Positions 1 through 62,273 of a stretch of DNA of 62,273 bases are shown piece after piece. Position 1 is the first letter of the stretch. Every line of letters begins with the position of its first letter. This DNA is from Vicinamibacteraceae bacterium. Lineage in GTDB: Bacteria > Acidobacteriota > Vicinamibacteria > Marinacidobacterales > Marinacidobacteraceae. A model generated the notes under the pieces. That model was not told the DNA's origin. It did no database searches and was given only the letters and a program-made list of their open reading frames with translations. Made by a program: the position numbers and the translations under genes. The stretch is taken from assembly GCA_012271265.1 (NCBI GenBank), contig JAAXGQ010000005.1, forward strand, positions 1 to 62,273, written 5' to 3'.

Positions 1-290
1 AGGAGGCTGGCTGAGGGGCCGAGGGTGCGGCGCAGGCCGGCGAGGACGCCGGCGCTCCATGGGGCGTCGCGGTCGGCAGGAGGCTGGCTGAGGGGCCGGG
101 GGTGCGGCGCGGGCCGGCGGGGACGCCGGCGCTCCATGGGGCGTCGCGGTCGGCAAGAGACTGCGTGAGGGACTGGCGGTGCGGCGTAGGCCGGCGAGGA
201 CGCCGGCGCTCCAGTAGGGCGGCGCGGGCCGGCGGGGACGCCGGAGCTCCATGGGGGCGGCGCTCCATGGGGCCGAGGCGCGGGACTTAG
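1..290. repeat. Tandem array (77-bp period, about 3.5 units, cut by the window edge) of a REP-like palindromic element
   Basis: Units 1-77 and 78-154 are near-identical. Each contains the hairpin GCCGGCG-AGGA-CGCCGGC followed by gctccatgg. Degenerate copies continue to about 290. Confidence 0.85.
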
Positions 291-298
291 ACTGAGGT

Positions 299-1129
299 AT
301 GCCTCGGTCGCGGAGCGCATCGTCGTCCTCCGGGGGCGGACCCTGGGCGCTCATCACCGGCGGCTCGACCGGGATCGGACGGGAGCTCGCCCGTTTCGCC
401 GCGGCGGACGGCTGGAACCTGGCGCTCGTTGCGCGGAGCCGGGAGCGGCTCGCCGAGGCGGCCGCCGGGCTCGCTGCCGACCACGGCGTCGAAGCGGTCG
501 CGATCCCGATGGATCTGACCGTCCCCGGGGCGGCCGAGCAGCTGCTGGCGCGTGTCGACGAACGGGGCATCGAGGTGGAATTCCTCGTGAACAACGCCGG
601 CTTCGGACGCAGCCGCCCGTTCCACGAGGTGCCGCTCTCCACCCAGCGGAAGATGCTCGCCCTGAACATCGGGGCGCTGGCGGATCTCTGCCGACTGCTC
701 CTGCCCCGGATGCTCCAACGAGGCCGAGGCCGGGTGCTCAACGTCGGTTCCGGGGCCGGCTACGTGCCCGGGCTGGGGTTCACCGCCTACGCGGCGACCA
801 AGGCGTTCGTCCTCCATCTCAGCGAAGGGCTCGCGGCGGAGTACGCGGGGAGTGGCGTCACGGTGAGCGTGCTCTGCCCGGGTCCGGTGGACACCCCGTT
901 CTTCGGCGCGGCGGGCATGCCTCGCCCGGGAGGCATCCGCGGACTGGCTTTGGCAAACCCGAGAGCGGTGGCCCGGGCCGGCTACCGGGGCGCCCTCGCC
1001 GGACGGGTCGTCATCAACCCCGGACTGCTGTCCCGGCTGGTGCCGGTGTTCACCCGGCTCTCCCCTCGGGCGGTGGTGCGCTGGGCGGGCCGGCTGACCG
1101 GAGCGCAGCTGCGGGGACCCAAGCGATGA
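299..1129 (+). CDS. Short-chain dehydrogenase/reductase (classical SDR)
   Basis: 276-aa ORF with TGGSTGIG cofactor motif, NNAG motif and YAATK catalytic motif. Confidence 0.9.
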   Translation: MPRSRSASSSSGGGPWALITGGSTGIGRELARFAAADGWNLALVARSRERLAEAAAGLAADHGVEAVAIPMDLTVPGAAEQLLARVDERGIEVEFLVNNAGFGRSRPFHEVPLSTQRKMLALNIGALADLCRLLLPRMLQRGRGRVLNVGSGAGYVPGLGFTAYAATKAFVLHLSEGLAAEYAGSGVTVSVLCPGPVDTPFFGAAGMPRPGGIRGLALANPRAVARAGYRGALAGRVVINPGLLSRLVPVFTRLSPRAVVRWAGRLTGAQLRGPKR

Positions 1130-1617
1130 GTGAAGACTGGAAGCTGCCGGCGCACCGGCTGCTGGAGCGGATGGGAATCCCCTGGGAGCGGCGGGTCTTC
1201 CCCGCCTTGACCCCGAAGGGCGCGGCGTCCGTTGCGGCGGCCCTCGGGTTTCGGGCGAGCCAGATGGTGAAGACGCTCATCTTTCAGTCAGGGACCGGGG
1301 AGCGGGCGCTCGTCGCGGTCGGCGGAGACCGGAACGCAATCTCCGGCAGGCTGAAGAAGGCGTTCGGCAATCGGAACATCCGCCTCGCGGCGCCCGACGC
1401 CGTGTTCAAGTTCACCGGCTACCGGATCGGCTCCATTCCTCCCTTCGGATGGCAGCCGGAGGGCGCCCGCACCTTCATCGACGAGGCGCTCATGGAAGAG
1501 CCCCTGCTTGGGGTCGGCGCCGGCGTCTGGGGTGAGGAGATCCTGATCACTCCCACCAACCTCGTCCGCGCCACCGGCGGCATCGTCTTCAACCTCACCC
1601 GCCGTCCGCCCCCGTAG
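1126..1617 (+). CDS. YbaK/EbsC-type aminoacyl-tRNA editing (deacylase) domain protein
   Basis: 163-aa ORF whose ATGA overlaps the SDR stop. Sequence KTLIF...ALVAVGGDR...GYRIGSIPPFG is typical of the YbaK/ProX family. Confidence 0.75.
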   Translation: MSEDWKLPAHRLLERMGIPWERRVFPALTPKGAASVAAALGFRASQMVKTLIFQSGTGERALVAVGGDRNAISGRLKKAFGNRNIRLAAPDAVFKFTGYRIGSIPPFGWQPEGARTFIDEALMEEPLLGVGAGVWGEEILITPTNLVRATGGIVFNLTRRPPP

Positions 1618-1683
1618 CGTCGCCGGTCCTCCCCGGGTGGGGCATCGCTCGAGGCCCGCGTACGCCGATGCTAGATTTGAAAT

Positions 1684-2808
1684 GTGACCCTGACCTTGCT
1701 GCGGCGCGCGGTGCTCGCGGCGGGCGTGATCGCGATGGCCGCCTCGGCGCCAGCCGCCCAGATCCCCGAGGACGCCACGGCGGAGGACGGGTACACCGTG
1801 TGGCTGTGCCCGATGCACCGCGACCACCAGGCGCATGAAGAGGGACACTGTCCGCTCTGCGGGATGGCGCTGGTGCAACGCACCCTGGTGACCCGCTACG
1901 TGTGCCTCGGCGACGAGGACGGCGTGGTCGAGGAGGAGCCGGGCATCTGCCCGGACACCGGCGACCCGCTGGTTCCGGCGACCCGGGAGGTCGTTTGGTT
2001 CTGTCCCGATGCGCCGGACCGGTTCTTCGTGGAGCCCGGGACCTGCGCTTCCGGGGCGCCCCGCGACATGACCTCCCGCGTCTCCGAGCACGGCGACCAC
2101 AATCCGCGCCACGGTGGAATCCTGTTCATGGCGCCGGACGGCGTGCACCACCTCGAAGGCGCGCTCGAGGACGGCGCCTTCCGGCTCTACTTCTACGACT
2201 CGTTCACCCGCCCCGTCGAGCCGACTCCCTTCGCGGCGCGGGTCGTGGAGGCGGACGACCGGGGCGCGCCGATCGGCGAGCCGGTGACGCTTGCGGGGGG
2301 GGCGGACTTTCTCGAAGCCCCGTTTGCGACGGACCCCGAGGGGCGCTCGGCCTTCACCGCGTTCGTCCGCTTCCCCGAGACGCCGGAAACGGTCGGGGTC
2401 GAAGCGGAGCAGCGCTTCGACTTCATCTTCCTTTCGGAATCGGAGCGCGCGGCCCTCGCCGAGGCGGCCGGAACAGTGCGCGTGGCGGGGGGCCTGCCCG
2501 AGCTGCGCATCCCGGGAAGCGCCGAGGAGATCCTGCGCGAGATCCACGACCGGGACCGCCGGGTGCAGGCCCTGATCGAGGCGGGCCGCTGGGCCGACCT
2601 CTTCATCCCGGCGCTCGAAGCGAAGGACCTCGCCCTGGCCTACTCGGAGAAGGCCCCCGAGCCCCGGCCCTGGGCGGCCCTGAAGCAGATCGTGCGCGGC
2701 GCCTGGCTGCTCGACATGTACGGCGACCTGGGCGACCGCGTCCGGGTCGGGGAGGCGTACGTCATCTTCGCCGCCGGGATGGCGGGTCTGGCCGACGCGT
2801 CGCCGTAG
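1684..2808 (+). CDS. Secreted protein with heavy-metal-binding domain (CPMH...CPxCGM motif)
   Basis: GTG start and signal peptide MTLTLLRRAVLAAGVIAMAASAPAAQ. WLCPMHRDHQAHEEGHCPLCGMAL matches the HMBD found in CusB/CopA-type proteins, followed by two degenerate Cys-containing copies. Confidence 0.7.
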   Translation: MTLTLLRRAVLAAGVIAMAASAPAAQIPEDATAEDGYTVWLCPMHRDHQAHEEGHCPLCGMALVQRTLVTRYVCLGDEDGVVEEEPGICPDTGDPLVPATREVVWFCPDAPDRFFVEPGTCASGAPRDMTSRVSEHGDHNPRHGGILFMAPDGVHHLEGALEDGAFRLYFYDSFTRPVEPTPFAARVVEADDRGAPIGEPVTLAGGADFLEAPFATDPEGRSAFTAFVRFPETPETVGVEAEQRFDFIFLSESERAALAEAAGTVRVAGGLPELRIPGSAEEILREIHDRDRRVQALIEAGRWADLFIPALEAKDLALAYSEKAPEPRPWAALKQIVRGAWLLDMYGDLGDRVRVGEAYVIFAAGMAGLADASP

Positions 2809-2821
2809 CCCGGGGATCGCT

Positions 2822-4024
2822 GTGCCGACACCGACGAAGCGCCCCCCTCGGGCGCGGGAGTCGATCGGCTTCTTCGGCGGGGGCCTCGCGCTCGGAGCGC
2901 TGGGCTGGGTCTTCCTTTCGGCGCCGGACACCGCCTTCGAGGCAACCGCCCACGAGCCCGAACTCTCCCGCTTCACCTACTGGAAGGACATTCGCCCGCT
3001 CCTCGGCGAGCACTGCGCCGGGTGCCACGTCGGCAACAGCCCGGCGCCGGTGAACCTGATGCGCTACACGGAGGTGCTCCCGTGGGCGAACGCGATCGCC
3101 CGCCAGGTCCTGACGCGCCAGATGCCGCCGTGGCTCCCGGAGGACGGCGTGGGCGACCTGGCCCACGCGCGCACCCTTGACGAGCGGGAGACGAATCTGC
3201 TGGTGGACTGGGCGATCGGCCTCGCCCCCGAGGGCAGGCCCCCGGAGGAAGGCGCGGCCGCGCTGACAGACGCTGGGTCTGGGTCTCGGGCTGCGTTTGC
3301 GGACGACCTGCCCGCCACCCGGCTGCGCCTGGAAGCGCCGGTCGAGATCGGCGAGATGGAGTCCGAGGCCGCCCTCTGCCGGCCGCTCGTCCGGAGCGAG
3401 GGGGTCGGGACCGCCGCCTCCGGCTTCGAGCTGCTCCCCGGCGACGCCTGGCCGATCCTCCGCCGGGCCCGCGTGCTGATCGGAAACGGGTGCGAAACGG
3501 CAGTTCCGCTGTTTACGTGGGTGCCGGGGCAGGGGCGGCGCACCCGCCCTGACGGCGTCGTGGATCTGCTGCCGACGGGGTCGGGGCTCTTCCTGGAGCT
3601 GCGCTACCGCAAGAGCTTCGACACCGAGGGGCTCGGCTACGTGGACGCCCCGGAGATCGTCGTGTTCCCACCGGATCGTGCCGGCGGAGCGGTGGTCGAG
3701 ACCGTCGCCCTCGAACCCGGTGACAGCCGCCTTCCCGGCGCCGCTCTCCTCGCGGTGCTCCCGCCCGATGGTCTCGTCCTCGGCGATGAGGGGTTCGCCG
3801 TGCAGGCCGTGAGCGCGGACGGCGAGGTGGAGCCCCTCCTCCGCATCACCCGCTTCGACGAGGACTGGGCCGAGAAGTACGCCTTCCGCGCTCCCATCCG
3901 GCTCGACGCCGACATCTCGATCCGCGTCTCCCACCCCGGCGCCCTCGTCGACCTGATCCGCCCCGGCGGAGCGGCAGCCACCGGAGCCTCGTCGCCGTCC
4001 GGTCCGCGCCCCGAAGTCCCCTGA
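2822..4024 (+). CDS. Membrane-anchored or secreted protein with c-type haem-binding motif (PSCyt1-like N-terminal domain)
   Basis: 400-aa ORF with an N-terminal TM segment. WKDIRPLLGEHCAGCH contains CxxCH in a context resembling the planctomycete-type cytochrome c domain. The rest is unassigned. Confidence 0.6.
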   Translation: MPTPTKRPPRARESIGFFGGGLALGALGWVFLSAPDTAFEATAHEPELSRFTYWKDIRPLLGEHCAGCHVGNSPAPVNLMRYTEVLPWANAIARQVLTRQMPPWLPEDGVGDLAHARTLDERETNLLVDWAIGLAPEGRPPEEGAAALTDAGSGSRAAFADDLPATRLRLEAPVEIGEMESEAALCRPLVRSEGVGTAASGFELLPGDAWPILRRARVLIGNGCETAVPLFTWVPGQGRRTRPDGVVDLLPTGSGLFLELRYRKSFDTEGLGYVDAPEIVVFPPDRAGGAVVETVALEPGDSRLPGAALLAVLPPDGLVLGDEGFAVQAVSADGEVEPLLRITRFDEDWAEKYAFRAPIRLDADISIRVSHPGALVDLIRPGGAAATGASSPSGPRPEVP

Positions 4025-4076
4025 GCCGGTAGCACCCCGGGGCGACCGCCTCCGGGCAAGGGGAGCGAGCCGGCGG

Positions 4077-5200
4077 TCAGGCCGCTGGCGCGTGTTCCCG
4101 GATGTGGTCCATGAGGCTGGGGATGCCGGGCTCCCAGCGTGGATCCGCGCCGGACTGCCAGATGAACCCCAGGTGCCGCAGCGCCGGAGGGCTTCGGTTG
4201 CCTCGTCCCGGCCGGCGGTTCCGCCGTGGTGGGCGACAACGATCTGACGTAGCTCGGTAAGGGTCAGGGCGGGTCTTGCCGCGAAAGCGTCCGCGACGGC
4301 GCGCGCGACCTCGAGCTGGCCGCGCTCCTCGAGTTCGTTGAAGCGCTCCAGGTGGTACAGCTCCTTCCGCCAATCGAATTCCGGCTGCGCCGCTTCGGTG
4401 TCGTCGCGGCCTACGGACCCGCTCCCGCCCGCGACGGCCCGCTGCCAGACCAGGCTGCCCCAGAGCTGGAGGAAAAAGGGATACCCGTGGCTCTGACGAA
4501 CCATCCAGTCCAGAGTGCCTTCGGTCACGGCGATGTTGCTCTCGGTCAGGGGCCGACCGATGGCGGCGGCGCTGGACGCCGCATCGAGGCGATTGATCGG
4601 GAGCTGGTGGGCGCGAGGCCAGAAGGACGCGTCCATGCGGCTCAGACGGTTCCGCAGGTTCGGTGTCCCGGCGAGCACCAACAGGAACGGCAGTTCGCGG
4701 CCAACGACCTGACTCGCGTTCAGGAGGGCCCCTCCAACCTCCGGCGCCAGCGTATGCGCCTCATCCAGCAGAACGACAAGCGGCCTCCGACGGGCGCGCG
4801 CGGCGAGGATGTCCGTCGCCAGCGGCGCCCGCCGCCCGTGCCCGGGATGCCAGGTGATCCCCGCGACGGACACGTCTTCGGGGGTCAGGCCGGTCCACCA
4901 CGCCTCTGGCAGGAGCCGTTCCGCAAGCAGCGCGCCCGTTCCGATTTCCGAGGGCGTCAGGCGGACGGCCTCGACGTTCTCGCCGTTGGCGATTTCCTGC
5001 TGCAGCCAGACCAGCAGCGCCGTCTTTCCGTTGCCGCGCGGCCCGCAGAGAATGACTTCATTCGGCGGGGGAACGCCTCCCGCCATGGCTGCGATGCGCG
5101 TCCGGAAGAAGGCCTGTTCCCTCTCCCGATCGGCGAGGTAGGGCGGCAGTCCTCCCGTGCCGGGACGAAACGGCCCTTCTCCGACGATCGCTCCCGGCAT
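4077..5200 (-). pseudogene. P-loop (AAA/archaeal-type) ATPase, paralog of 12187..13311, disrupted by a 1-nt deletion near 4183
   Basis: Length is 1124 nt versus 1125 nt for the intact paralog. The N-terminal roughly 340 aa (GPRGNGKTALL Walker A, LLDEAH Walker B) lie in one frame. The conserved C-terminus LRHLGFIWQSG...PGIPSLM..REHAPA lies in another frame (ORF 4077..4373). Confidence 0.75.
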
Positions 5201-5282
5201 GCGGCCAGTTTAGGTTCGGCGTCGTTGCCGAGATGGCGCGGTGGCCGGTGAGACTCCGTAGCGTTCATCATAGGGAACACAA

Positions 5283-5654
5283 ATGGGTAGACTGTCCTCA
5301 ATACCAGACACCATGCCGTCCAAGCGCGACGCGACGCTGCCGCTTCCGGTCTTGCCCATGCTGCGGAAGCTGGGGGCGGATCTCCGGGACGCCCGCCGGC
5401 GCCGCCGAATCCCCACGGCGCTCATGGCCGAACGCGCCATGCTGAGCCGCACGACCCTCCACCGGATCGAACGAGGCGATCCGGGGGTCGGCGTCGGGAA
5501 CTACGCCCGCGTGCTTTTCGTGCTCGGCCTCCATCGGCGGCTCGGGGATCTGGCGGACCCGGGACAGGACGTCGTGGGGCTGGACCTCGAAGCCGAGCGG
5601 CTCCCCTCGCGCATCCACCTGCGCGACCGGCGGTTCGACGCGGAGGAGTCCTGA
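5283..5654 (+). CDS. hipB: XRE-family HTH antitoxin/regulator (HipB-like)
   Basis: HTH segment LRDARRRRRIPTALMAERAMLSRTTLHRIERGDP. The stop overlaps the hipA start. The true start could be the ATG at 5313. Confidence 0.75.
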   Translation: MGRLSSIPDTMPSKRDATLPLPVLPMLRKLGADLRDARRRRRIPTALMAERAMLSRTTLHRIERGDPGVGVGNYARVLFVLGLHRRLGDLADPGQDVVGLDLEAERLPSRIHLRDRRFDAEES

Positions 5655-6922
5655 TGGACCGCCGGGTGTTCGTCCATTGCGACGGAAGCGGGTTTCCGGG
5701 CCCGGTGGGACGGCTCTGGCTCCGCGTCCGGGGACATCGCGCGAGTGCGTCGTTCCTGTACGACCGCCGCTGGCTGCGACACCCGGGCCGTTTCGCGCTC
5801 GATCCGGCGCTACAGCCAGGCGTCGGCGCCTACCACACCGACCCCGGACGACCGTTGTTCGGGGCGTTCGACGACGCCGCCCCCGATCGCTGGGGGCGCA
5901 TGCTCCTGCGCCGCGCCGAACGCCGGAGCGCCCAGCGTGAGGGTCGGGTCCCCCGCGTCCTCACGGAAGGCGACTTCCTGCTCGGCGTGGACGACGAGGC
6001 GCGCCAGGGGGCGTTGCGGTTTCACGAAGCCCCGGAGGGGCCGTTCCTGGCCCCGCCGGCGCCCAACCGGGTTCCACCGCTGGTCGCGTTGCCGCGCCTG
6101 CTCGGCGCCGCCGAACGCGTGGTCGCCGCATCCGAAAGCGAGGAGGACCTGCGGCTGCTCCTCGCCCCCGGGGCGTCTCTCGGCGGCGCCCGGCCCAAGG
6201 CCTCGGTGCGCGACCGCGATGGGCGCCTCGCCCTGGCGAAGTTCCCGAAGGCCGACGATGCATGGGATGTCCCGCGTTGGGAGGCCGTTGGTCTCTCGCT
6301 CGCTCGCCGCGCCGGAATCCGAACGGCCGAGGCGCGCATCGCGCCGGTCGCGGGGAAGGGAGTCCTGGTCGTCCGTCGATTCGACCGGGCGGGTGACAGG
6401 CGCATTCCCTTCCTGTCCTCGATGACGTTGCTCGGCGCGTCCGACCGCGAGCCGCGCGCGTATCCCGAGATCGCGGAAGCCATCCGTCGCTACGGCGCGG
6501 CTCCGACGGACGATCTGGAGGAACTGTGGCGGCGCATCGTTTTCACCGTGCTGATCTCGAACCACGACGACCACCTTCGCAACCACGGATTCGTGCGCCT
6601 CGGCGACGGCGGCTGGCGTCTTTCTCCGGCGTACGACCTGAACCCCACCCCGGCGGAGTTCGGCGGCCGGACCCTGACCACCGCCATCGTCGAGGGCGAC
6701 CCCGGCGCCACTTGTGACCTCGCGTTCGAGACGGCTCCCTACTACGGAGTCTCACCATCGCGCGCCCGAGAGATCGCGGGGAAGGCCGCGGCGGCCGTGA
6801 GCCGCTGGCGCGACGAAGCGCGGCGCGTCGGCATCGGGCGTCCGGAGCAGGGACTCATGGCGTCCGCCTTCGAGCACCCGGAGCGCCAACGCCTCGCCCG
6901 GCTCCCGCGCTCGTCGAGGTGA
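5654..6922 (+). CDS. hipA: HipA-family serine/threonine kinase toxin (type II TA)
   Basis: 422 aa with the HipA N-terminal coupling region, SLGGARPKAS P-loop-like motif and LISNHDDHLRNHGF catalytic motif. Confidence 0.9.
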   Translation: MDRRVFVHCDGSGFPGPVGRLWLRVRGHRASASFLYDRRWLRHPGRFALDPALQPGVGAYHTDPGRPLFGAFDDAAPDRWGRMLLRRAERRSAQREGRVPRVLTEGDFLLGVDDEARQGALRFHEAPEGPFLAPPAPNRVPPLVALPRLLGAAERVVAASESEEDLRLLLAPGASLGGARPKASVRDRDGRLALAKFPKADDAWDVPRWEAVGLSLARRAGIRTAEARIAPVAGKGVLVVRRFDRAGDRRIPFLSSMTLLGASDREPRAYPEIAEAIRRYGAAPTDDLEELWRRIVFTVLISNHDDHLRNHGFVRLGDGGWRLSPAYDLNPTPAEFGGRTLTTAIVEGDPGATCDLAFETAPYYGVSPSRAREIAGKAAAAVSRWRDEARRVGIGRPEQGLMASAFEHPERQRLARLPRSSR

Positions 6923-6937
6923 ACCTCTTCCCGACGA

Positions 6938-6973
6938 TGCGGCGCAGGCCGGCGAGGACGCCGGTGCTCCATG
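6938..6973. repeat. Solo REP-like palindromic element
   Basis: tgcggcgcaggccggcgaggacgccggtgctccatgg lies just downstream of hipA and belongs to the same family as 1-290 and 11050-11642. Confidence 0.8.
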
Positions 6974-7071
6974 GCCGCGTTCGGCGTTTGGCCGGCAGCC
7001 CCTCGCTCACTCTTGAGCGACAGATTTCGTCGTGGGGTTCGGGTATCGTGAATCCCTTGGACCTTTTCTGA

Positions 7072-10862
<3,791 letters not shown>

Positions 10863-11049
10863 GGGAAGCGACCAGCCGGTGCTGGTCGTCGTGGGTGTGA
10901 CCAGAGAGCCGGAGCAGGCCTGCCAGCAGCCGAGCGTCGCCCCGGAGGCTGGCTCGACGCTGTCCCGGGCGGCCTCAATCCGGCGCTCCCGCTCTCCATA
11001 CCGCTTCCTCAAGAGCGGACATTTTCGGTTGACATTGACAGCGTCGGCC

Positions 11050-11642
11050 CCATGGAGCGCCGGTGCCCTCACCGGCCACCGGCGCAGGCGGGGATGGACC
11101 GTGGGCGTTGGGGTGCACGGTCGGTCGGCACGTCGGCGTGGTGGGTAGGGGCTTGCGGTGCGCGGCAGGCCGGCGAGGACGCCGGCGCTCCATGGTGCCG
11201 GCGCTCGATGGGGGTCGGCGGTCGATAGGTCGACGCGCGCAGTTCTGGAGCGCCGGCGTCCTCGCCGGCCACGTTCTGGAGCGCCGGTGTCCTCACCGGC
11301 CAGCGGCGCCGGCAGGGATGGACCGTGGGCTTTCCGGCGGACGGTCGGTCGGCACGTCGTCGCGGTTGGCAGGAGGCTGCGGGGCGGCGCAGGCCGGCGA
11401 GGACGCCGGCGCTCCATGGTGCGGCGCTCGATGGTGCGGCGGTCGAAAGGTCAGGGCGCGCAGCCCTGGAGCGCCGGAGTCCTCACCGGGCACTGCACCG
11501 GGAGCGCCGGTGTCCTCACCGGCCACCGCCGCAGGCGGGCATGGTCCGTGGGCCTCCCGCCCCACGGTCGGTCGGCATGGCGCCGCTGTCGGTAGGAGAC
11601 TGCGGTGAGGCTCAGGCCGGCGAGGACGCCGGCGCTCCATGG
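11050..11642. repeat. Three tandem copies (about 224-bp period) of a MITE-like unit bounded by about 28-bp inverted REP arms
   Basis: Left arm ccatggagcgccggtg.cctcaccggcc and right arm ggccggcgaggacgccggcgctccatgg are reverse complements. Right arms end at 11195, 11419 and 11642. The conserved core is ggatggaccgtgggc...acggtcggtcggca. Units 2 and 3 carry an extra left arm. Confidence 0.85.
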
Positions 11643-11683
11643 GGCCGGCGTCCTCGCCGTCCTGCCCTTCTCCCGCCTTCAGG

Positions 11684-11767
11684 CTCATTTCCCCAGCTCC
11701 GAGTCTCATTTACCCAGCTCCGAGTCTCATTTACCCAGCTCTGGGTCTTATTTCCCCAGCTCCGGCA
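11684..11767 (+). repeat. Array A of 21-bp direct repeats (4 copies), iteron-like
   Basis: ctcatttccccagctccgagt / ctcatttacccagctccgagt / ctcatttacccagctctgggt / cttatttccccagctccggca. Locally AT-rich in a GC-rich genome. Confidence 0.9.
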
Positions 11768-11997
11768 GGTCCAGCCCCGGATCCGGGCCAGATTGCGGCG
11801 CCGTGTCCCAGCCGTCATCGAGGGGATCTTCCGTCTCGAACCCGCGCCGAAACCGGGGAGGAAAACCGGTCGAAACCGGCGCCCGGCGGTCGAATCGCCG
11901 GTCTTCTCGCACGCAGCGGGCGAAATGCGGGGGCGGCGTGGAACATTCCTTCATCGAGCGCCGGCGTCCTCGCCGGCCTGCCCTTCTCCCCGTTTTC

Positions 11998-12102
11998 GCG
12001 CTTATTTCCCCGGCTCCGGCGCTATTTCCCCAGCTCCAGGCGTTATTTGTCCAGCTCCGCCGTTATTTACCCAGCTCCGGGCGCTATTTCCCCAGCTCCC
12101 GA
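11998..12102 (+). repeat. Array B of 21-bp direct repeats (5 copies), same family as array A, about 85 bp upstream of the ATPase gene
   Basis: The core (c/t)tATTT(c/a)CCCAGCTCCg repeats every 21 nt. It is preceded by the same leader (ccggcgtcctcgccg.cctgcccttctccc) as array A. Confidence 0.9.
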
Positions 12103-12186
12103 TTCTGACGCGGAGCCGGCGCCGCCCATGGAATAGCGGGCCGCGGTGGCCGGCAGCGGGGCGGTTGCGAGCCCTACACTTGCGTC

Positions 12187-13311
12187 ATGGCCAAGGTGGC
12201 GATCGGGGAAGGGCCATTTCGCCCCGGGACGGGGAGGCTGCCGCCCTGGCTCGCCGGCCGCGATGCCGAGAAGAGCTTTTTCCGCGCCCGGATCGCAGCC
12301 ATGGCCGCGGGTGTTCCTCCGCCGAGCGACGTCATCCTCTACGGACCGCGCGGCAACGGAAAGACGGCCCTGCTTGTCTGGCTCGACCGGGAGATCGCTT
12401 CGACCGCCGGAGTCGAATCGGTCCGCCTGACGCCTTCCGAGATCCCGACGGAGGCGAAGCTGGCGGAGCGCCTGCTCCCCGACACCTGGTGGAAGAGCGT
12501 GAAGCCCGACGACATTTCCGTCGCGGGGATCACCTGGCGGCCCGGCGGCGCGCGGCCCGTTCCGGCAGCGCGGCAGGTTCTCTCCGCGCGCACCGGAAGG
12601 AAACCGCTCGTCCTGCTGCTGGACGAAGCGCACACGCTCTCTCCCGAAGTCGGACAATCGCTCTTGAACGCCAGTCAGCTGGTCGGGGCCGAGCTCCCCT
12701 TTCTGCTGGTGCTGGCCGGAACCCCGGACCTCCGGCATCGGCTGAGCCGCATGAGCGCGTCCTTCTGGAGTCGCGCCCACCAGGTCCCGGTCAACCGGCT
12801 CGGCGGCGAGGACAGCGCCGCCGCCATCCTGAAGCCGTTCGCGCACGAAGGGATCGCGGTGGCCCCGGACGCCCTGGAGCGTATCCTGAAGCACAGCCAC
12901 GGCTATCCGTTCTTCCTCCAGCTCTGGGGCAGCCTCGTCTGGCGGCGCGCCGCCGGCTCCGGCAGCGGGTCCGTGACCCGTGAGCACGCCGAAGCGGCGC
13001 AAACCGAGTTCGCGTTCCGCCAGGGCCTCTACTACCTCGATCGCTTCAACGAACTGGAGGACCTCGACCTGCTGCCGGCGGCCCGCGCCGTCGCGGACGC
13101 CTTCGTCCGGCAGCCGGCCGTTCCCTACGGCGCGCTGCGGGAAGCCGTGCTCCCGCGACTCGGAAACGGGGCCGGCCGGGAGGACGCGAATGCGGCGCTC
13201 CGGACCCTGCGCCATCTCGGGTTCATCTGGCAGTCCGGCCCGGTCCCTCTCTGGGAGCCGGGCATTCCCAGCCTGATGCGCTACGTCCGGGAGCACGCGC
13301 CGGCGGGGTAA
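12187..13311 (+). CDS. P-loop (AAA/archaeal-type) ATPase with C-terminal winged-helix-like region, intact paralog of 4077..5200
   Basis: 374 aa. Walker A GPRGNGKTALL, Walker B LLLDEAH, and conserved HGYPFFLQLWG and HLGFIWQSG segments. Confidence 0.85.
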   Translation: MAKVAIGEGPFRPGTGRLPPWLAGRDAEKSFFRARIAAMAAGVPPPSDVILYGPRGNGKTALLVWLDREIASTAGVESVRLTPSEIPTEAKLAERLLPDTWWKSVKPDDISVAGITWRPGGARPVPAARQVLSARTGRKPLVLLLDEAHTLSPEVGQSLLNASQLVGAELPFLLVLAGTPDLRHRLSRMSASFWSRAHQVPVNRLGGEDSAAAILKPFAHEGIAVAPDALERILKHSHGYPFFLQLWGSLVWRRAAGSGSGSVTREHAEAAQTEFAFRQGLYYLDRFNELEDLDLLPAARAVADAFVRQPAVPYGALREAVLPRLGNGAGREDANAALRTLRHLGFIWQSGPVPLWEPGIPSLMRYVREHAPAG

Positions 13312-13394
13312 GCCTCGGGGGGCGCGCCGGGGAGGCCGCCCCCGGAACACGAGCCTCCGGACTCGTGCGAATGCGGTGGTTGGCTGCGAGTGGT

Positions 13395-13486
13395 GAGATT
13401 CCCGCTCGGCAGGAGATTCCCGCTCGGCAGGAGACTCGCGCTCGGCAGGAGACTCGCGCTCCGCGGGGGGACTCGCATTCCGCGCG
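13395..13486 (+). repeat. 18-bp direct repeat array (about 5 copies, decaying)
   Basis: gagattcccgctcggcag x2, gagactcgcgctcggcag, gagactcgcgctccgcgg, then a degenerate copy. Lies between convergent genes. Confidence 0.85.
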
Positions 13487-13557
13487 GGCGCAACCCCGGC
13501 CGGAGGGCAGGGGGGATGCTGCGGGCCGGGGTGCGCCGACCCGCAGCAAGGGGGGGC

Positions 13558-15174
13558 TTACTGCTGCTGGGCGTCCGTGGTGGCCGTCACGTGCTGGTGA
13601 ACCTCGGAGAGGAACGGCACGTCGGCGTCGGCTTCCGTGAGGAAGGTGCTCAGCGTGGCGTAGGCGCGGCTGGCCGTCTTCGTGTCACCGAGAGCCGTCG
13701 CGGCGCGGGCGAGGCCGAGGAGGGAGGCGGTGCGGTTCGGGGTCCGGGTCAGGCTGGTCCGGAACTGGGAGATGGCTTCGTCCGCCTTGCCGGCATCGAG
13801 GAGGAGTTCACCCCGAAGCTCGTGCGAGGGCTTCATCGGGTATGTGGGGCCGGACGGCGGATCCTGGGTTTCCTCGATCGCGGTGGCCATCGCGGCATGC
13901 TCGAGCGCGCCGGCGGTGTCGCCCCGAAGGTTCGCGGCGAGGGCTTCCACCTCGTGCTGCATGATCCGGACGGAGTCGGCCTGGTAGGACTCCCCGTCCT
14001 CCGCCCGGGCGTCGGCGAGCTTCCTGAGCTTCCCGGCGGCCGCATCGACACCGGCGGCGTCGCCTTCGGCGGCAGCCTTCATCCCGGCGGCGAACAGCAG
14101 GTTCGCGGTCGAGTTGTAGCGGCTCGTGTCCAGGTCGCCGTCCGGGAGCGAGATCCGGTCAAAGCGGCCGGTCTCGATCGCGTGGCGGGCCACCATGGAA
14201 GCCGAGATCCGGCTCAGGCGGAGGTCGTCGGTCTCGGTGGCGGCGTCGTCCACGATGGCGATGGCGTCGAGCACCTCGCCGTACTGGCCGCGCTGCAGGT
14301 CGGCGTAGGCCTTCCACTCGAGGCTGTGGTAGTCGCGCTTCGTGATCGAGAGGTTCTTCCGCTCCACCCACTTCGCCGAGGCGTTGTAGGCGACTTCATT
14401 CGAGTCCGCGACCCGGTTCCACATACCGTGCTGGACGAAGATGTGGGACGGCATGTGCTGGGCGTGGTGCGCCTCCGGCGCAATCTCGGCGTAGCGGTTC
14501 GCGGCCTCGAGGGCGAGCGGGGCGTGCTCCGGATCGTCGAACGAGTGGATCACGTAGTGGGCGGCGCCGGGGTGGTTCGGCTCGTCGTGGAACAGCTTCG
14601 ACGCGATGGCGCCCGCCTTCATCTGGCGGTGGAACCCGGACTCGCCCCGGCGCACCAGGCCGAGGTAGGACAGCGCGTAGAAGGCCTGGGCCTCGTTGTC
14701 CTCGGGATGGGCCTGTGCCAGCCGCTGCAGCGCCTCGTGGTAGAGCTGGTCGCGTTCGTACTTGTCGCCCGGGCCGTAGAGGACCTCCACGGTGTCCAGA
14801 TAGAGCCGCTCGCGCTCGGTGGGGGTCTTCGCCCGGCGCTCGGCGCGCGTGGCGCCGAAACGCTCGAGGACCTCGCGCGCAGCGCTGATGTCCTGCTCGG
14901 ACCAGAGCGGATGGTTGTGGCTGACCGCTTCGCCCCAGTAGGCGAGGGCGAAGTCCGGATCGATCTCCTGGGCGTTCCTGAAGGCTTCTTCGGCTTCCTC
15001 GTACCAGAAGCTGTGGAGCGCCGCGATGCCGCGCTGGAAGGCTTCCTGCGCCTCCTCGGCTCCGGAATTCGGAAAGTGGACCGTGCCCAGCTGCGTCTGA
15101 GCGATGGCCGGCGCCGCAAGCGCCGCGGAACACACAAGCGCCGCGAACCAGCGGCGGAGTCGGGAAATATGCAT
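13558..15174 (-). CDS. Secreted TPR-repeat protein
   Basis: The internal ATG at 15174 gives the signal peptide MHISRLRRWFAALVCSAALAAPAIAQ. The rest is helical-repeat-like (AFQRGIAALHSFWYEEAEEAFRNAQEIDP...). The upstream part of the 1086-aa ORF is antisense to moxR/DUF58. Confidence 0.75.
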   Translation of the reverse strand: MHISRLRRWFAALVCSAALAAPAIAQTQLGTVHFPNSGAEEAQEAFQRGIAALHSFWYEEAEEAFRNAQEIDPDFALAYWGEAVSHNHPLWSEQDISAAREVLERFGATRAERRAKTPTERERLYLDTVEVLYGPGDKYERDQLYHEALQRLAQAHPEDNEAQAFYALSYLGLVRRGESGFHRQMKAGAIASKLFHDEPNHPGAAHYVIHSFDDPEHAPLALEAANRYAEIAPEAHHAQHMPSHIFVQHGMWNRVADSNEVAYNASAKWVERKNLSITKRDYHSLEWKAYADLQRGQYGEVLDAIAIVDDAATETDDLRLSRISASMVARHAIETGRFDRISLPDGDLDTSRYNSTANLLFAAGMKAAAEGDAAGVDAAAGKLRKLADARAEDGESYQADSVRIMQHEVEALAANLRGDTAGALEHAAMATAIEETQDPPSGPTYPMKPSHELRGELLLDAGKADEAISQFRTSLTRTPNRTASLLGLARAATALGDTKTASRAYATLSTFLTEADADVPFLSEVHQHVTATTDAQQQ

Positions 15175-15318
15175 CGAGGTCGCCTCCCCGCGGGCTCGCC
15201 TGGAAGGCCCGCAGAACACGCAATCGTAGCGAGACGCCATCCGCCGGGGCGAACGCGACCCCTCTAGAATGGCCGGGAACCGATTTCCGGCCGTCCGGGT
15301 TCTTGTGCGGAAACAGAC

Positions 15319-16299
<981 letters not shown>

Positions 16300-16339
16300 C
16301 GTCGGCCCCGCCGGCAGGTAAGGGGGGCGGGGGCGCCCG

Positions 16340-17329
16340 ATGGCCGCGCGATCCCGGTGGCGGCCCGGGGCATGGCTCGGCGGCCTTGTGTTCGGGGCCG
16401 CCCCGCCGGCGCCCGCGCCGTCCGGCCCCGAGGGCGCGGAGGTCTCCACGGCCGAGCTGCTGGCGCGGGTGCGCTGGATCGAGATCCGCACCCGCAAACT
16501 GGTCACCGAGGCGCTGGCCGGCGCGTATCTGAGCGCCTTCAAGGGGCAGGGGATGGAGTTTTCCGAGGTCCGGGAGTACCTCCCCGGGGACGACATCCGC
16601 GCCGTGGACTGGAACGTGACCTCCCGCACCGGCTCGCTCCACGTCAAGAAGTTCGTCGAGGAGCGCGAACTCACCGTCCTCTTCCTCCTCGATGTCTCCC
16701 GCTCGTTCGCCTTCGGCAGCGGGGACCGGCTCAAGCGCCAGACCGCCGCCGAAGTCGCCGCCGCGCTCGCCTTCTCCGCGATCCGCTCCGGCGACCGGGT
16801 CGGGGCGATGCTGTTCACCGACGCGGTGGAGACGCGCCTGCCGGCGCGGAAGGGGCGGCGTCACGGGCTCCGGGTGCTGCGCGACCTGCTCTATTTCCGC
16901 CCGAAGGGGGCCGGGACCGACCTGAAGGCGGCGCTCTCGCTCCTGAACCGGGTGGCCCGGCGGCGCGCCGCCGTGTTCCTCGTGAGTGATTTCCTCGGGG
17001 ATCCGCCCGAGCGCTGGCGTCGTCCGCTGCGGGTGGCCGCCCGCCGCCACGACCTGATCGCGGTGCGGGTCCGCGACGAGCGCGAAACCGCGTTGCCTGA
17101 CGCCGGCCTTCTCGACCTCGAAGACGCCGAGACGGGTCAGGTCGCCCGGATCGACACCTCCGACCCGCGCGTCAGGAAGGCCTACCGGGAGCGGGCCGCC
17201 GAGGCTCGGGCCGCCGCCGCGGCCACCCTCCAGGGGAGCGCCGTCGACCTCGTGGACGTGGTCGCCGGCGAGCCCTACGACGCGGCCCTCAAGCGCTTCT
17301 TCCAGGTGCGGGGACGCCGCCGCCGATGA
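16340..17329 (+). CDS. DUF58 (vWA-like) protein, MoxR partner
   Basis: REYLPGDDIRAVDWNVTSRTGSLHVKKFVEEREL is the DUF58 signature. It follows moxR. Confidence 0.9.
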   Translation: MAARSRWRPGAWLGGLVFGAAPPAPAPSGPEGAEVSTAELLARVRWIEIRTRKLVTEALAGAYLSAFKGQGMEFSEVREYLPGDDIRAVDWNVTSRTGSLHVKKFVEERELTVLFLLDVSRSFAFGSGDRLKRQTAAEVAAALAFSAIRSGDRVGAMLFTDAVETRLPARKGRRHGLRVLRDLLYFRPKGAGTDLKAALSLLNRVARRRAAVFLVSDFLGDPPERWRRPLRVAARRHDLIAVRVRDERETALPDAGLLDLEDAETGQVARIDTSDPRVRKAYRERAAEARAAAAATLQGSAVDLVDVVAGEPYDAALKRFFQVRGRRRR

Positions 17330-18387
17330 CCCGGCTCGTCCCGGCCCCGGCCGTCTTCGCCTCCCTCGCGATCCCCGCCGTCCTCGCTGTCGGGTGGGGA
17401 TCCGCCGAAGCCGGCCAACCGCCCGCCGCGGCGGAGGGCGTGGCGGCGACGATCCCGGTGACGATCCCGGTGGCGATCGAGGTCCAGGTCGTTTCCGAGC
17501 CGGTCGAGGTCGGCGCCCGCTTCGAGGTGGAGGTCGTCGTCCGCCATCCCGGCGGCGCCGAGGCGGCCCCGGTGCTCGAAGACGCGCTGGGGCCCTTCCG
17601 CGTCTTCGGGGCTTTCCCGGTCGCTCCCGGGGAGGTGGGGGACGCGACCGATCGCGCCGGCGCGGCGCCGGAGGAAACCCGCTTCCGGATCGAGCTCGGG
17701 GCCTTCGTCCTGCCCGGCGACCACGAGATTCCCGGCTTCCCGATCGGCCTCCGCGCCGCCGACGGCGAGCTCTCGCTCACCGAGACGGCTCCGGTCCCGG
17801 TGCGCGTCGTCTCCTCCCTCGACCCCGCGGCGGCCGGGACCGACGCCGACATCCACGACATCCGGGGACCGTTTTTCTTCTCCCTGCCGCCGCGGTGGGG
17901 GCCGCTGCTGCTCATCGGCGCCGGGGTCCTGGTCCTCGCGGCCGCCGCCTGGTTCCTGCTGCGCCGCCGGCGGGCCGCGCCGGAGACGCTGACGCCGCTC
18001 CCGCCCCCCGCCGTCGAAGCCGAAGCGGCCCTGGCCGGGCTCTCGCGCTCCGGTCTTCTCGAAGCGGGCGAGGTGGAGCCGTACTACGAGCGGCTCGCCG
18101 GGATCATGAAGCGTTACGCCGGACGCCGCTTCGCGACGCGCTGGAACGACCGCACCACAGCCGAGATCCTGCGTGACCTCGAAACCCGAACGGACGCGCC
18201 GCCGGCCGCGCCCGAGGCGCCGGGAAACGCCCTTCCCCTGCTGGCCGGGATCCTGAACGAGGCCGACCTCGCGAAGTTCAGCGAGCAGGCGTTCCGCCCG
18301 GAGACCGCGCTCGACCGCTTCGCCGACGCCGGACGTTTCCTCGACCGGACCCGCCCGCCGGTGACCGACGCCGGCGGAGCCTCCTGA
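17326..18387 (+). CDS. Membrane protein of the Bat/MoxR operon (BatD-like N-terminus, DUF4381-like TM region)
   Basis: ATGA overlap with DUF58, a signal peptide, and internal TM LLLIGAGVLVLAAAAWFLLRRRR. The position matches DUF4381 in Bat operons. Confidence 0.6.
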   Translation: MTRLVPAPAVFASLAIPAVLAVGWGSAEAGQPPAAAEGVAATIPVTIPVAIEVQVVSEPVEVGARFEVEVVVRHPGGAEAAPVLEDALGPFRVFGAFPVAPGEVGDATDRAGAAPEETRFRIELGAFVLPGDHEIPGFPIGLRAADGELSLTETAPVPVRVVSSLDPAAAGTDADIHDIRGPFFFSLPPRWGPLLLIGAGVLVLAAAAWFLLRRRRAAPETLTPLPPPAVEAEAALAGLSRSGLLEAGEVEPYYERLAGIMKRYAGRRFATRWNDRTTAEILRDLETRTDAPPAAPEAPGNALPLLAGILNEADLAKFSEQAFRPETALDRFADAGRFLDRTRPPVTDAGGAS

Positions 18388-19364
18388 TGCGCTTTCTCTG
18401 GCCCGCGGCTCTCGGGCTGCTTCTCCTGCTGCCGGCCTTCGTGATCCGCCGCCGCCGGGTCCGCCCGCCGGCGCTCCGTCTGCCCGAAGCGGCGGCCCTC
18501 ACCGGACTCCCGCGCTCCCTCCGCTCACGGCTGACGTTTCTTCCTTTCGCGCTGGTGGCCGCCGCCTTTGCGCTGGCCGCGGTGGCCCTCGCGCGGCCGC
18601 AATCCGGCCTCACCAGGGAGACGGGTTCGACGCTCGGGGTGGACATCGTGCTCGCGCTCGACGTCTCCTCCAGCATGCAGGCGGAGGACTTCGCCCCGGC
18701 GGACCGCCTCACCGCCGCCAAGGAGGTCCTCGCCGACTTCGTCGAACGGCGGCCCCGCGACCGGCTCGGGGTGGTCGCCTTCGCCCGGCACGCGGTCACG
18801 GTGACGCCGCTCACCCTCGACCACGACATCCTCACCGCCCAGCTCCGCTCGGTCGGCGTCGGCGACATCGCCGACGGCACTGCGATCGGGAACGCGATCG
18901 CCTCCTCGGTCAACCGGCTCGTCGGCTCGGAGGCCGAGAGCCGGGTCATCGTGCTGCTCACCGACGGCGTTTCCAACGCCGGCGAGATCCATCCCCGCAC
19001 CGCCTCGGGGCTTGCGAAGGCGCGCGGCATCCGGATCTACACCGTCGGTGCCGGCAGCGAAGAGGGAGGTCGCATGCGGGTTCGCGGACCCGACGGCCGG
19101 TTTCAGATCCGCCAGTCGCCGGGGGTCGACGGCCGGATGCTCCGGGAGATCGCCGAGGGGACCGGGGGCCGGTATTTCCTGGCGCGGGACACCGAAGGAC
19201 TCCGGGCGGTCTACGAAGAGATCGACGGTCTCGAGCGCACCGAACTCGAGACGCCGGAGTGGACGAGCTGGGCCGAGGAAGGGCCCGTCCTCGCCGGCTG
19301 GGCCTCATTCCTGCTGTTTCTGGCGATGGCGCTCCGGTCCACCGCCCTCCGCAGCGCGCCCTGA
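18387..19364 (+). CDS. batA: vWA-domain membrane protein BatA
   Basis: N-terminal TM, MIDAS DVSSS in VDIVLALDVSSSM, and VIVLLTDG. Confidence 0.9.
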   Translation: MRFLWPAALGLLLLLPAFVIRRRRVRPPALRLPEAAALTGLPRSLRSRLTFLPFALVAAAFALAAVALARPQSGLTRETGSTLGVDIVLALDVSSSMQAEDFAPADRLTAAKEVLADFVERRPRDRLGVVAFARHAVTVTPLTLDHDILTAQLRSVGVGDIADGTAIGNAIASSVNRLVGSEAESRVIVLLTDGVSNAGEIHPRTASGLAKARGIRIYTVGAGSEEGGRMRVRGPDGRFQIRQSPGVDGRMLREIAEGTGGRYFLARDTEGLRAVYEEIDGLERTELETPEWTSWAEEGPVLAGWASFLLFLAMALRSTALRSAP

Positions 19365-19376
19365 ACCGGGACTGCG

Positions 19377-20390
19377 ATGCGTTTCGGAGAGCCGGGGGCG
19401 CTGCTCCTCCTCGCCTTCACCCCCCTCGCCGTCGGATTCCTCTGGTTCGGCGCGCGGCGCGGCCGGGCGGCGGCGCTCCGCTTCAGCCGCCGCGCCGCGC
19501 GGCTGGTGGAGCGGAGCAGCCCCGGCCGCCGCCGGGCGCGCGATCTGCTCCTCCTGCTGGCCCTCGTGCTGTTGGCCGCGGCCGCCGCGCGGCCGCAGTG
19601 GGGCCGGGAGGAGCGGGAGGTCACCCTGGTTGGGGTGGACGTCCTCCTCGCGCTGGACACCTCGTTCAGCATGGACGCCCGCGACGTCGCTCCGTCCCGC
19701 ATGGAGCGCGCCCGCTACATTGCGTCCGCGCTTACAGGCCGCCTCGCCGGGAACCGGGTCGGCATGATCGCGTTTTCCGGGGATGCGTTCACCCAGTGCC
19801 CGCTGACCCATGACCTCGGCGCCGTCCGCACCCTGCTGGCCGGGATTGCGACCGGGGCGGTCGAAAGCCCGGGCACGAATCTGTCCGCCATGATCGAGGA
19901 ATCCGTCCGCGCCTTCGAGCAGCAGGAGAGCCGCAGCCGGGTCGTGATCCTCCTGACCGACGGGCAGCAGGACGATCTCCGTCTCCGTCCCGTCGCCGAG
20001 GTCGCGGCGGCAGCGGCCGAGGCCGGGATCGTGATCCACGCCATCGGCGTAGGCACCTCGTCCGGGGCCACGATCCCGGTCAGCGCCGAAGCCGGCCCGA
20101 CGCTGATGCGGGACGCCGCCGGATCCCCGATCGTGAGCCGGCTCGACGCCACGACCCTGTCCGAACTCGCCGCCCTCACCGGCGGCGGCTACTGGGAGGT
20201 GACATCCGACGACAGGGAAATCGCCGCCGTCGCCGACCGGATCGGGCGGCTGGAGGGCGGGGAGCTGGGCGACCGGATCTCGGACCGCTACCGGGAACGC
20301 TTCCAGGTCCCGCTGGCGCTGGCCGCCGCAGCGCTCGCCGCGTGGGGCCTCTCGGCGCCCGGCGCCCGGCGCAGGGAGGCTCTCGCGTGA
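19377..20390 (+). CDS. batB: vWA-domain membrane protein BatB
   Basis: VDVLLALDTSFSM MIDAS motif, VVILLTDGQQD, and a C-terminal TM. Confidence 0.9.
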   Translation: MRFGEPGALLLLAFTPLAVGFLWFGARRGRAAALRFSRRAARLVERSSPGRRRARDLLLLLALVLLAAAAARPQWGREEREVTLVGVDVLLALDTSFSMDARDVAPSRMERARYIASALTGRLAGNRVGMIAFSGDAFTQCPLTHDLGAVRTLLAGIATGAVESPGTNLSAMIEESVRAFEQQESRSRVVILLTDGQQDDLRLRPVAEVAAAAAEAGIVIHAIGVGTSSGATIPVSAEAGPTLMRDAAGSPIVSRLDATTLSELAALTGGGYWEVTSDDREIAAVADRIGRLEGGELGDRISDRYRERFQVPLALAAAALAAWGLSAPGARRREALA

Positions 20391-21259
20391 CCGCGGCGGC
20401 GCTCCCGATCCTCCTCGCCGTCCAGCTGCTCGGCGGCCCGGAGGGGAACACCGAGGAGGGCGCGGAGCACTTTCTCGAGGGACGCCTCGAGGAGGCGCTT
20501 CGGGCGTTCGCCCGCGCCCGCGACGCCCATCCGGAAGCGCCGGAGAGCGATCTGAACATCGCCGGGGTGCACTACCGGCTCGGGGAGGCGTCGCCTCCGG
20601 GGGCGGCGGCGGAGGATCCCTTCGCCGAAGCGGTGCGCGGGTACCAGGCGGGGCTGGAGGCCGTCGCCGAGGACGAGAAGCGGCGGGACGGCTTCTTCAA
20701 CCTGGGGAACGCGCTCTATCGGAGCGGCGCCTTCCGGGAGGCGGCGGGCGCCTTCGCCGAGGCCATCGCCATCGACCCGGAAGACACGGAAGCCCGCCAG
20801 AACCTGGAACTCGCTCTCCGGCGCGCCGACGAGCAACAGTCGCAGGAGCCGCAGGAGGGGGGCGGGGAGGACCAGCAGGACCACGAAGATCGGCAGGACG
20901 AGGAAGACCAGCAGGACGAGGAAGACCAGCAGGACGAGGAAGACCGGCAGGAGCAGCAGGAAGATCAGCAGGAGCAGCGGGACCAGGGAGACCAGCAGGA
21001 CCGGCCGGAGCAGCAGGACCGGCCGGAGCAGCAGGACGGCGAGGGCGAGGAAAACCGCGAGCCGGAGCCTTCCGGACCCGAGACGCCGGAAGCCCCCGAC
21101 CAGGGGCCCGAGGACATGTCCGAGCCCGGCGAAGTCCCCGAAATCACCCCGGAACAGGCCGAACGGATCCTCGCCGCGTTAGCGGAGATCGAGCGCGCGT
21201 ACCAGGAGGAGCAGCTCGAACGGCGTCGCGCCCGGGCGCTCCGGCGGGGGCGCCACTGA
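20387..21259 (+). CDS. batC: TPR protein BatC with acidic Asp/Glu/Gln-rich repeat tail
   Basis: GTGA overlap with batB. TPR segments (FFNLGNALYRSGAFREAAGAFAEAIAIDP). The DQQDEE and DRPEQQ repeats are encoded by in-frame 18-nt DNA repeats at about 20880-21050. Confidence 0.8.
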   Translation: MTAAALPILLAVQLLGGPEGNTEEGAEHFLEGRLEEALRAFARARDAHPEAPESDLNIAGVHYRLGEASPPGAAAEDPFAEAVRGYQAGLEAVAEDEKRRDGFFNLGNALYRSGAFREAAGAFAEAIAIDPEDTEARQNLELALRRADEQQSQEPQEGGGEDQQDHEDRQDEEDQQDEEDQQDEEDRQEQQEDQQEQRDQGDQQDRPEQQDRPEQQDGEGEENREPEPSGPETPEAPDQGPEDMSEPGEVPEITPEQAERILAALAEIERAYQEEQLERRRARALRRGRH

Positions 21260-23166
21260 TGCTCCGCGCCGTGCGTGTGTCAGCGCCGGCCCTCGCCGCT
21301 CTGGTGCTCGGCTTCGCCTCCCCGGTCCCGGCGCAGTCCCCCGAACCCGCCGACGCCCGTCTGAACGCCACCCGGATCGGCCTCGAAGACGAGCTGCAGC
21401 TCACGATCTCGGCGCCCGAGGCGCGGGGCGGCCCCCCGGAATTGCCGGCGCTCGAAGGGTTCGAGGTGCTGGGAAGTCAGCGTGTCTCGCGTACCGAAAT
21501 CGTGAACATGAACATGACGCGGGCGACCGACTGGATCTACACCCTGCGGCCGCTCGAAACCGGGAACCTCGAGATCCCGCCGATCGCGGTCCCCGGCTAC
21601 GCCGACACCCGGCCGCTCACGGTGGAGGTCGTCCCTGGAAGTCTCCGGCCCCGGGCCGCCCCCGGCTTCCCCGATCCCTTCTCGTTCGGCTTCGATCCGT
21701 TTCGCCGCGGCCGCCGCGAGCCCCGTGAGGCCATCACCGAAGAGGACGTCTTCGTCCGCGTGGAGGCGCCCCTTACCGAGGTCTTCGAGGGCGAGCAGGT
21801 TCTCGTCCTCTACCGGCTCTACTCCCGCCTCCCGGTCTTCGCCGCCGGGCTTGTCGAAAGCGCCCAGCCCGAAGGTTTCTGGACCGAGGAGATCGAGCTC
21901 CCGGACGTTCCCTGGGCCGAGCGCGGTCTCTCCGCCTCCGAACTCCGGCGCCGCCGGGCGCTGCCCGGCCCCCGCCGCGAGGCGCAGACGGTGAACGGGG
22001 TTCGCTACGACACCTGGCCTCTCCTGATGCGCGCGGTCTTCCCCACCGGCGCGGGGCCACGCGAGCTGGCCGGGCCCCGGTTCGAGGTCGGGATCGAGGG
22101 AGCGACGCGGAGCTTCTTCGGCCCGGAGCAGCTCGTGGTCACCCGCACCGCGCCGCCGGTCACGATCCACGCCCGTCCGCTCCCCGAGAGCGGACGGCCC
22201 CCCGGCTTCACCGGGGCGGTCGGGGCGTATCGGCTGACCGCCGGGCTCCTCCGCGAGGGCCGACCGGTCGGCGACGCCTCCTCGCCGGCAGGAGAACCGC
22301 TCGTCCTGCGGATGGCGCTGTCCGGGCGCGGGAACCTCGGAAACGCGGACGCCCCGGCGATGCCGCTCGCGGACGCGGCCCGGCGGCGCATCCGGTTCTT
22401 CGATCCGGACACCCGGCTCCAGACCGGGCTCGTCGCGGCAGGGGAAGGGTTCGCCTTCGGCGGCGAGCGGGTCTGGGAAATCCCGCTGGTCGCCGAGGCG
22501 GGCGGGCTGCAGCGGATCGGCGCCGCCACCCTCGACGTGTTCAATCCCGAGACCGGGGCCTACGAAGAGGTCGCGTCCGACCCGTTGGCGTTCCGCATCG
22601 AGGGCGGCGCCGCCCCGGTTCCCGGCGGCGGAGGCCCGGCCGCGGTGGAGCGGCTCGGGCAGGACATCCGCTACCTGAAACCGGTCGGCCCCGGCCGCGG
22701 GCCGGATCCGGGGCCGTGGCGTCCCGGAGCGCTGCTCGTCATCGGGCTGACGCTGCCGGTCGTCTGGAACCTCGCCCTGGTCGCGGTGTTGCGGCGCCGC
22801 GCCTACCGGGCGGCGCACGCCGAGGTCTTCCTGCGCCGGGGCGCGGCCCGGGCCGCCAACCGCCGGCTCGACCGGATCTCGGGAGAAGGGGCGGAGCGGC
22901 TCGCCAGAATCGGCGCGGTGCTCGCCGGGTATGCCTCGGAGCGGCTCTCCGCTCCGGCCGGGGGCCTGACGCCGGACGCCGCGGCGGACCGTTTCCGGGC
23001 CGCCGGGGCGGCTGACGGGACGGCGGCGCGCTTCGCGGCGCTCCTGTCGCGCCTCGAGGGCGCCCGTTTCGCCGCCCGGCGAGCCGGGGCCGCCCGGGAC
23101 CGGGCCCTCGAAGAGGCCCGGGCGCTCATTGGCGAGCTCGAGGGTCAACTGGGACGCGCGGCATGA
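21259..23166 (+). CDS. batD: BatD (oxygen-tolerance) family protein
   Basis: 635 aa with a signal peptide, C-terminal TM LLVIGLTLPVVWNLALVAVL and the expected operon position. Confidence 0.8.
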   Translation: MLRAVRVSAPALAALVLGFASPVPAQSPEPADARLNATRIGLEDELQLTISAPEARGGPPELPALEGFEVLGSQRVSRTEIVNMNMTRATDWIYTLRPLETGNLEIPPIAVPGYADTRPLTVEVVPGSLRPRAAPGFPDPFSFGFDPFRRGRREPREAITEEDVFVRVEAPLTEVFEGEQVLVLYRLYSRLPVFAAGLVESAQPEGFWTEEIELPDVPWAERGLSASELRRRRALPGPRREAQTVNGVRYDTWPLLMRAVFPTGAGPRELAGPRFEVGIEGATRSFFGPEQLVVTRTAPPVTIHARPLPESGRPPGFTGAVGAYRLTAGLLREGRPVGDASSPAGEPLVLRMALSGRGNLGNADAPAMPLADAARRRIRFFDPDTRLQTGLVAAGEGFAFGGERVWEIPLVAEAGGLQRIGAATLDVFNPETGAYEEVASDPLAFRIEGGAAPVPGGGGPAAVERLGQDIRYLKPVGPGRGPDPGPWRPGALLVIGLTLPVVWNLALVAVLRRRAYRAAHAEVFLRRGAARAANRRLDRISGEGAERLARIGAVLAGYASERLSAPAGGLTPDAAADRFRAAGAADGTAARFAALLSRLEGARFAARRAGAARDRALEEARALIGELEGQLGRAA

Positions 23167-23978
23167 ACGGCGCCGGTGGACGGATGCTCCTCGTCCTGCT
23201 CGCAGCCGGGCCGGGGACGCTCCCCGCCGAACGGGCGGCCGCGGATCCGGCGGCGCTGGAGCAGGCGGCGCGCCTCTATGACGCCGGAGACGCGGCGGGG
23301 GCCGCGGAGATCTGGGAGCGCCTGCTTCGCGACGAGGACGCGGACCTCGATCGCGCCGCGCTCCACTACAACCTCGGCAACGCGGCGTTCCGCAACGGGC
23401 GGCTGGGGCAGGCGATGCTGGAGTGGGAGCGGTCCTTCGCGCTCCGGCCGAGGGACGGCGATGTCCTCCGGAATCTCGCCCTCGCGCGGGAGATTCTCGA
23501 CGAGCGTCTCGCCGCCGCCGCGGCCTCGGGCGAGGGGGACGCCTTCGCCCTCGAACTGCGCAGCGCGATGAGCGGCGTCGGCGCGGCGCTCAGACGAACT
23601 TCTCCCGAGCGGTTCGCGGCGTGGCTGGTCGCCGCCGCCCTGACGGCCGGCGGGCTGGTGACCATGCTCCTCCTCCGCCTCGGCCGGCGCCGCCTGGTGA
23701 TCTCTGGCCTGGTCGTGACCCTGCTTGCGGCGTCCGCGTCCGGGACCCTGCTGGCGGTCCGTCTTGGCGCCCCGCCGCTCGCGGTGGTCGTGGAGCCCGG
23801 CGCGGCGCTCCGCAGCGGCCCGGCCGCAACCTTTCCGCAGCTCGCCGCGCTTCCCGAGGGCCTCTACCTGGAACTGAGTCCCCGAGGCGAGGCCACCGGG
23901 CCGGGCTTCCACCGCGTGGTCGCCGCCGGAATCGCCGGCTACGCAGAATCCGACGCGGTGGCGCCCATCCGCGAATAG
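23163..23978 (+). CDS. batE: BatE-like TPR/SH3-type protein
   Basis: ATGA overlap, TPR segment LHYNLGNAAFRNGRLGQAMLEWERSFALRP, TM segments, and last position in the Bat operon. Confidence 0.7.
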   Translation: MNGAGGRMLLVLLAAGPGTLPAERAAADPAALEQAARLYDAGDAAGAAEIWERLLRDEDADLDRAALHYNLGNAAFRNGRLGQAMLEWERSFALRPRDGDVLRNLALAREILDERLAAAAASGEGDAFALELRSAMSGVGAALRRTSPERFAAWLVAAALTAGGLVTMLLLRLGRRRLVISGLVVTLLAASASGTLLAVRLGAPPLAVVVEPGAALRSGPAATFPQLAALPEGLYLELSPRGEATGPGFHRVVAAGIAGYAESDAVAPIRE

Positions 23979-24043
23979 CGGGGTCCGGGCGCCCGCTCCG
24001 GGGGTCGTTTCGGGCGGGATCGGGACTCGGGAGACAATGGGGC

Positions 24044-25396
24044 ATGGCCGTTTCTCCGAAGTCCCCGCTCAGCCGCCGCCGCCTCCTCAGGGAGGTGGCG
24101 CCCGGAGCCGCCGCCATGGTCGCGGCGGCGCCGTTCAGCTTCGCCGGGCGCCGGGGTCCTACTGCTGCCGGGAGCGACCAGGTCGCCGCCGCGCGGATCA
24201 CGGCGCGCATGGAGACCATCGCCAGGTTCGGGGCCACGCCGGCCGGCGGCGGCTCCCGGACCGGGGGCAGCGACGCCGATCTGGCCGCCCGGGCAGCCTT
24301 CGCCGGGTGGCTCGAGGACGCCGGCCTCACGGTCCGCATCGATTTCGCCGGCAATCTGATCGGCCGGCTCGAGGGCTCGGAGCCCGCACTTCCTCCACTC
24401 GTGAGCGGCTCCCATCTGGACTCGGTTCCCGACGGAGGCAACTTCGACGGGGTGGCGGGGTCCATCGCGGCGCTCGAAGCGGCGGAGGTCTTTCAGTCCG
24501 GCGCTCCGCTCTGCCATCCGCTGGAGGTCGTCGTCTTCTTCAACGAGGAAAACGGCAAGACCGGAAGCCGCGCCCTCGCCGGCGAGGTCACCCCGGAGGA
24601 GCTCGACCTGCCTCTCCACGGCGGCTTCTCGATGGGGGAGGCTCTGGCCCGGGTGGGCGGGAGCCCGGAACGGATCACCGAAGCGCCGTTGTCCCCCGGG
24701 GATGTGGCCGGATACCTCGAGCTGCACATCGAGCAGGGACCGGTGCTGGACACCGAGGGGATCGAGATCGGCGCCGTGGAAGGGATCGTGGGCATCCGCC
24801 GCTTCCGGGTCACCGTTTCCGGCTTCGCCAACCACGCCGGCACGACGGCGATGGCCATCCGTCGCGACGCCCTGGTCACCGCCGGGCGCTTCATCGCCGC
24901 GGTGAGCGACGAAACGAACCGCTGGCCCGGACGCCAGGTGGCGACCGTGGGCCGGATCGAGGCGGAGCCGGGGGCGGCGAACGTGATTCCCGGCGAGGTC
25001 GAGCTGAGCCTTGAGATTCGCGACCTGCGGATGGAAACGATCGACGCCCTCTACGACCACCTGCGGCAGGCCGGCAGCGAGATCGCGGCCCGGAACCAGA
25101 CCACGATGCGCTTCGAGCCCTACTACCTGAGTCGGGCCGCGCCGTGCGATACGGCCTACGTGGACCTGGTGGCCGCCACGGCCGATGATCTGGGCTGCTC
25201 CGTCGCGCGCCTTCCCTCCGGGGCCGGCCACGACGCGCAGTCCATGGCCCCACTCGCTCCGATCGGCATGATCTTCGTGCCGAGCCGGGACGGAATCAGC
25301 CACTCACCGCGCGAGTTCACCCCGATGGAGGACATCGTCCGAGGCGCGCAGGCGCTCACCGCCGCGCTTCGCCGGCTTGACGGAGTCGCAGGCTGA
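24044..25396 (+). CDS. M20-family Zn-dependent amidohydrolase (allantoate amidohydrolase / N-carbamoyl-L-amino-acid hydrolase type) with Tat signal
   Basis: SRRRLL twin-arginine motif, SGSHLDSVPDGGNFDGVAGSIAALE and GAGHDAQ. SD-like gggaga lies upstream of the ATG at 24044. Confidence 0.85.
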   Translation: MAVSPKSPLSRRRLLREVAPGAAAMVAAAPFSFAGRRGPTAAGSDQVAAARITARMETIARFGATPAGGGSRTGGSDADLAARAAFAGWLEDAGLTVRIDFAGNLIGRLEGSEPALPPLVSGSHLDSVPDGGNFDGVAGSIAALEAAEVFQSGAPLCHPLEVVVFFNEENGKTGSRALAGEVTPEELDLPLHGGFSMGEALARVGGSPERITEAPLSPGDVAGYLELHIEQGPVLDTEGIEIGAVEGIVGIRRFRVTVSGFANHAGTTAMAIRRDALVTAGRFIAAVSDETNRWPGRQVATVGRIEAEPGAANVIPGEVELSLEIRDLRMETIDALYDHLRQAGSEIAARNQTTMRFEPYYLSRAAPCDTAYVDLVAATADDLGCSVARLPSGAGHDAQSMAPLAPIGMIFVPSRDGISHSPREFTPMEDIVRGAQALTAALRRLDGVAG

Positions 25397-25479
25397 GCCG
25401 TCCCCGCCGCATCGGCCGGCGCTCCCTCCTTCGGGCGCAGGTCTTCGGCGATCTCACCCCCGAGGGGTACGCCGCCTGG

Positions 25480-26571
25480 GTGGCCGACTACCGCGCCGGC
25501 CGCCGGATCGAAACGATCCGCCGGACCCGTGCCTATGGACCCTCCGCCCTCCGGGCCGCCCAGCAGGCGTATCTCGACGCCCTGCCGCCGCCGGAGACGG
25601 CCCCCGGCTTCAGGGCGCGCCTGGCCTCGGCGCTTCTCCATGCCGACGCCGTCGCGCAGCTGGCGCTCGGGCGCTACCGCCCGACGGTCGACCAGGTCAC
25701 CTTCGTCCAGCTGGACCAGCGTCGGAGCCCGGCCGAACGCCGCCGGCGCAGCCGCCCCCAGAACCCGTTCCACGACCTCCTCCGGGGTCCCCTCGCCGAG
25801 CTGCCGGAGCACTGGCCCGCCGGCACGGAGCATCTTCGCGGCGAGCTGGCGGCGGCGTGGGGACCGGCTCTGACCTCGAGGCCGGAGGAGGCTCTCGTCC
25901 GCGAACTCGTGCTCGGCGCAGCCCGGGCGCGCTTCGCGCGGCTGGACGTGGTCACGGCCTCCGGGATCCTGGAAGTGGAGGAATCCGGCCGCGACCCGGT
26001 GCTTGTCTGGCAGCTCGCCTCCGTGCGGGCCGCCCGGGCCCGGCTCGTCCGGGAAGACGGGCTCTGGCGGCAGGTCACGGGCGGGTTCTCCGAGGCGGAA
26101 TCGCGGTCCCGGGGCAGCGCCGCCGCGCTTCGACGCTCGCCCCGGACCGCGGCGGTCGCGCTCGGCGACCCCGACGACCGCAACCTGCGGCTGGCGCTGG
26201 TCGCTCTGGGGCAGAACCAGGCTTCGCGCGCCCGCTCCCGGCTTCGCGACGTCACTCCCGAGCCGGCGCCCAGGCTGCGGGTCCCCAAGCTGCTGCTCGA
26301 GGCCGAACTCCGATTGTCCGAGAGTCGCTTCGCGCCCGCCGCCGCTGGACTCGAAGCGGCGGCGCGGCTCTCGCCCGATTCCCAGGCCGTCGTGGCGGCG
26401 CTGGTCGTCTCGCTGCAGGCCGCCGGCCGCCGCGACGTGGCCGCGGCCCTCGCCTCCGACTTTCTCGCGCTCGACGATCGGACCCAGCCGTGGATGAGCT
26501 TCCTGATGACCTGGGCCGAGACGCGGGATCCGGGGCTGGAGCTCCTCCGCCTCGCGGTGGAGAGCGGATGA
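25480..26571 (+). CDS. Hypothetical helical protein, upstream partner of vWA gene
   Basis: 363-aa ORF with protein-like composition whose stop overlaps the vWA start (ATGA). Its C-terminal half resembles that of 29279..30298. Confidence 0.55.
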   Translation: MADYRAGRRIETIRRTRAYGPSALRAAQQAYLDALPPPETAPGFRARLASALLHADAVAQLALGRYRPTVDQVTFVQLDQRRSPAERRRRSRPQNPFHDLLRGPLAELPEHWPAGTEHLRGELAAAWGPALTSRPEEALVRELVLGAARARFARLDVVTASGILEVEESGRDPVLVWQLASVRAARARLVREDGLWRQVTGGFSEAESRSRGSAAALRRSPRTAAVALGDPDDRNLRLALVALGQNQASRARSRLRDVTPEPAPRLRVPKLLLEAELRLSESRFAPAAAGLEAAARLSPDSQAVVAALVVSLQAAGRRDVAAALASDFLALDDRTQPWMSFLMTWAETRDPGLELLRLAVESG

Positions 26572-27458
26572 CGGCGCGCGGCCGGCTCCCCGTGCCGCTG
26601 GCGCTCGCGGCGTTTGCGGCGGCTCTGGTCGCGAAGTCGGCGGCTCCGCAGTTCCGCTCGGAGACCCGCGCCGTTCTCGTGGACGTGTCGGTGACCCGCG
26701 ACGGCGCCGTGCGCGGTCTCGGTGAAGCCGACTTCGAGCTCCTCGTGGCCGGGGAACGCACCCCGTTCCGGATGCTCGATCCGGAGTCGCTTCCGCTTGC
26801 GGTGCTCTTTGCGATGGACGAGAGCGGCAGCACCCGCGGCGACCGCCGCCGCCGACTCGCCGAAGGCGCCCGCTTCTTCGCCGGGGCGCTCACCGAGCGG
26901 GATGCCTGCGGCGTGACCGCCTTTTCCATGGCCGTTCGCTGGGTGCGCGAGTTCCAGCCCTGCGGCCCGGCGATCGGGGAACGGCTGCTGCAGTCGGCCT
27001 CGGGCGGCGCCACGGCGCTCTGGGACGGCATCGCACTCTCCCTCGCCGCGCTCGACCAGGGGCAGGGGAGGCCGGTGCTCCTCCTCTTCACCGACGGCCA
27101 GGACAACCACAGCTGGGTCCGGGAGGATCACCTGCGGCGCTCGGTGGCGGGCTCCGAAGCCCTGTTCTACGCGATCGTGGCCCAGCCGCCGCGCCCGTCG
27201 CGGGCGGTGCGGGTGAACAGCGCCGGGTTCGCGCTGCTCGAGGAACTCGCCGAAGCGACCGGGGGCCGGGTACTCCGGATCACTTCCGACGAAGGGCTGC
27301 GGGCGGCCTACCAGGAGGTGCTCGAGGAACTCCGCGTCCGTTACGTCCTCGCCTTCACCCCCGATCCGTCCCGGCGCGGCTTTGTCCCGATCGAGGTCCG
27401 GGTCCGCCAGCGCGGCGCCGAGGTCCGGGCCCGCGCCGGCTACGCCGCCCGCCCCTGA
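26568..27458 (+). CDS. vWA-domain protein, TIGR03436 (acidobacterial-type VWFA) architecture
   Basis: Signal/TM LPVPLALAAFAAALVA, N-terminal beta domain (AVLVDVSVTRDG..GLGEADFELLV), MIDAS DESGS and LLLFTDGQDN. Confidence 0.85.
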   Translation: MTARGRLPVPLALAAFAAALVAKSAAPQFRSETRAVLVDVSVTRDGAVRGLGEADFELLVAGERTPFRMLDPESLPLAVLFAMDESGSTRGDRRRRLAEGARFFAGALTERDACGVTAFSMAVRWVREFQPCGPAIGERLLQSASGGATALWDGIALSLAALDQGQGRPVLLLFTDGQDNHSWVREDHLRRSVAGSEALFYAIVAQPPRPSRAVRVNSAGFALLEELAEATGGRVLRITSDEGLRAAYQEVLEELRVRYVLAFTPDPSRRGFVPIEVRVRQRGAEVRARAGYAARP

Positions 27459-27471
27459 ACGCCGGAGGGCG

Positions 27472-27915
27472 TCAGGCGCCCTCGCCCGAAGCCGACGGGT
27501 CGGTCGTGATCCGCGCGCTCCAGCGGAAGGCGGTGTCCGGCGCGAGCGAGTGGAGCACGCTGCAGTACTTGTCGAAGGAGAGCTGCACCGACCGTTCGAG
27601 CCGGTCGGGGGTCGTGGCGCCGCCAACGGCGGTGAAGTCCAGCCGGATGCGGACGAAGCGGCGTGGATGATCATCGGCGCGCGCCCCCCGGACGCTCGCC
27701 AGCAGGCGATCCGGGCTGTTCCGCATCCGCTTCAGAATGAGGACCACGTCGATCGCCATGCAGCCCGCGAGCGCCGCCAGCAGCGTCTCCATCGGCGACG
27801 CTCCGGCCTTCGCGGTGCTGTCGAGGGCGAGCGTTGCTCCGCTCGGCGTCGCCACGGAATACCCGGAGCCGCCCTTCCATTCGAGATCGATCCGCATCGT
27901 GTCCGTGTCTGCCAT
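27472..27915 (-). CDS. OsmC/Ohr-family peroxiredoxin-like protein
   Basis: SPMETLLAALAGCMAIDVV and the SFDKYCSVLHSL motifs carry the two conserved Cys. Start chosen at MADTDTMRIDLEW, 8 nt after the KAS stop. Confidence 0.85.
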   Translation of the reverse strand: MADTDTMRIDLEWKGGSGYSVATPSGATLALDSTAKAGASPMETLLAALAGCMAIDVVLILKRMRNSPDRLLASVRGARADDHPRRFVRIRLDFTAVGGATTPDRLERSVQLSFDKYCSVLHSLAPDTAFRWSARITTDPSASGEGA

Positions 27916-27923
27916 GGCGTGGT

Positions 27924-29165
27924 CTACGCCTCCCGGTTGAGGACCAGGGTCACGTTGGTGCCGCCGAAACCGAACGAGTTGGAAAGCGCCCACTCTGCCT
28001 CGGTGGAGGTCGGGCGGAGGACCGGCGGGTAGTCGAAGAGCTCCGGATCGAGCGGTTCGGCGTTCACCGAGGGCGCCAGCCAGCCGCCCTGCAGCATGAG
28101 CAGGCTGAAGGCCACTTCGAGCGAACCGGCCGCCGAGACCGTGTGGCAGGTATAGCCCTTGGTCGAGCCGTAGGGAACCAGCCGGTCCCCGAACACCCGC
28201 CGCACCGCCCGCACCTCCGACACATCGCCCAGCGGGGTGGAGGTGCCATGGGTGTTCAGATAGCCGACAGCGCCGGGATCGAGACCGGCATGTGCCAGCG
28301 CCCGCCCCATGGCCAGCTCGGCGCCGGTGCTGTCCGGAGCCACCATCTCGCCGGTTCCGTCGGTGGACATGCCGAAGCCCCGGATGGAACCCAGGATCGG
28401 GGCGCCCCGGCGCTCCGCCGCCTCCCTTGCCTCGAGCACCAGGAGGCCGGCGCCCTCACCGAAGACGAAGCCCGCCCGATCGGCGGCGTAGGGGCGGGAG
28501 GCGCGCTCGGGGCGATGGTTGTCCACCGTGGTGTACGCCTTCATGGAGTCGAAGCCGAGGTGAAAGTGAACGTCCTCCGCCTCGACCCCGCCCGCGATCG
28601 CCGCGTCCACGATCCCCTCCCGGATCCACGACGCGGCGACAAGCAGGTTGTAAGCGCCTCCGGCGCACGCCGCGGTGAGGGAAACCGACGGGCCCGTGGT
28701 GCGCAGCACCGAGGCGAGGTTCGCCGAGACGGTCGAGGCCATGATCTTCGGAATCGTGGTGGGGAGAACCCGCACCCGGCCGCCTCGCTCCAGTCTCCTG
28801 GTCACCTGCCGGTGGGTCGTGATCTCGCCGGTGCCGCTTCCGACGACCACCGCCATCTCGCGGGTGGGAGCGCCGGACTGATCCAGCGCCAGCCGCGCGG
28901 CCCGCACCGCGAGAAGGGACATCCGCCCCATAAACCGCTTCTGCGAGCGGGTCAGTCCCAGCTGCTTCGGATTCAGGGCGCCGTGGTAGGCCCCGAGAAT
29001 CCGGCAGCCGGTGCGCGCCCGGACGCCCGGCTCGTAGACCGATGCCTCGACACAGCTTCCCGCCCGGAGGACATCCTCGTGTTCACGGGTCCCGGTCCCG
29101 ACCTGGGAGAGCAGCCCCATCCCGGTCACGACCGGGTCGCGCGGGGAGGCAGCAGGAGGGGACAA
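27924..29165 (-). CDS. Beta-ketoacyl-ACP synthase (KAS I/II, FabF-like)
   Basis: VVTGMG N-terminus, active-site AACAGG, NTHGTSTPLGD and SNSFGFGGTNVTLVL. Start uncertain: TTG at 29165 is preferred, and the maximal ORF runs to 29276. Confidence 0.85.
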   Translation of the reverse strand: MSPPAASPRDPVVTGMGLLSQVGTGTREHEDVLRAGSCVEASVYEPGVRARTGCRILGAYHGALNPKQLGLTRSQKRFMGRMSLLAVRAARLALDQSGAPTREMAVVVGSGTGEITTHRQVTRRLERGGRVRVLPTTIPKIMASTVSANLASVLRTTGPSVSLTAACAGGAYNLLVAASWIREGIVDAAIAGGVEAEDVHFHLGFDSMKAYTTVDNHRPERASRPYAADRAGFVFGEGAGLLVLEAREAAERRGAPILGSIRGFGMSTDGTGEMVAPDSTGAELAMGRALAHAGLDPGAVGYLNTHGTSTPLGDVSEVRAVRRVFGDRLVPYGSTKGYTCHTVSAAGSLEVAFSLLMLQGGWLAPSVNAEPLDPELFDYPPVLRPTSTEAEWALSNSFGFGGTNVTLVLNREA

Positions 29166-29278
29166 GCAGCGTGTCGGCGCGCGCCGGCGCCGGCCCGGCG
29201 GCGGACGCCGCCTTCGCGCGAACCTTACATGCGGCCATCGCTCCATGGCCGTCGTTCCATGTAGTCTTGCCGTCACTC

Positions 29279-30298
29279 ATGCCGCGGATGCCTCGTGGGC
29301 TCTTCATCCCTGTCCTCGTCGTCCTCGTCGTCTGCGCCGTCTTCGTCGCTCCCGCCCCGGCCGCGGCGCAGGGTCGTCTCGACATGGACGACTACCTGGC
29401 GCTGCTCGCGGAGACCCGCGAGGGACTCTTCATCACCTCGGGCCGCGCCCTCGCCGGCTACGAGTCGCAGTCGGTGGAGCGCGTCGCCCACGACTTCCTG
29501 GCCGGGTCCCCCACCGACGAGGACCTCAAGCGCGCGGCGCTCCTCCACACCGAGGCCGCCGGGCATGCCGTCGGAGAGCTCCACCTCCGGCTCGGCAGCG
29601 ACCTGCTCCAGGCGCTTGCCGATCCGGCCGTCCGCACCGAGTGGCTCCGCCGCTGGTGGCTCGCCGTCGGCTACTCCTTCCAGCTCCAGCTCGCGACATC
29701 GAGCGGCGTGGCTGCCTTCGAGGCGGCGCTCGACGACCTGCCCGGGGACCGCGACATCCGGGTGGCGTTCGTCTCCGCGCTCTGGATGTTCGGGCGGCAA
29801 CGGGAAGAACCCGCGTACCTCGAACGCGCCTACCAGCTTCTCACCGAGCTGCTCGAAGAGACTCCCGATGATGCTCCGCTCCTGATTCAGCGCGCCGGGG
29901 TGCTCCTCGACTACGGGCTCCTCGATGACGCGCGGGAGCAGGTCGAAGCGCTGGAGGGAGCGCGGATCGGCGCCTTGCCGAGGCTGGCGCTGCTGATGAT
30001 CGACGGGGAGGCGGCGCTTTCCGAAGGCGACTTCGTCGCCGCCGAGGCCGCGTTCGCGCAGGCGGTGCGCCGGGCCCGCCGCTCCCCCGCCGCAAACGCC
30101 GGTCTCGTCGCCGCGCGCCTCAGCCTCGGCGATGTGGAGGGCGCCGCCGAAGCCGCCGCCGCGGCGCTGTCCCGCCGGGTGTCCGGCTGGGAGCCGGAGT
30201 GGCGTTACTGGCTGGGGCCAGCCCTCGAGTACCAGGAGATGTTCCAGGCGATGAAGGACGAAGTGCGGGCTTCCGGGCCCGGCGGAGACTCCCGGTGA
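29279..30298 (+). CDS. Secreted helical/TPR-like protein, upstream partner of vWA gene
   Basis: Signal peptide MPRMPRGLFIPVLVVLVVCAVFVAPAPAAAQ, helical-repeat composition, and a stop overlapping the next gene (GTGA). Confidence 0.65.
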   Translation: MPRMPRGLFIPVLVVLVVCAVFVAPAPAAAQGRLDMDDYLALLAETREGLFITSGRALAGYESQSVERVAHDFLAGSPTDEDLKRAALLHTEAAGHAVGELHLRLGSDLLQALADPAVRTEWLRRWWLAVGYSFQLQLATSSGVAAFEAALDDLPGDRDIRVAFVSALWMFGRQREEPAYLERAYQLLTELLEETPDDAPLLIQRAGVLLDYGLLDDAREQVEALEGARIGALPRLALLMIDGEAALSEGDFVAAEAAFAQAVRRARRSPAANAGLVAARLSLGDVEGAAEAAAAALSRRVSGWEPEWRYWLGPALEYQEMFQAMKDEVRASGPGGDSR

Positions 30299-31113
30299 CC
30301 CGCGCCGCAGCGACCTTCGCCCTGCTCATCGGGGCAACGTTCACCGGGGCATCCGCCGTGAGCGCCCAGGACCCGCCGGCGCCCCGGATGGGACGGGTGC
30401 CGCCGGAGCTGCTGCGGAGCCAGGATGAGCTGCCCCGGCCGGTGTGGACCGGGGAGGAGCCCCTGTACGTCCTCGCGGTGGCGGACCTGAGTTCGAGCGT
30501 CTCCGGCGCCCGGCTCCGCGCCCTGACGTCCGGGCTGAGCGCGCTCTTCGGGTCCCTCGAGGCCGACGACCGCTGCGCCCTTCTCACCTTCTCGCGTTCC
30601 GTCGAGCTCCATGCCGGCTGGGACGGAACCTGCGCCGATGCGATCGCCGGCGCCGAAGGGCTGCGGAGTGGGGGACCCGCGGCCCTGAACAACGCCCTCA
30701 CCCTCGCCTTCGGCCTGCTCGCGAACGTGCCCGGCCGGCCGGTGCTCGTCATCTTCACGGATGGCGTGGACGGGGCCAGCTGGGCCCGGGACGCCTGGCC
30801 GCTCTTCGCCGCCGGAGCGGTCCCGCCGACGGTCCTCTCGGTGACCGCGCCCCCGGGCCTGACCGGCTCCGGGCGGGTTGGCGGGCTCTACGGCTCCATC
30901 GGCGCCGAGGATCTGGCGAAGCAGATCAACTTCGAGGGCCGCCACCTCCAGGACTCCGGGCGTGACCTCCGGGGACTGCGGAACTCGGATCCCTTCTGGG
31001 TGCTCACCCAACTGGCGGAATCGAGCGAGGGGCAGATCGTCCGCACCTCCGGCGACGCGGAGGAGATCGAAGACGCCCTCTCCAGCCTCCTGAACTTCCT
31101 GCAGCCGGGCTAG
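30295..31113 (+). CDS. Secreted vWA-domain protein (paralogous architecture to 26568..27458)
   Basis: Signal peptide, MIDAS DLSSS (VLAVADLSSS), GGPAALNNALTLAF and PVLVIFTDGVDG. Confidence 0.8.
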   Translation: MTRAAATFALLIGATFTGASAVSAQDPPAPRMGRVPPELLRSQDELPRPVWTGEEPLYVLAVADLSSSVSGARLRALTSGLSALFGSLEADDRCALLTFSRSVELHAGWDGTCADAIAGAEGLRSGGPAALNNALTLAFGLLANVPGRPVLVIFTDGVDGASWARDAWPLFAAGAVPPTVLSVTAPPGLTGSGRVGGLYGSIGAEDLAKQINFEGRHLQDSGRDLRGLRNSDPFWVLTQLAESSEGQIVRTSGDAEEIEDALSSLLNFLQPG

Positions 31114-31134
31114 CCCGGGACCGGGAGGGAGGCC

Positions 31135-32298
31135 GTGCCGCCGGACGGCGCGCGCGAAGGCGGTCCCCTCCGCCGGCGGCCGGCCCGAGGCCGTGGCGCG
31201 CTTTCCAACCCCGCCGGGCGCTTCGAGCCGGTCCGGGAGGAACCTTTCGACGACGGTTGGGCGCGGGAGGGGGAGGAGACGGCCCTTCTTCCGGAGCGGA
31301 TCCCCACCGAGGTCATCCCCGACCGGACGAAGACCATCATCACCCGGAACGATTCTCCGGACGTTCCCTTCGACCGCTCGATCAACCCCTACCGGGGCTG
31401 CGAACACGGGTGCACCTATTGCTTTGCGCGGCCGAGCCACGCGTATCTCGGCTACTCCCCCGGTCTCGACTTCGAGACCCGGATCGTGGCGAAGCACAAG
31501 GCGGCCCGGCTTCTCCGGGTCGAGCTGCGCCGGAAGGGATACCGGCCGGGGACCCTGGCGCTCGGCTCGAACACCGACCCTTACCAGCCCGTCGAGCGGG
31601 AACTGAAGATCACCCGGTCCCTCCTGGAAGTGCTGGCCGAGGCGCGCCACCCGATCGGGGTCGTCACCAAGTCCGCGATGGTCCTCCGCGACCTCGACCT
31701 GATCGCCCCGATGGCCGAGGAGGGGCTCGCGCAGGTGATGATCTCGGTCACCACCCTCGATCCCCAGCTCGCCCGGCGGATGGAGCCCCGGGCGGCGGCG
31801 CCGGCGCGCCGGCTGGCCGCGATCCGGTCCCTCGCCAAAGCCGGCGTGCCGGTGGGTGTCCTGGCCTCACCGATGATCCCTGCCCTGAACGACAGCGAGC
31901 TGGAGGCGATTCTGGAGGCCGCCGCCGGGGCCGGCGCGCGGTCGGCGGGTTACATCCTGCTGCGGCTGCCGCACGAGCTGAAGGATCTCTTCTTCGAATG
32001 GCTCGAAGCCAACTACCCCACCCGGTCCGGACACGTCGAGAGCCTCCTCCGCGAGGCTCGCGGCGGGTCGCTCTACAAGGCCCGTTTCGGCGAACGGATG
32101 CGCGGGCGGGGGCCGTGGGCGGATCTCCTGGCGGCGCGCTTCCGGGTAGCGGCCCGCCGTGCCGGCCTCGTCGGGCGTCTCCCCCCGCTGCGCCTCGACC
32201 TCTTTCGTCCCCCCGCCGCGCCGAAGGACGACAAGCCCGCCGCGCCCTCGCTCTTCGCCCCGCCCCCTGCCGCCCAACCCGAGGAGAATCCCGCATGA
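31135..32298 (+). CDS. PA0069-family radical SAM protein
   Basis: SNPAGRFE...DDGW...NDSPDVPFDRSINPYRGCEHGCTYCFARPSH is the family signature with the CxxxCxxC cluster. An SD precedes the GTG start. Confidence 0.9.
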   Translation: MPPDGAREGGPLRRRPARGRGALSNPAGRFEPVREEPFDDGWAREGEETALLPERIPTEVIPDRTKTIITRNDSPDVPFDRSINPYRGCEHGCTYCFARPSHAYLGYSPGLDFETRIVAKHKAARLLRVELRRKGYRPGTLALGSNTDPYQPVERELKITRSLLEVLAEARHPIGVVTKSAMVLRDLDLIAPMAEEGLAQVMISVTTLDPQLARRMEPRAAAPARRLAAIRSLAKAGVPVGVLASPMIPALNDSELEAILEAAAGAGARSAGYILLRLPHELKDLFFEWLEANYPTRSGHVESLLREARGGSLYKARFGERMRGRGPWADLLAARFRVAARRAGLVGRLPPLRLDLFRPPAAPKDDKPAAPSLFAPPPAAQPEENPA

Positions 32299-33542
32299 AT
32301 GCCCGCGCCGCTCATCCTGGTCGGGGCCTGTCCCCCACGCTTCCGCTTCTTGCCGCAGCGCTTCTGACCGCCGCCCCGACCATGGCCCAGAACGGACCCC
32401 GCGCCCGCGATCTGGGCGTTCCCTTCGAAGGCGAACCCGGGCCCTGGAACGCGATCACCGACGTCGCCGGGATCGAGGTCGGCCACCACACGATCATCCG
32501 GGGCGAGGGTCCGCTCCGGGTCGGCGAAGGGCCAGTGCGCACCGGCGTCACGGCGGTGCTGCCCCGGGGCAGGTCGAGCCGGGGCCGGGTGTTCGCCGCG
32601 TGGTTCACCCTGAACGGCAACGGCGAGATGACCGGAACCACCTGGCTCCGCGACCGGGGCATCCTCGAAGGCGCGGTGATGATCACGAACACCCACAGCG
32701 TCGGGGCCGTCCACGAGGCCACGATCGCCTGGGCCCAGGAGAACCTCGACGCCCCGGACTGGAGCCTGCCCGTCGTCGCCGAGACGTGGGACGGGTTCCT
32801 GAACGACATCAACGGCTTCCACGTCCGCCGGGAGCACGTGTTCGCGGCGCTCGATTCGGCGGCCTCCGGTCCGGTCGCCGAGGGATCGGTGGGCGGCGGA
32901 ACCGGGATGCGCACCTTCGGCTTCAAGGCCGGGATCGGAACCTCCTCCCGCCGGGTCCGCGCGGGCGGCGAGGACTACATGGTCGGAGTGCTGGTGCAGT
33001 CCAACTTCGGCGGCCGCCGCCAGATGCGGATCGCCGGCGTCCCGGTGGGCCAGGAGATCCCGGACCTCCTTCCCGAGGCGCCCGCCGAGCCCGACTTCGC
33101 GGCGGCGGCTTCACCCGACGCGGGCGATGTTCCGGTGAGCGGCCGCACCGGATCGATCATCATCGTTGCCGCCACGGACGCGCCGCTCCTGCCTCACCAG
33201 CTCGACCGCTTCATCCGGCGGACGACGCTCGCCCTCGGCCGCGTGGGCAGCATCGCCTCCAACGGTTCGGGGGACATCTTCGTCGCGTTCTCCACCGCGA
33301 ATCAGGCGGCTGCGGAGAACGAGGACGGCGTGGCGCCGCTCCGGAACATCGCCAACAACAACCTCAACCCCTTCTTCGAGGGGGTGGTCCAGGCCGCCGA
33401 GGAGGCCATCGTGAACGCCATCGTGGCGGGTCGGGACATGGTCGGGGTCAACGGCCGCAGGATCTACGGCCTGCCCCACGATCGCCTCCAGGAGATCCTG
33501 CGCGAATACAACCGCCTGAACCCTCCCGCCGAAGGCGGCTGA
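32295..33542 (+). CDS. DmpA/P1-family (S58) aminopeptidase, secreted
   Basis: ATGA overlap and a signal peptide. ITDVAGIEVGHHT, VTAVLP and GSIIIVAATDAPL are typical of L-aminopeptidase/D-esterase family proteins. Confidence 0.85.
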   Translation: MNARAAHPGRGLSPTLPLLAAALLTAAPTMAQNGPRARDLGVPFEGEPGPWNAITDVAGIEVGHHTIIRGEGPLRVGEGPVRTGVTAVLPRGRSSRGRVFAAWFTLNGNGEMTGTTWLRDRGILEGAVMITNTHSVGAVHEATIAWAQENLDAPDWSLPVVAETWDGFLNDINGFHVRREHVFAALDSAASGPVAEGSVGGGTGMRTFGFKAGIGTSSRRVRAGGEDYMVGVLVQSNFGGRRQMRIAGVPVGQEIPDLLPEAPAEPDFAAAASPDAGDVPVSGRTGSIIIVAATDAPLLPHQLDRFIRRTTLALGRVGSIASNGSGDIFVAFSTANQAAAENEDGVAPLRNIANNNLNPFFEGVVQAAEEAIVNAIVAGRDMVGVNGRRIYGLPHDRLQEILREYNRLNPPAEGG

Positions 33543-33696
33543 ATCGCCGCGCCGCCCCGCACGCAGGATGCCGATTGCCCGTGCTAGCCTCCTCCACACT
33601 CAAAACGGCGCCTGGCAGCGTTGCGAATCCAAGCTGAGTCGGGCGTGCCCGGCTCACACGTGCCAGGCGCCACCGAGGTAGAGCAGTAGGGGTCTC

Positions 33697-34404
33697 GTGC
33701 CTGCGCGCGCTGCCCTCCTGATGGATGGCGGCTACGTGATCGTCCGGCTGCGTCGGTCGCAGGGGATCGCCCCGTCCGCGACCGACATCTCACAACTCGC
33801 GGCGCGTCTGATCGCTGACCTTCCGGGACAGCACGACCTCTATCGCGTCTTCTTCTATCACGCGGAGCCGTATCAGGGCTCGGTCGAGAGGCCGTTGGGT
33901 GGCGGGGTCGTCAAGTTTGCGGAGACGACGGCGGCCGTGCGGAATCGCCGCCTGCTGCGGGAGCTGGAGCAGACCGAGGACTTCGCCGTCAGACGGGGCG
34001 AGGTCAGGTTTCGCGGCTGGGAGCTCCGCGCCTCAGTCTCCCGTGCTCTGCAGCGAAGGCGGGACGCACCGATCTCCGCAAGCGACTTCGTTCCGAAGAT
34101 CAGGCAAAAGGGCGTGGACATGCGGATCGGCCTGGACATGGCGGCGCTCGCTCTGAAGAGACTCGTATCCACTGTGGTCGTGGTGTCGGGAGACTCGGAC
34201 ATGGTCCCGGCGATGCGGTTCGCACGTCGGGAGGGCCTGCGCGTCGGGCTCTGCCCCCTGGGCTTTGCCGGGATCCGGCGCGAGCTGCGGGCGCACGCGG
34301 ACTTCATCGTGGACTGGCCGGGGTCGCCCGATCCGGGAGCTTCTGCTTCATCCCCCGAGGACCCCTCGACTGCCAGCCCTGCACCCGCCGAAACCCGCTG
34401 GTAG
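33697..34404 (+). CDS. NYN-domain (LabA/DUF88-like) protein
   Basis: AALLMDGGYV N-terminus, KGVDMRIGLDM and VVVVSGDSDMVPAM motifs of NYN/PIN-like nucleases. Confidence 0.8.
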   Translation: MPARAALLMDGGYVIVRLRRSQGIAPSATDISQLAARLIADLPGQHDLYRVFFYHAEPYQGSVERPLGGGVVKFAETTAAVRNRRLLRELEQTEDFAVRRGEVRFRGWELRASVSRALQRRRDAPISASDFVPKIRQKGVDMRIGLDMAALALKRLVSTVVVVSGDSDMVPAMRFARREGLRVGLCPLGFAGIRRELRAHADFIVDWPGSPDPGASASSPEDPSTASPAPAETRW

Positions 34405-34445
34405 GCTCGCCAATCGTGATTCCCCGTCCGGGAGGAGGGCCCATC

Positions 34446-35267
34446 ATGTCTGCGAAGCGCGTTGGTTCCTGGTTCGAGGTGGCGCCCGGAGTGGACCTCT
34501 ACTACGAGGACGAAGGGAAGGGTCCGCCGATCGTCTTTGTCCCCGGCTGGACCTTCACCACGCGGGTCTTCGACCACCAGTTCGCCGCGTTTTCGGGCGA
34601 GCACCGGGTGATCTCCTTCGACCCCCGGAGTCACGGCCGTTCCACCGTGACCATGGACGGAAACAACTACGCCACCCAGGGCGCCGATCTGGCCGCCCTG
34701 CTCGCCCACCTCGAAGTGGAAGACCCTGTGCTGGTGGGCTGGTCCACCGGCTCCTACGCGCTCTGGAGCCTGGTCCGCAGCGAGGGCGCCGCCGGCATTC
34801 GCGCCCTCGTGCCCATGGACATGCCCCCGGTGGCGATGAGCTGCGACGCGGAGGACTGGGTGGAGGGCTCGATTGCCGAGCTCGGCGAATTCCTCCAGGC
34901 GATTCAGACCGCCTCCGGCCAGCGCGCTGCGGTCACCGCGTACGCGGATCTGGTGATGATCGAGCAGGAGCTCACCCCCGAGCTGACTGCGTGGGTGGTC
35001 GAACAGTCGCTCGCGACGCCGCCGATCATCGCGTCGAACCTGCTCGCCGACGCCTGCTTCGCGAACTACCTCGAAGAGGCGCGGCAGGCGGACGCCGAGA
35101 TCCCCCAGATGTTCATCCTCGCGGAGCACTGGTCCGGGGTCGCGAAGCCGTACCTCCAGAAGCACTGCCCGAACTCCCGCGTCGAGGCCTTCGGCGGCCA
35201 CCTGAACTTCTGGGAGTACCCGGACCGGTTCAACGCTCTGCTCCGGGACTTCCTCTCCGGGATCTGA
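34446..35267 (+). CDS. Alpha/beta hydrolase
   Basis: VFVPGW, FDPRSHGRS and nucleophile-elbow-like GWSTGS. SD ggaggag lies 7-9 nt upstream of the ATG at 34446. An alternative GTG start is at 34416. Confidence 0.8.
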   Translation: MSAKRVGSWFEVAPGVDLYYEDEGKGPPIVFVPGWTFTTRVFDHQFAAFSGEHRVISFDPRSHGRSTVTMDGNNYATQGADLAALLAHLEVEDPVLVGWSTGSYALWSLVRSEGAAGIRALVPMDMPPVAMSCDAEDWVEGSIAELGEFLQAIQTASGQRAAVTAYADLVMIEQELTPELTAWVVEQSLATPPIIASNLLADACFANYLEEARQADAEIPQMFILAEHWSGVAKPYLQKHCPNSRVEAFGGHLNFWEYPDRFNALLRDFLSGI

Positions 35268-35273
35268 CGGTCG

Positions 35274-36260
35274 TCAGCGCGTCCGCGCCCGGCTGCCGGA
35301 TCGCTCCCGGAGCGCCAGCACCCGCTCGCTGAGCGCTTCGCCGCGGCCGGGCTCCGACCACGGGCAGACCTCGATGCAGATGGCGCAGCCGTAGGTCTTG
35401 GTGAAGTAGGGGACGCACTTGTCGAAGTCCACGTACCACCGCTTCTCCCCGCGCACCCACTGCTTCGTCTCGTGGATCGCGTCAGGGGGACAGTCGAGCA
35501 CGCAGCGGCGACAGTGGAGACAGACGTCGTCCACCCCGATGTCCTCCGGGGCGTCGAGAGCCAGCGGCATGTCGGTCAGGACGGCGGCGAGGCGAAAGTT
35601 CGAGCCGTGCTCGCGGCTGATCATCGAACCGTGCTTCCCCAGCTGGCCGAGCCCGGCGCGGACCGCGAGCGGGATGTGGAGGATGTCGGTGGCGTTCGGA
35701 TCGCCGTAGGCCTTCGCCGGAAAACCCCGGCGGCGGATGCTGCGTCCGACCCGCATGGCGATGCGGGCGACCCGTTTGTAGGTCCGCATCACCTCGGCCG
35801 CTCCCCGCGGCGTCGCCGCGTGGGCCATTTCGTCCCGCCGCATCGGCAGCCCGATGCAGACGGCGTTGCCGTAGGGGGCCTCCCGGCCCTCGAAGACGTC
35901 GCTCTCCCGGACCTCGGTGATCCCGACCAGCGAGGCTCCGGCCCGTTTCGCGGCGCTCTTCACGAAAGCGGCGTTGTCCTCGGGACCTTCGTCCACCCGG
36001 CGGCGCGCGGCAGGTCCGGTCTCACCCCGGAGCTCGAACTTGTTCACGAGCCGGTGGCGCACCACCTGCCACGGATTCACGCACATGAAGAAGTCGTCGA
36101 GTCCCTGCCAGGCGATCGGCTTCCTGGAGTCGGCGTTGTGAAAGACCTGGGTGGCCGGCCGCCGCTCCCGCTCGCCGTGTCCGTTGATTTCGTTTCCCGA
36201 CTGCGGCGGGCTCCGGTAGCCGAACGCGTATTCCGCCGGCGGCGCCTTCGGGAACTTCAT
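35274..36260 (-). CDS. Double 4Fe-4S cluster protein, reductive-dehalogenase/QueG-like fold, no signal peptide
   Basis: CLHCRRCVLDCP and CAICIEVCP cluster motifs at the C-terminus. Start MKFPKAPP at 36260. The upstream part of the 563-aa ORF is Arg-rich and not protein-like. Confidence 0.75.
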   Translation of the reverse strand: MKFPKAPPAEYAFGYRSPPQSGNEINGHGERERRPATQVFHNADSRKPIAWQGLDDFFMCVNPWQVVRHRLVNKFELRGETGPAARRRVDEGPEDNAAFVKSAAKRAGASLVGITEVRESDVFEGREAPYGNAVCIGLPMRRDEMAHAATPRGAAEVMRTYKRVARIAMRVGRSIRRRGFPAKAYGDPNATDILHIPLAVRAGLGQLGKHGSMISREHGSNFRLAAVLTDMPLALDAPEDIGVDDVCLHCRRCVLDCPPDAIHETKQWVRGEKRWYVDFDKCVPYFTKTYGCAICIEVCPWSEPGRGEALSERVLALRERSGSRARTR

Positions 36261-36457
36261 CGTTCCGCCTCGTTCCCGAACGGGCCGTGATCCAGCCAGA
36301 TCGTCGCGCCGGTCTGCTCGGCCCTTCGATGCCGAAGACGGACTTCCCGCCCCTTCGTCAAATAGAACGCGACGAACCGCACCACCACGCCGGCCAGCAC
36401 CAGGGTGCGCCACCCGCGCGCCGCGATGCCGCCGATGCCGCGCGCCGTCTCGTCCAT
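36257..36457 (-). CDS. Possible 66-aa single-TM protein translationally coupled to the 4Fe-4S protein
   Basis: ATG start, TM WRTLVLAGVVVRFVAFYL, and a stop overlapping the downstream ATG (ATGA). Confidence 0.35.
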   Translation of the reverse strand: MDETARGIGGIAARGWRTLVLAGVVVRFVAFYLTKGREVRLRHRRAEQTGATIWLDHGPFGNEAER

Positions 36458-36955
36458 GGGGTTTCGATGCGCCGCCGATTCTACGGACCCAGGGGGCTCG
36501 CCGGACGGGGCTCGGAGAAGTCGGCCGCTGCGTTACGGTCGCGCCGTGAGCCAGGAGACGGTCGCGATTCCCGGCGTCGGCGTCGGCCTGCTCGGGGCAT
36601 GGGGCGGCCTCGCCGCGCTGCTGATCAGCGGTCAGCGCGCCCTTCGCGCCGATCTTCGTGGAATCCGCGCCGATCTGCACGCTCTCTCCGACCGGGTTGC
36701 CCGGCTCAAGGGCGCGTTTCGGCAAACAGACCCGCCGCCCGCGCCGCCGCATCGGCAGCGCCTGATCAGCATCGCGCCGACCAGCCCCGCTTCCCGACGC
36801 GATCCCGGCCTCCGGACGCGGCGCACCGCTCCGCCACCGCGTCGCTGGCTTCCCGCGCAGCGCCCGCGGGCCGAATTGCCCCCGGCGCTTCACCTCCTCC
36901 GGGCCGCCGACATCGTCCCCATGGACTTGGCCCAGGGTGTGATATGGTTTTCCAT

Positions 36956-37198
36956 ATGAAGACAACCCTCAACATCGCTGATCCCGTGATGAGGCGTCTG
37001 AAGGAGGAGGCGGCTCGCCGAAACACCACGATGTCCGCGCTCGTGGAGGCCGGACTCCGGCATGTGCTGGGCAGCGCCGCGGCGTCGCGAGCGCGGTCGG
37101 AAGAACTGCCCGCGCTGCCAACGTGGCGCAGCGGTGGCTTCCGCGTGGACATCGACGACCGCGACGCGCTGTATCGGGCGATGGAAGAGGACGAATGA
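36956..37198 (+). CDS. vapB: VapB-type antitoxin (DUF2191 / RHH-like)
   Basis: MKTTLNIADPVMRRLKEEAARRNTTMSALVEAGL, immediately followed by a PIN gene. An alternative ATG is at 36944. Confidence 0.8.
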   Translation: MKTTLNIADPVMRRLKEEAARRNTTMSALVEAGLRHVLGSAAASRARSEELPALPTWRSGGFRVDIDDRDALYRAMEEDE

Positions 37199-37648
37199 GT
37201 GGTTCTCTTTGACACGAACGTCCTCGTCCACGCAGCCGCTGAAGAGTCTCCCTTCCACGTCCCCTGTCGCGATCAGGTGGCCGGAGCCCGCAACGATGTC
37301 TCCGCCGCGTTCGTCACGTGGGGCATCTGCTACGAGTTCCTGCGCGTGGCCACCCACCCCCGTGTCCCCTTCCTTCCGTGGTCGCTCGACGAGGCTTGGG
37401 GGTACCTGGCCGCATTGCTGGCGACGCCCGGATTCGAGGTGCTGGTCGAAACGCCTCGTCACGCGGAGATCCTGGACCGCACCCGGTCGGAGTTTCCCTT
37501 TCTCCGAGGCAATGCCGTTCACGATCTCCACACGGTCGTGTTGATGCGGGAGCACGGGATCAGCCGGATCTCCACACGAGACCGGCTTTTCTTGCGCTTT
37601 CCATTCTTGACGGTGATCGATCCGGCGGGCGCCTCGGAAAGCGGATGA
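37199..37648 (+). CDS. vapC: PIN-domain toxin (VapC)
   Basis: The GTG start abuts the vapB stop. VLFDTNVLV, CYEFLRV and NAVHDLH carry the acidic PIN residues. Confidence 0.85.
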   Translation: MVLFDTNVLVHAAAEESPFHVPCRDQVAGARNDVSAAFVTWGICYEFLRVATHPRVPFLPWSLDEAWGYLAALLATPGFEVLVETPRHAEILDRTRSEFPFLRGNAVHDLHTVVLMREHGISRISTRDRLFLRFPFLTVIDPAGASESG

Positions 37649-37900
37649 GTCCGGTCACCTCCCGAAAGCGGCGGCGCAGTTCGGCTCGGAGAGCTTCGAA
37701 GATCCGCTGAACGCCTCGTCGCCGGGTACGGAGAGGCGAATGCGGCCGATGAGGGGGGTGAGGGGGGAGCTGGACGCCGGAAATGCCCGAGGGGCCCTGC
37801 GGTGGCGCCGGGAGCGGATCACGACCGTTCGTTCCGACCCGCCGGCGGGAGCATTGAAGGATTCGGGCTTCGCCGGAGTAGTGCAAGGTAGACACGACCT

Positions 37901-38482
37901 ATGGCCCTTCGCTTCGCCCCGCCCCGTCCCACCGGTTCCGGGGCGCGCGATCCGGAGGAGCAGGAGTGGATCCGCCGCTGCCGGAACGGGAGCCGCCGCG
38001 CCTACGAGCCGCTCGTCCGCCGCTACGCGGCGTGGGCCGAGGCGACCGCCTTCCGACGGGTGGGAGACCGGGAAGAAGCCCGCGACCTGGCCCAGGAGGC
38101 GTTCATCCGCGCCTTTCACGCCATGCCCCGCTTCCGTCCGGACCGGCCCTTTCTTCCCTGGTTCCTGGTCATCCTGGACAACCTCTGCCGCAGCCGTCTC
38201 CGGCGCCGGCGCCCGGTGGTGGACCTCGCCGATGTGCCCGAGCCCGCGGGCGACGGCGGCATGGAGGCCGTCGAGGACCGGCTCCTGCTCGACTGGGCCC
38301 TCGGCGGGTTGTCCGAGCCGCAGCGGCGCGCGCTGCTGCTGAAGGACGTCGAGGGCTTCGCCCACCGGGAAGTGGCCGAGCGGCTCGGCGTTCCCGAAGG
38401 GACCGTCATGTCCCGCGTCCATCACGCCCGCCGCCGCCTGCGACGGGCCCTCACCGGGAGACCTCCGGGAGACTCCGCATGA
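37901..38482 (+). CDS. ECF (group 4) sigma-70 family factor
   Basis: Region 2 (LVRRYAAWAEATAFRRVGDREEARDLAQEAFIRAF) and region 4 (EGFAHREVAERLGVPEGTVMSRVHHARRRL). Confidence 0.9.
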   Translation: MALRFAPPRPTGSGARDPEEQEWIRRCRNGSRRAYEPLVRRYAAWAEATAFRRVGDREEARDLAQEAFIRAFHAMPRFRPDRPFLPWFLVILDNLCRSRLRRRRPVVDLADVPEPAGDGGMEAVEDRLLLDWALGGLSEPQRRALLLKDVEGFAHREVAERLGVPEGTVMSRVHHARRRLRRALTGRPPGDSA

Positions 38483-38844
38483 GAGAAGGCAACCAAGAGC
38501 CCGGCGCCTCCGGGCGACTTCCCGACGACGCGCCCGGCGCCGCCGGCCAAGCCGCCCGCCGCGGAGACTGGGACGACGCCGCCCTCGACCGCTTCTGGCT
38601 CGGGGTCTATTCCCGGCTGGAGCGCGGGATCGCCTGGACGCTGCTCTCCCTGTCCGCCCTCCTGCTGCTCGGCTACGCCGCCTACCACTTCGCAACGGTC
38701 TTCCTCGCCGACTCGGGGATTCCGCTTGCGGTTCGCATCGGGACCGCCGGATTCACCCTCGGGGTTCTCCTCCTCCTGATCGGCGCTCTCCGGGAACGGT
38801 TCCGCGCCTTCGCCTCGGACCCGTTCCGAAGGATTCAGCGATGA
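38479..38844 (+). CDS. Membrane protein, putative cognate anti-sigma factor
   Basis: ATGA overlap with the ECF sigma gene and three predicted TM segments. Confidence 0.55.
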   Translation: MREGNQEPGASGRLPDDAPGAAGQAARRGDWDDAALDRFWLGVYSRLERGIAWTLLSLSALLLLGYAAYHFATVFLADSGIPLAVRIGTAGFTLGVLLLLIGALRERFRAFASDPFRRIQR

Positions 38845-39155
38845 CCCTCACCACCACCTCGACGATCCCCGGAAGGGAGATCGCAGCCAGCCTGGGGATC
38901 GCCCGGGGCAACACGATCCGCGCCCGCCACGTCGGCCGCGACATCCTCGCCGGTCTCAGGACGCTGGTCGGCGGCGAGATCGGCGACTACACGAAACTGA
39001 TGGCCGAAAGCCGGGAGCAGGCGCTTGCCCGGATGATCGAGCACGCCGAAGCGATGGGCGCCGACGCGGTGGTCGGGGTGCGGGTGACCACGGCGATGGT
39101 GATGCAGGGCGCCTCCGAGCTCCTCGCCTACGGCACCGCCGTCCGCCTTCGGTAG
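38841..39155 (+). CDS. YbjQ/UPF0145-family protein
   Basis: 104 aa. TTSTIPGREI...GIARGNTIRARHVGRDI...GGEIGDYTKLMAESREQALARMIEHAEAMGADAVVGVR is the family signature. Confidence 0.9.
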   Translation: MTLTTTSTIPGREIAASLGIARGNTIRARHVGRDILAGLRTLVGGEIGDYTKLMAESREQALARMIEHAEAMGADAVVGVRVTTAMVMQGASELLAYGTAVRLR

Positions 39156-39160
39156 CCCGG

Positions 39161-39685
39161 GTGTCCAACCACTCCGGGGCCGTGCGTCGCGTCGTGGAGC
39201 ACGATCGGGGCCGGTTCTACGAGGACTTCCATCCGGGGCAGCGCATCCGCCATCCGTTCGGCCGCACCGTGCATGCGGCGGACAACGCCTGGTTCTCCCT
39301 CCTGACCCAGAACCAGAACCCGATCCACCTCGACCGCCACTACAGCGAGCAGACGCCCTTCGGCAAACCGCTGGTGAACTCCTGCCTGACGCTGGCGCTG
39401 GCGACCGGCCAGTCGGTGAACGACCTCACCCGGAACGTGATCGCGAACCTGGGCTGGGACGAAGTACGCCTGCCCGCGCCGCTCTTCGAGGGCGACACCC
39501 TGTACGCCGAGAGCGAGGTCCTTGCCGTCCGGGAGTCGCGCTCGCGGCCCGAAGCCGGCATCGTGCGCGTCGCGACCACCGGTCGCAACCAGGAGGGCGA
39601 GGCCGTGATCCGCTTCCGCCGCACCTTCCTCATCTGGAAGCGGGCGCATGCTCCGGGCGCCCCCGGTCCGGCCCGGTCACCATGA
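39161..39685 (+). CDS. MaoC-like (hot-dog fold) dehydratase
   Basis: LLTQNQNPIHLD hydratase motif and GDTLYAESEVL. Confidence 0.85.
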   Translation: MSNHSGAVRRVVEHDRGRFYEDFHPGQRIRHPFGRTVHAADNAWFSLLTQNQNPIHLDRHYSEQTPFGKPLVNSCLTLALATGQSVNDLTRNVIANLGWDEVRLPAPLFEGDTLYAESEVLAVRESRSRPEAGIVRVATTGRNQEGEAVIRFRRTFLIWKRAHAPGAPGPARSP

Positions 39686-39697
39686 CCCCGAAGGCGG

Positions 39698-39769
39698 AGC
39701 CGGCGAGTGGATTTGAACCACCGACCTGCTGATTACGAATCAGCTGCTCTACCCCTGAGCTACACCGGC
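39698..39769 (-). tRNA. tRNA-Thr (anticodon CGU)
   Basis: Manual cloverleaf: acceptor GCCGGUG/CGCCGGC, D-arm TAGCTCAGGGGTAGAGC, anticodon stem-loop GCTGA-TTCGTAA-TCAGC, T-arm GGTGGTTCAAATCCACT. No encoded CCA. Confidence 0.85.
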
Positions 39770-39874
39770 CCGCTCTGCCCGTCGAACCCACCCGGACGGG
39801 CGGCGCGATTCTAGACCAGCGAACCCGCCCGGCACGGCCGCAGCGCCGACACCGCGGACCCTAAGCTCCCGGCC

Positions 39875-41038
39875 ATGGCAGTGACCGCGAGCGATGCCTC
39901 CGGTCCTCCCCCGGGTGCGGACCTGCCCCCTGCCGATGTCGTGGTGGTGGGCGCGGGCCTCGCGGGCCTCTGGTGTTCCCGGCTCGTCGCCGAAGCGGGG
40001 CTCCGGGTGGCGCTCCTCGACCGGAAGGAGGATCCCGGCGACCGCGTCCACACCACCGGCATCTTCGTGAGGAAGTCCCTCGAAGACTTCGACCTGCCCG
40101 AGTCATGCCTCGGGCCGCCGATCCGTCGGGTCGTGCTCTATTCCCCGGCCGGCCGCGCCCTGCGGCTTCGGAGTCCGCATGTCGAGTTTCGGGTGGGTCG
40201 GATGGCCGGGCTCTACCGCCGCCTGCTCGACGACGCCCGCGCCGCCGGGGTCCGGTTTCTCCCGGGCGCCCGCTACGCCGGTCTTCGCCGGGTCGGGAAC
40301 GGTCTCGCGGTGGCCGTGGAGCGCCGAGGCCGCACCGGGCATCTCGCGGCGGGCTTCCTGGTCGGGGCCGACGGGGCGAACTCGCAGGTGGCGTTCGACC
40401 TGGGTCTCGACGCGAACCGCGCGTGGATCGTCGGGCGCGAATCCGTCTACCGGGGGGCGCCCCCTTCCGGCCCTCCGGCGCTCCACTGCTTTCTCGATCC
40501 CCGGGTGGCCCCCGGCTACCTCGCCTGGGTCGTCGAGGACGGCGAGGAGACGCACGTCGGCGTCGGGGGCTATCCGGATCGCTTCCATCCCCGGCGCGCC
40601 CTCGCCACGTTCACCGCCGGCGTCGAGGACCGCTTTGCGCTGCGCCAGGCGGAGCTCGTCGAACGGCGCGGAGGCCGGATTCCGGTGAACGGGGTGCTCG
40701 CCCGGATCGCCCGCGACCCCGGCCTCCTGGTCGGAGACGCCGCCGGCGCCGTGTCCCCGCTCACGGCCGGCGGGTTCGACGCCTGCCTCCGCCTTTCGGA
40801 GAAGGCGGCCCGGGTCATCGTCCGCCGCTTCGAGACCGGCGATCCGAGGGTCCTGAAGGCCTATTCGGGCCAGCGGCTGCGCGTCCGCTTCCTCTCCCGG
40901 CGCTGGATGCGCGCCATTCTCGCCCGGGTCCGCAGCCGCGCGGCGATGGAGGCGGTCTGCTTCGCGCTCCGCCGGCCGCCGCTCCGCCGCCTCGCCTGGC
41001 AGGTCTTCTTCCGCCGCCGCTCCTTCCCCGACACCTGA
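39875..41038 (+). CDS. FAD-dependent oxidoreductase, geranylgeranyl reductase family
   Basis: DVVVVGAGLAGL dinucleotide-binding motif, LVGADGANS and LVGDAAG motifs. Confidence 0.85.
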   Translation: MAVTASDASGPPPGADLPPADVVVVGAGLAGLWCSRLVAEAGLRVALLDRKEDPGDRVHTTGIFVRKSLEDFDLPESCLGPPIRRVVLYSPAGRALRLRSPHVEFRVGRMAGLYRRLLDDARAAGVRFLPGARYAGLRRVGNGLAVAVERRGRTGHLAAGFLVGADGANSQVAFDLGLDANRAWIVGRESVYRGAPPSGPPALHCFLDPRVAPGYLAWVVEDGEETHVGVGGYPDRFHPRRALATFTAGVEDRFALRQAELVERRGGRIPVNGVLARIARDPGLLVGDAAGAVSPLTAGGFDACLRLSEKAARVIVRRFETGDPRVLKAYSGQRLRVRFLSRRWMRAILARVRSRAAMEAVCFALRRPPLRRLAWQVFFRRRSFPDT

Positions 41039-41062
41039 CGCCGGAACGGCGAAGGCTGTGAC

Positions 41063-42208
41063 TCAGCCGCCGAGGATCGCGCGGGCGATCGAGCCCATGC
41101 CGTAGCCGAGGTAGTTCCCCACGGCGTAGCCGAGGAGGGCGACCGCGATGCCCGGCAGGAGGCGGTCGCCGAGGCCGCGGGCCGAAGCGATTGCCACCGC
41201 CGAGGCCGCTCCGCCCACGTTGGCCTGGGAAGCGACGGCGAGCGTGCCGGCGTCGAGGCGCGCCATCCGCCCGAGCCCGAAGATGACCGCTCCGTGGATG
41301 CCCACCGTCGTCAGGGCGAACAGGAAGAGGGCCGGTCCGGCCGCGAGCATCTCCGAAACGAGCGACTGGGCGCCGTTTCCGACCAGAAAGAGGTAGATCA
41401 GGGTGTTGCCGAGCACCGGGGCGCCGCGAAGCCGGCGCACAGCCGGCGTGTGTCCCAGCGCGAGGGCGATCGTGGTGAGCCAGAGCACCGCCGGGATCAC
41501 CGGAAACAACCCGCCGAGGAACTGCGCGGCGGCCATCGTGCCGAGGGTGATCGCCGCGAGTCCGAAGAGATCCAGCACCCGGAGGCTCACCCCGCTCTCC
41601 TTCAGCCGCTGCTCCAGGGTCATCGGCGATCCCGGCGCGGCGGCCGGCGCGCCGTCGTCCTCACGGGCGTTTCCGCCTCGGGCAAAGAGCGCCGGCGCCG
41701 CGAGGCAGATCGCCAGCCAGGCGACCGTGACGATGACGTCCGCGGCGACCGCCCCGGACATGATCGCCGGATCCGTTTCGAAGGCTCCGGCCAGCGCGTA
41801 GAAGTTCGCGCCGCCGCCGATGTAGGTCCCGGTGAACTGCCCGGTGAGCTTCCAGGCCTCCCCGCCAATCGAGCCGGCGAGGAGGGTCGTCGCCACCGCG
41901 GTCCCAATCATCGTGCCGAAGGCGCCGATGCCGAACGCCACGAGCATCTTGCGCCCGGCCTCACGGATGGTCCTCAGGTCCACGGCGAGCAGGATGAGCA
42001 CGATCGCGGCGTTCACCCAGATGTTGCCGAGCTGGTTGTAGGCCTCGGCGTCCCCGGGGAGGATCCCCGAGTTCGACAGCAGCATCCCGAACGTGAGGCA
42101 CATGAGCCCGGCGCTGGCGGTCCGGAAGCCGCGGAACCGCTCCAGCCACACGGCGAAGAAGGCCGTCGCGGCGAGCGTCAGGAAGATGGCGAACGGGTCG
42201 CGAATCAT
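41063..42208 (-). CDS. DUF819-family integral membrane protein
   Basis: 381 aa, about 10 TM segments, with an N-terminus typical of DUF819. Confidence 0.75.
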   Translation of the reverse strand: MIRDPFAIFLTLAATAFFAVWLERFRGFRTASAGLMCLTFGMLLSNSGILPGDAEAYNQLGNIWVNAAIVLILLAVDLRTIREAGRKMLVAFGIGAFGTMIGTAVATTLLAGSIGGEAWKLTGQFTGTYIGGGANFYALAGAFETDPAIMSGAVAADVIVTVAWLAICLAAPALFARGGNAREDDGAPAAAPGSPMTLEQRLKESGVSLRVLDLFGLAAITLGTMAAAQFLGGLFPVIPAVLWLTTIALALGHTPAVRRLRGAPVLGNTLIYLFLVGNGAQSLVSEMLAAGPALFLFALTTVGIHGAVIFGLGRMARLDAGTLAVASQANVGGAASAVAIASARGLGDRLLPGIAVALLGYAVGNYLGYGMGSIARAILGG

Positions 42209-42265
42209 CGGATCTCCTTCGGGGCTCCGCCGTCGGCTCCCGGGCGGCCCGGGCGGCCGGAGCCG

Positions 42266-43384
42266 CTACTCGGACCAGCCGCGGACCGGGTTCACGAGCG
42301 TTCCGATCCCCTCGGCCCAGCAGGCGGCGGTGTCCCCCGGCGTCATGAAGATCGGCGGCGTCCGGGCGTAGCCGACGCCGTCGGGCGTTCCGGTCGCGAT
42401 CACGTCGCCCGGGTCGAGCACCAGGTTGTGCGAGGCAAAGCGGATCAGCTCGAAGACCGAGTGCTCCATGAGTCCGGTGTTCGCCGACTGCATCACTTCG
42501 CCCGAGAGAGTGAAGCGGATGTCCAGGTCGTGGGGATCGGTGACGAACTCGGCCGGAGTGATGAAGGGTCCGAGCGGCGCGAAGGTCTCGGTGCTCTTCC
42601 AGACGAGCCAGTCCGACCCGTAGCGGTCGTCGCCCCGGCCCTCCCGGTCGCCCACGTCGTTCATCATGGTGAAGCCGAAGATGTGGCTGCCCGCCTCGTC
42701 TTCCGAGGCGTCGGCCGCCGGTGTGCCGATGACGACCGCGAGCTCGCACTCCCAGTCCACCATCTCCCGGTCCGGCTTCATCCGGATCGGCTCTCCGGGC
42801 CCGATGACGATGCTGCCCGGTTTCATGAACAGGTAGGGGTTCTGGCGCCGGTCGCCGGGCTCCCGCTCCCAGAAGTGCTCCATCGAGACCTGCTCGTCGT
42901 CCAGCGCCGAGGCGTCGGACATGGTGGCGGGCGCCCCGGTGGTCATCTCCACGCCGTGCGCCGGGTAGTTCAGCGCCGCCGCCAGGATCTTGCCGGGTCG
43001 CACCGGAGGGAAGACGGTGAGCCCTTCGAGGTCGTGAATCCAGACGGGGCGCTCGTCCTCGGGAAGGTCGAGGAGCGGCAGCACCCGTTCGACGATCGCG
43101 TGCACCCGGTCGCGCATGCCGATGTGCCAGCGGCCGGCCAGTTCCTTCATGTCCCGAGGCATCGGCAGGCGCACGAAGAGCCTCTCCCGGCGCTCCATCG
43201 AGGCGTTCGCCCGGGTCAGGTCCAGGGCAAACGCATCGCGGAGAACGATGCCGAGAAACGCCTCGCCCCGGTGCTCGAAGCTGCCCAGCCGGAACGCCTC
43301 CCCCGCTGCGGCGCCGGAGGCGCTCCCGACCACCATCACCAGCGCCAGGACCCACGAGAAGCTGCTCCGCCGGGCCTCCGACAT
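42266..43384 (-). CDS. Fumarylacetoacetate hydrolase (FAH)-family protein with signal peptide
   Basis: Start at MSEARRSSFSWVLALVMVVGSASGAAAG. VDWECELAVVIG, FGFTMMNDV and GDVIATGTPDGVG are FAH motifs. Confidence 0.85.
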   Translation of the reverse strand: MSEARRSSFSWVLALVMVVGSASGAAAGEAFRLGSFEHRGEAFLGIVLRDAFALDLTRANASMERRERLFVRLPMPRDMKELAGRWHIGMRDRVHAIVERVLPLLDLPEDERPVWIHDLEGLTVFPPVRPGKILAAALNYPAHGVEMTTGAPATMSDASALDDEQVSMEHFWEREPGDRRQNPYLFMKPGSIVIGPGEPIRMKPDREMVDWECELAVVIGTPAADASEDEAGSHIFGFTMMNDVGDREGRGDDRYGSDWLVWKSTETFAPLGPFITPAEFVTDPHDLDIRFTLSGEVMQSANTGLMEHSVFELIRFASHNLVLDPGDVIATGTPDGVGYARTPPIFMTPGDTAACWAEGIGTLVNPVRGWSE

Positions 43385-43446
43385 GGCCGCGGAGTATCCC
43401 ACGGCGCGCCGCCCCGAGGCGCGGCTGTCCCCGCGATCCGGCGGCG

Positions 43447-44496
43447 CTACGGGTTGCGGACGGTGGCGGCGACGGGCGCCGGCCCGCCGGCCCCGATGGT
43501 GACGGCGGCGCCCGGGGCGACCCCGGCGGCGAGGATCGCGAGAGCGAAGGCCGGGGTCGGGAAGCCGGGGGGGGCGGGAGCGGAGCTCGTGACCTCCCCC
43601 ACGGGACGGCCGTCGGCGTCGGCCGCCACCCGCGCGCCAGGCGCAGGCGCGTCGCCCGCCGCGCACTCCAGGACTCGGAGCAGCCTGGGAATGCGCCCCC
43701 GATGGGCCTGGCGGGCCACGTATTCCTGGCCGATATAGCAGCCCTTGCCGAGCCGCACGTGGGCGGCGAGTCCACATCCCAGGGGGAGGGAGCGTCCGCC
43801 CATCTCGGCGCCCCAGGCGGGTTCCCCGGCGGCGATGCGCAGGTAGTCGGCCTCGGCCTCGGAGAGGAATCGGGCGCCCGTCCGGCGCAGTTGCGCCTCG
43901 ATCGCGGCGATCCGGGCGGCGCCCGCCGCTCCGGGCCCGCTGAGAACGGTGTACGCCTTCCAGGGGCGAAAGTCACGGCGCACGCAGGCGAACCCGGTGG
44001 CGTCCTCGGCGAGGATGCGGACGCCGCCGGGGGCGAGATCCCTCACCGAACGGGAACCGTTCGGTGAGGGGGCCGGCGCCGCGCCCGCGAGTATGAGGAG
44101 GGCGCGATCGAGGGCCTCCGCGGCGCCCGGCCCCTCCACCGTCGTCCGAACGCCCCGTCCACCAGTGTCGGCCGGATCCTCGGAGGTCAGGGCCACGTCA
44201 TCGGCGATGCGGTAGCGGTCGAGCCCCCAAAGGAGCGCCGAACCGCGCGGCGGGTCGGTTTCCAGCAGGATCCGCTCCCGCAGGACGGTGGCGATGCCGG
44301 CAGATATCACGTTGCCGCGAGGCCCGAGCAGGGCGGTGGGCGCCGCTCCTTCCTGCTTCGGCAGGTCGCCGGACATGACCCGGGTCAGAAACGACGCGCG
44401 GTCGCTTCCGGACACAATGAGCGCGGCTCGCCTGCGCGAAGCCGCCCGGGTCACCAGGAGGGCAGGGAGGGTTCCTCGGGGAAGGGGGTCGGGCAT
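43447..44496 (-). CDS. ygfZ: YgfZ/GcvT-like folate-binding protein
   Basis: KGCYIGQE signature and the aminomethyltransferase-like fold. Start at MPDPLPRG. Confidence 0.8.
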   Translation of the reverse strand: MPDPLPRGTLPALLVTRAASRRRAALIVSGSDRASFLTRVMSGDLPKQEGAAPTALLGPRGNVISAGIATVLRERILLETDPPRGSALLWGLDRYRIADDVALTSEDPADTGGRGVRTTVEGPGAAEALDRALLILAGAAPAPSPNGSRSVRDLAPGGVRILAEDATGFACVRRDFRPWKAYTVLSGPGAAGAARIAAIEAQLRRTGARFLSEAEADYLRIAAGEPAWGAEMGGRSLPLGCGLAAHVRLGKGCYIGQEYVARQAHRGRIPRLLRVLECAAGDAPAPGARVAADADGRPVGEVTSSAPAPPGFPTPAFALAILAAGVAPGAAVTIGAGGPAPVAATVRNP

Positions 44497-44591
44497 GGGT
44501 CCAATCCTAGATAGGGTTCCCGCCAGCCGGCCATCCGCAAGGCCGCGGCCCGCCGCCGACCGGCTCTCCGTTTCCCGACCCAGGAAATCCC

Positions 44592-45743
44592 ATGCATCTC
44601 CCCGCCTCCCTGGTGATGTCATCCTTCCGGGCGCCCCCGCCGGGGGTCCTCGACCTCGACGCCGCCGGGTCCCCACGCCACCTGCAGCCCCTGCCGGTCG
44701 AGACGGGAGCCGCCGGAGCGCGCGCGCTGCGCGCTGGTCTGGCCTGGTTCTGGAACTCGAACGCCGACGAAGCGGAGGCCCAGATTCGGGTTCTCGACCG
44801 CTACCGGGACGCGGTGGGCGGGCTCATCCCGGGGCTCGCCCTCCGGGCCGGGGATCGCGTCGTTCTCTCGGGGTCCCTCCCCGACGCCCGGCGGGCCGCC
44901 TGGCTCGCGGGGCTCCCCGAGGGCGTCACGGTCGCCAACTGGCTTCCGGAACCGGACGGCCGGCTCGGCTTGGGCCGGCTGGACGATCTGGTCGACGATC
45001 GGGTCCGGATGGTGCTCCTCAGCAAGAGCTGTCCCGTGACCGGAGCCCTCAACGAGATCGTGCCGGTCTGGCGCCGGCTCCTCGGATCCGGAGCCCGGCT
45101 GGTCGTCGAGGCCAGCCATTTCCTCGCCCATGGCCCGCTGGACATCCGCAACTTCCGCTGCGACGCGGTGATCACGGGCGTGGACGAGCTGTTTGGCGCG
45201 TCCGGGGCAGCACTGTGGATGCGGCGTCCGCTCGGCGCCCCGCCGCTCGCGGAAAACGCCGGGCCCCTGCCGGCGCGCTCTCGTGCGCTCGCCCGGGCCG
45301 TTGCCTATGTGGAACGCCTCGGGAACGCCCCGGGGGCGCCTCCGGCCCCGCCGTCCGACCGTTTCGGCCGGCGCGCGGCGATGCGGATCGGCATGCAGCG
45401 CATCCGTCAGTACGAGCGCGTCCAGAACCGACGGGTGCTGGAGGCGCTCGCCGGGATCCGATCGCTTCGGATCCTGGGCGAATCCCTGCCTCGGCGGGCG
45501 GCGCTGCGCGCGCCGTTCTTCGCCATCGGGACGAACGGGACCTCGGCGGCGACGGTCTGGAAACGGCTTCGAGGCGCCGGGATCGAGGTCGCCGCCGGCG
45601 ATCTGGGTTGTTCCCGGGTGCTTACGGCGCTTGGCGCCGATCCCGGGCGCGGCGCCCTGCGGGCCACCCTGGCCCACTACCACGACGCGCGGGATGTCGC
45701 GCGTTTCGGCGAGGCGCTCGCCGCCGCCGTGACCAGCGGTTAG
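44592..45743 (+). CDS. Class-V aminotransferase-fold (NifS/SufS-like) protein, apparently lacking the PLP lysine
   Basis: The fold-type I layout aligns by eye to cysteine desulfurases. The SGHK position reads TGVDE. Confidence 0.65.
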   Translation: MHLPASLVMSSFRAPPPGVLDLDAAGSPRHLQPLPVETGAAGARALRAGLAWFWNSNADEAEAQIRVLDRYRDAVGGLIPGLALRAGDRVVLSGSLPDARRAAWLAGLPEGVTVANWLPEPDGRLGLGRLDDLVDDRVRMVLLSKSCPVTGALNEIVPVWRRLLGSGARLVVEASHFLAHGPLDIRNFRCDAVITGVDELFGASGAALWMRRPLGAPPLAENAGPLPARSRALARAVAYVERLGNAPGAPPAPPSDRFGRRAAMRIGMQRIRQYERVQNRRVLEALAGIRSLRILGESLPRRAALRAPFFAIGTNGTSAATVWKRLRGAGIEVAAGDLGCSRVLTALGADPGRGALRATLAHYHDARDVARFGEALAAAVTSG

Positions 45744-45789
45744 CAGGTAGCGGACCCGCGTAGGCTTGCGGGGCAAGGAGGACCGCCCC

Positions 45790-47487
45790 GTGTTCGATTT
45801 CCGTTTCCTCCGGAAGTGCTCCACTTCCGCCCGGTGTCTCCTCCCTCCCCTCCTCGCCGCCGCCCTGGTCGGCCCGGGTTGCGGCGGGGCGGGGGAGGCG
45901 CCGCCCCCGCCGCCCTCGGAGCCGGGGACCCACGCCGACCTCGTCGCGCTGTTCGAGGAATGGCGCGCCTTCGAGCGGCCGGAATTCGTGGATGGGGTTC
46001 CCGACTACTCCGCGGCGGCGATGGCCCGCCAGCGGGACGCCCTTCCGATGTGGAGGGCCCGGCTCGACGCCCTCGCCCCGGAGACATGGCCGGTGAACGA
46101 GCAGATCGACTGGCATCTGCTCCGGGCCGAGATGAACGGGCTTGACTTCGACCACCGGGTGCGGCGGCCGTGGGTCCGGGACCCGGGTTTCTACGTCACC
46201 GTCTTCCTCGCGGAGAGCGATGTCCCCGCCCACGAGGGCCCGGTCATCCACGGCTGGATCGACCTCTGGACCTACGAGTACCCGCTCTCCGATGCCGATG
46301 CCGCCGAACTGGCGGGGCGCATCGGGACGATCCCTGTTCTCCTCGGACAGGCCCGCGAGAACATTTCCGCCTCGAACGCCCGCGACCTCTGGCTGGCCGG
46401 CATCCGCTACTTCCGCAACCAGGCTGCGGACCTGGCCACGTTCGCTGAGCGGGTGGCCGGGACGAGCGAGGAGCTCGACGCGGCGGTGGCGGCGGCGCGG
46501 ACGGCGAGCGACGAGTTCCGCTCGTGGATCGAGGCCGAAGCCGACAGCAAGACCGGTCCGTCCGGGATCGGCGCCGACAACTACACCTGGGTCATGCGCC
46601 ATGTCCACCTGCTGCCGTGGTCATGGGAAGAGCAGGTCACCCTGATGCGACGGGAGCTGGCCCGCTCCCACTCCTCGCTTCGGTTGGAGGAGAACCGCAA
46701 CCGCACCCTCCCCCAGCTCGAACGGATCCGCAGTGCGGAAGAGTTCGACCGACGCCTCAACGAGTCGGTGGACCGCTACATGAAGTTCCTTGAGCAGGAG
46801 GAAGTGCAGTCGCTGGAGCCGTGGATGGATCCGGCGCTCCGGGCGGTGAACGGCAGCTTTCAGCCGCTCGAGAACCCGGATGACCTCCGGAACTTCTTCA
46901 GCGAGGTGAACTACCGCGATCCGGACGCCTTCCGTCCGCACATGCACCACTGGATCGAGTTGGCCGCGATGCGGGAGACGCCGCACCCGAGCCCGATCCG
47001 GGCCGTGCCCTCGCTCTCCAACATCTATCAATTCCGCTCCGAAGGGCTCGCCACCGGCGTCGAGGAAATGTTCATGCACCTCGGGTTGCTGCGGGGCTCC
47101 CCGCGTTCCCGGGAGCTGACCTGGATCATGCTGGCGCAGCGCGCCGCCCGCGCCTTGAGCGGTCTCAACCTGCACAGCGGCGGGTTCGACATGGAGGAGG
47201 CGGTGGCCCACGCGATGAAGTGGACGCCGCGCGGCTGGCTGACGGAAGGCGAGCTGGTCCGGGGCGAGCAGCACCTCTACCTGCGCCAGCCCGGCTACGG
47301 GACCAGCTACGTGACCGGCAAGATCCAGATCGAGGAACTGCTGTCCGAAGTGGCGCTCATGGAGGGCGAGGACTTCACGGTGAAGGACTTCTTCGACCGC
47401 TTCTACGCCGCCGGCGTGATTCCGATCACCCTGGTGCGCTGGGAGATGACCGGGGAGAAGGACCCGGTTCTGGATCTCAGGCCCTGA
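45790..47487 (+). CDS. DUF885-family protein (lipoprotein/secreted)
   Basis: Strong SD aaggagg lies 8 nt upstream of the GTG at 45790. The N-terminus is hydrophobic with Cys, and PGYGTSYVTGK is a DUF885-type motif. Confidence 0.85.
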   Translation: MFDFRFLRKCSTSARCLLPPLLAAALVGPGCGGAGEAPPPPPSEPGTHADLVALFEEWRAFERPEFVDGVPDYSAAAMARQRDALPMWRARLDALAPETWPVNEQIDWHLLRAEMNGLDFDHRVRRPWVRDPGFYVTVFLAESDVPAHEGPVIHGWIDLWTYEYPLSDADAAELAGRIGTIPVLLGQARENISASNARDLWLAGIRYFRNQAADLATFAERVAGTSEELDAAVAAARTASDEFRSWIEAEADSKTGPSGIGADNYTWVMRHVHLLPWSWEEQVTLMRRELARSHSSLRLEENRNRTLPQLERIRSAEEFDRRLNESVDRYMKFLEQEEVQSLEPWMDPALRAVNGSFQPLENPDDLRNFFSEVNYRDPDAFRPHMHHWIELAAMRETPHPSPIRAVPSLSNIYQFRSEGLATGVEEMFMHLGLLRGSPRSRELTWIMLAQRAARALSGLNLHSGGFDMEEAVAHAMKWTPRGWLTEGELVRGEQHLYLRQPGYGTSYVTGKIQIEELLSEVALMEGEDFTVKDFFDRFYAAGVIPITLVRWEMTGEKDPVLDLRP

Positions 47488-47517
47488 ACCTGAACCTGGC
47501 CCTGATGGGGGCCGGGG

Positions 47518-48555
47518 TCAGCCGTCGAGCGTGGCCCCGATGGCCTGGAGGCTGTCGGGGTCTCCGGTCAGCACGAGTTCGTCGCCGGCAAGGACCCGGT
47601 AGCTCCCGGTGGGGGCGAGCCGCAGGTCTCCCCCCCGGTGGAGCACGGCCATGACGGTCACGCCGCGGGTGGCTCCAAGGTCGAGCTCGGCAAGAGTCCG
47701 TCCGGCGAACTCCCCCCGGCGCTTCACCAGGAACCGCCCGGCGCTGAACCCGCTGTCGGTGATTTGCTGGATGCCCCGCATCACCCGGGCGATGCGAGGA
47801 CTCGACACGTTGCGCAGAAGCCGCCGGCCGGCAGTGGCATACGGCGAAACCACGTCGTGGGGGGCGGCCCCGGCGCGGACCAGATTCGCCCGCGAGCGCT
47901 CTTCTTCGGCCCGCGCCACGACCCGGATTCCGGGTCTCATCGCCGCGGCTGTCATGGCGATGGACAGGTTGTCCCCGTCACTGGGGAGCAGGGCGGCGAT
48001 CATCGTGGCCCGCCGCACGCCGGCCGTGGCCAACACCTCGTCGGTGGTCGCGTCTCCCTCGACGGCGATCCGGCCGGCGTCGAGCAGGGCCTGCACTTTC
48101 GCGGGAGACCGCTCGATGACGCAGAAATTGCTGCCCATCCGCTCCAGACCTTCCACCAGCGGGATCGAGACCCGCCCGTAGCCGCAGATCAGGATGTGTC
48201 CCTTCATGCGGCGCATTCTCGCTCGAACCCGTCGCCGAGGCGCCTCCATGACGATCTCGAAGAGACTGCGCAGCACGAAGCTGAGGGTGGCGACCCCGCC
48301 GCCCAGGATCAGAAGAACGGCGAAGACCCGGCCGGCAGGGGAGAGGGGATACGTCTCCGAGAAGCCGACCGTCGAGATCGTGATGACGGTCATGTAGAAC
48401 GCGTCGAAGAGCGTCCACCCGTCTTCGATCAGCCAGAAGCCGAGCGTCCCGCCGAGAACCACGATGGTGCCGGCAATCACCGCGGTCCAGACGTAGTGGA
48501 AACGCCAGCGCGTCAGCCAGAGGCGGCGCAACCAGTGCCTCCGCTCGGTCACCAT
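47518..48555 (-). CDS. Two-TM potassium-channel-like protein with RCK (TrkA-N/TrkA-C) domains and an atypical filter
   Basis: The pore helix/filter TISTVGFSETYP replaces the canonical TVGYGD. ILICGYGRV is a Rossmann motif, and a C-terminal TrkA-C domain is present. Confidence 0.85.
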   Translation of the reverse strand: MVTERRHWLRRLWLTRWRFHYVWTAVIAGTIVVLGGTLGFWLIEDGWTLFDAFYMTVITISTVGFSETYPLSPAGRVFAVLLILGGGVATLSFVLRSLFEIVMEAPRRRVRARMRRMKGHILICGYGRVSIPLVEGLERMGSNFCVIERSPAKVQALLDAGRIAVEGDATTDEVLATAGVRRATMIAALLPSDGDNLSIAMTAAAMRPGIRVVARAEEERSRANLVRAGAAPHDVVSPYATAGRRLLRNVSSPRIARVMRGIQQITDSGFSAGRFLVKRRGEFAGRTLAELDLGATRGVTVMAVLHRGGDLRLAPTGSYRVLAGDELVLTGDPDSLQAIGATLDG

Positions 48556-48686
48556 CGGTCAGCCTTCCGCCGCGACCGTCCCTGAACTCCGGAACGATCC
48601 CATCCGGCGGCGCAGCATATGCGTTTGCGACGGCGGTTGCCGTCCGCTGGCGGGTCCCACCGGCCGCGGTTTCCTGATCCCTGTCG

Positions 48687-48786
48687 GTGCGAGCTGCCCA
48701 CCATCCCTCGGCGTGAGCAGCCCACCATCTCTGACGGCGTGAGCAGCCCACCATCTTTGGCGGCGTGCGCAGCCCGCCGGGAGACC
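48687..48786. repeat. Four tandem 24-26-bp repeats immediately 3' of tRNA-fMet
   Basis: gcgtgagcagcccaccatctctgacg and gcgtgagcagcccaccatctttggcg, flanked by two degenerate copies. Confidence 0.8.
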
Positions 48787-48806
48787 CGGCGCGGTCCGCG
48801 CGACGG

Positions 48807-48881
48807 TGGCGGGGGCGGGATTTGAACCCGCGACCTTTGGGTTATGAGCCCAACGAGCTGACCAGGCTGCTCCACCCCGCG
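48807..48881 (-). tRNA. Initiator tRNA-fMet (anticodon CAU)
   Basis: CGCGGGGTGGAGCAGCCTGGTCAGCTCGTTGGGCTCATAACCCAAAGGTCGCGGGTTCAAATCCCGCCCCCGCCA. It has the C1:C72 mismatch and the GGG/CCC anticodon stem typical of bacterial initiators. Confidence 0.9.
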
Positions 48882-48904
48882 TCCGCTGCGTCGCAGAAGT
48901 CCTT

Positions 48905-48933
48905 ACTCTAGATTTGACCGCTCCGCCTGTCAA
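48905..48933 (-). promoter_or_regulatory. Near-consensus sigma-70 promoter for tRNA-fMet
   Basis: On the minus strand: TTGACA, 17-nt spacer, TAGAGT. The -10 element ends 23 nt upstream of the mature tRNA 5' end. Confidence 0.5.
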
Positions 48934-49167
48934 CACGGGGAGCGGCCGCCCGCCTTCGGCCGGGACGCGCCGTTTCCCCCGGCGAGGCTTCCGTTGCTGC
49001 CGGCCCTGCCGCGTGGCCGATCCGCGCCAACCCGGCGCGGGTGGAGACAGCGGGGCCGAGCGTGGGCGAAGTACCATGCCCGCGCACCCGAGCGATCCGG
49101 AAGCGTCGCGACCGAGAGCGACGCTCCCCGAGCACGCGCTCGCCTGTTCCCGCCCGCCGCGCTTCGA

Positions 49168-50169
49168 ATGTCCGTGTCCGAACCCGTTCTGCTGTCCGCG
49201 GCCGAGGTGGAGGCCGCGCTCGAAGCGCTCGCCGACCTCGTGACCGACGCGGAGCTCGGCAGATGGCGCACCGCGAACCTCGGCCGGAAGTCGCGCCTGT
49301 CGCTGGCGCTCAGATCGCTCGGCCGGCGGCCGGTCGAGGAACGGGCGGCCGCCGGGCGGTTCCTGAACCAGGCTAAGGGAAAGCTGGAACGGGGCTTCCG
49401 CGACCGGCGGGCAGCCCTGAAGGCCGAGCGAACCCGCGCCCTCAGGCCGCTCGACGTGAGCCTGCCCGGGCGTCCGCTGCCCCGGGGCGGACTCCACCCG
49501 ATCACGCTCACCGAGCGCGCGGTCGTCGCCGCTTTCGCGTCGATGGGCTTTCACGTGATCGAAGGCCCGGAAGTCGAGACGGAGTACTACAACTTCGAGG
49601 CGCTCCGGATTCCCGCCGACCACCCCGCGCGGGAAGCCATGGACACCTTCTATCTCGAGGGCGCCGAAGAAACGCCCCTCCTGCTGCGCACCCACACCTC
49701 GCCGAACCAGATCCGGTTCATGGAGCGGCAGACCCCTCCGATCCGGGTCATCGCTCCGGGCCGGACCTATCGGAACGAAGCGACGGACGCCACCCACGAG
49801 TGGATGATCACCCAGACCGAGGTGCTCGCGGTGGACGAGGGGCTGACCCTGGCCCATCTGAAGGGCGCGCTCTACGAGTTCGCCCGACGGATGTTCGGCG
49901 AGGACCGGACGATCCGTTTCCGCTGCGACTACTTTCCCTTCGTCGAACCGGGGGTCGAAGTCGCGGTGAGCAGCCCCCGAGGCTGGATCGAGATTCTCGG
50001 GGCCGGCATGGTCCACCCCGAGATTCTGCGGAACATGGGGTACGACCCGGAGATCTACACCGGCTTTGCCGCCGGGCTGGGCGTGGAGCGGATCGCCATG
50101 CTCCGCTACGGGATCCGGGACATCCGCCGCTTCTACGAAAACGACCTGCGCTTCCTGCGCCAGTTCTGA
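49168..50169 (+). CDS. pheS: Phenylalanine--tRNA ligase alpha subunit
   Basis: Class II aaRS motifs (FEALRIPADHPAR, RTHTSPNQIR, GAGMVHP, FAAGLGVERIAMLRYGI). Confidence 0.95.
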   Translation: MSVSEPVLLSAAEVEAALEALADLVTDAELGRWRTANLGRKSRLSLALRSLGRRPVEERAAAGRFLNQAKGKLERGFRDRRAALKAERTRALRPLDVSLPGRPLPRGGLHPITLTERAVVAAFASMGFHVIEGPEVETEYYNFEALRIPADHPAREAMDTFYLEGAEETPLLLRTHTSPNQIRFMERQTPPIRVIAPGRTYRNEATDATHEWMITQTEVLAVDEGLTLAHLKGALYEFARRMFGEDRTIRFRCDYFPFVEPGVEVAVSSPRGWIEILGAGMVHPEILRNMGYDPEIYTGFAAGLGVERIAMLRYGIRDIRRFYENDLRFLRQF

Positions 50170-50184
50170 AGCCGCCCGACTTCC

Positions 50185-52620
50185 ATGCGTGTTCCGCTCA
50201 AATGGCTCGGCGAGCTGGTCGGGCTCCCCGCCGACCGGGAGGCCCTGGCCGCCCGGCTGACCCTGGCCGGGCTCGAGGTCACGGAGTGCGAGACCGTCGG
50301 CGGCGACTGGAAAGGCGTTGTGACCGGTCGCGTCCTCCGGGTGGAGCCTCACCCGAACGCCGACCGGCTGCGCCTGGTGACGGTGGACCCCGGCGGGCCG
50401 CCGCAGCGGGTCGTCTGCGGAGCGCCCAACGTGGCCGAAGGGCAGCTGATCGCGTTTGCCGCGAAGGGCGCCGTGCTCAAGGATCCCCGCACCGGACAGG
50501 ACCGCGTGCTCAAGAAATCACGCATCCGGGGCGTGGTCTCCGGCGGGATGGTCTGCTCGGAGGCCGAACTGGGCCTCTCCGCGGAGCACGCCGGAATCCT
50601 GGTGCTGGACTCCGATGCGCCGCCGGGGACGCCGCTGGTCGAGGTTCTGGGCGACCGGGTCTTCGTGTTCGACCTGACCCCGAACCGCGCCGACGCGCTC
50701 TCGGTGCTCGGCGTGGCGCGCGAAGTCGCCGCCTTCACCGGGGGACCGCTGCGCCCACCCGGGATCGAGGCGCCTCGGGAGGGCTCCCCGATCGCCGGCC
50801 GGGCAGCCGCCGAAATCCACGATCCCGATCTTTGTCACCGGTTCACGCTGGCGCTCATCGAGGACGTCGAGGTGGCGCCCTCGCCGAAGTGGATGCGGGA
50901 ACGTCTCGCGGCGGCAGGGATGCGCCCGATCAACAACCTGGTGGACATCACGAACTACGTGATGCTCGAGCTGGGGCAACCGGTGCACGCCTTCGACTAC
51001 GACCGGGTGCGGGAGCACCGGATCATCGTGCGCCGCGCCGCGGCCGGCGAGAGGCTCACGACGCTGGACGGCCAGCGGCGGGAGCTGGACCCGGAGCGGC
51101 TGGTGATCGCTGATCCGGGAGGGCCGATTGCCCTTGCCGGGGTGATGGGAGGCGCCGACACGGAAATCACCCCCGAAACCCGGAACGTGCTCCTTGAGGT
51201 GGCGAACTTCGATCCCGTCACCGTCCGCCGGACGGCCCGTCGGTTCGACCTGTTCTCCGACGCCGCCCGGCGCTTCGCGTGGGGCCTTCCGGCCGAGCTC
51301 GCCTCCGCGGCGTCGTCCCGGGTCTGCCGCCTCCTCGCGAAACACGCGGGTGGCCGGGTCGCCGAGGGAATCGTGGATGTGTGGCCGCGCCGCGAGGCCC
51401 CGGTCCGGATCCGCCTCCGTCATGCCCGCCTTCCGCAGGTTCTGGGCATTCCGGTGACCCCGGACACGGCCCGGGGTGCCCTGGAGCGTCTCGGCTTCGA
51501 CGTGGACGCGACGGAGGAAGACACCCTCGAGGTGGGGGTTCCCGGCTGGCGCCGCGATGTCCGGGTTCCGGACGATCTCGTGGAAGAGGTAGGCCGGTTC
51601 CTGGGATACGACGACCTGCCGGCCAGCCCCCTGACCGGCGCCATTCCTCACCATCCGCCCCTCCCGGCGCGGGAGCTGCGCGAGCGGGTGCGGGATCTCG
51701 CCGCCGCCGCCGGGCTCCACGAAGTCCAGACCTACACCCTGCTCTCCGACGCCGAGCTCGAGCCCTTCACCGATGCGGACGACCGCGCGGTGAGGCGCCC
51801 GCTTCGGGTGCAGAATCCGCTCGGACAGGCCCGGGACACCCTCAGAACCTCGCTCCGGCCCGGGATTCTTGGCGCCGCCGCCCGCAACCTGGAGCGGGGG
51901 GAGCCGGCCGTCGCGCTGTTCGAAGTGGGGCGGGTCTACCTTCCCCGGCCCGGCCAGCCCCGCGAAGAGGAGCGGGCGGTGGGGTGTGTCAGCGGCGTCC
52001 GCCTCGACCGCTTCGGGAATCCGACCGACGAACCGCTGGACTTCTTTGACGCCCGGGCGACGTTGGAGCGCGTGGTCGCCGGGCTCGGGATTCTCGTCTC
52101 GTGGCGCCCCGGGGAGGAGATCGGTCTCCTTCCCGGCCGGGTAGCCGCGCTTCGCCTTTGCGGCCGAGGCAAGGGGGTCCGTGTCGGCGTCGTCGGCCAG
52201 GTCCACCCGGAGACGGCCGAGCGCTTCGGCCTCGACGGCGACGTGTTCCTCTGGGAACTCGACCTTTCCCGCCTGCTCGACCGGGCCGAGGGACTGACGG
52301 CGCTGCCGCAGGTTCAGCCGCTGCCGCGCTACCCCGCGGCGTCGGAGGACTTCGCCTTCGTGGTCGGCGCGGCGACGCTTGCCGAAGACCTGCTCGAAGC
52401 GGCCTCCCGCCACCCGCTCGTTGCGTCCGCGCGGGTCTTCGACGATTTCCCGCTCGACCGCCGGCAGGGTCATCCGGCTGGCGCCCGCTCGGTGGGGGTT
52501 CGGGTCCGCTACCGCGCCCCGAACCGAACCCTCCGCGACCGCGACATCGCGAAGGTGCGCCGCGGCATTCTGAACCGGGTCCGAACCGCGTGCGGCGCGG
52601 TGGTGCGCGGCAACGGGTAA
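50185..52620 (+). CDS. pheT: Phenylalanine--tRNA ligase beta subunit
   Basis: 811 aa. MRVPLKWLGELV N-terminus, tRNA-binding OB domain, B3/4, B5 and FDX-ACB domains. It follows pheS. Confidence 0.95.
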   Translation: MRVPLKWLGELVGLPADREALAARLTLAGLEVTECETVGGDWKGVVTGRVLRVEPHPNADRLRLVTVDPGGPPQRVVCGAPNVAEGQLIAFAAKGAVLKDPRTGQDRVLKKSRIRGVVSGGMVCSEAELGLSAEHAGILVLDSDAPPGTPLVEVLGDRVFVFDLTPNRADALSVLGVAREVAAFTGGPLRPPGIEAPREGSPIAGRAAAEIHDPDLCHRFTLALIEDVEVAPSPKWMRERLAAAGMRPINNLVDITNYVMLELGQPVHAFDYDRVREHRIIVRRAAAGERLTTLDGQRRELDPERLVIADPGGPIALAGVMGGADTEITPETRNVLLEVANFDPVTVRRTARRFDLFSDAARRFAWGLPAELASAASSRVCRLLAKHAGGRVAEGIVDVWPRREAPVRIRLRHARLPQVLGIPVTPDTARGALERLGFDVDATEEDTLEVGVPGWRRDVRVPDDLVEEVGRFLGYDDLPASPLTGAIPHHPPLPARELRERVRDLAAAAGLHEVQTYTLLSDAELEPFTDADDRAVRRPLRVQNPLGQARDTLRTSLRPGILGAAARNLERGEPAVALFEVGRVYLPRPGQPREEERAVGCVSGVRLDRFGNPTDEPLDFFDARATLERVVAGLGILVSWRPGEEIGLLPGRVAALRLCGRGKGVRVGVVGQVHPETAERFGLDGDVFLWELDLSRLLDRAEGLTALPQVQPLPRYPAASEDFAFVVGAATLAEDLLEAASRHPLVASARVFDDFPLDRRQGHPAGARSVGVRVRYRAPNRTLRDRDIAKVRRGILNRVRTACGAVVRGNG

Positions 52621-52795
52621 CGCCGGGGCGAGGCCCTTCCTCGCCTTTTCCGCCCCCACCCGGGCGCTCCTCAGGGAAGCGGCGCGGGTCGCCAGGTTCG
52701 ACGTCCCGGTCCTGATCGAAGGAGAAACCGGCTGCGGCAAGGAACTGCTGGCGCGCCACGTTCATGCCGCGAGCCCTCGACGGGGACGACCTCTG

Positions 52796-53593
52796 GTGGC
52801 CGTGAATTGCGGCGCTCTTCCGGACAGCCTGCTCGAGACGGAGTTCTTCGGTCACGCGCGGGGCGCGTTCACCGGCGCGGACCGGGCCCGGTCCGGCCTC
52901 TTCGAGGCGGCGGACCGCGGCGCCCTGTTCCTCGACGAAGTGGGCGAGCTGTCCCCCCGCGGGCAGTCCCTGCTCCTCCGCGTCCTCCAGGAGCGGGAGT
53001 TCCGCCGGGTCGGGGAAACCGCAGTGCGCCGCTCCGACTTTCGCCTCGTGGCGGCGACGCACCGCCCCCTGGCCGCGCTCGCCGGGGCCGGGCGGTTTCG
53101 GGCGGATCTCTTCTACCGGCTCCACGTGGTGTCGCTCCGCATCCCGCCCCTCAGGCAGCGGCGGGTGGAGATCCCGGCCCTTGCCGCGGCGCTTCTCGAG
53201 CGCCTCGCGGCGCGGTACCGGTTGAGGACGCCGAAACTCTCGCCGCGCGCGGTGAGCCGGCTGGCGCGCCGGCCCTGGCCGGGCAACGTGCGGGAACTGG
53301 AATCGGCGCTCGCGGCCGCGCTCCTGCGCGGACCCGGAGCACCAGTCCTCGGCGCCGACCGATTCGACGCCGCTCCCGGGGCGGCAACCTCACCCGGCGG
53401 AGAGGATCCCGCGTCCGCGCTGGAGGATCTGGTCCGCCTCGGCCGCCTCCACGAGGCGCGGGACGCCCTGGAACGCCTCCTCATCCTCCGGGCCCTCGCC
53501 CGCGCCTCGGGGAGCCGCAGCGAGGCGGCGCGGAGGCTGGGAATCTCCCGCCAGAGCCTCTGGAAGAAGATGCGGCGGCTGCGCATCGGATAA
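52796..53593 (+). CDS. Sigma-54-dependent activator (bEBP) fragment: AAA+ core from GAFTGA onward plus Fis-type HTH. Homology extends upstream to about 52650 with no start codon.
   Basis: GAFTGA, Walker B ALFLDEVGEL, FRADLFYRL, WPGNVRELE and HTH AARRLGISRQSLWKKMRRL. The in-frame upstream sequence FDVPVLIEGETGCGKELLARHVH (Walker A) lies before the first ATG/GTG/TTG. Confidence 0.7.
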   Translation: MAVNCGALPDSLLETEFFGHARGAFTGADRARSGLFEAADRGALFLDEVGELSPRGQSLLLRVLQEREFRRVGETAVRRSDFRLVAATHRPLAALAGAGRFRADLFYRLHVVSLRIPPLRQRRVEIPALAAALLERLAARYRLRTPKLSPRAVSRLARRPWPGNVRELESALAAALLRGPGAPVLGADRFDAAPGAATSPGGEDPASALEDLVRLGRLHEARDALERLLILRALARASGSRSEAARRLGISRQSLWKKMRRLRIG

Positions 53594-53638
53594 TGCGCCG
53601 CCCGCACCCTTCCTGACCATTCTCCGGAGCGCCGCCTC

Positions 53639-56620
53639 ATGCCTCACCGCACCCTCGCCGGCCCGCTGTTCCTCGCCCTCTCCCTTGCGGGATCCCCGCC
53701 CGCCGCCGCCCAGCCGGCCGGAGAAGGGGATGCTGCCGGGATTGCCGTCTTCGACGACCTGCCCCTCCGGGAGATCGGCCCGGCGGTCATGTCCGGCCGC
53801 ATCACCGACCTCGCCGTGGTCCCCGGCCAGCCCTGGGCGTTCTACGCCGGGACCGCCTCCGGAGGCATCTTCCGGACGCGAAACAACGGCGCGACCTGGG
53901 ATGCGATCTTCGAGCACTACGGGACGACCTCGATCGGCGCGGTCGCCCTGGCGCCTTCCGATCCGGCGACGGTCTGGGTAGGCACCGGCGAGCCGACGAA
54001 CCGGCAGAGTTCCTCCGCCGGGAACGGCGTCTGGGTTTCCCACGACGCCGGGGACACCTTCCGCCATGTGGGCCTCCGGGAGAGTGAGCACATCGGGCGC
54101 ATCCTGGTCGACCCGACCCGTCCCCGGCGCGCGTTCGTGGCGGCGCTCGGACCACTTTGGCGCTCGGGCGGCCAGCGCGGGGTGTTTCGCACCGAAGACG
54201 GCGGGGAGACCTGGGAGAACGTGCTCCCCATCTCGGCGGACACCGGCGTGGTCGACCTCGAGATGGACCCCAGAAACCCGGCGATCCTCTACGCCGGCGC
54301 CTATACCCGACGCCGCACGCCCTGGGGATTCAACGGCGGCGGGCCGGAGGGCGGCATCTACCGCAGCACCGACGGCGGCGACACCTGGGAGCGCCTCGGC
54401 GGGGGGCTGCCGGAGGGACCGGTGGGGCGCGTGGGCCTCGAGATCGTGGAATCCGACCCACTGCAGGTCTACGCGCTGGTCCAGCACGCCAGCGAGTCCG
54501 GAGTCTGGCTCTCCGGCGACCGGGGAGCGACCTGGGAACGGATTTCCGACCTGAATCCCCGGCCGATGTACTACTCCCACATCGAGGTGGACCCCGCCGA
54601 TCCGAGGCGCGTCTACGTCATGGGCGCGCCGCTCTTCGTGTCCGACGACGGGGGGCGGACCTTTGCCCCAAACGATGACATGACGCCGACCTATGACATC
54701 GGCGTGCACGGAGACCACCACGTCCTGTGGATCGACCCCGCGGCCAACGACCACCTCCTTCTCGGCGGCGACGGCGGCGTCTACGAGTCGTGGGACCGCG
54801 GGCTCTCCTGGCGGAAGATGAACAACATCCCGCTCGCCCAGTTCTACGCCATCTCCCTGGACCACGAAAGGCCCTACAACATCTACGGCGGCGCCCAGGA
54901 CACCCACTCCTGGGTCGGCCCCTCCGCGACCCGGAATCAGGCGGGCATCCTCAACTCCGACTGGCGCCAGTCCAACTTCGGCGACGGCATGGACCAGGAA
55001 GCCGCGCCCGGGGACCCGACCGTCGCGTTCGCCTCGGCCCAGAACGGCAGCCTCGTCCGCATCGATCCGGCCACCGGGAACCGAACGCCGATTCGTCCCT
55101 TCCCCGAGAAGGATCAGGATCCCTACCGCTTCCACTGGCTGTCGCCGATCGCCGCATCGCCGCACGCCGTGAACCGGATCTACTTTGGCGGGAACCGCCT
55201 GTTTCTCTCCGACGACCTCGGGGGCGGCTGGCGGGCCACGGACGACCTCACCCTGCGGGAGGACCGGAGCGAGCTTCCCATCCTCGGGGTCTTGCCCGCC
55301 GAGGGCATGCTCTCCATGCACGACGGTGTGGCGGCGTGGGGCACGCTGACCACGGTGGCGGAGTCGGAGCTCGTTCCGGGCCTGCTCTACGCCGGGACGG
55401 ACGACGGCCGGGTGGCGCGGTCCGAAGACGGCGGGGAGACCTGGGAATTCCTCGAAGGGAACCTGCCGATGGACGCGCTGCGGGCCACGATCAGCCGGGT
55501 GACGCCGTCAGCTCATGCCGCGGACCGGCTCTACGTGGCGGTGGATCGTCACCAGCTTGGCGACTTCACCGCCCATCTCTTCCGGTCGGACGACCGGGGC
55601 AGGACCTTCACCGCCATCGGCGCGGGGCTCCCGTCGGGCTGGGCCAACGACATCGTGGAACACCCGCACGGCGAGGACTTCCTCGTCGCCGGCACCGAGG
55701 TGGGCGCGTTCGTGTCGCTGGACCGGGGAGCGCGATGGATGCGACTCGGCGGCGGCCTGCCGCACGTCCCGGTGGACGACATCGAGATCCATCCCCGGGA
55801 GCGGGACCTCGTTCTCGGGACGCACGGCCGCTCCATCTACATCCTGGACGACAGCGCGCCCCTGGCCTGGTTCGATCCCGACGCGGAAGGGCCGCAGCTG
55901 TTCAAGCCCCGCCCGGCGCCGGTATTCCTGCCCTGGAAGCACGAAAGCTACGAAGGCCAGGCTCGCTACGCCGGGGAGAATCCCCCCTCGGGCGCCCTCC
56001 TGACGATCCATCTCCCGGAATCCGCGGCGGCGGCCGCCCCGGTCCTCTCCATCGAGGACGATGCCGGCCGGCTGGTGGCGCGGTTGCCGGGTGAGGCGCG
56101 CCCGGGCTTCCAGCGCCTCGTCTGGGACCTTTCGCAGAACGCCCTGGCCGACAGCGCTGGGGAAAGCCGCGTCTGTTCGCTGCCGGCGCCCCGGGCTCCG
56201 CTGGGGAAGTACAGGGTCACGCTGGAAGCAGGGGGAGTCGCGCGGGAGACGACCGTGACCATCGAACTCGATGTCACGGTGACGGCGAGCGAGGCCGCGT
56301 ACGCCCAGCGGACGGGGTTTCTGACCCAGGTCTATCGCTCCATCCAGGCCGCCTGCCGGGCGGCGGCCTCAGCGGCCGACCGGGAGGAAGGCAGCCTGTC
56401 GGACGCGGCGCGGGAAGCGCTTCGCGCCCTCCGCGGCGGAGGCGGATTCCGGAATCCGTCCGCTCTCGCCCGCCTGGCGCGGCTGTACGGGGAGTTCACC
56501 GGGGATGCGGTGCGGCAGGGGACGCTCCACGCGCCGACGACGACCCACCGCCAGCGGCTGGAGCGCCTGGAGCAGGAAATCGACGGAGCGATCGCAGTCC
56601 TCGGCGCGCTCGACCCCTGA
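53639..56620 (+). CDS. Secreted sortilin/VPS10-like BNR/Asp-box repeat protein (double beta-propeller)
   Basis: 993 aa with a signal peptide and repeated Asp-box-like SxDxGxTW motifs (NNGATW, SHDAGDTF, TEDGGETW, STDGGDTW, SGDRGATW, SDDGGRTF). Confidence 0.85.
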   Translation: MPHRTLAGPLFLALSLAGSPPAAAQPAGEGDAAGIAVFDDLPLREIGPAVMSGRITDLAVVPGQPWAFYAGTASGGIFRTRNNGATWDAIFEHYGTTSIGAVALAPSDPATVWVGTGEPTNRQSSSAGNGVWVSHDAGDTFRHVGLRESEHIGRILVDPTRPRRAFVAALGPLWRSGGQRGVFRTEDGGETWENVLPISADTGVVDLEMDPRNPAILYAGAYTRRRTPWGFNGGGPEGGIYRSTDGGDTWERLGGGLPEGPVGRVGLEIVESDPLQVYALVQHASESGVWLSGDRGATWERISDLNPRPMYYSHIEVDPADPRRVYVMGAPLFVSDDGGRTFAPNDDMTPTYDIGVHGDHHVLWIDPAANDHLLLGGDGGVYESWDRGLSWRKMNNIPLAQFYAISLDHERPYNIYGGAQDTHSWVGPSATRNQAGILNSDWRQSNFGDGMDQEAAPGDPTVAFASAQNGSLVRIDPATGNRTPIRPFPEKDQDPYRFHWLSPIAASPHAVNRIYFGGNRLFLSDDLGGGWRATDDLTLREDRSELPILGVLPAEGMLSMHDGVAAWGTLTTVAESELVPGLLYAGTDDGRVARSEDGGETWEFLEGNLPMDALRATISRVTPSAHAADRLYVAVDRHQLGDFTAHLFRSDDRGRTFTAIGAGLPSGWANDIVEHPHGEDFLVAGTEVGAFVSLDRGARWMRLGGGLPHVPVDDIEIHPRERDLVLGTHGRSIYILDDSAPLAWFDPDAEGPQLFKPRPAPVFLPWKHESYEGQARYAGENPPSGALLTIHLPESAAAAAPVLSIEDDAGRLVARLPGEARPGFQRLVWDLSQNALADSAGESRVCSLPAPRAPLGKYRVTLEAGGVARETTVTIELDVTVTASEAAYAQRTGFLTQVYRSIQAACRAAASAADREEGSLSDAAREALRALRGGGGFRNPSALARLARLYGEFTGDAVRQGTLHAPTTTHRQRLERLEQEIDGAIAVLGALDP

Positions 56621-56647
56621 CCCGCGGGGGCGCGTCCGACCCTTGCC

Positions 56648-57223
56648 TCAGCGGTTTTCCTGGAGCCCCGCCAGGAGCCGGGCCGTCCGGGGCGCCCGGG
56701 CCGCCTGGTCCGGGGCGGCAAGGGCGCGGGCGAGGCGGCAGAGGTCCTCCGGCCGATCCACGTCCCACTGGGTCGGGAGTTCCGCGAGACCGAGACCTGC
56801 TCCCGAAGCGGCGGCGCGGGTGGCGGCGAGCACGCCCTCCGCGCCCCAGGGGATGCCCTGAAAGAGGCGCGCCAACTGCTCCGGACGGGCGGATCCGAGC
56901 GCCAACCCGATGAGCGCGTAACCGCCGTCCTCGGCCGGCGCCACGACCGCCACGCGCTGCTCCAGGGCCGAGAACGCTCCTGCCACCAACGCCCGGGGGA
57001 GGAGCGGAGCGTCCGCGCCGAGAACAACGAGCCGCTCCACGGCGGCTCCTCTCGCGGCCTCCATCGCCCGGACGAGCCGGTCTCCGAGGCCCCCGCTCCC
57101 CTGGCGGGTGACGCTCCAGCGATCCGGAATGTGAAGTCCGGCGGCGCAATCGCCGGTCAGTCTGAGCTCCAGGTCCCACGTCTCCGAACCGCGCGCCAGT
57201 CTTTCCAGCAGATCCTCGATCAT
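56648..57223 (-). CDS. DUF2064/TIGR04282-family glycosyltransferase-like protein (minimal ORF; homology continues to about 57343)
   Basis: VVLGADAPLL and PAEDGGYALIGL motifs. The in-frame upstream peptide LCVLARCPVAGKVKTRLLP is the conserved family N-terminus but precedes the first canonical start. Confidence 0.75.
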   Translation of the reverse strand: MIEDLLERLARGSETWDLELRLTGDCAAGLHIPDRWSVTRQGSGGLGDRLVRAMEAARGAAVERLVVLGADAPLLPRALVAGAFSALEQRVAVVAPAEDGGYALIGLALGSARPEQLARLFQGIPWGAEGVLAATRAAASGAGLGLAELPTQWDVDRPEDLCRLARALAAPDQAARAPRTARLLAGLQENR

Positions 57224-57339
57224 GGCCTGCTGGAGACGGGCCGCTTCCGATGGCCCGAGCCGGGGAAGCAGGCGGGTCTTGACCTTGCCTGCGACCGGGC
57301 AGCGCGCCAGGACACACAGCCGCGAGGCCAGGGAGTGGT

Positions 57340-59550
57340 TCAGGGTGGGGGGCTCGCCTCCACGGCCGTCCAGTTCCCCGCGTCGTCCTCGGCCCGGATG
57401 ACGAGCGCGGCCCCTTCCGCCGCCGGCGAAGCGGGGCGGAACGCGAACTCCTCGCGGAGGGAATCGGGAATCCCGTCGACCGGGCGGACCACCTGCGGCG
57501 GCCCGCCGCCAACGGAAACGCTGACCCGGCGGATCGGACTCCCGCCGTCCTCGACGTGGAACGTGAGGGTCCCGTCAGCGGCCGCCGCCAGCCCGCCGAT
57601 CGTCGGCGGCGTGTTGTCAACGGTGAAGGGGCGGCTCGTCCGGCTGCCGGAGAGCGCCTCCCCGGGGGGATTGTCCGGGGCGTCCTCCGCCTCGACCCGG
57701 AGCTCGTAGCGCCCGTCCGGAATCGTGGCCGTGTCCCACGCGACGATCCTTTCCCGGAGATCGGTTCGGAGTTCCCGCCACGCCACCTCGCCCACCTCGC
57801 GGTAGGAGATCCGGTAGCGCAGGCGGTCGCCGTTCGGGTCGCTCGCCTCGAAGGTCGCCGTGCGCACGCCGTGGCGATACAGCTGCCGGCCGGTGACCCC
57901 GGCCAGGGCGTTGTTGCCGGCGGTTTGCCGGGCGGCCTCCGTGGTCATGGGCAGGTGCTCCATGCCCATCAGGCGCGGCGCGGAGGGCTGGATCATCTGC
58001 TCGAACGCCGTCCCCGGTGGATGGAGCGTGATGGCCGTGACCCTGGGGGCCAGGTTCGTGGGCAGGTAGGCGACCTCGACCGACTCCAGCTCCGGCGACG
58101 CCCTGCCGTCGGAACGCAGGATGGCGCGCCACTCGAGGAAACGGGCCGGAGGACTGCGGACCGGGGCGTCCGCTTCCGCCGCGACCCAGTCGCTCCAGGT
58201 GTCGTCCGGCTCCGAGGAGTTCCCGCTGCGCGTTTCGACCACGATCGCGGCGCCCGGAGGGCTGCGCGATTCCCACGAGATCCGGCCGAAGCGGGCCGCG
58301 CCCCCGGCGTCGAGCGCGCGTGACCGGTAGCGCCCTTCGGTGCGGGGCTCCGCGGCGAGTGACAGCACCCGCCCCGGATTCGAGGCCCCGAGCAGCGTGG
58401 TGGTCCCGTCGTTGAAGGCGGCAGTGATCTGCTCCGACTCGATCCGAAGCAGCAGGGTGACGTCGCCGTCGCGGGTGATGCGGTAGACACGCCCCCGGTC
58501 CCCGGTTCCGAGCAGCAACCGCTCGTCGCGCAGCATGGCGAGCGCCAGCGGCCGGTCGAGGCGGGATTCCCAGATGACCTGGCTGGCCCCGTCGGGCGTG
58601 ATCCGGTAGAGGGCGTGCGTTCCCTCGCCGCCGCCTCCGGAGCTTCGTGCAGACGCCGCGGCGGTCTGCGCGACCTGGAACGAGGTCGCCGTCGAGACGC
58701 TCACGGCGGCCGCGGCGCCGGCCCCCGCCGCGGCAGGCAGCGCGGCGGGAGCGCCGGTGAGCGCGGCGCGGTCCGGTCCGGACGAAGCGACGGCCGCCGC
58801 GAAGACCTCGCCCGCCGCGTTTCTGGCAAGCGCGCGGATTTCCACCTGGGGGCTGTCGAACAGCGCCATCGCGCCGGTGTCCCGATCGATGCGGAAGACG
58901 ATGCCGGAGGGCTCCGTCCCCACGTGGATCACCCCGTCGTCGGAAACCAGGAGCGCGGTGATGTTCTCCTCGCGGGTCGAGAAGATGGTCTCGGCCTCGC
59001 CGGACGGCTGCACCCGGATGAGGGTGGCGGGCATGCCGGTGGCGACGAGAACACTCCCGCCGGGTTCCACGGCGAGCGCCCAGATGTAGCGCGCCTCCGG
59101 AGTGTGGAAGACCCGGCGCTCCCCCCCGGGCAGAATCTGCTGCACCCCGCCCCCGGGCGTGGTGGCGAAGAAGATGGAGCCGTCCGTGCCCCGGGCCACG
59201 GCCTGGACTCCGACCTGATCGGCCTCGGCGAGCGGGTCCGACTGTCCTCCCGCGATGCGCACGAGCGCAGCCGGGGCGCCGCTCGCGGCCAGGACCCCTG
59301 TGCTTCCATCGGGCGCCACGGCCCACACAAACGGGCGCTCCCCCTCGTGGAGGGTCCGGATCGCCGGCGCCAGCCGCACCTGCCCCTCCGGTCCGATGGT
59401 GACGCCGTCGCTCTCGCCGCGAAGGAAGTCCTGGGCGGTCTCGAAACGCCAGAAGTCCCGGTTGGCGGCAGGGGCTGGCGGCGCCGCAAGCGTCATCGCC
59501 GCAGCCAGGGCGAGGCCGGCCCGGGTGATCGGCGCGGCGCGGGTCACCAT
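57340..59550 (-). CDS. Secreted hypothetical protein, beta-propeller-like N-terminal half and Ig-like C-terminal region
   Basis: 736 aa, signal peptide MVTRAAPITRAGLALAAAMTLAAPPAPAA and repetitive beta-strand-rich blocks. The ATGGTGA overlap links it to the upstream S55 gene. Confidence 0.7.
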   Translation of the reverse strand: MVTRAAPITRAGLALAAAMTLAAPPAPAANRDFWRFETAQDFLRGESDGVTIGPEGQVRLAPAIRTLHEGERPFVWAVAPDGSTGVLAASGAPAALVRIAGGQSDPLAEADQVGVQAVARGTDGSIFFATTPGGGVQQILPGGERRVFHTPEARYIWALAVEPGGSVLVATGMPATLIRVQPSGEAETIFSTREENITALLVSDDGVIHVGTEPSGIVFRIDRDTGAMALFDSPQVEIRALARNAAGEVFAAAVASSGPDRAALTGAPAALPAAAGAGAAAAVSVSTATSFQVAQTAAASARSSGGGGEGTHALYRITPDGASQVIWESRLDRPLALAMLRDERLLLGTGDRGRVYRITRDGDVTLLLRIESEQITAAFNDGTTTLLGASNPGRVLSLAAEPRTEGRYRSRALDAGGAARFGRISWESRSPPGAAIVVETRSGNSSEPDDTWSDWVAAEADAPVRSPPARFLEWRAILRSDGRASPELESVEVAYLPTNLAPRVTAITLHPPGTAFEQMIQPSAPRLMGMEHLPMTTEAARQTAGNNALAGVTGRQLYRHGVRTATFEASDPNGDRLRYRISYREVGEVAWRELRTDLRERIVAWDTATIPDGRYELRVEAEDAPDNPPGEALSGSRTSRPFTVDNTPPTIGGLAAAADGTLTFHVEDGGSPIRRVSVSVGGGPPQVVRPVDGIPDSLREEFAFRPASPAAEGAALVIRAEDDAGNWTAVEASPPP

Positions 59551-61277
59551 GTCTCGACCTCGAGCGTCAGGACGCGGGCGCCGGTTACGGTGGCGTCGAA
59601 GTCCAGGTGCCCCTCCCAGACGACAGAACGGCCGGCCACCGGTCCCGGACCTCGTGACGGATCCCGGTTGAGCACCGACCGGACGCTGGGCGGCAGCGAG
59701 GGGAGAAACTCGCCGCCCACGACGCCCGCCTCCCGCGCGCCACCCCGAAGCTGCACCACCAGCCGGCTCTGCCGGCGGTGGCGGGCGATCGCGCGGAAGA
59801 CCTGCCCGATGTGGGTGGGGATGCCGCCGACGCCCAGGCTGCGGTCCTGGAACGTCGTCGTGAGCGCGTCGGCAACGGTGAGCTGAAGCCGGGAGCCGGC
59901 CGCGCTCGCCGGAATGGGAATCTCGAGCTCGCGCACGCGCTCGGCCCCCCGGAAGTCGCGGACGGCCACCCGGAGAATCGCCGGTTCACCGGGGCGCACG
60001 CGGGAGGAGCGCAACCAGGCGCGGGTGAGCGTGGCGGCGCGGGCCTCTTCGGTCGCTTCGATGTTCACGGCGATGGAACGCACCGGAACGCGCTCCACCG
60101 GGTTCCCGAGGAGAAGGGCCACCGGAGCCGCCACCAGCGCTGCCGCAGGCGCGACCACGCCGGCGGCTCCGGATGCGAAGACATCCTCGACCGGCAGCGA
60201 CCGGCCGCCCGCGAGATCAATCTGCGCTTCGAGCCGGACGGTGAGCGGGCTGGCGGGACGCTCCTCCTGGGAGAGGATCGAAAGCAATCCGGAGAACGCC
60301 ATCGCGGGAGTGAACAGGTCGTGGTCCACGAGTTCCAGCGCGTAGGAGCGATGGGCGCCGCGGCTCCCCCGCACCTCGATCTGCATCGGAATCGTCCGGG
60401 CCCGGACGCCCAGCCGTCCCCGGATGCCGGAGACGCGGTCCTGCTGCCACACACCGATCGGCGCTCCGGCGCTCGCCAGGAGGAAGGAATTCATGAGCGA
60501 GGCGACGGGCGTCTCGACCCGGGCTTCCTGCATCGGAATCGACAGCGAACCGAGTCCGGTGAAGGGGTGTCCGAAGGCGTAGACCTCGCCGGTGGACTCG
60601 TCCACGTGGGTGACGGTGCCGCTTGCCATGAACACCAGGTCGCCGCCGATGAGGGTGGCTCCGACGGGACTTCCCGGGAGGAGCGCCGGCGGCGTCTGCG
60701 GCGGCGATCCGGACACGGCGGTTCGGGCGGTGAACCCGGTGGGGGCGAGCGCCATCCCCAGTTGGTGGAAGAGCGGCCCGAGCGCTGCCACCGCCGCGGT
60801 GGGGAGGCCGGTCGCGGTGACCGGAGTGAGAATCGGACGAAGCTGGCCGCTTCCCCCTGCCGCCGACGGGGCCGGTGGAGGCGGATCGATGAACGGACGG
60901 CCCTCGGGAGAGAACTTCAATTGGGGCGCGCCGCGGCGAGCCGCCCCGGCGGCGCCGGTTCCACCGCCGCGCGCTGTCGCCGGAGGCTCGGTGAAGCGCA
61001 CCATCTCTTCGAACGGGGTGATGCCGCAGATCGGGTCCTTGGCGTAGGGGAAGGCGTAAGCCACCGCTCCCGCCAGCCGACCGTCCAGATACACCGGGCT
61101 TCCGCTCATCCCCTGCATGACGCCTGTATGGGCCAGCGGCCCTCCCGAGAGCCGCGCCAGGATGATGCTGCGGTCGGGCATGGCGCCCTGGAGCACGCCC
61201 AGGACTTCCACGCCGAAGGTCTCGACTTCGGCGCCGGCGAAGGTCGCGCGACCCTCCCCGGTCATTCCCGGCCGCAC
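59544..61277 (-). CDS. SpoIVB-like (S55) serine peptidase domain protein (minimal ORF; a likely signal peptide lies upstream to about 61385)
   Basis: GVMQGMSGSPVYLDGRLAGAVAYAF resembles the S55 catalytic Ser region and GEVYAFGH resembles the His region. Confidence 0.7.
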   Translation of the reverse strand: MRPGMTGEGRATFAGAEVETFGVEVLGVLQGAMPDRSIILARLSGGPLAHTGVMQGMSGSPVYLDGRLAGAVAYAFPYAKDPICGITPFEEMVRFTEPPATARGGGTGAAGAARRGAPQLKFSPEGRPFIDPPPPAPSAAGGSGQLRPILTPVTATGLPTAAVAALGPLFHQLGMALAPTGFTARTAVSGSPPQTPPALLPGSPVGATLIGGDLVFMASGTVTHVDESTGEVYAFGHPFTGLGSLSIPMQEARVETPVASLMNSFLLASAGAPIGVWQQDRVSGIRGRLGVRARTIPMQIEVRGSRGAHRSYALELVDHDLFTPAMAFSGLLSILSQEERPASPLTVRLEAQIDLAGGRSLPVEDVFASGAAGVVAPAAALVAAPVALLLGNPVERVPVRSIAVNIEATEEARAATLTRAWLRSSRVRPGEPAILRVAVRDFRGAERVRELEIPIPASAAGSRLQLTVADALTTTFQDRSLGVGGIPTHIGQVFRAIARHRRQSRLVVQLRGGAREAGVVGGEFLPSLPPSVRSVLNRDPSRGPGPVAGRSVVWEGHLDFDATVTGARVLTLEVETW

Positions 61278-61475
61278 CTCCTCGAGCGGCAGCAGCTGAA
61301 CCTGGGCGGCGGCCGCCGTCGGGAGGGCCGCGAGCGCCGCCGCGAGGATCAGGCGGGCGGCGGGGAGGGAGCGAAGGCGGTGGATAGCGAGAAACCCCCG
61401 GGCGGGTCCTGACGAATCGGGAATCCTACCCGGGGGAACGAAGACGGGCCGGACGCTGGCGCGGGCAGCCGCCGG

Positions 61476-62024
61476 CTACGGCCAGGAACCGAGAGCCAGG
61501 GGGCGGACGACCCGGAAGCAGCGGTCCATCCACCCGTCGTATTGCTGGCTCTCCAGCGCGCTTCCCCGATTCGGGGGCTGCGCCAACCCGGTGTAACTGC
61601 GGAGCAGCTGCCAGGCCCGATAGTGCTCGTCACAGGTGTCCGAGAGAAACTGGGCATCGGCCCCGGCAAGGAACTCCCGGACCCGGACCAGCCCGGCCTC
61701 GGTTGCCTCGCCTTCCTCCATGGCCACGGAGACGAGGACCGTGACCACCTCCACACAGTCCTGCCCCGCGGATCGGGTCACGACATCCCGGTAACTCGCC
61801 CGCACCTGGATGGGTAGCCGGCGGACGGCGTTCGCCGCCTGCTCGATGCACAACTCGCGGACGGGCCGGTCCCCTCCGGGGAGCCGCTGGAGTTCCGCCC
61901 GCGCCTGATCCGGCGACATGCTCATCGAGGTCACGCAGCCGGCCAGCAGCACCGAGGCGAGGATGACGACCGCGCCGGCCGGGCGTCCCCCGGCGGCAAG
62001 GCGCCCGGTGGCGCCTGGCTTCAC
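61476..62024 (-). CDS. Putative lipoprotein or membrane-anchored protein (the frame stays open upstream through the repeat to the window edge)
   Basis: A GTG start gives MKPGATGRLAAGGRPAGAVVILASVLLAGC with lipobox LAGC. The downstream composition is protein-like. Confidence 0.55.
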   Translation of the reverse strand: MKPGATGRLAAGGRPAGAVVILASVLLAGCVTSMSMSPDQARAELQRLPGGDRPVRELCIEQAANAVRRLPIQVRASYRDVVTRSAGQDCVEVVTVLVSVAMEEGEATEAGLVRVREFLAGADAQFLSDTCDEHYRAWQLLRSYTGLAQPPNRGSALESQQYDGWMDRCFRVVRPLALGSWP

Positions 62025-62095
62025 GAATTCGGTCGGCGCGAGGAGCTTGGGCGGTTGCCGCTTGCTGAGGGCCGACTGGAGGATGGGCGGCTGCC

Positions 62096-62273
62096 GGCAG
62101 AAGGTCGGCTCTGGGCGCTCCCGGAAGGCCGGCTTGCGGAGGGTCGTCCTCCGGAGGGTCGGCTGCGAGCGCCGCTGGAAGAAGGTCGGCTCGCGGAGGG
62201 TCGGCCTCCGGAGGGCCGGCTGCGAGCGCCGCTGGAAGAAGGCCGGCTTGCGGAGGGTCGGCCTCCGGAGGGC
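62096..62273. repeat. 57-bp tandem repeat (2 good copies, 1 degenerate and 1 truncated by the window edge) built from 15-18-nt GGAGGGTCGGC-type sub-repeats
   Basis: 62153-62209 and 62210-62266 are near-identical (ggaggg.cggctgcgagcgccgctggaagaagg.cggct.gcggagggtcggcctcc). Confidence 0.85.

Follow-up and report, generated by a model that had tools for sequence, protein, structure and literature searches.

A probable mosaic accessory island with a restriction-modification-like gene, toxin-antitoxin pairs and Orc1/Cdc6-like ATPase genes at a variable junction in a Vicinamibacteraceae genome

The ~9-kb segment at positions 4077-13311 of the window (the whole 62,273-nt stretch of DNA analysed here) is probably a mosaic accessory island of autonomous parts, assembled at a junction prone to rearrangement, between p400 and a TPR-Bat gene block. 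In order, it carries ATPase1 on the minus strand, hipB-hipA, the gene for a 998-aa methyltransferase (MTase) fusion, phd-vapC, 1.3 kb of repeats and ATPase2 on the plus strand (Table 1). These appear to be selfish or defence modules, each independent of the others, that gathered at a single variable site, rather than parts of one new multi-gene immune system; the island is an ordinary mosaic from partly uncharacterised families.

Table 1. Features of the island and its flanks (window coordinates)
Feature	Position	Strand	Details
p400, left conserved flank, 400 aa, no Pfam domain	2822..4024	+	HMBD-domain gene before p400
ATPase1, Orc1/Cdc6-like AAA+ paralog, frameshifted	4077..5200	-	AAA_22 2.3e-8
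hipB-like HTH antitoxin, 123 aa	5283..5654	+	HTH_31 4.7e-6
hipA Ser/Thr kinase toxin, 422 aa	5654..6922	+	HipA_C 8e-48, weak Couple_hipA N-domain match
Single REP-like hairpin element, hipA/MTase spacer	6947..6970	+	1 mismatch to 24-nt REP motif
998-aa single-chain putative Type IIG/IIL-like enzyme	7121..10117	+	motifs, predicted model, fold match
phd/yefM-family antitoxin, 81 aa	10204..10449	+	PhdYeFM_antitox 2.7e-12; TIGR01552 2.8e-10
vapC PIN-domain toxin, 138 aa	10446..10862	+	PIN 1.8e-9
Inverted REP doublet array (REPIN/BIME-like)	11040..11650	.	223-nt unit x2.7; TRF period 223, 84% matches
Two arrays of 21-nt direct repeat, core TATTTCCCCAGCTCCG	11684..12100	+	4 copies 11684-11764, 5 copies 11998-12100
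ATPase2, intact Orc1/Cdc6-like AAA+, 374 aa	12187..13311	+	AAA_16 8e-9, AAA_22 1.9e-8
18-nt tandem repeat, ~4.7 copies, spacer between ATPase2 and TPR gene	13395..13488	+	outside island end
TPR protein, right conserved flank, 538 aa	13558..15174	-	then MoxR/DUF58/VWA/BatD operon

An insertion at a variable junction

ORF and domain searches recovered every gene named in the preliminary description, and its picture of a discrete accessory island of addiction- and defence-type genes, with no housekeeping gene inside, is borne out by genome comparison. A relative that lacks the island (L115) shares the flanking genes, which are neighbours there: SDR, YbaK-like, HMBD and p400 on one side and TPR, MoxR, DUF58, VWA and BatD on the other. 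Since only 387 nt separate p400 from the TPR gene in this genome, the segment counts as a genuine insertion and the junction as variable. Two further relatives (L116 and L117) differ at the junction as well. The flanks themselves are conserved: p400 orthologs in relatives are 52-64% identical and keep the SDR-YbaK-HMBD-p400 context, and the order of the TPR gene and the MoxR/DUF58/VWA/BatD genes recurs in L115 and L117. In L117 the HMBD-p400 block that adjoins the island is inverted, and the neighbourhood therefore does rearrange.

We found no terminal direct or inverted repeats and no target-site duplication at the island bounds, and the ORF list and Pfam domains revealed no recombinase, invertase, integrase or transposase ORF within it, which fits stepwise accretion. 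Both island ends fall exactly at the 3' ends of the ATPase genes; this coincidence is not specifically predicted by stepwise accretion and counts against what is otherwise the best explanation.

The host genome has ~72% GC. Judged by the sources of homologs rather than by the window itself, the host is most likely a marine sponge symbiont. Restriction-modification (RM) and toxin-antitoxin (TA) genes are reported to be enriched in sponge symbionts (PMC5649159, PMC5099237).

The flanking ATPase genes

The two ATPase genes, transcribed outward and estimated beforehand to be two-thirds to three-quarters identical, are indeed diverged paralogs, with 65% identity in protein (after repair of ATPase1) and 72% in DNA; the similarity spans ATG to stop codon, and the two genes share no exact run longer than 23 nt. 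Relative to ATPase2, ATPase1 has a 1-nt deletion at ~4183, ~35 codons before its stop, which appears as a single alignment gap. Its Walker A (GPRGNGKT) and Walker B (LLDEAH) motifs are intact, and the public annotation of an identical contig (L084) calls an antisense ORF in its place; ATPase1 is a probable pseudogene or carries an assembly indel. The predicted model of ATPase2 (pLDDT 89.3) has a lid and a C-terminal winged-helix domain and matches the folds of Orc1/Cdc6 (2.5e-11) and the archaeal ATPases 2qen and 2fna (TM 0.58-0.65). We infer that it is an ATP-dependent DNA-binding protein.

This ATPase family has >2500 homologs and forms tandem arrays, such as five paralogs in L086; in L087 and L118 the ATPase sits at another locus, without MTase or HipA. 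Repaired ATPase1 is 73% identical to P0124, a protein whose gene lies in another genome and at another locus. Because ATPase1 is closer to this protein than to ATPase2, sequence comparison indicates that the two are old paralogs and not products of a recent duplication. They are probably distinct members, long diverged, of a large family of Orc1/Cdc6-like AAA+ proteins, whose genes are dispersed and occur as tandem copies in the same microbial communities; no conserved partner was seen near the family in ~27 loci, where its neighbours are mostly housekeeping genes.

The inverted arrangement raises the question of whether these genes act as recombination arms, through which the 7-kb segment inverts in a shufflon- or phase-variation-like manner, or delimit a composite mobile element, which would have carried the cargo in as a whole. 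In favour of this, the 1.1-kb homologous arms lie exactly at the island ends, and the inverted block in L117 attests to rearrangement nearby. However, arms that are only 72% identical with a 23-nt longest run, the closer kinship of ATPase1 to proteins of other genomes, and the lack of recombination enzymes, terminal repeats and target-site duplication all speak against it, and none of the other ATPase loci that we looked at carries cargo between such arms. The contig of a second sample (L085) spans the ATPase2 side only, where it shows the window arrangement; this is weak evidence. Inversion through the ATPase arms, suggested in the preliminary description, is unlikely on these sequences, and the model as a whole, composite element included, is very improbable.

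Two toxin-antitoxin pairs

HipA kinases phosphorylate a translation factor, e.g., an aminoacyl-tRNA synthetase, to bring about growth arrest, and HipB neutralises HipA and represses the operon. In the island, the hipB stop and hipA start overlap (ATGA), hipB matches TIGR03070 couple_hipB at 4.8e-5, under the model cutoff, and the hipA translation shows a catalytic-loop-like NHDDHLRN and a YDLNP motif. The phd and vapC genes overlap by 4 nt. hipBA is a type II pair and phd-vapC a second one with a PIN RNase toxin, the targets of both being presumptive. In L001, an 88% phd ortholog adjoins the MTase ortholog; since both are ~88% conserved and adjacent there, phd-vapC has probably travelled with the RM gene.

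Each ATPase could be functionally coupled to the neighbouring pair, ATPase1 to hipBA and ATPase2 to phd-vapC, and form a third component of it, e.g., a regulator, a sensor or a loader; the island would then consist of an RM gene and two units of an ATPase and a TA pair. Several independent, non-orthologous adjacencies point this way: phd-PIN directly upstream of an ATPase with a 58-nt gap (L087), RHH-PIN upstream of an ATPase (L097), PIN (L090) and ATPase-hipB-hipA on one strand (L107). PIN domains make up 3 of 45 ORFs next to ATPases, versus no more than 1 of 148 in a crude control set from similar genomes, and phd-vapC in L001 is adjoined by a different, PF01637-type ATPase. Yet the majority of ATPase loci lack a TA neighbour, arrays of five lack any TA gene, order and orientation vary (divergent, upstream, downstream), and in the island 1.3 kb of repeats set vapC apart from ATPase2. 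The sample is small, the control crude, and TA modules and accessory genes both tend to gather in variable regions. We regard such coupling as doubtful and favour autonomous modules.

Repeats

The gene-free block between vapC and ATPase2 (10863-12186, ~1.3 kb) consists of structured repeats, as first described, at counts far beyond chance: the window holds 14 copies of the 24-nt REP-like motif (0 expected) and 9 of the 16-nt core of the 21-nt repeat (0.37 expected). The REP doublets have inverted arms of 25-47 nt spaced 72 nt apart, and one 223-nt unit has a folding energy of -63.9 kcal/mol (z = -5.25). A REP half-site and CTGCCCTTCTCCC stand before each 21-nt array. The 21-nt repeat was not found upstream of ~30 other ATPase-family genes, nor in other fetched loci except same-species contigs. 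The block is probably a pile-up of species-specific REP/REPIN-type hairpins and two 21-nt arrays. REP elements had been said to mark the internal junctions in general; they do so between hipA and MTase and between vapC and ATPase2 only, and are absent between ATPase1 and hipB and between MTase and phd.

Co-occurrence of the modules

In a survey of 83 loci of the MTase family, which took in 10 kb on either side and clustered all neighbouring ORFs, HipA lies near the MTase in one locus, Phd/VapC in two and the ATPase family in three, and the clustering uncovered no conserved partner. The closest MTase relative (88% identity, L001) shares only the MTase and phd/vapC with the window and has neither hipBA nor an ATPase of the island type. 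The three loci in which an ATPase-family gene does lie within 10 kb of the MTase count against independence.

These data bear on the idea of a single, undescribed defence system based on methylation, in which the HipA kinase would act with the large MTase and the P-loop ATPases and which would be akin to Pgl/BREX type 2 or to MADS; the MADS operon includes a kinase and a methylase (preprint 10.1101/2023.03.30.534895). The gene set resembles Pgl and MADS; hipBA and the MTase gene share a strand; mad2 is the top PADLOC match of the MTase (1.4e-10) and of 39 of 40 homologs; PglX/BrxX structures are strong fold matches; and 8 of 31 ATPase homologs weakly match mad8 (best E 0.0012). Against this stand the lack of co-occurrence as a rule in the 83 MTase and ~27 ATPase loci and the 88% ortholog that does without hipBA and the ATPase. 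The mad2 match is limited to the MTase core, and NCBIfam MAD2 scores 14.9 bits versus a cutoff of 720; the window ATPases have no mad8 match at E<=0.01; and a REP element and a 198-nt spacer part hipA from the MTase gene. PADLOC, Pfam and NCBIfam found no match to PglZ, PglW, PglY or MAD6-8 in any island protein, which bears out the reported absence of PglZ. The proposed joint action of the genes finds no support. A joint system is largely refuted by absent co-occurrence, and we give it hardly any credence.

A candidate single-chain restriction-modification enzyme

The MTase family comprises >3000 unannotated proteins, mostly from sponge-symbiont MAGs, with several copies per genome. From N to C terminus, the predicted layout of the 998-aa protein is an alpha/beta domain, a helical connector, a gamma-class N6-adenine MTase with an IMNPPF motif, a beta-rich target-recognition region and C-terminal helices (AlphaFold model; pLDDT 82.6, pTM 0.85). 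Its best PDB fold match by Foldseek is the type IIG enzyme BpuSI (4e-16; a whole-chain match, the output having no per-domain alignment), followed by BrxX/PglX and DrdV. PADLOC adds MTase_II and REase_MTase_IIG matches, and Eco57I, N6_Mtase and MmeI_Mtase hits fall below threshold. Across 40 homologs of 49-89% identity, P44, D45, E59, E61, motif I and NPPF are invariant, and the model places the four N-terminal residues on beta strands of the alpha/beta domain.

We posit that this protein is a self-contained Type IIG/IIL-like RM enzyme. Its fold and motifs suggest that the C-terminal recognition region would read the DNA site, the NPPF methyltransferase would mark host adenines using SAM, and the N-terminal PD...ExE domain would cut incoming unmarked DNA; we infer this nuclease role from fold, motif and architecture. 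Alternatively, the protein could act alone as a DNA methyltransferase, orphan or regulatory, with an N-domain that is inactive as a nuclease and with no restriction: no sequence profile recognises a nuclease in this domain, Glu stands at the third catalytic position, the partner-dependent PglX/BrxX proteins of BREX are also strong fold matches, and genomes hold several copies. However, the invariant residues are placed as in PD-(D/E)xK nucleases, the top whole-chain match is a nuclease-MTase-TRD enzyme, and the strong conservation of the N-domain (~150 aa), in a gene that stands alone, speaks for a function of this domain. The orphan methyltransferase is a real but lesser possibility than the RM enzyme.

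Comparison with known systems

By its gene content, the island belongs to neither BREX/Pgl nor MADS. The 998-aa protein, by contrast, shares predicted fold and domain order with Type IIG/IIL restriction-modification enzymes, with BpuSI the closest. Its putative nuclease domain resembles PD-(D/E)xK nucleases in the placement of the PD...ExE residues on beta strands and departs from them at the third catalytic position, where Glu replaces the canonical Lys; BamHI is a D...ExE variant.

Gene content of the island

The island at 4077-13311 is an ordinary mosaic of autonomous toxin-antitoxin (TA) and restriction-modification (RM) modules at a variable chromosomal junction. Genes in the window were chosen by third-position GC and domain matches; owing to its GC content of 72%, six-frame ORF lists are crowded with spurious frames throughout. 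The preliminary description of the genes is accurate by ORF, domain and public gene-call checks. The island lies between a Bat/MoxR operon on one flank and HMBD and p400, a 400-aa protein without a Pfam domain, on the other. Rfam and tRNA scans gave no match inside it, their sole matches being two tRNAs at 39.7 and 48.8 kb.

Features of the island, its flanks and repeats (window positions), and regions of the 998-aa protein model (residues)
Feature	Position	Strand	Remarks
p400	2822-4024	+	
ATPase1	5200 to 4077	-	
hipB-like HTH gene	5283-5654	+	HTH_31, 4.7e-6
hipA	5654-6922	+	HipA_C, 8e-48
998-aa protein gene	7121-10117	+	
phd	10204-10449	+	PF02604, 2.7e-12
vapC	10446-10862	+	PIN, PF01850, 1.8e-9
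Repeat block between vapC and ATPase2			1.3 kb, gene-free
ATPase2	12187-13311	+	
TPR gene	15174 to 13558	-	
REP-like motif, left end	35-250		four copies
REP-like motif, single	6947		one copy
REP-like motif, main block	11054-11978		nine copies
21-nt direct-repeat array	11684-11764		4 copies
21-nt direct-repeat array	11998-12100		5 copies
18-nt tandem repeat	13395-13488		~4.7 copies
998-aa model	residues 1-150		N-terminal alpha/beta domain
998-aa model	residues 155-345		helical connector
998-aa model	residues 350-650		Rossmann MTase
998-aa model	residues 655-865		beta-rich, candidate target-recognition domain C-terminal to the MTase
998-aa model	residues after 865		C-terminal helices

Probable independence of the island genes

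The preliminary description raised the possibility that the HipA kinase, the 998-aa adenine-methyltransferase (MTase) fusion and the P-loop ATPases act together in an arrangement recalling Pgl/BREX type 2. Their distribution argues otherwise. Across 83 loci encoding the MTase family, taken with 10 kb of flank on either side and searched by tblastn with the window proteins, HipA is found near the MTase once, Phd/VapC twice and the ATPase family three times, and all-against-all ORF clustering of the same loci yields no recurrent neighbour, the shared clusters being only generic housekeeping families. Of everything in the 62-kb window, the locus of the nearest relative (L001; MTase 88% identical, 72% GC) shares only the MTase, phd and the start of vapC, a gene that seems to be in fragments at L001. 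Around some 27 loci of the ATPase family no partner is conserved, and the neighbours are mostly metabolic genes. The genes thus do not co-occur in other genomes, the very outcome that the preliminary description had named as speaking against its proposal, and a joint kinase-MTase-ATPase system is not borne out.

The comparison with Pgl/BREX type 2 fares no better, since PglZ, PglW and PglY are all missing and HipA and the ATPases seldom lie near the MTase family. The absence of PglZ, already remarked on from the sequence, is confirmed for every island protein by Pfam, NCBIfam and PADLOC; HipA and the ATPases have no PADLOC match to PglW, PglY or BrxC, and the PglX matches of the 998-aa protein (E 1e-4 to 3e-3) cover ~60 residues. 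Another possible reading is a MADS system: the top PADLOC match of the 998-aa protein is mad2 (1.4e-10), over the MTase core only (residues 304-643), and mad8 is touched weakly by 8 of 31 ATPase homologs (E of at least 0.0012). The MADS model makes MAD6, MAD7 and MAD8 mandatory (preprint 10.1101/2023.03.30.534895). No window protein matches mad6, mad7 or mad8 at E<=0.01, and the 998-aa protein scores 14.9 bits against the MAD2 equivalog NF047738, whose cutoff is 720; the missing mandatory components and the NCBIfam cutoffs together rule MADS out. Unless co-occurrence data back it, adjacency of kinase, MTase and ATPase genes is no evidence of a BREX-like system.

A looser association, of the ATPases with TA genes, is suggestive only. 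ATPase-family genes adjoin non-orthologous TA pairs (phd-PIN at L087, RHH-PIN at L097, PIN at L090 and hipBA at L107), and PIN genes make up 3 of 45 ATPase-neighbour ORFs. Among 148 ORFs flanking arbitrary anchors at 53 comparable loci, a crude control on a small sample, there is at most 1; accessory genes tend to cluster in any case. Tandem amplification up to five-fold, recurring PIN and HipA TA neighbours and a distribution mainly in sponge-microbiome assemblies could be taken to mark the family as an undescribed DNA-sensing NTPase, stand-alone or TA-coupled, that operates in mobile-element conflicts. We consider this unlikely; if it were true, two ATPase-TA units would flank a horizontally shared Type IIG-like restriction family typical of sponge symbionts. 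Autonomous modules remain our reading of the island.

A Longimicrobiales MAG (L012, 2515-22308) holds an ATPase-family gene, the MTase family and two PIN-type TA pairs within 20 kb, together with AbiE-like genes, an IS3-type transposase and another DNA MTase; every assignment beyond ATPase, MTase, Phd and VapC was made by inspecting N-terminal sequences only. It is a second TA/RM island, differently assembled.

The junction and the ATPase paralogs

Several of the genomes with the closest MTase relatives also have a p400 ortholog (52-64% identity). One of the p400 loci, L115, has the order SDR, YbaK-like, HMBD, p400, a 387-nt gap, TPR, MoxR, DUF58, VWA, BatD: these are the window's exact flanks with nothing between them, which upholds the label of accessory island for 4077-13311. 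At L116 the right flank is different, and the L117 locus (7071-13525), set against L115 (7539-13128), carries HMBD-p400 in reversed orientation, with an additional gene of 313 aa next to it. Because L115 is empty and L116 and L117 are rearranged, we regard 4077-13311 as lineage-specific DNA at a rearrangement-prone junction, and the HMBD-p400 inversion implies that this junction is a general rearrangement hotspot in the lineage. No target-site duplication and no att-like, direct or inverted repeat of at least 10 nt was found bounding the island, which encodes no recombinase ORF; stepwise accretion is more likely than a single insertion event.

The inverted ATPase genes had been proposed as arms for inversion or recombination of the segment between them. 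Their similarity spans exactly from ATG to stop codon, at 72% identity in DNA and 65% in protein, and the longest exact run that they have in common counts 23 nt and falls within the Walker A region. With arms so diverged, no recombinase ORF and no flanking repeats, the inversion proposal is not supported, and homologous recombination between the two genes is improbable. Relative to ATPase2, ATPase1 is one base short at ~4183, so that its last ~35 codons are frameshifted. When repaired, it is nearer to proteins of other assemblies (P0124, at 73%, P0123 and P0122) than to ATPase2; the two genes thus diverged long ago as paralogs and did not arise by a recent inverted duplication. The genes for P0124 and another homolog, P0126, are found at another conserved locus, where a peptidase S9 gene lies upstream of them. 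Past the deletion, the shifted frame of ATPase1 stays open for ~1.4 kb more (ORF 2762-5200), antisense through p400, and the public gene call on a 100%-identical contig of the same species (L084) has an antisense 299-aa ORF (4352-5251) in place of ATPase1.

Toxin-antitoxin pairs

Judged by their domains and gene order, both TA pairs fit type II modules. The HTH antitoxin gene precedes the HipA_C kinase gene in one operon, the hipB stop and hipA start overlapping as ATGA, and the pair fits HipBA, although no NCBIfam equivalog for HipA reached above its cutoff. In the second pair, which fits Phd/YefM-VapC, the Phd/YefM antitoxin gene comes first and the PIN toxin gene second, with an overlap of 4 nt.

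Repeats

A 24-nt REP-like motif, GGCCGGCGAGGACGCCGGCGCTCC, forms a hairpin with a 6-bp stem and a 4-nt loop and occurs 14 times in the window versus 0 expected; with up to 3 mismatches allowed, it has no match in window 13.5-62 kb. Inverted doublets of the motif, 72 nt apart, build a 223-nt unit that is repeated 2.7 times, and a single unit folds much more stably than its shuffled counterparts (z = -5.25). The block is a REPIN/BIME-like element: non-coding palindromic repeats, inverted doublets and hairpins are all present. Among the fetched loci, the exact 22-nt core of the motif is found only in same-species contigs. The left-end copies are all in direct orientation at ~77-nt spacing, upstream of an SDR gene.

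Between the REP block and ATPase2, a 21-nt direct repeat (core TATTTCCCCAGCTCCG) forms two arrays, with a REP half-site and CTGCCCTTCTCCC ahead of each; to our knowledge, such arrays are not a described feature of REP elements. The repeat is confined, among the fetched loci, to contigs of the window's species. A reading of the arrays, which lie upstream of the Orc-like ATPase2, as iterons or an origin was considered and rejected as a family feature: TRF found no comparable arrays in the 800 nt upstream of ~30 members of the family. An 18-nt tandem repeat, GAGACTCCCGCTCGGCAG, lies between ATPase2 and the TPR gene that converges on it.

A predicted Type IIG/IIL-like enzyme

The 998-aa protein falls short of every Pfam and NCBIfam threshold; its more than 3000 full-length homologs are nearly all unnamed or labelled hypothetical. 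Its AlphaFold model, for which 40 homologs were used (pLDDT 82.6, pTM 0.85), has as its top match among PDB folds the Type IIG enzyme BpuSI (4e-16, a whole-chain and not a per-domain alignment), followed by BrxX/PglX (1.6e-11), DrdV of Type IIL and a range of adenine MTases; sequence identity to solved enzymes is only ~11-14%, and weak profile matches are to Eco57I, MmeI_Mtase and REase_MTase_IIG. Motif I (xGxGxx type, residues 359-368) and IMNPPF (500-505) are invariant in the 40 homologs, and the protein thus carries gamma-class N6-adenine MTase motifs I and IV in the required order. In the N-terminal domain, P44-D45 and E59-x-E61 are likewise invariant, and the model places them on strands; when a profile of 13 N-domains was run against PDB and Pfam, it gave only noise. 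From fold and motif we infer a putative nuclease here. The beta-rich region at 655-865 and the 83 loci without a conserved neighbour are consistent with a C-terminal recognition region and with an enzyme that would work from a single gene. We read the protein as a predicted self-contained Type IIG/IIL-like restriction-modification enzyme.

Among species-representative genomes, the great majority of carriers are MAGs that come from sponge or marine-holobiont projects. The carriers span at least 10 phyla of sponge-associated bacteria, with Acidobacteriota, Latescibacterota, Chloroflexota, Gemmatimonadota, Actinomycetota, Alpha- and Gammaproteobacteria, Cyanobacteria and others as hosts, and often hold several copies per genome, four at most. 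The four copies in one Hyphomonadaceae MAG (OZ253505.1; L033, L050, L062 and L083) are diverged, at 40-42% to the query, and several further genomes have two. The multiple copies look like a diversification of specificities. This is a family of conserved ~1000-aa Type IIG-like fusion enzymes with over 3000 members, unannotated in Pfam and NCBIfam, and its spread and copy number make it a candidate for a restriction barrier that these bacteria have in common, and a supply of new specificities.

Relatives also occur on mobile DNA: full-length homologs (37-42% identity) are on five viral-classified contigs from IMG/VR (L120-L124), and another is on a Nitrosospira plasmid (L127, NZ_AP024517.1, 38455-41388), beside a type IV secretion operon in a stretch without an annotated gene. 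At L002 (9205-15341), a DUF5131 (phage gp37-like) gene lies directly upstream of the MTase homolog, and 1.4 kb downstream there is a second DUF5131 gene together with a C-terminal MTase fragment of 160 aa; COG4422 (gp37) has been reported to be sponge-enriched (PMC5649159).

An amplified family of Orc1/Cdc6-like ATPases

The ATPase family comprises more than 2500 homologs of ~375 aa, often several on one contig and, at L086, five in tandem. The model of ATPase2 (pLDDT 89.3) matches Orc1/Cdc6 on origin DNA (2qby_A, 2.5e-11), and its best global fold matches are archaeal PF01637-type ATPases (2qen, TM 0.62/0.65; 2fna, TM 0.58/0.61). The predicted structure comprises an AAA+ core, a lid and a C-terminal winged helix as in Orc1/Cdc6, an architecture that suggests ATP-dependent DNA binding by the family. 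The window ATPases score below threshold against TIGR02928 (20.8 bits, cutoff 181.3) and have no PF01637 match in Pfam; PADLOC returns nothing significant for the family. A search of plasmids turned up solitary 'ATP-binding proteins' of ~29% identity and nothing else, and their neighbours were uninformative; a viral-contig scan found 0 loci.

Four membrane/coiled-coil proteins without Pfam domains (~478, 290, 420 and 400 aa) are encoded at L086 (906-12468) and at L129-L131 (1-6119), where the cluster directly precedes five tandem ATPase-family genes and one such gene, respectively. Since it is missing from the window and from other ATPase loci, the cluster is not a general ATPase partner; it could be a separate system or mere synteny among relatives. 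At L001 (6130-7518), a 462-aa PF01637/DUF234 ATPase sits between MTase and phd; it is of the same structural class as the window ATPases and unrelated to them in sequence.

Comparison with known systems

RM and TA genes are reported to be enriched in sponge symbionts (PMC5649159, PMC5099237), and an island grown by TA/RM accretion matches this pattern. The 998-aa and ATPase families, both large and uncharacterised, seem typical of sponge microbiomes, the ATPases being amplified in the same communities as the 998-aa proteins.

The island resembles BREX/Pgl and MADS in its large adenine MTase, PglX-like in fold, and in the kinase and P-loop ATPases nearby, but it lacks PglZ, BrxC/PglY and PglW of the former and MAD6-8 of the latter, and its kinase, unlike those of both, is a HipA with its own HipB antitoxin. 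Unlike a composite transposon or an invertible segment, it has no near-identical inverted ends, recombinase or target-site duplication. Its hipBA and phd-vapC share with type II TA modules the canonical domains, sizes, antitoxin-first order and stop/start overlaps, although the hipB-like protein, at 123 aa, is rather long. The repeats resemble REP/REPIN/BIME elements in their GC-rich hairpin (CCGGCG-AGGA-CGCCGG core), their clustered copies confined to non-coding spacers and their inverted doublets ~72 nt apart, which give long hairpins.

The 998-aa protein is like the Type IIG/IIL enzymes (BpuSI, MmeI, DrdV, Eco57I-like) in its length of ~1000 aa, its stand-alone gene and a predicted order of PD-(D/E)xK-like domain, helical connector, NPPF MTase and recognition domain; it differs in a putative catalytic triad of PD...ExE and not ExK, in reaching no curated profile threshold, and in the concentration of its family in sponge-symbiont MAGs of many phyla. 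The window ATPases, finally, share Walker A/B motifs, lid, winged helix and length with Orc1/Cdc6 and PF01637 ATPase_2 proteins (2qby, 2qen, 2fna; TM 0.5-0.65), whereas their family is bacterial, multi-copy and tandemly amplified, with no origin association.
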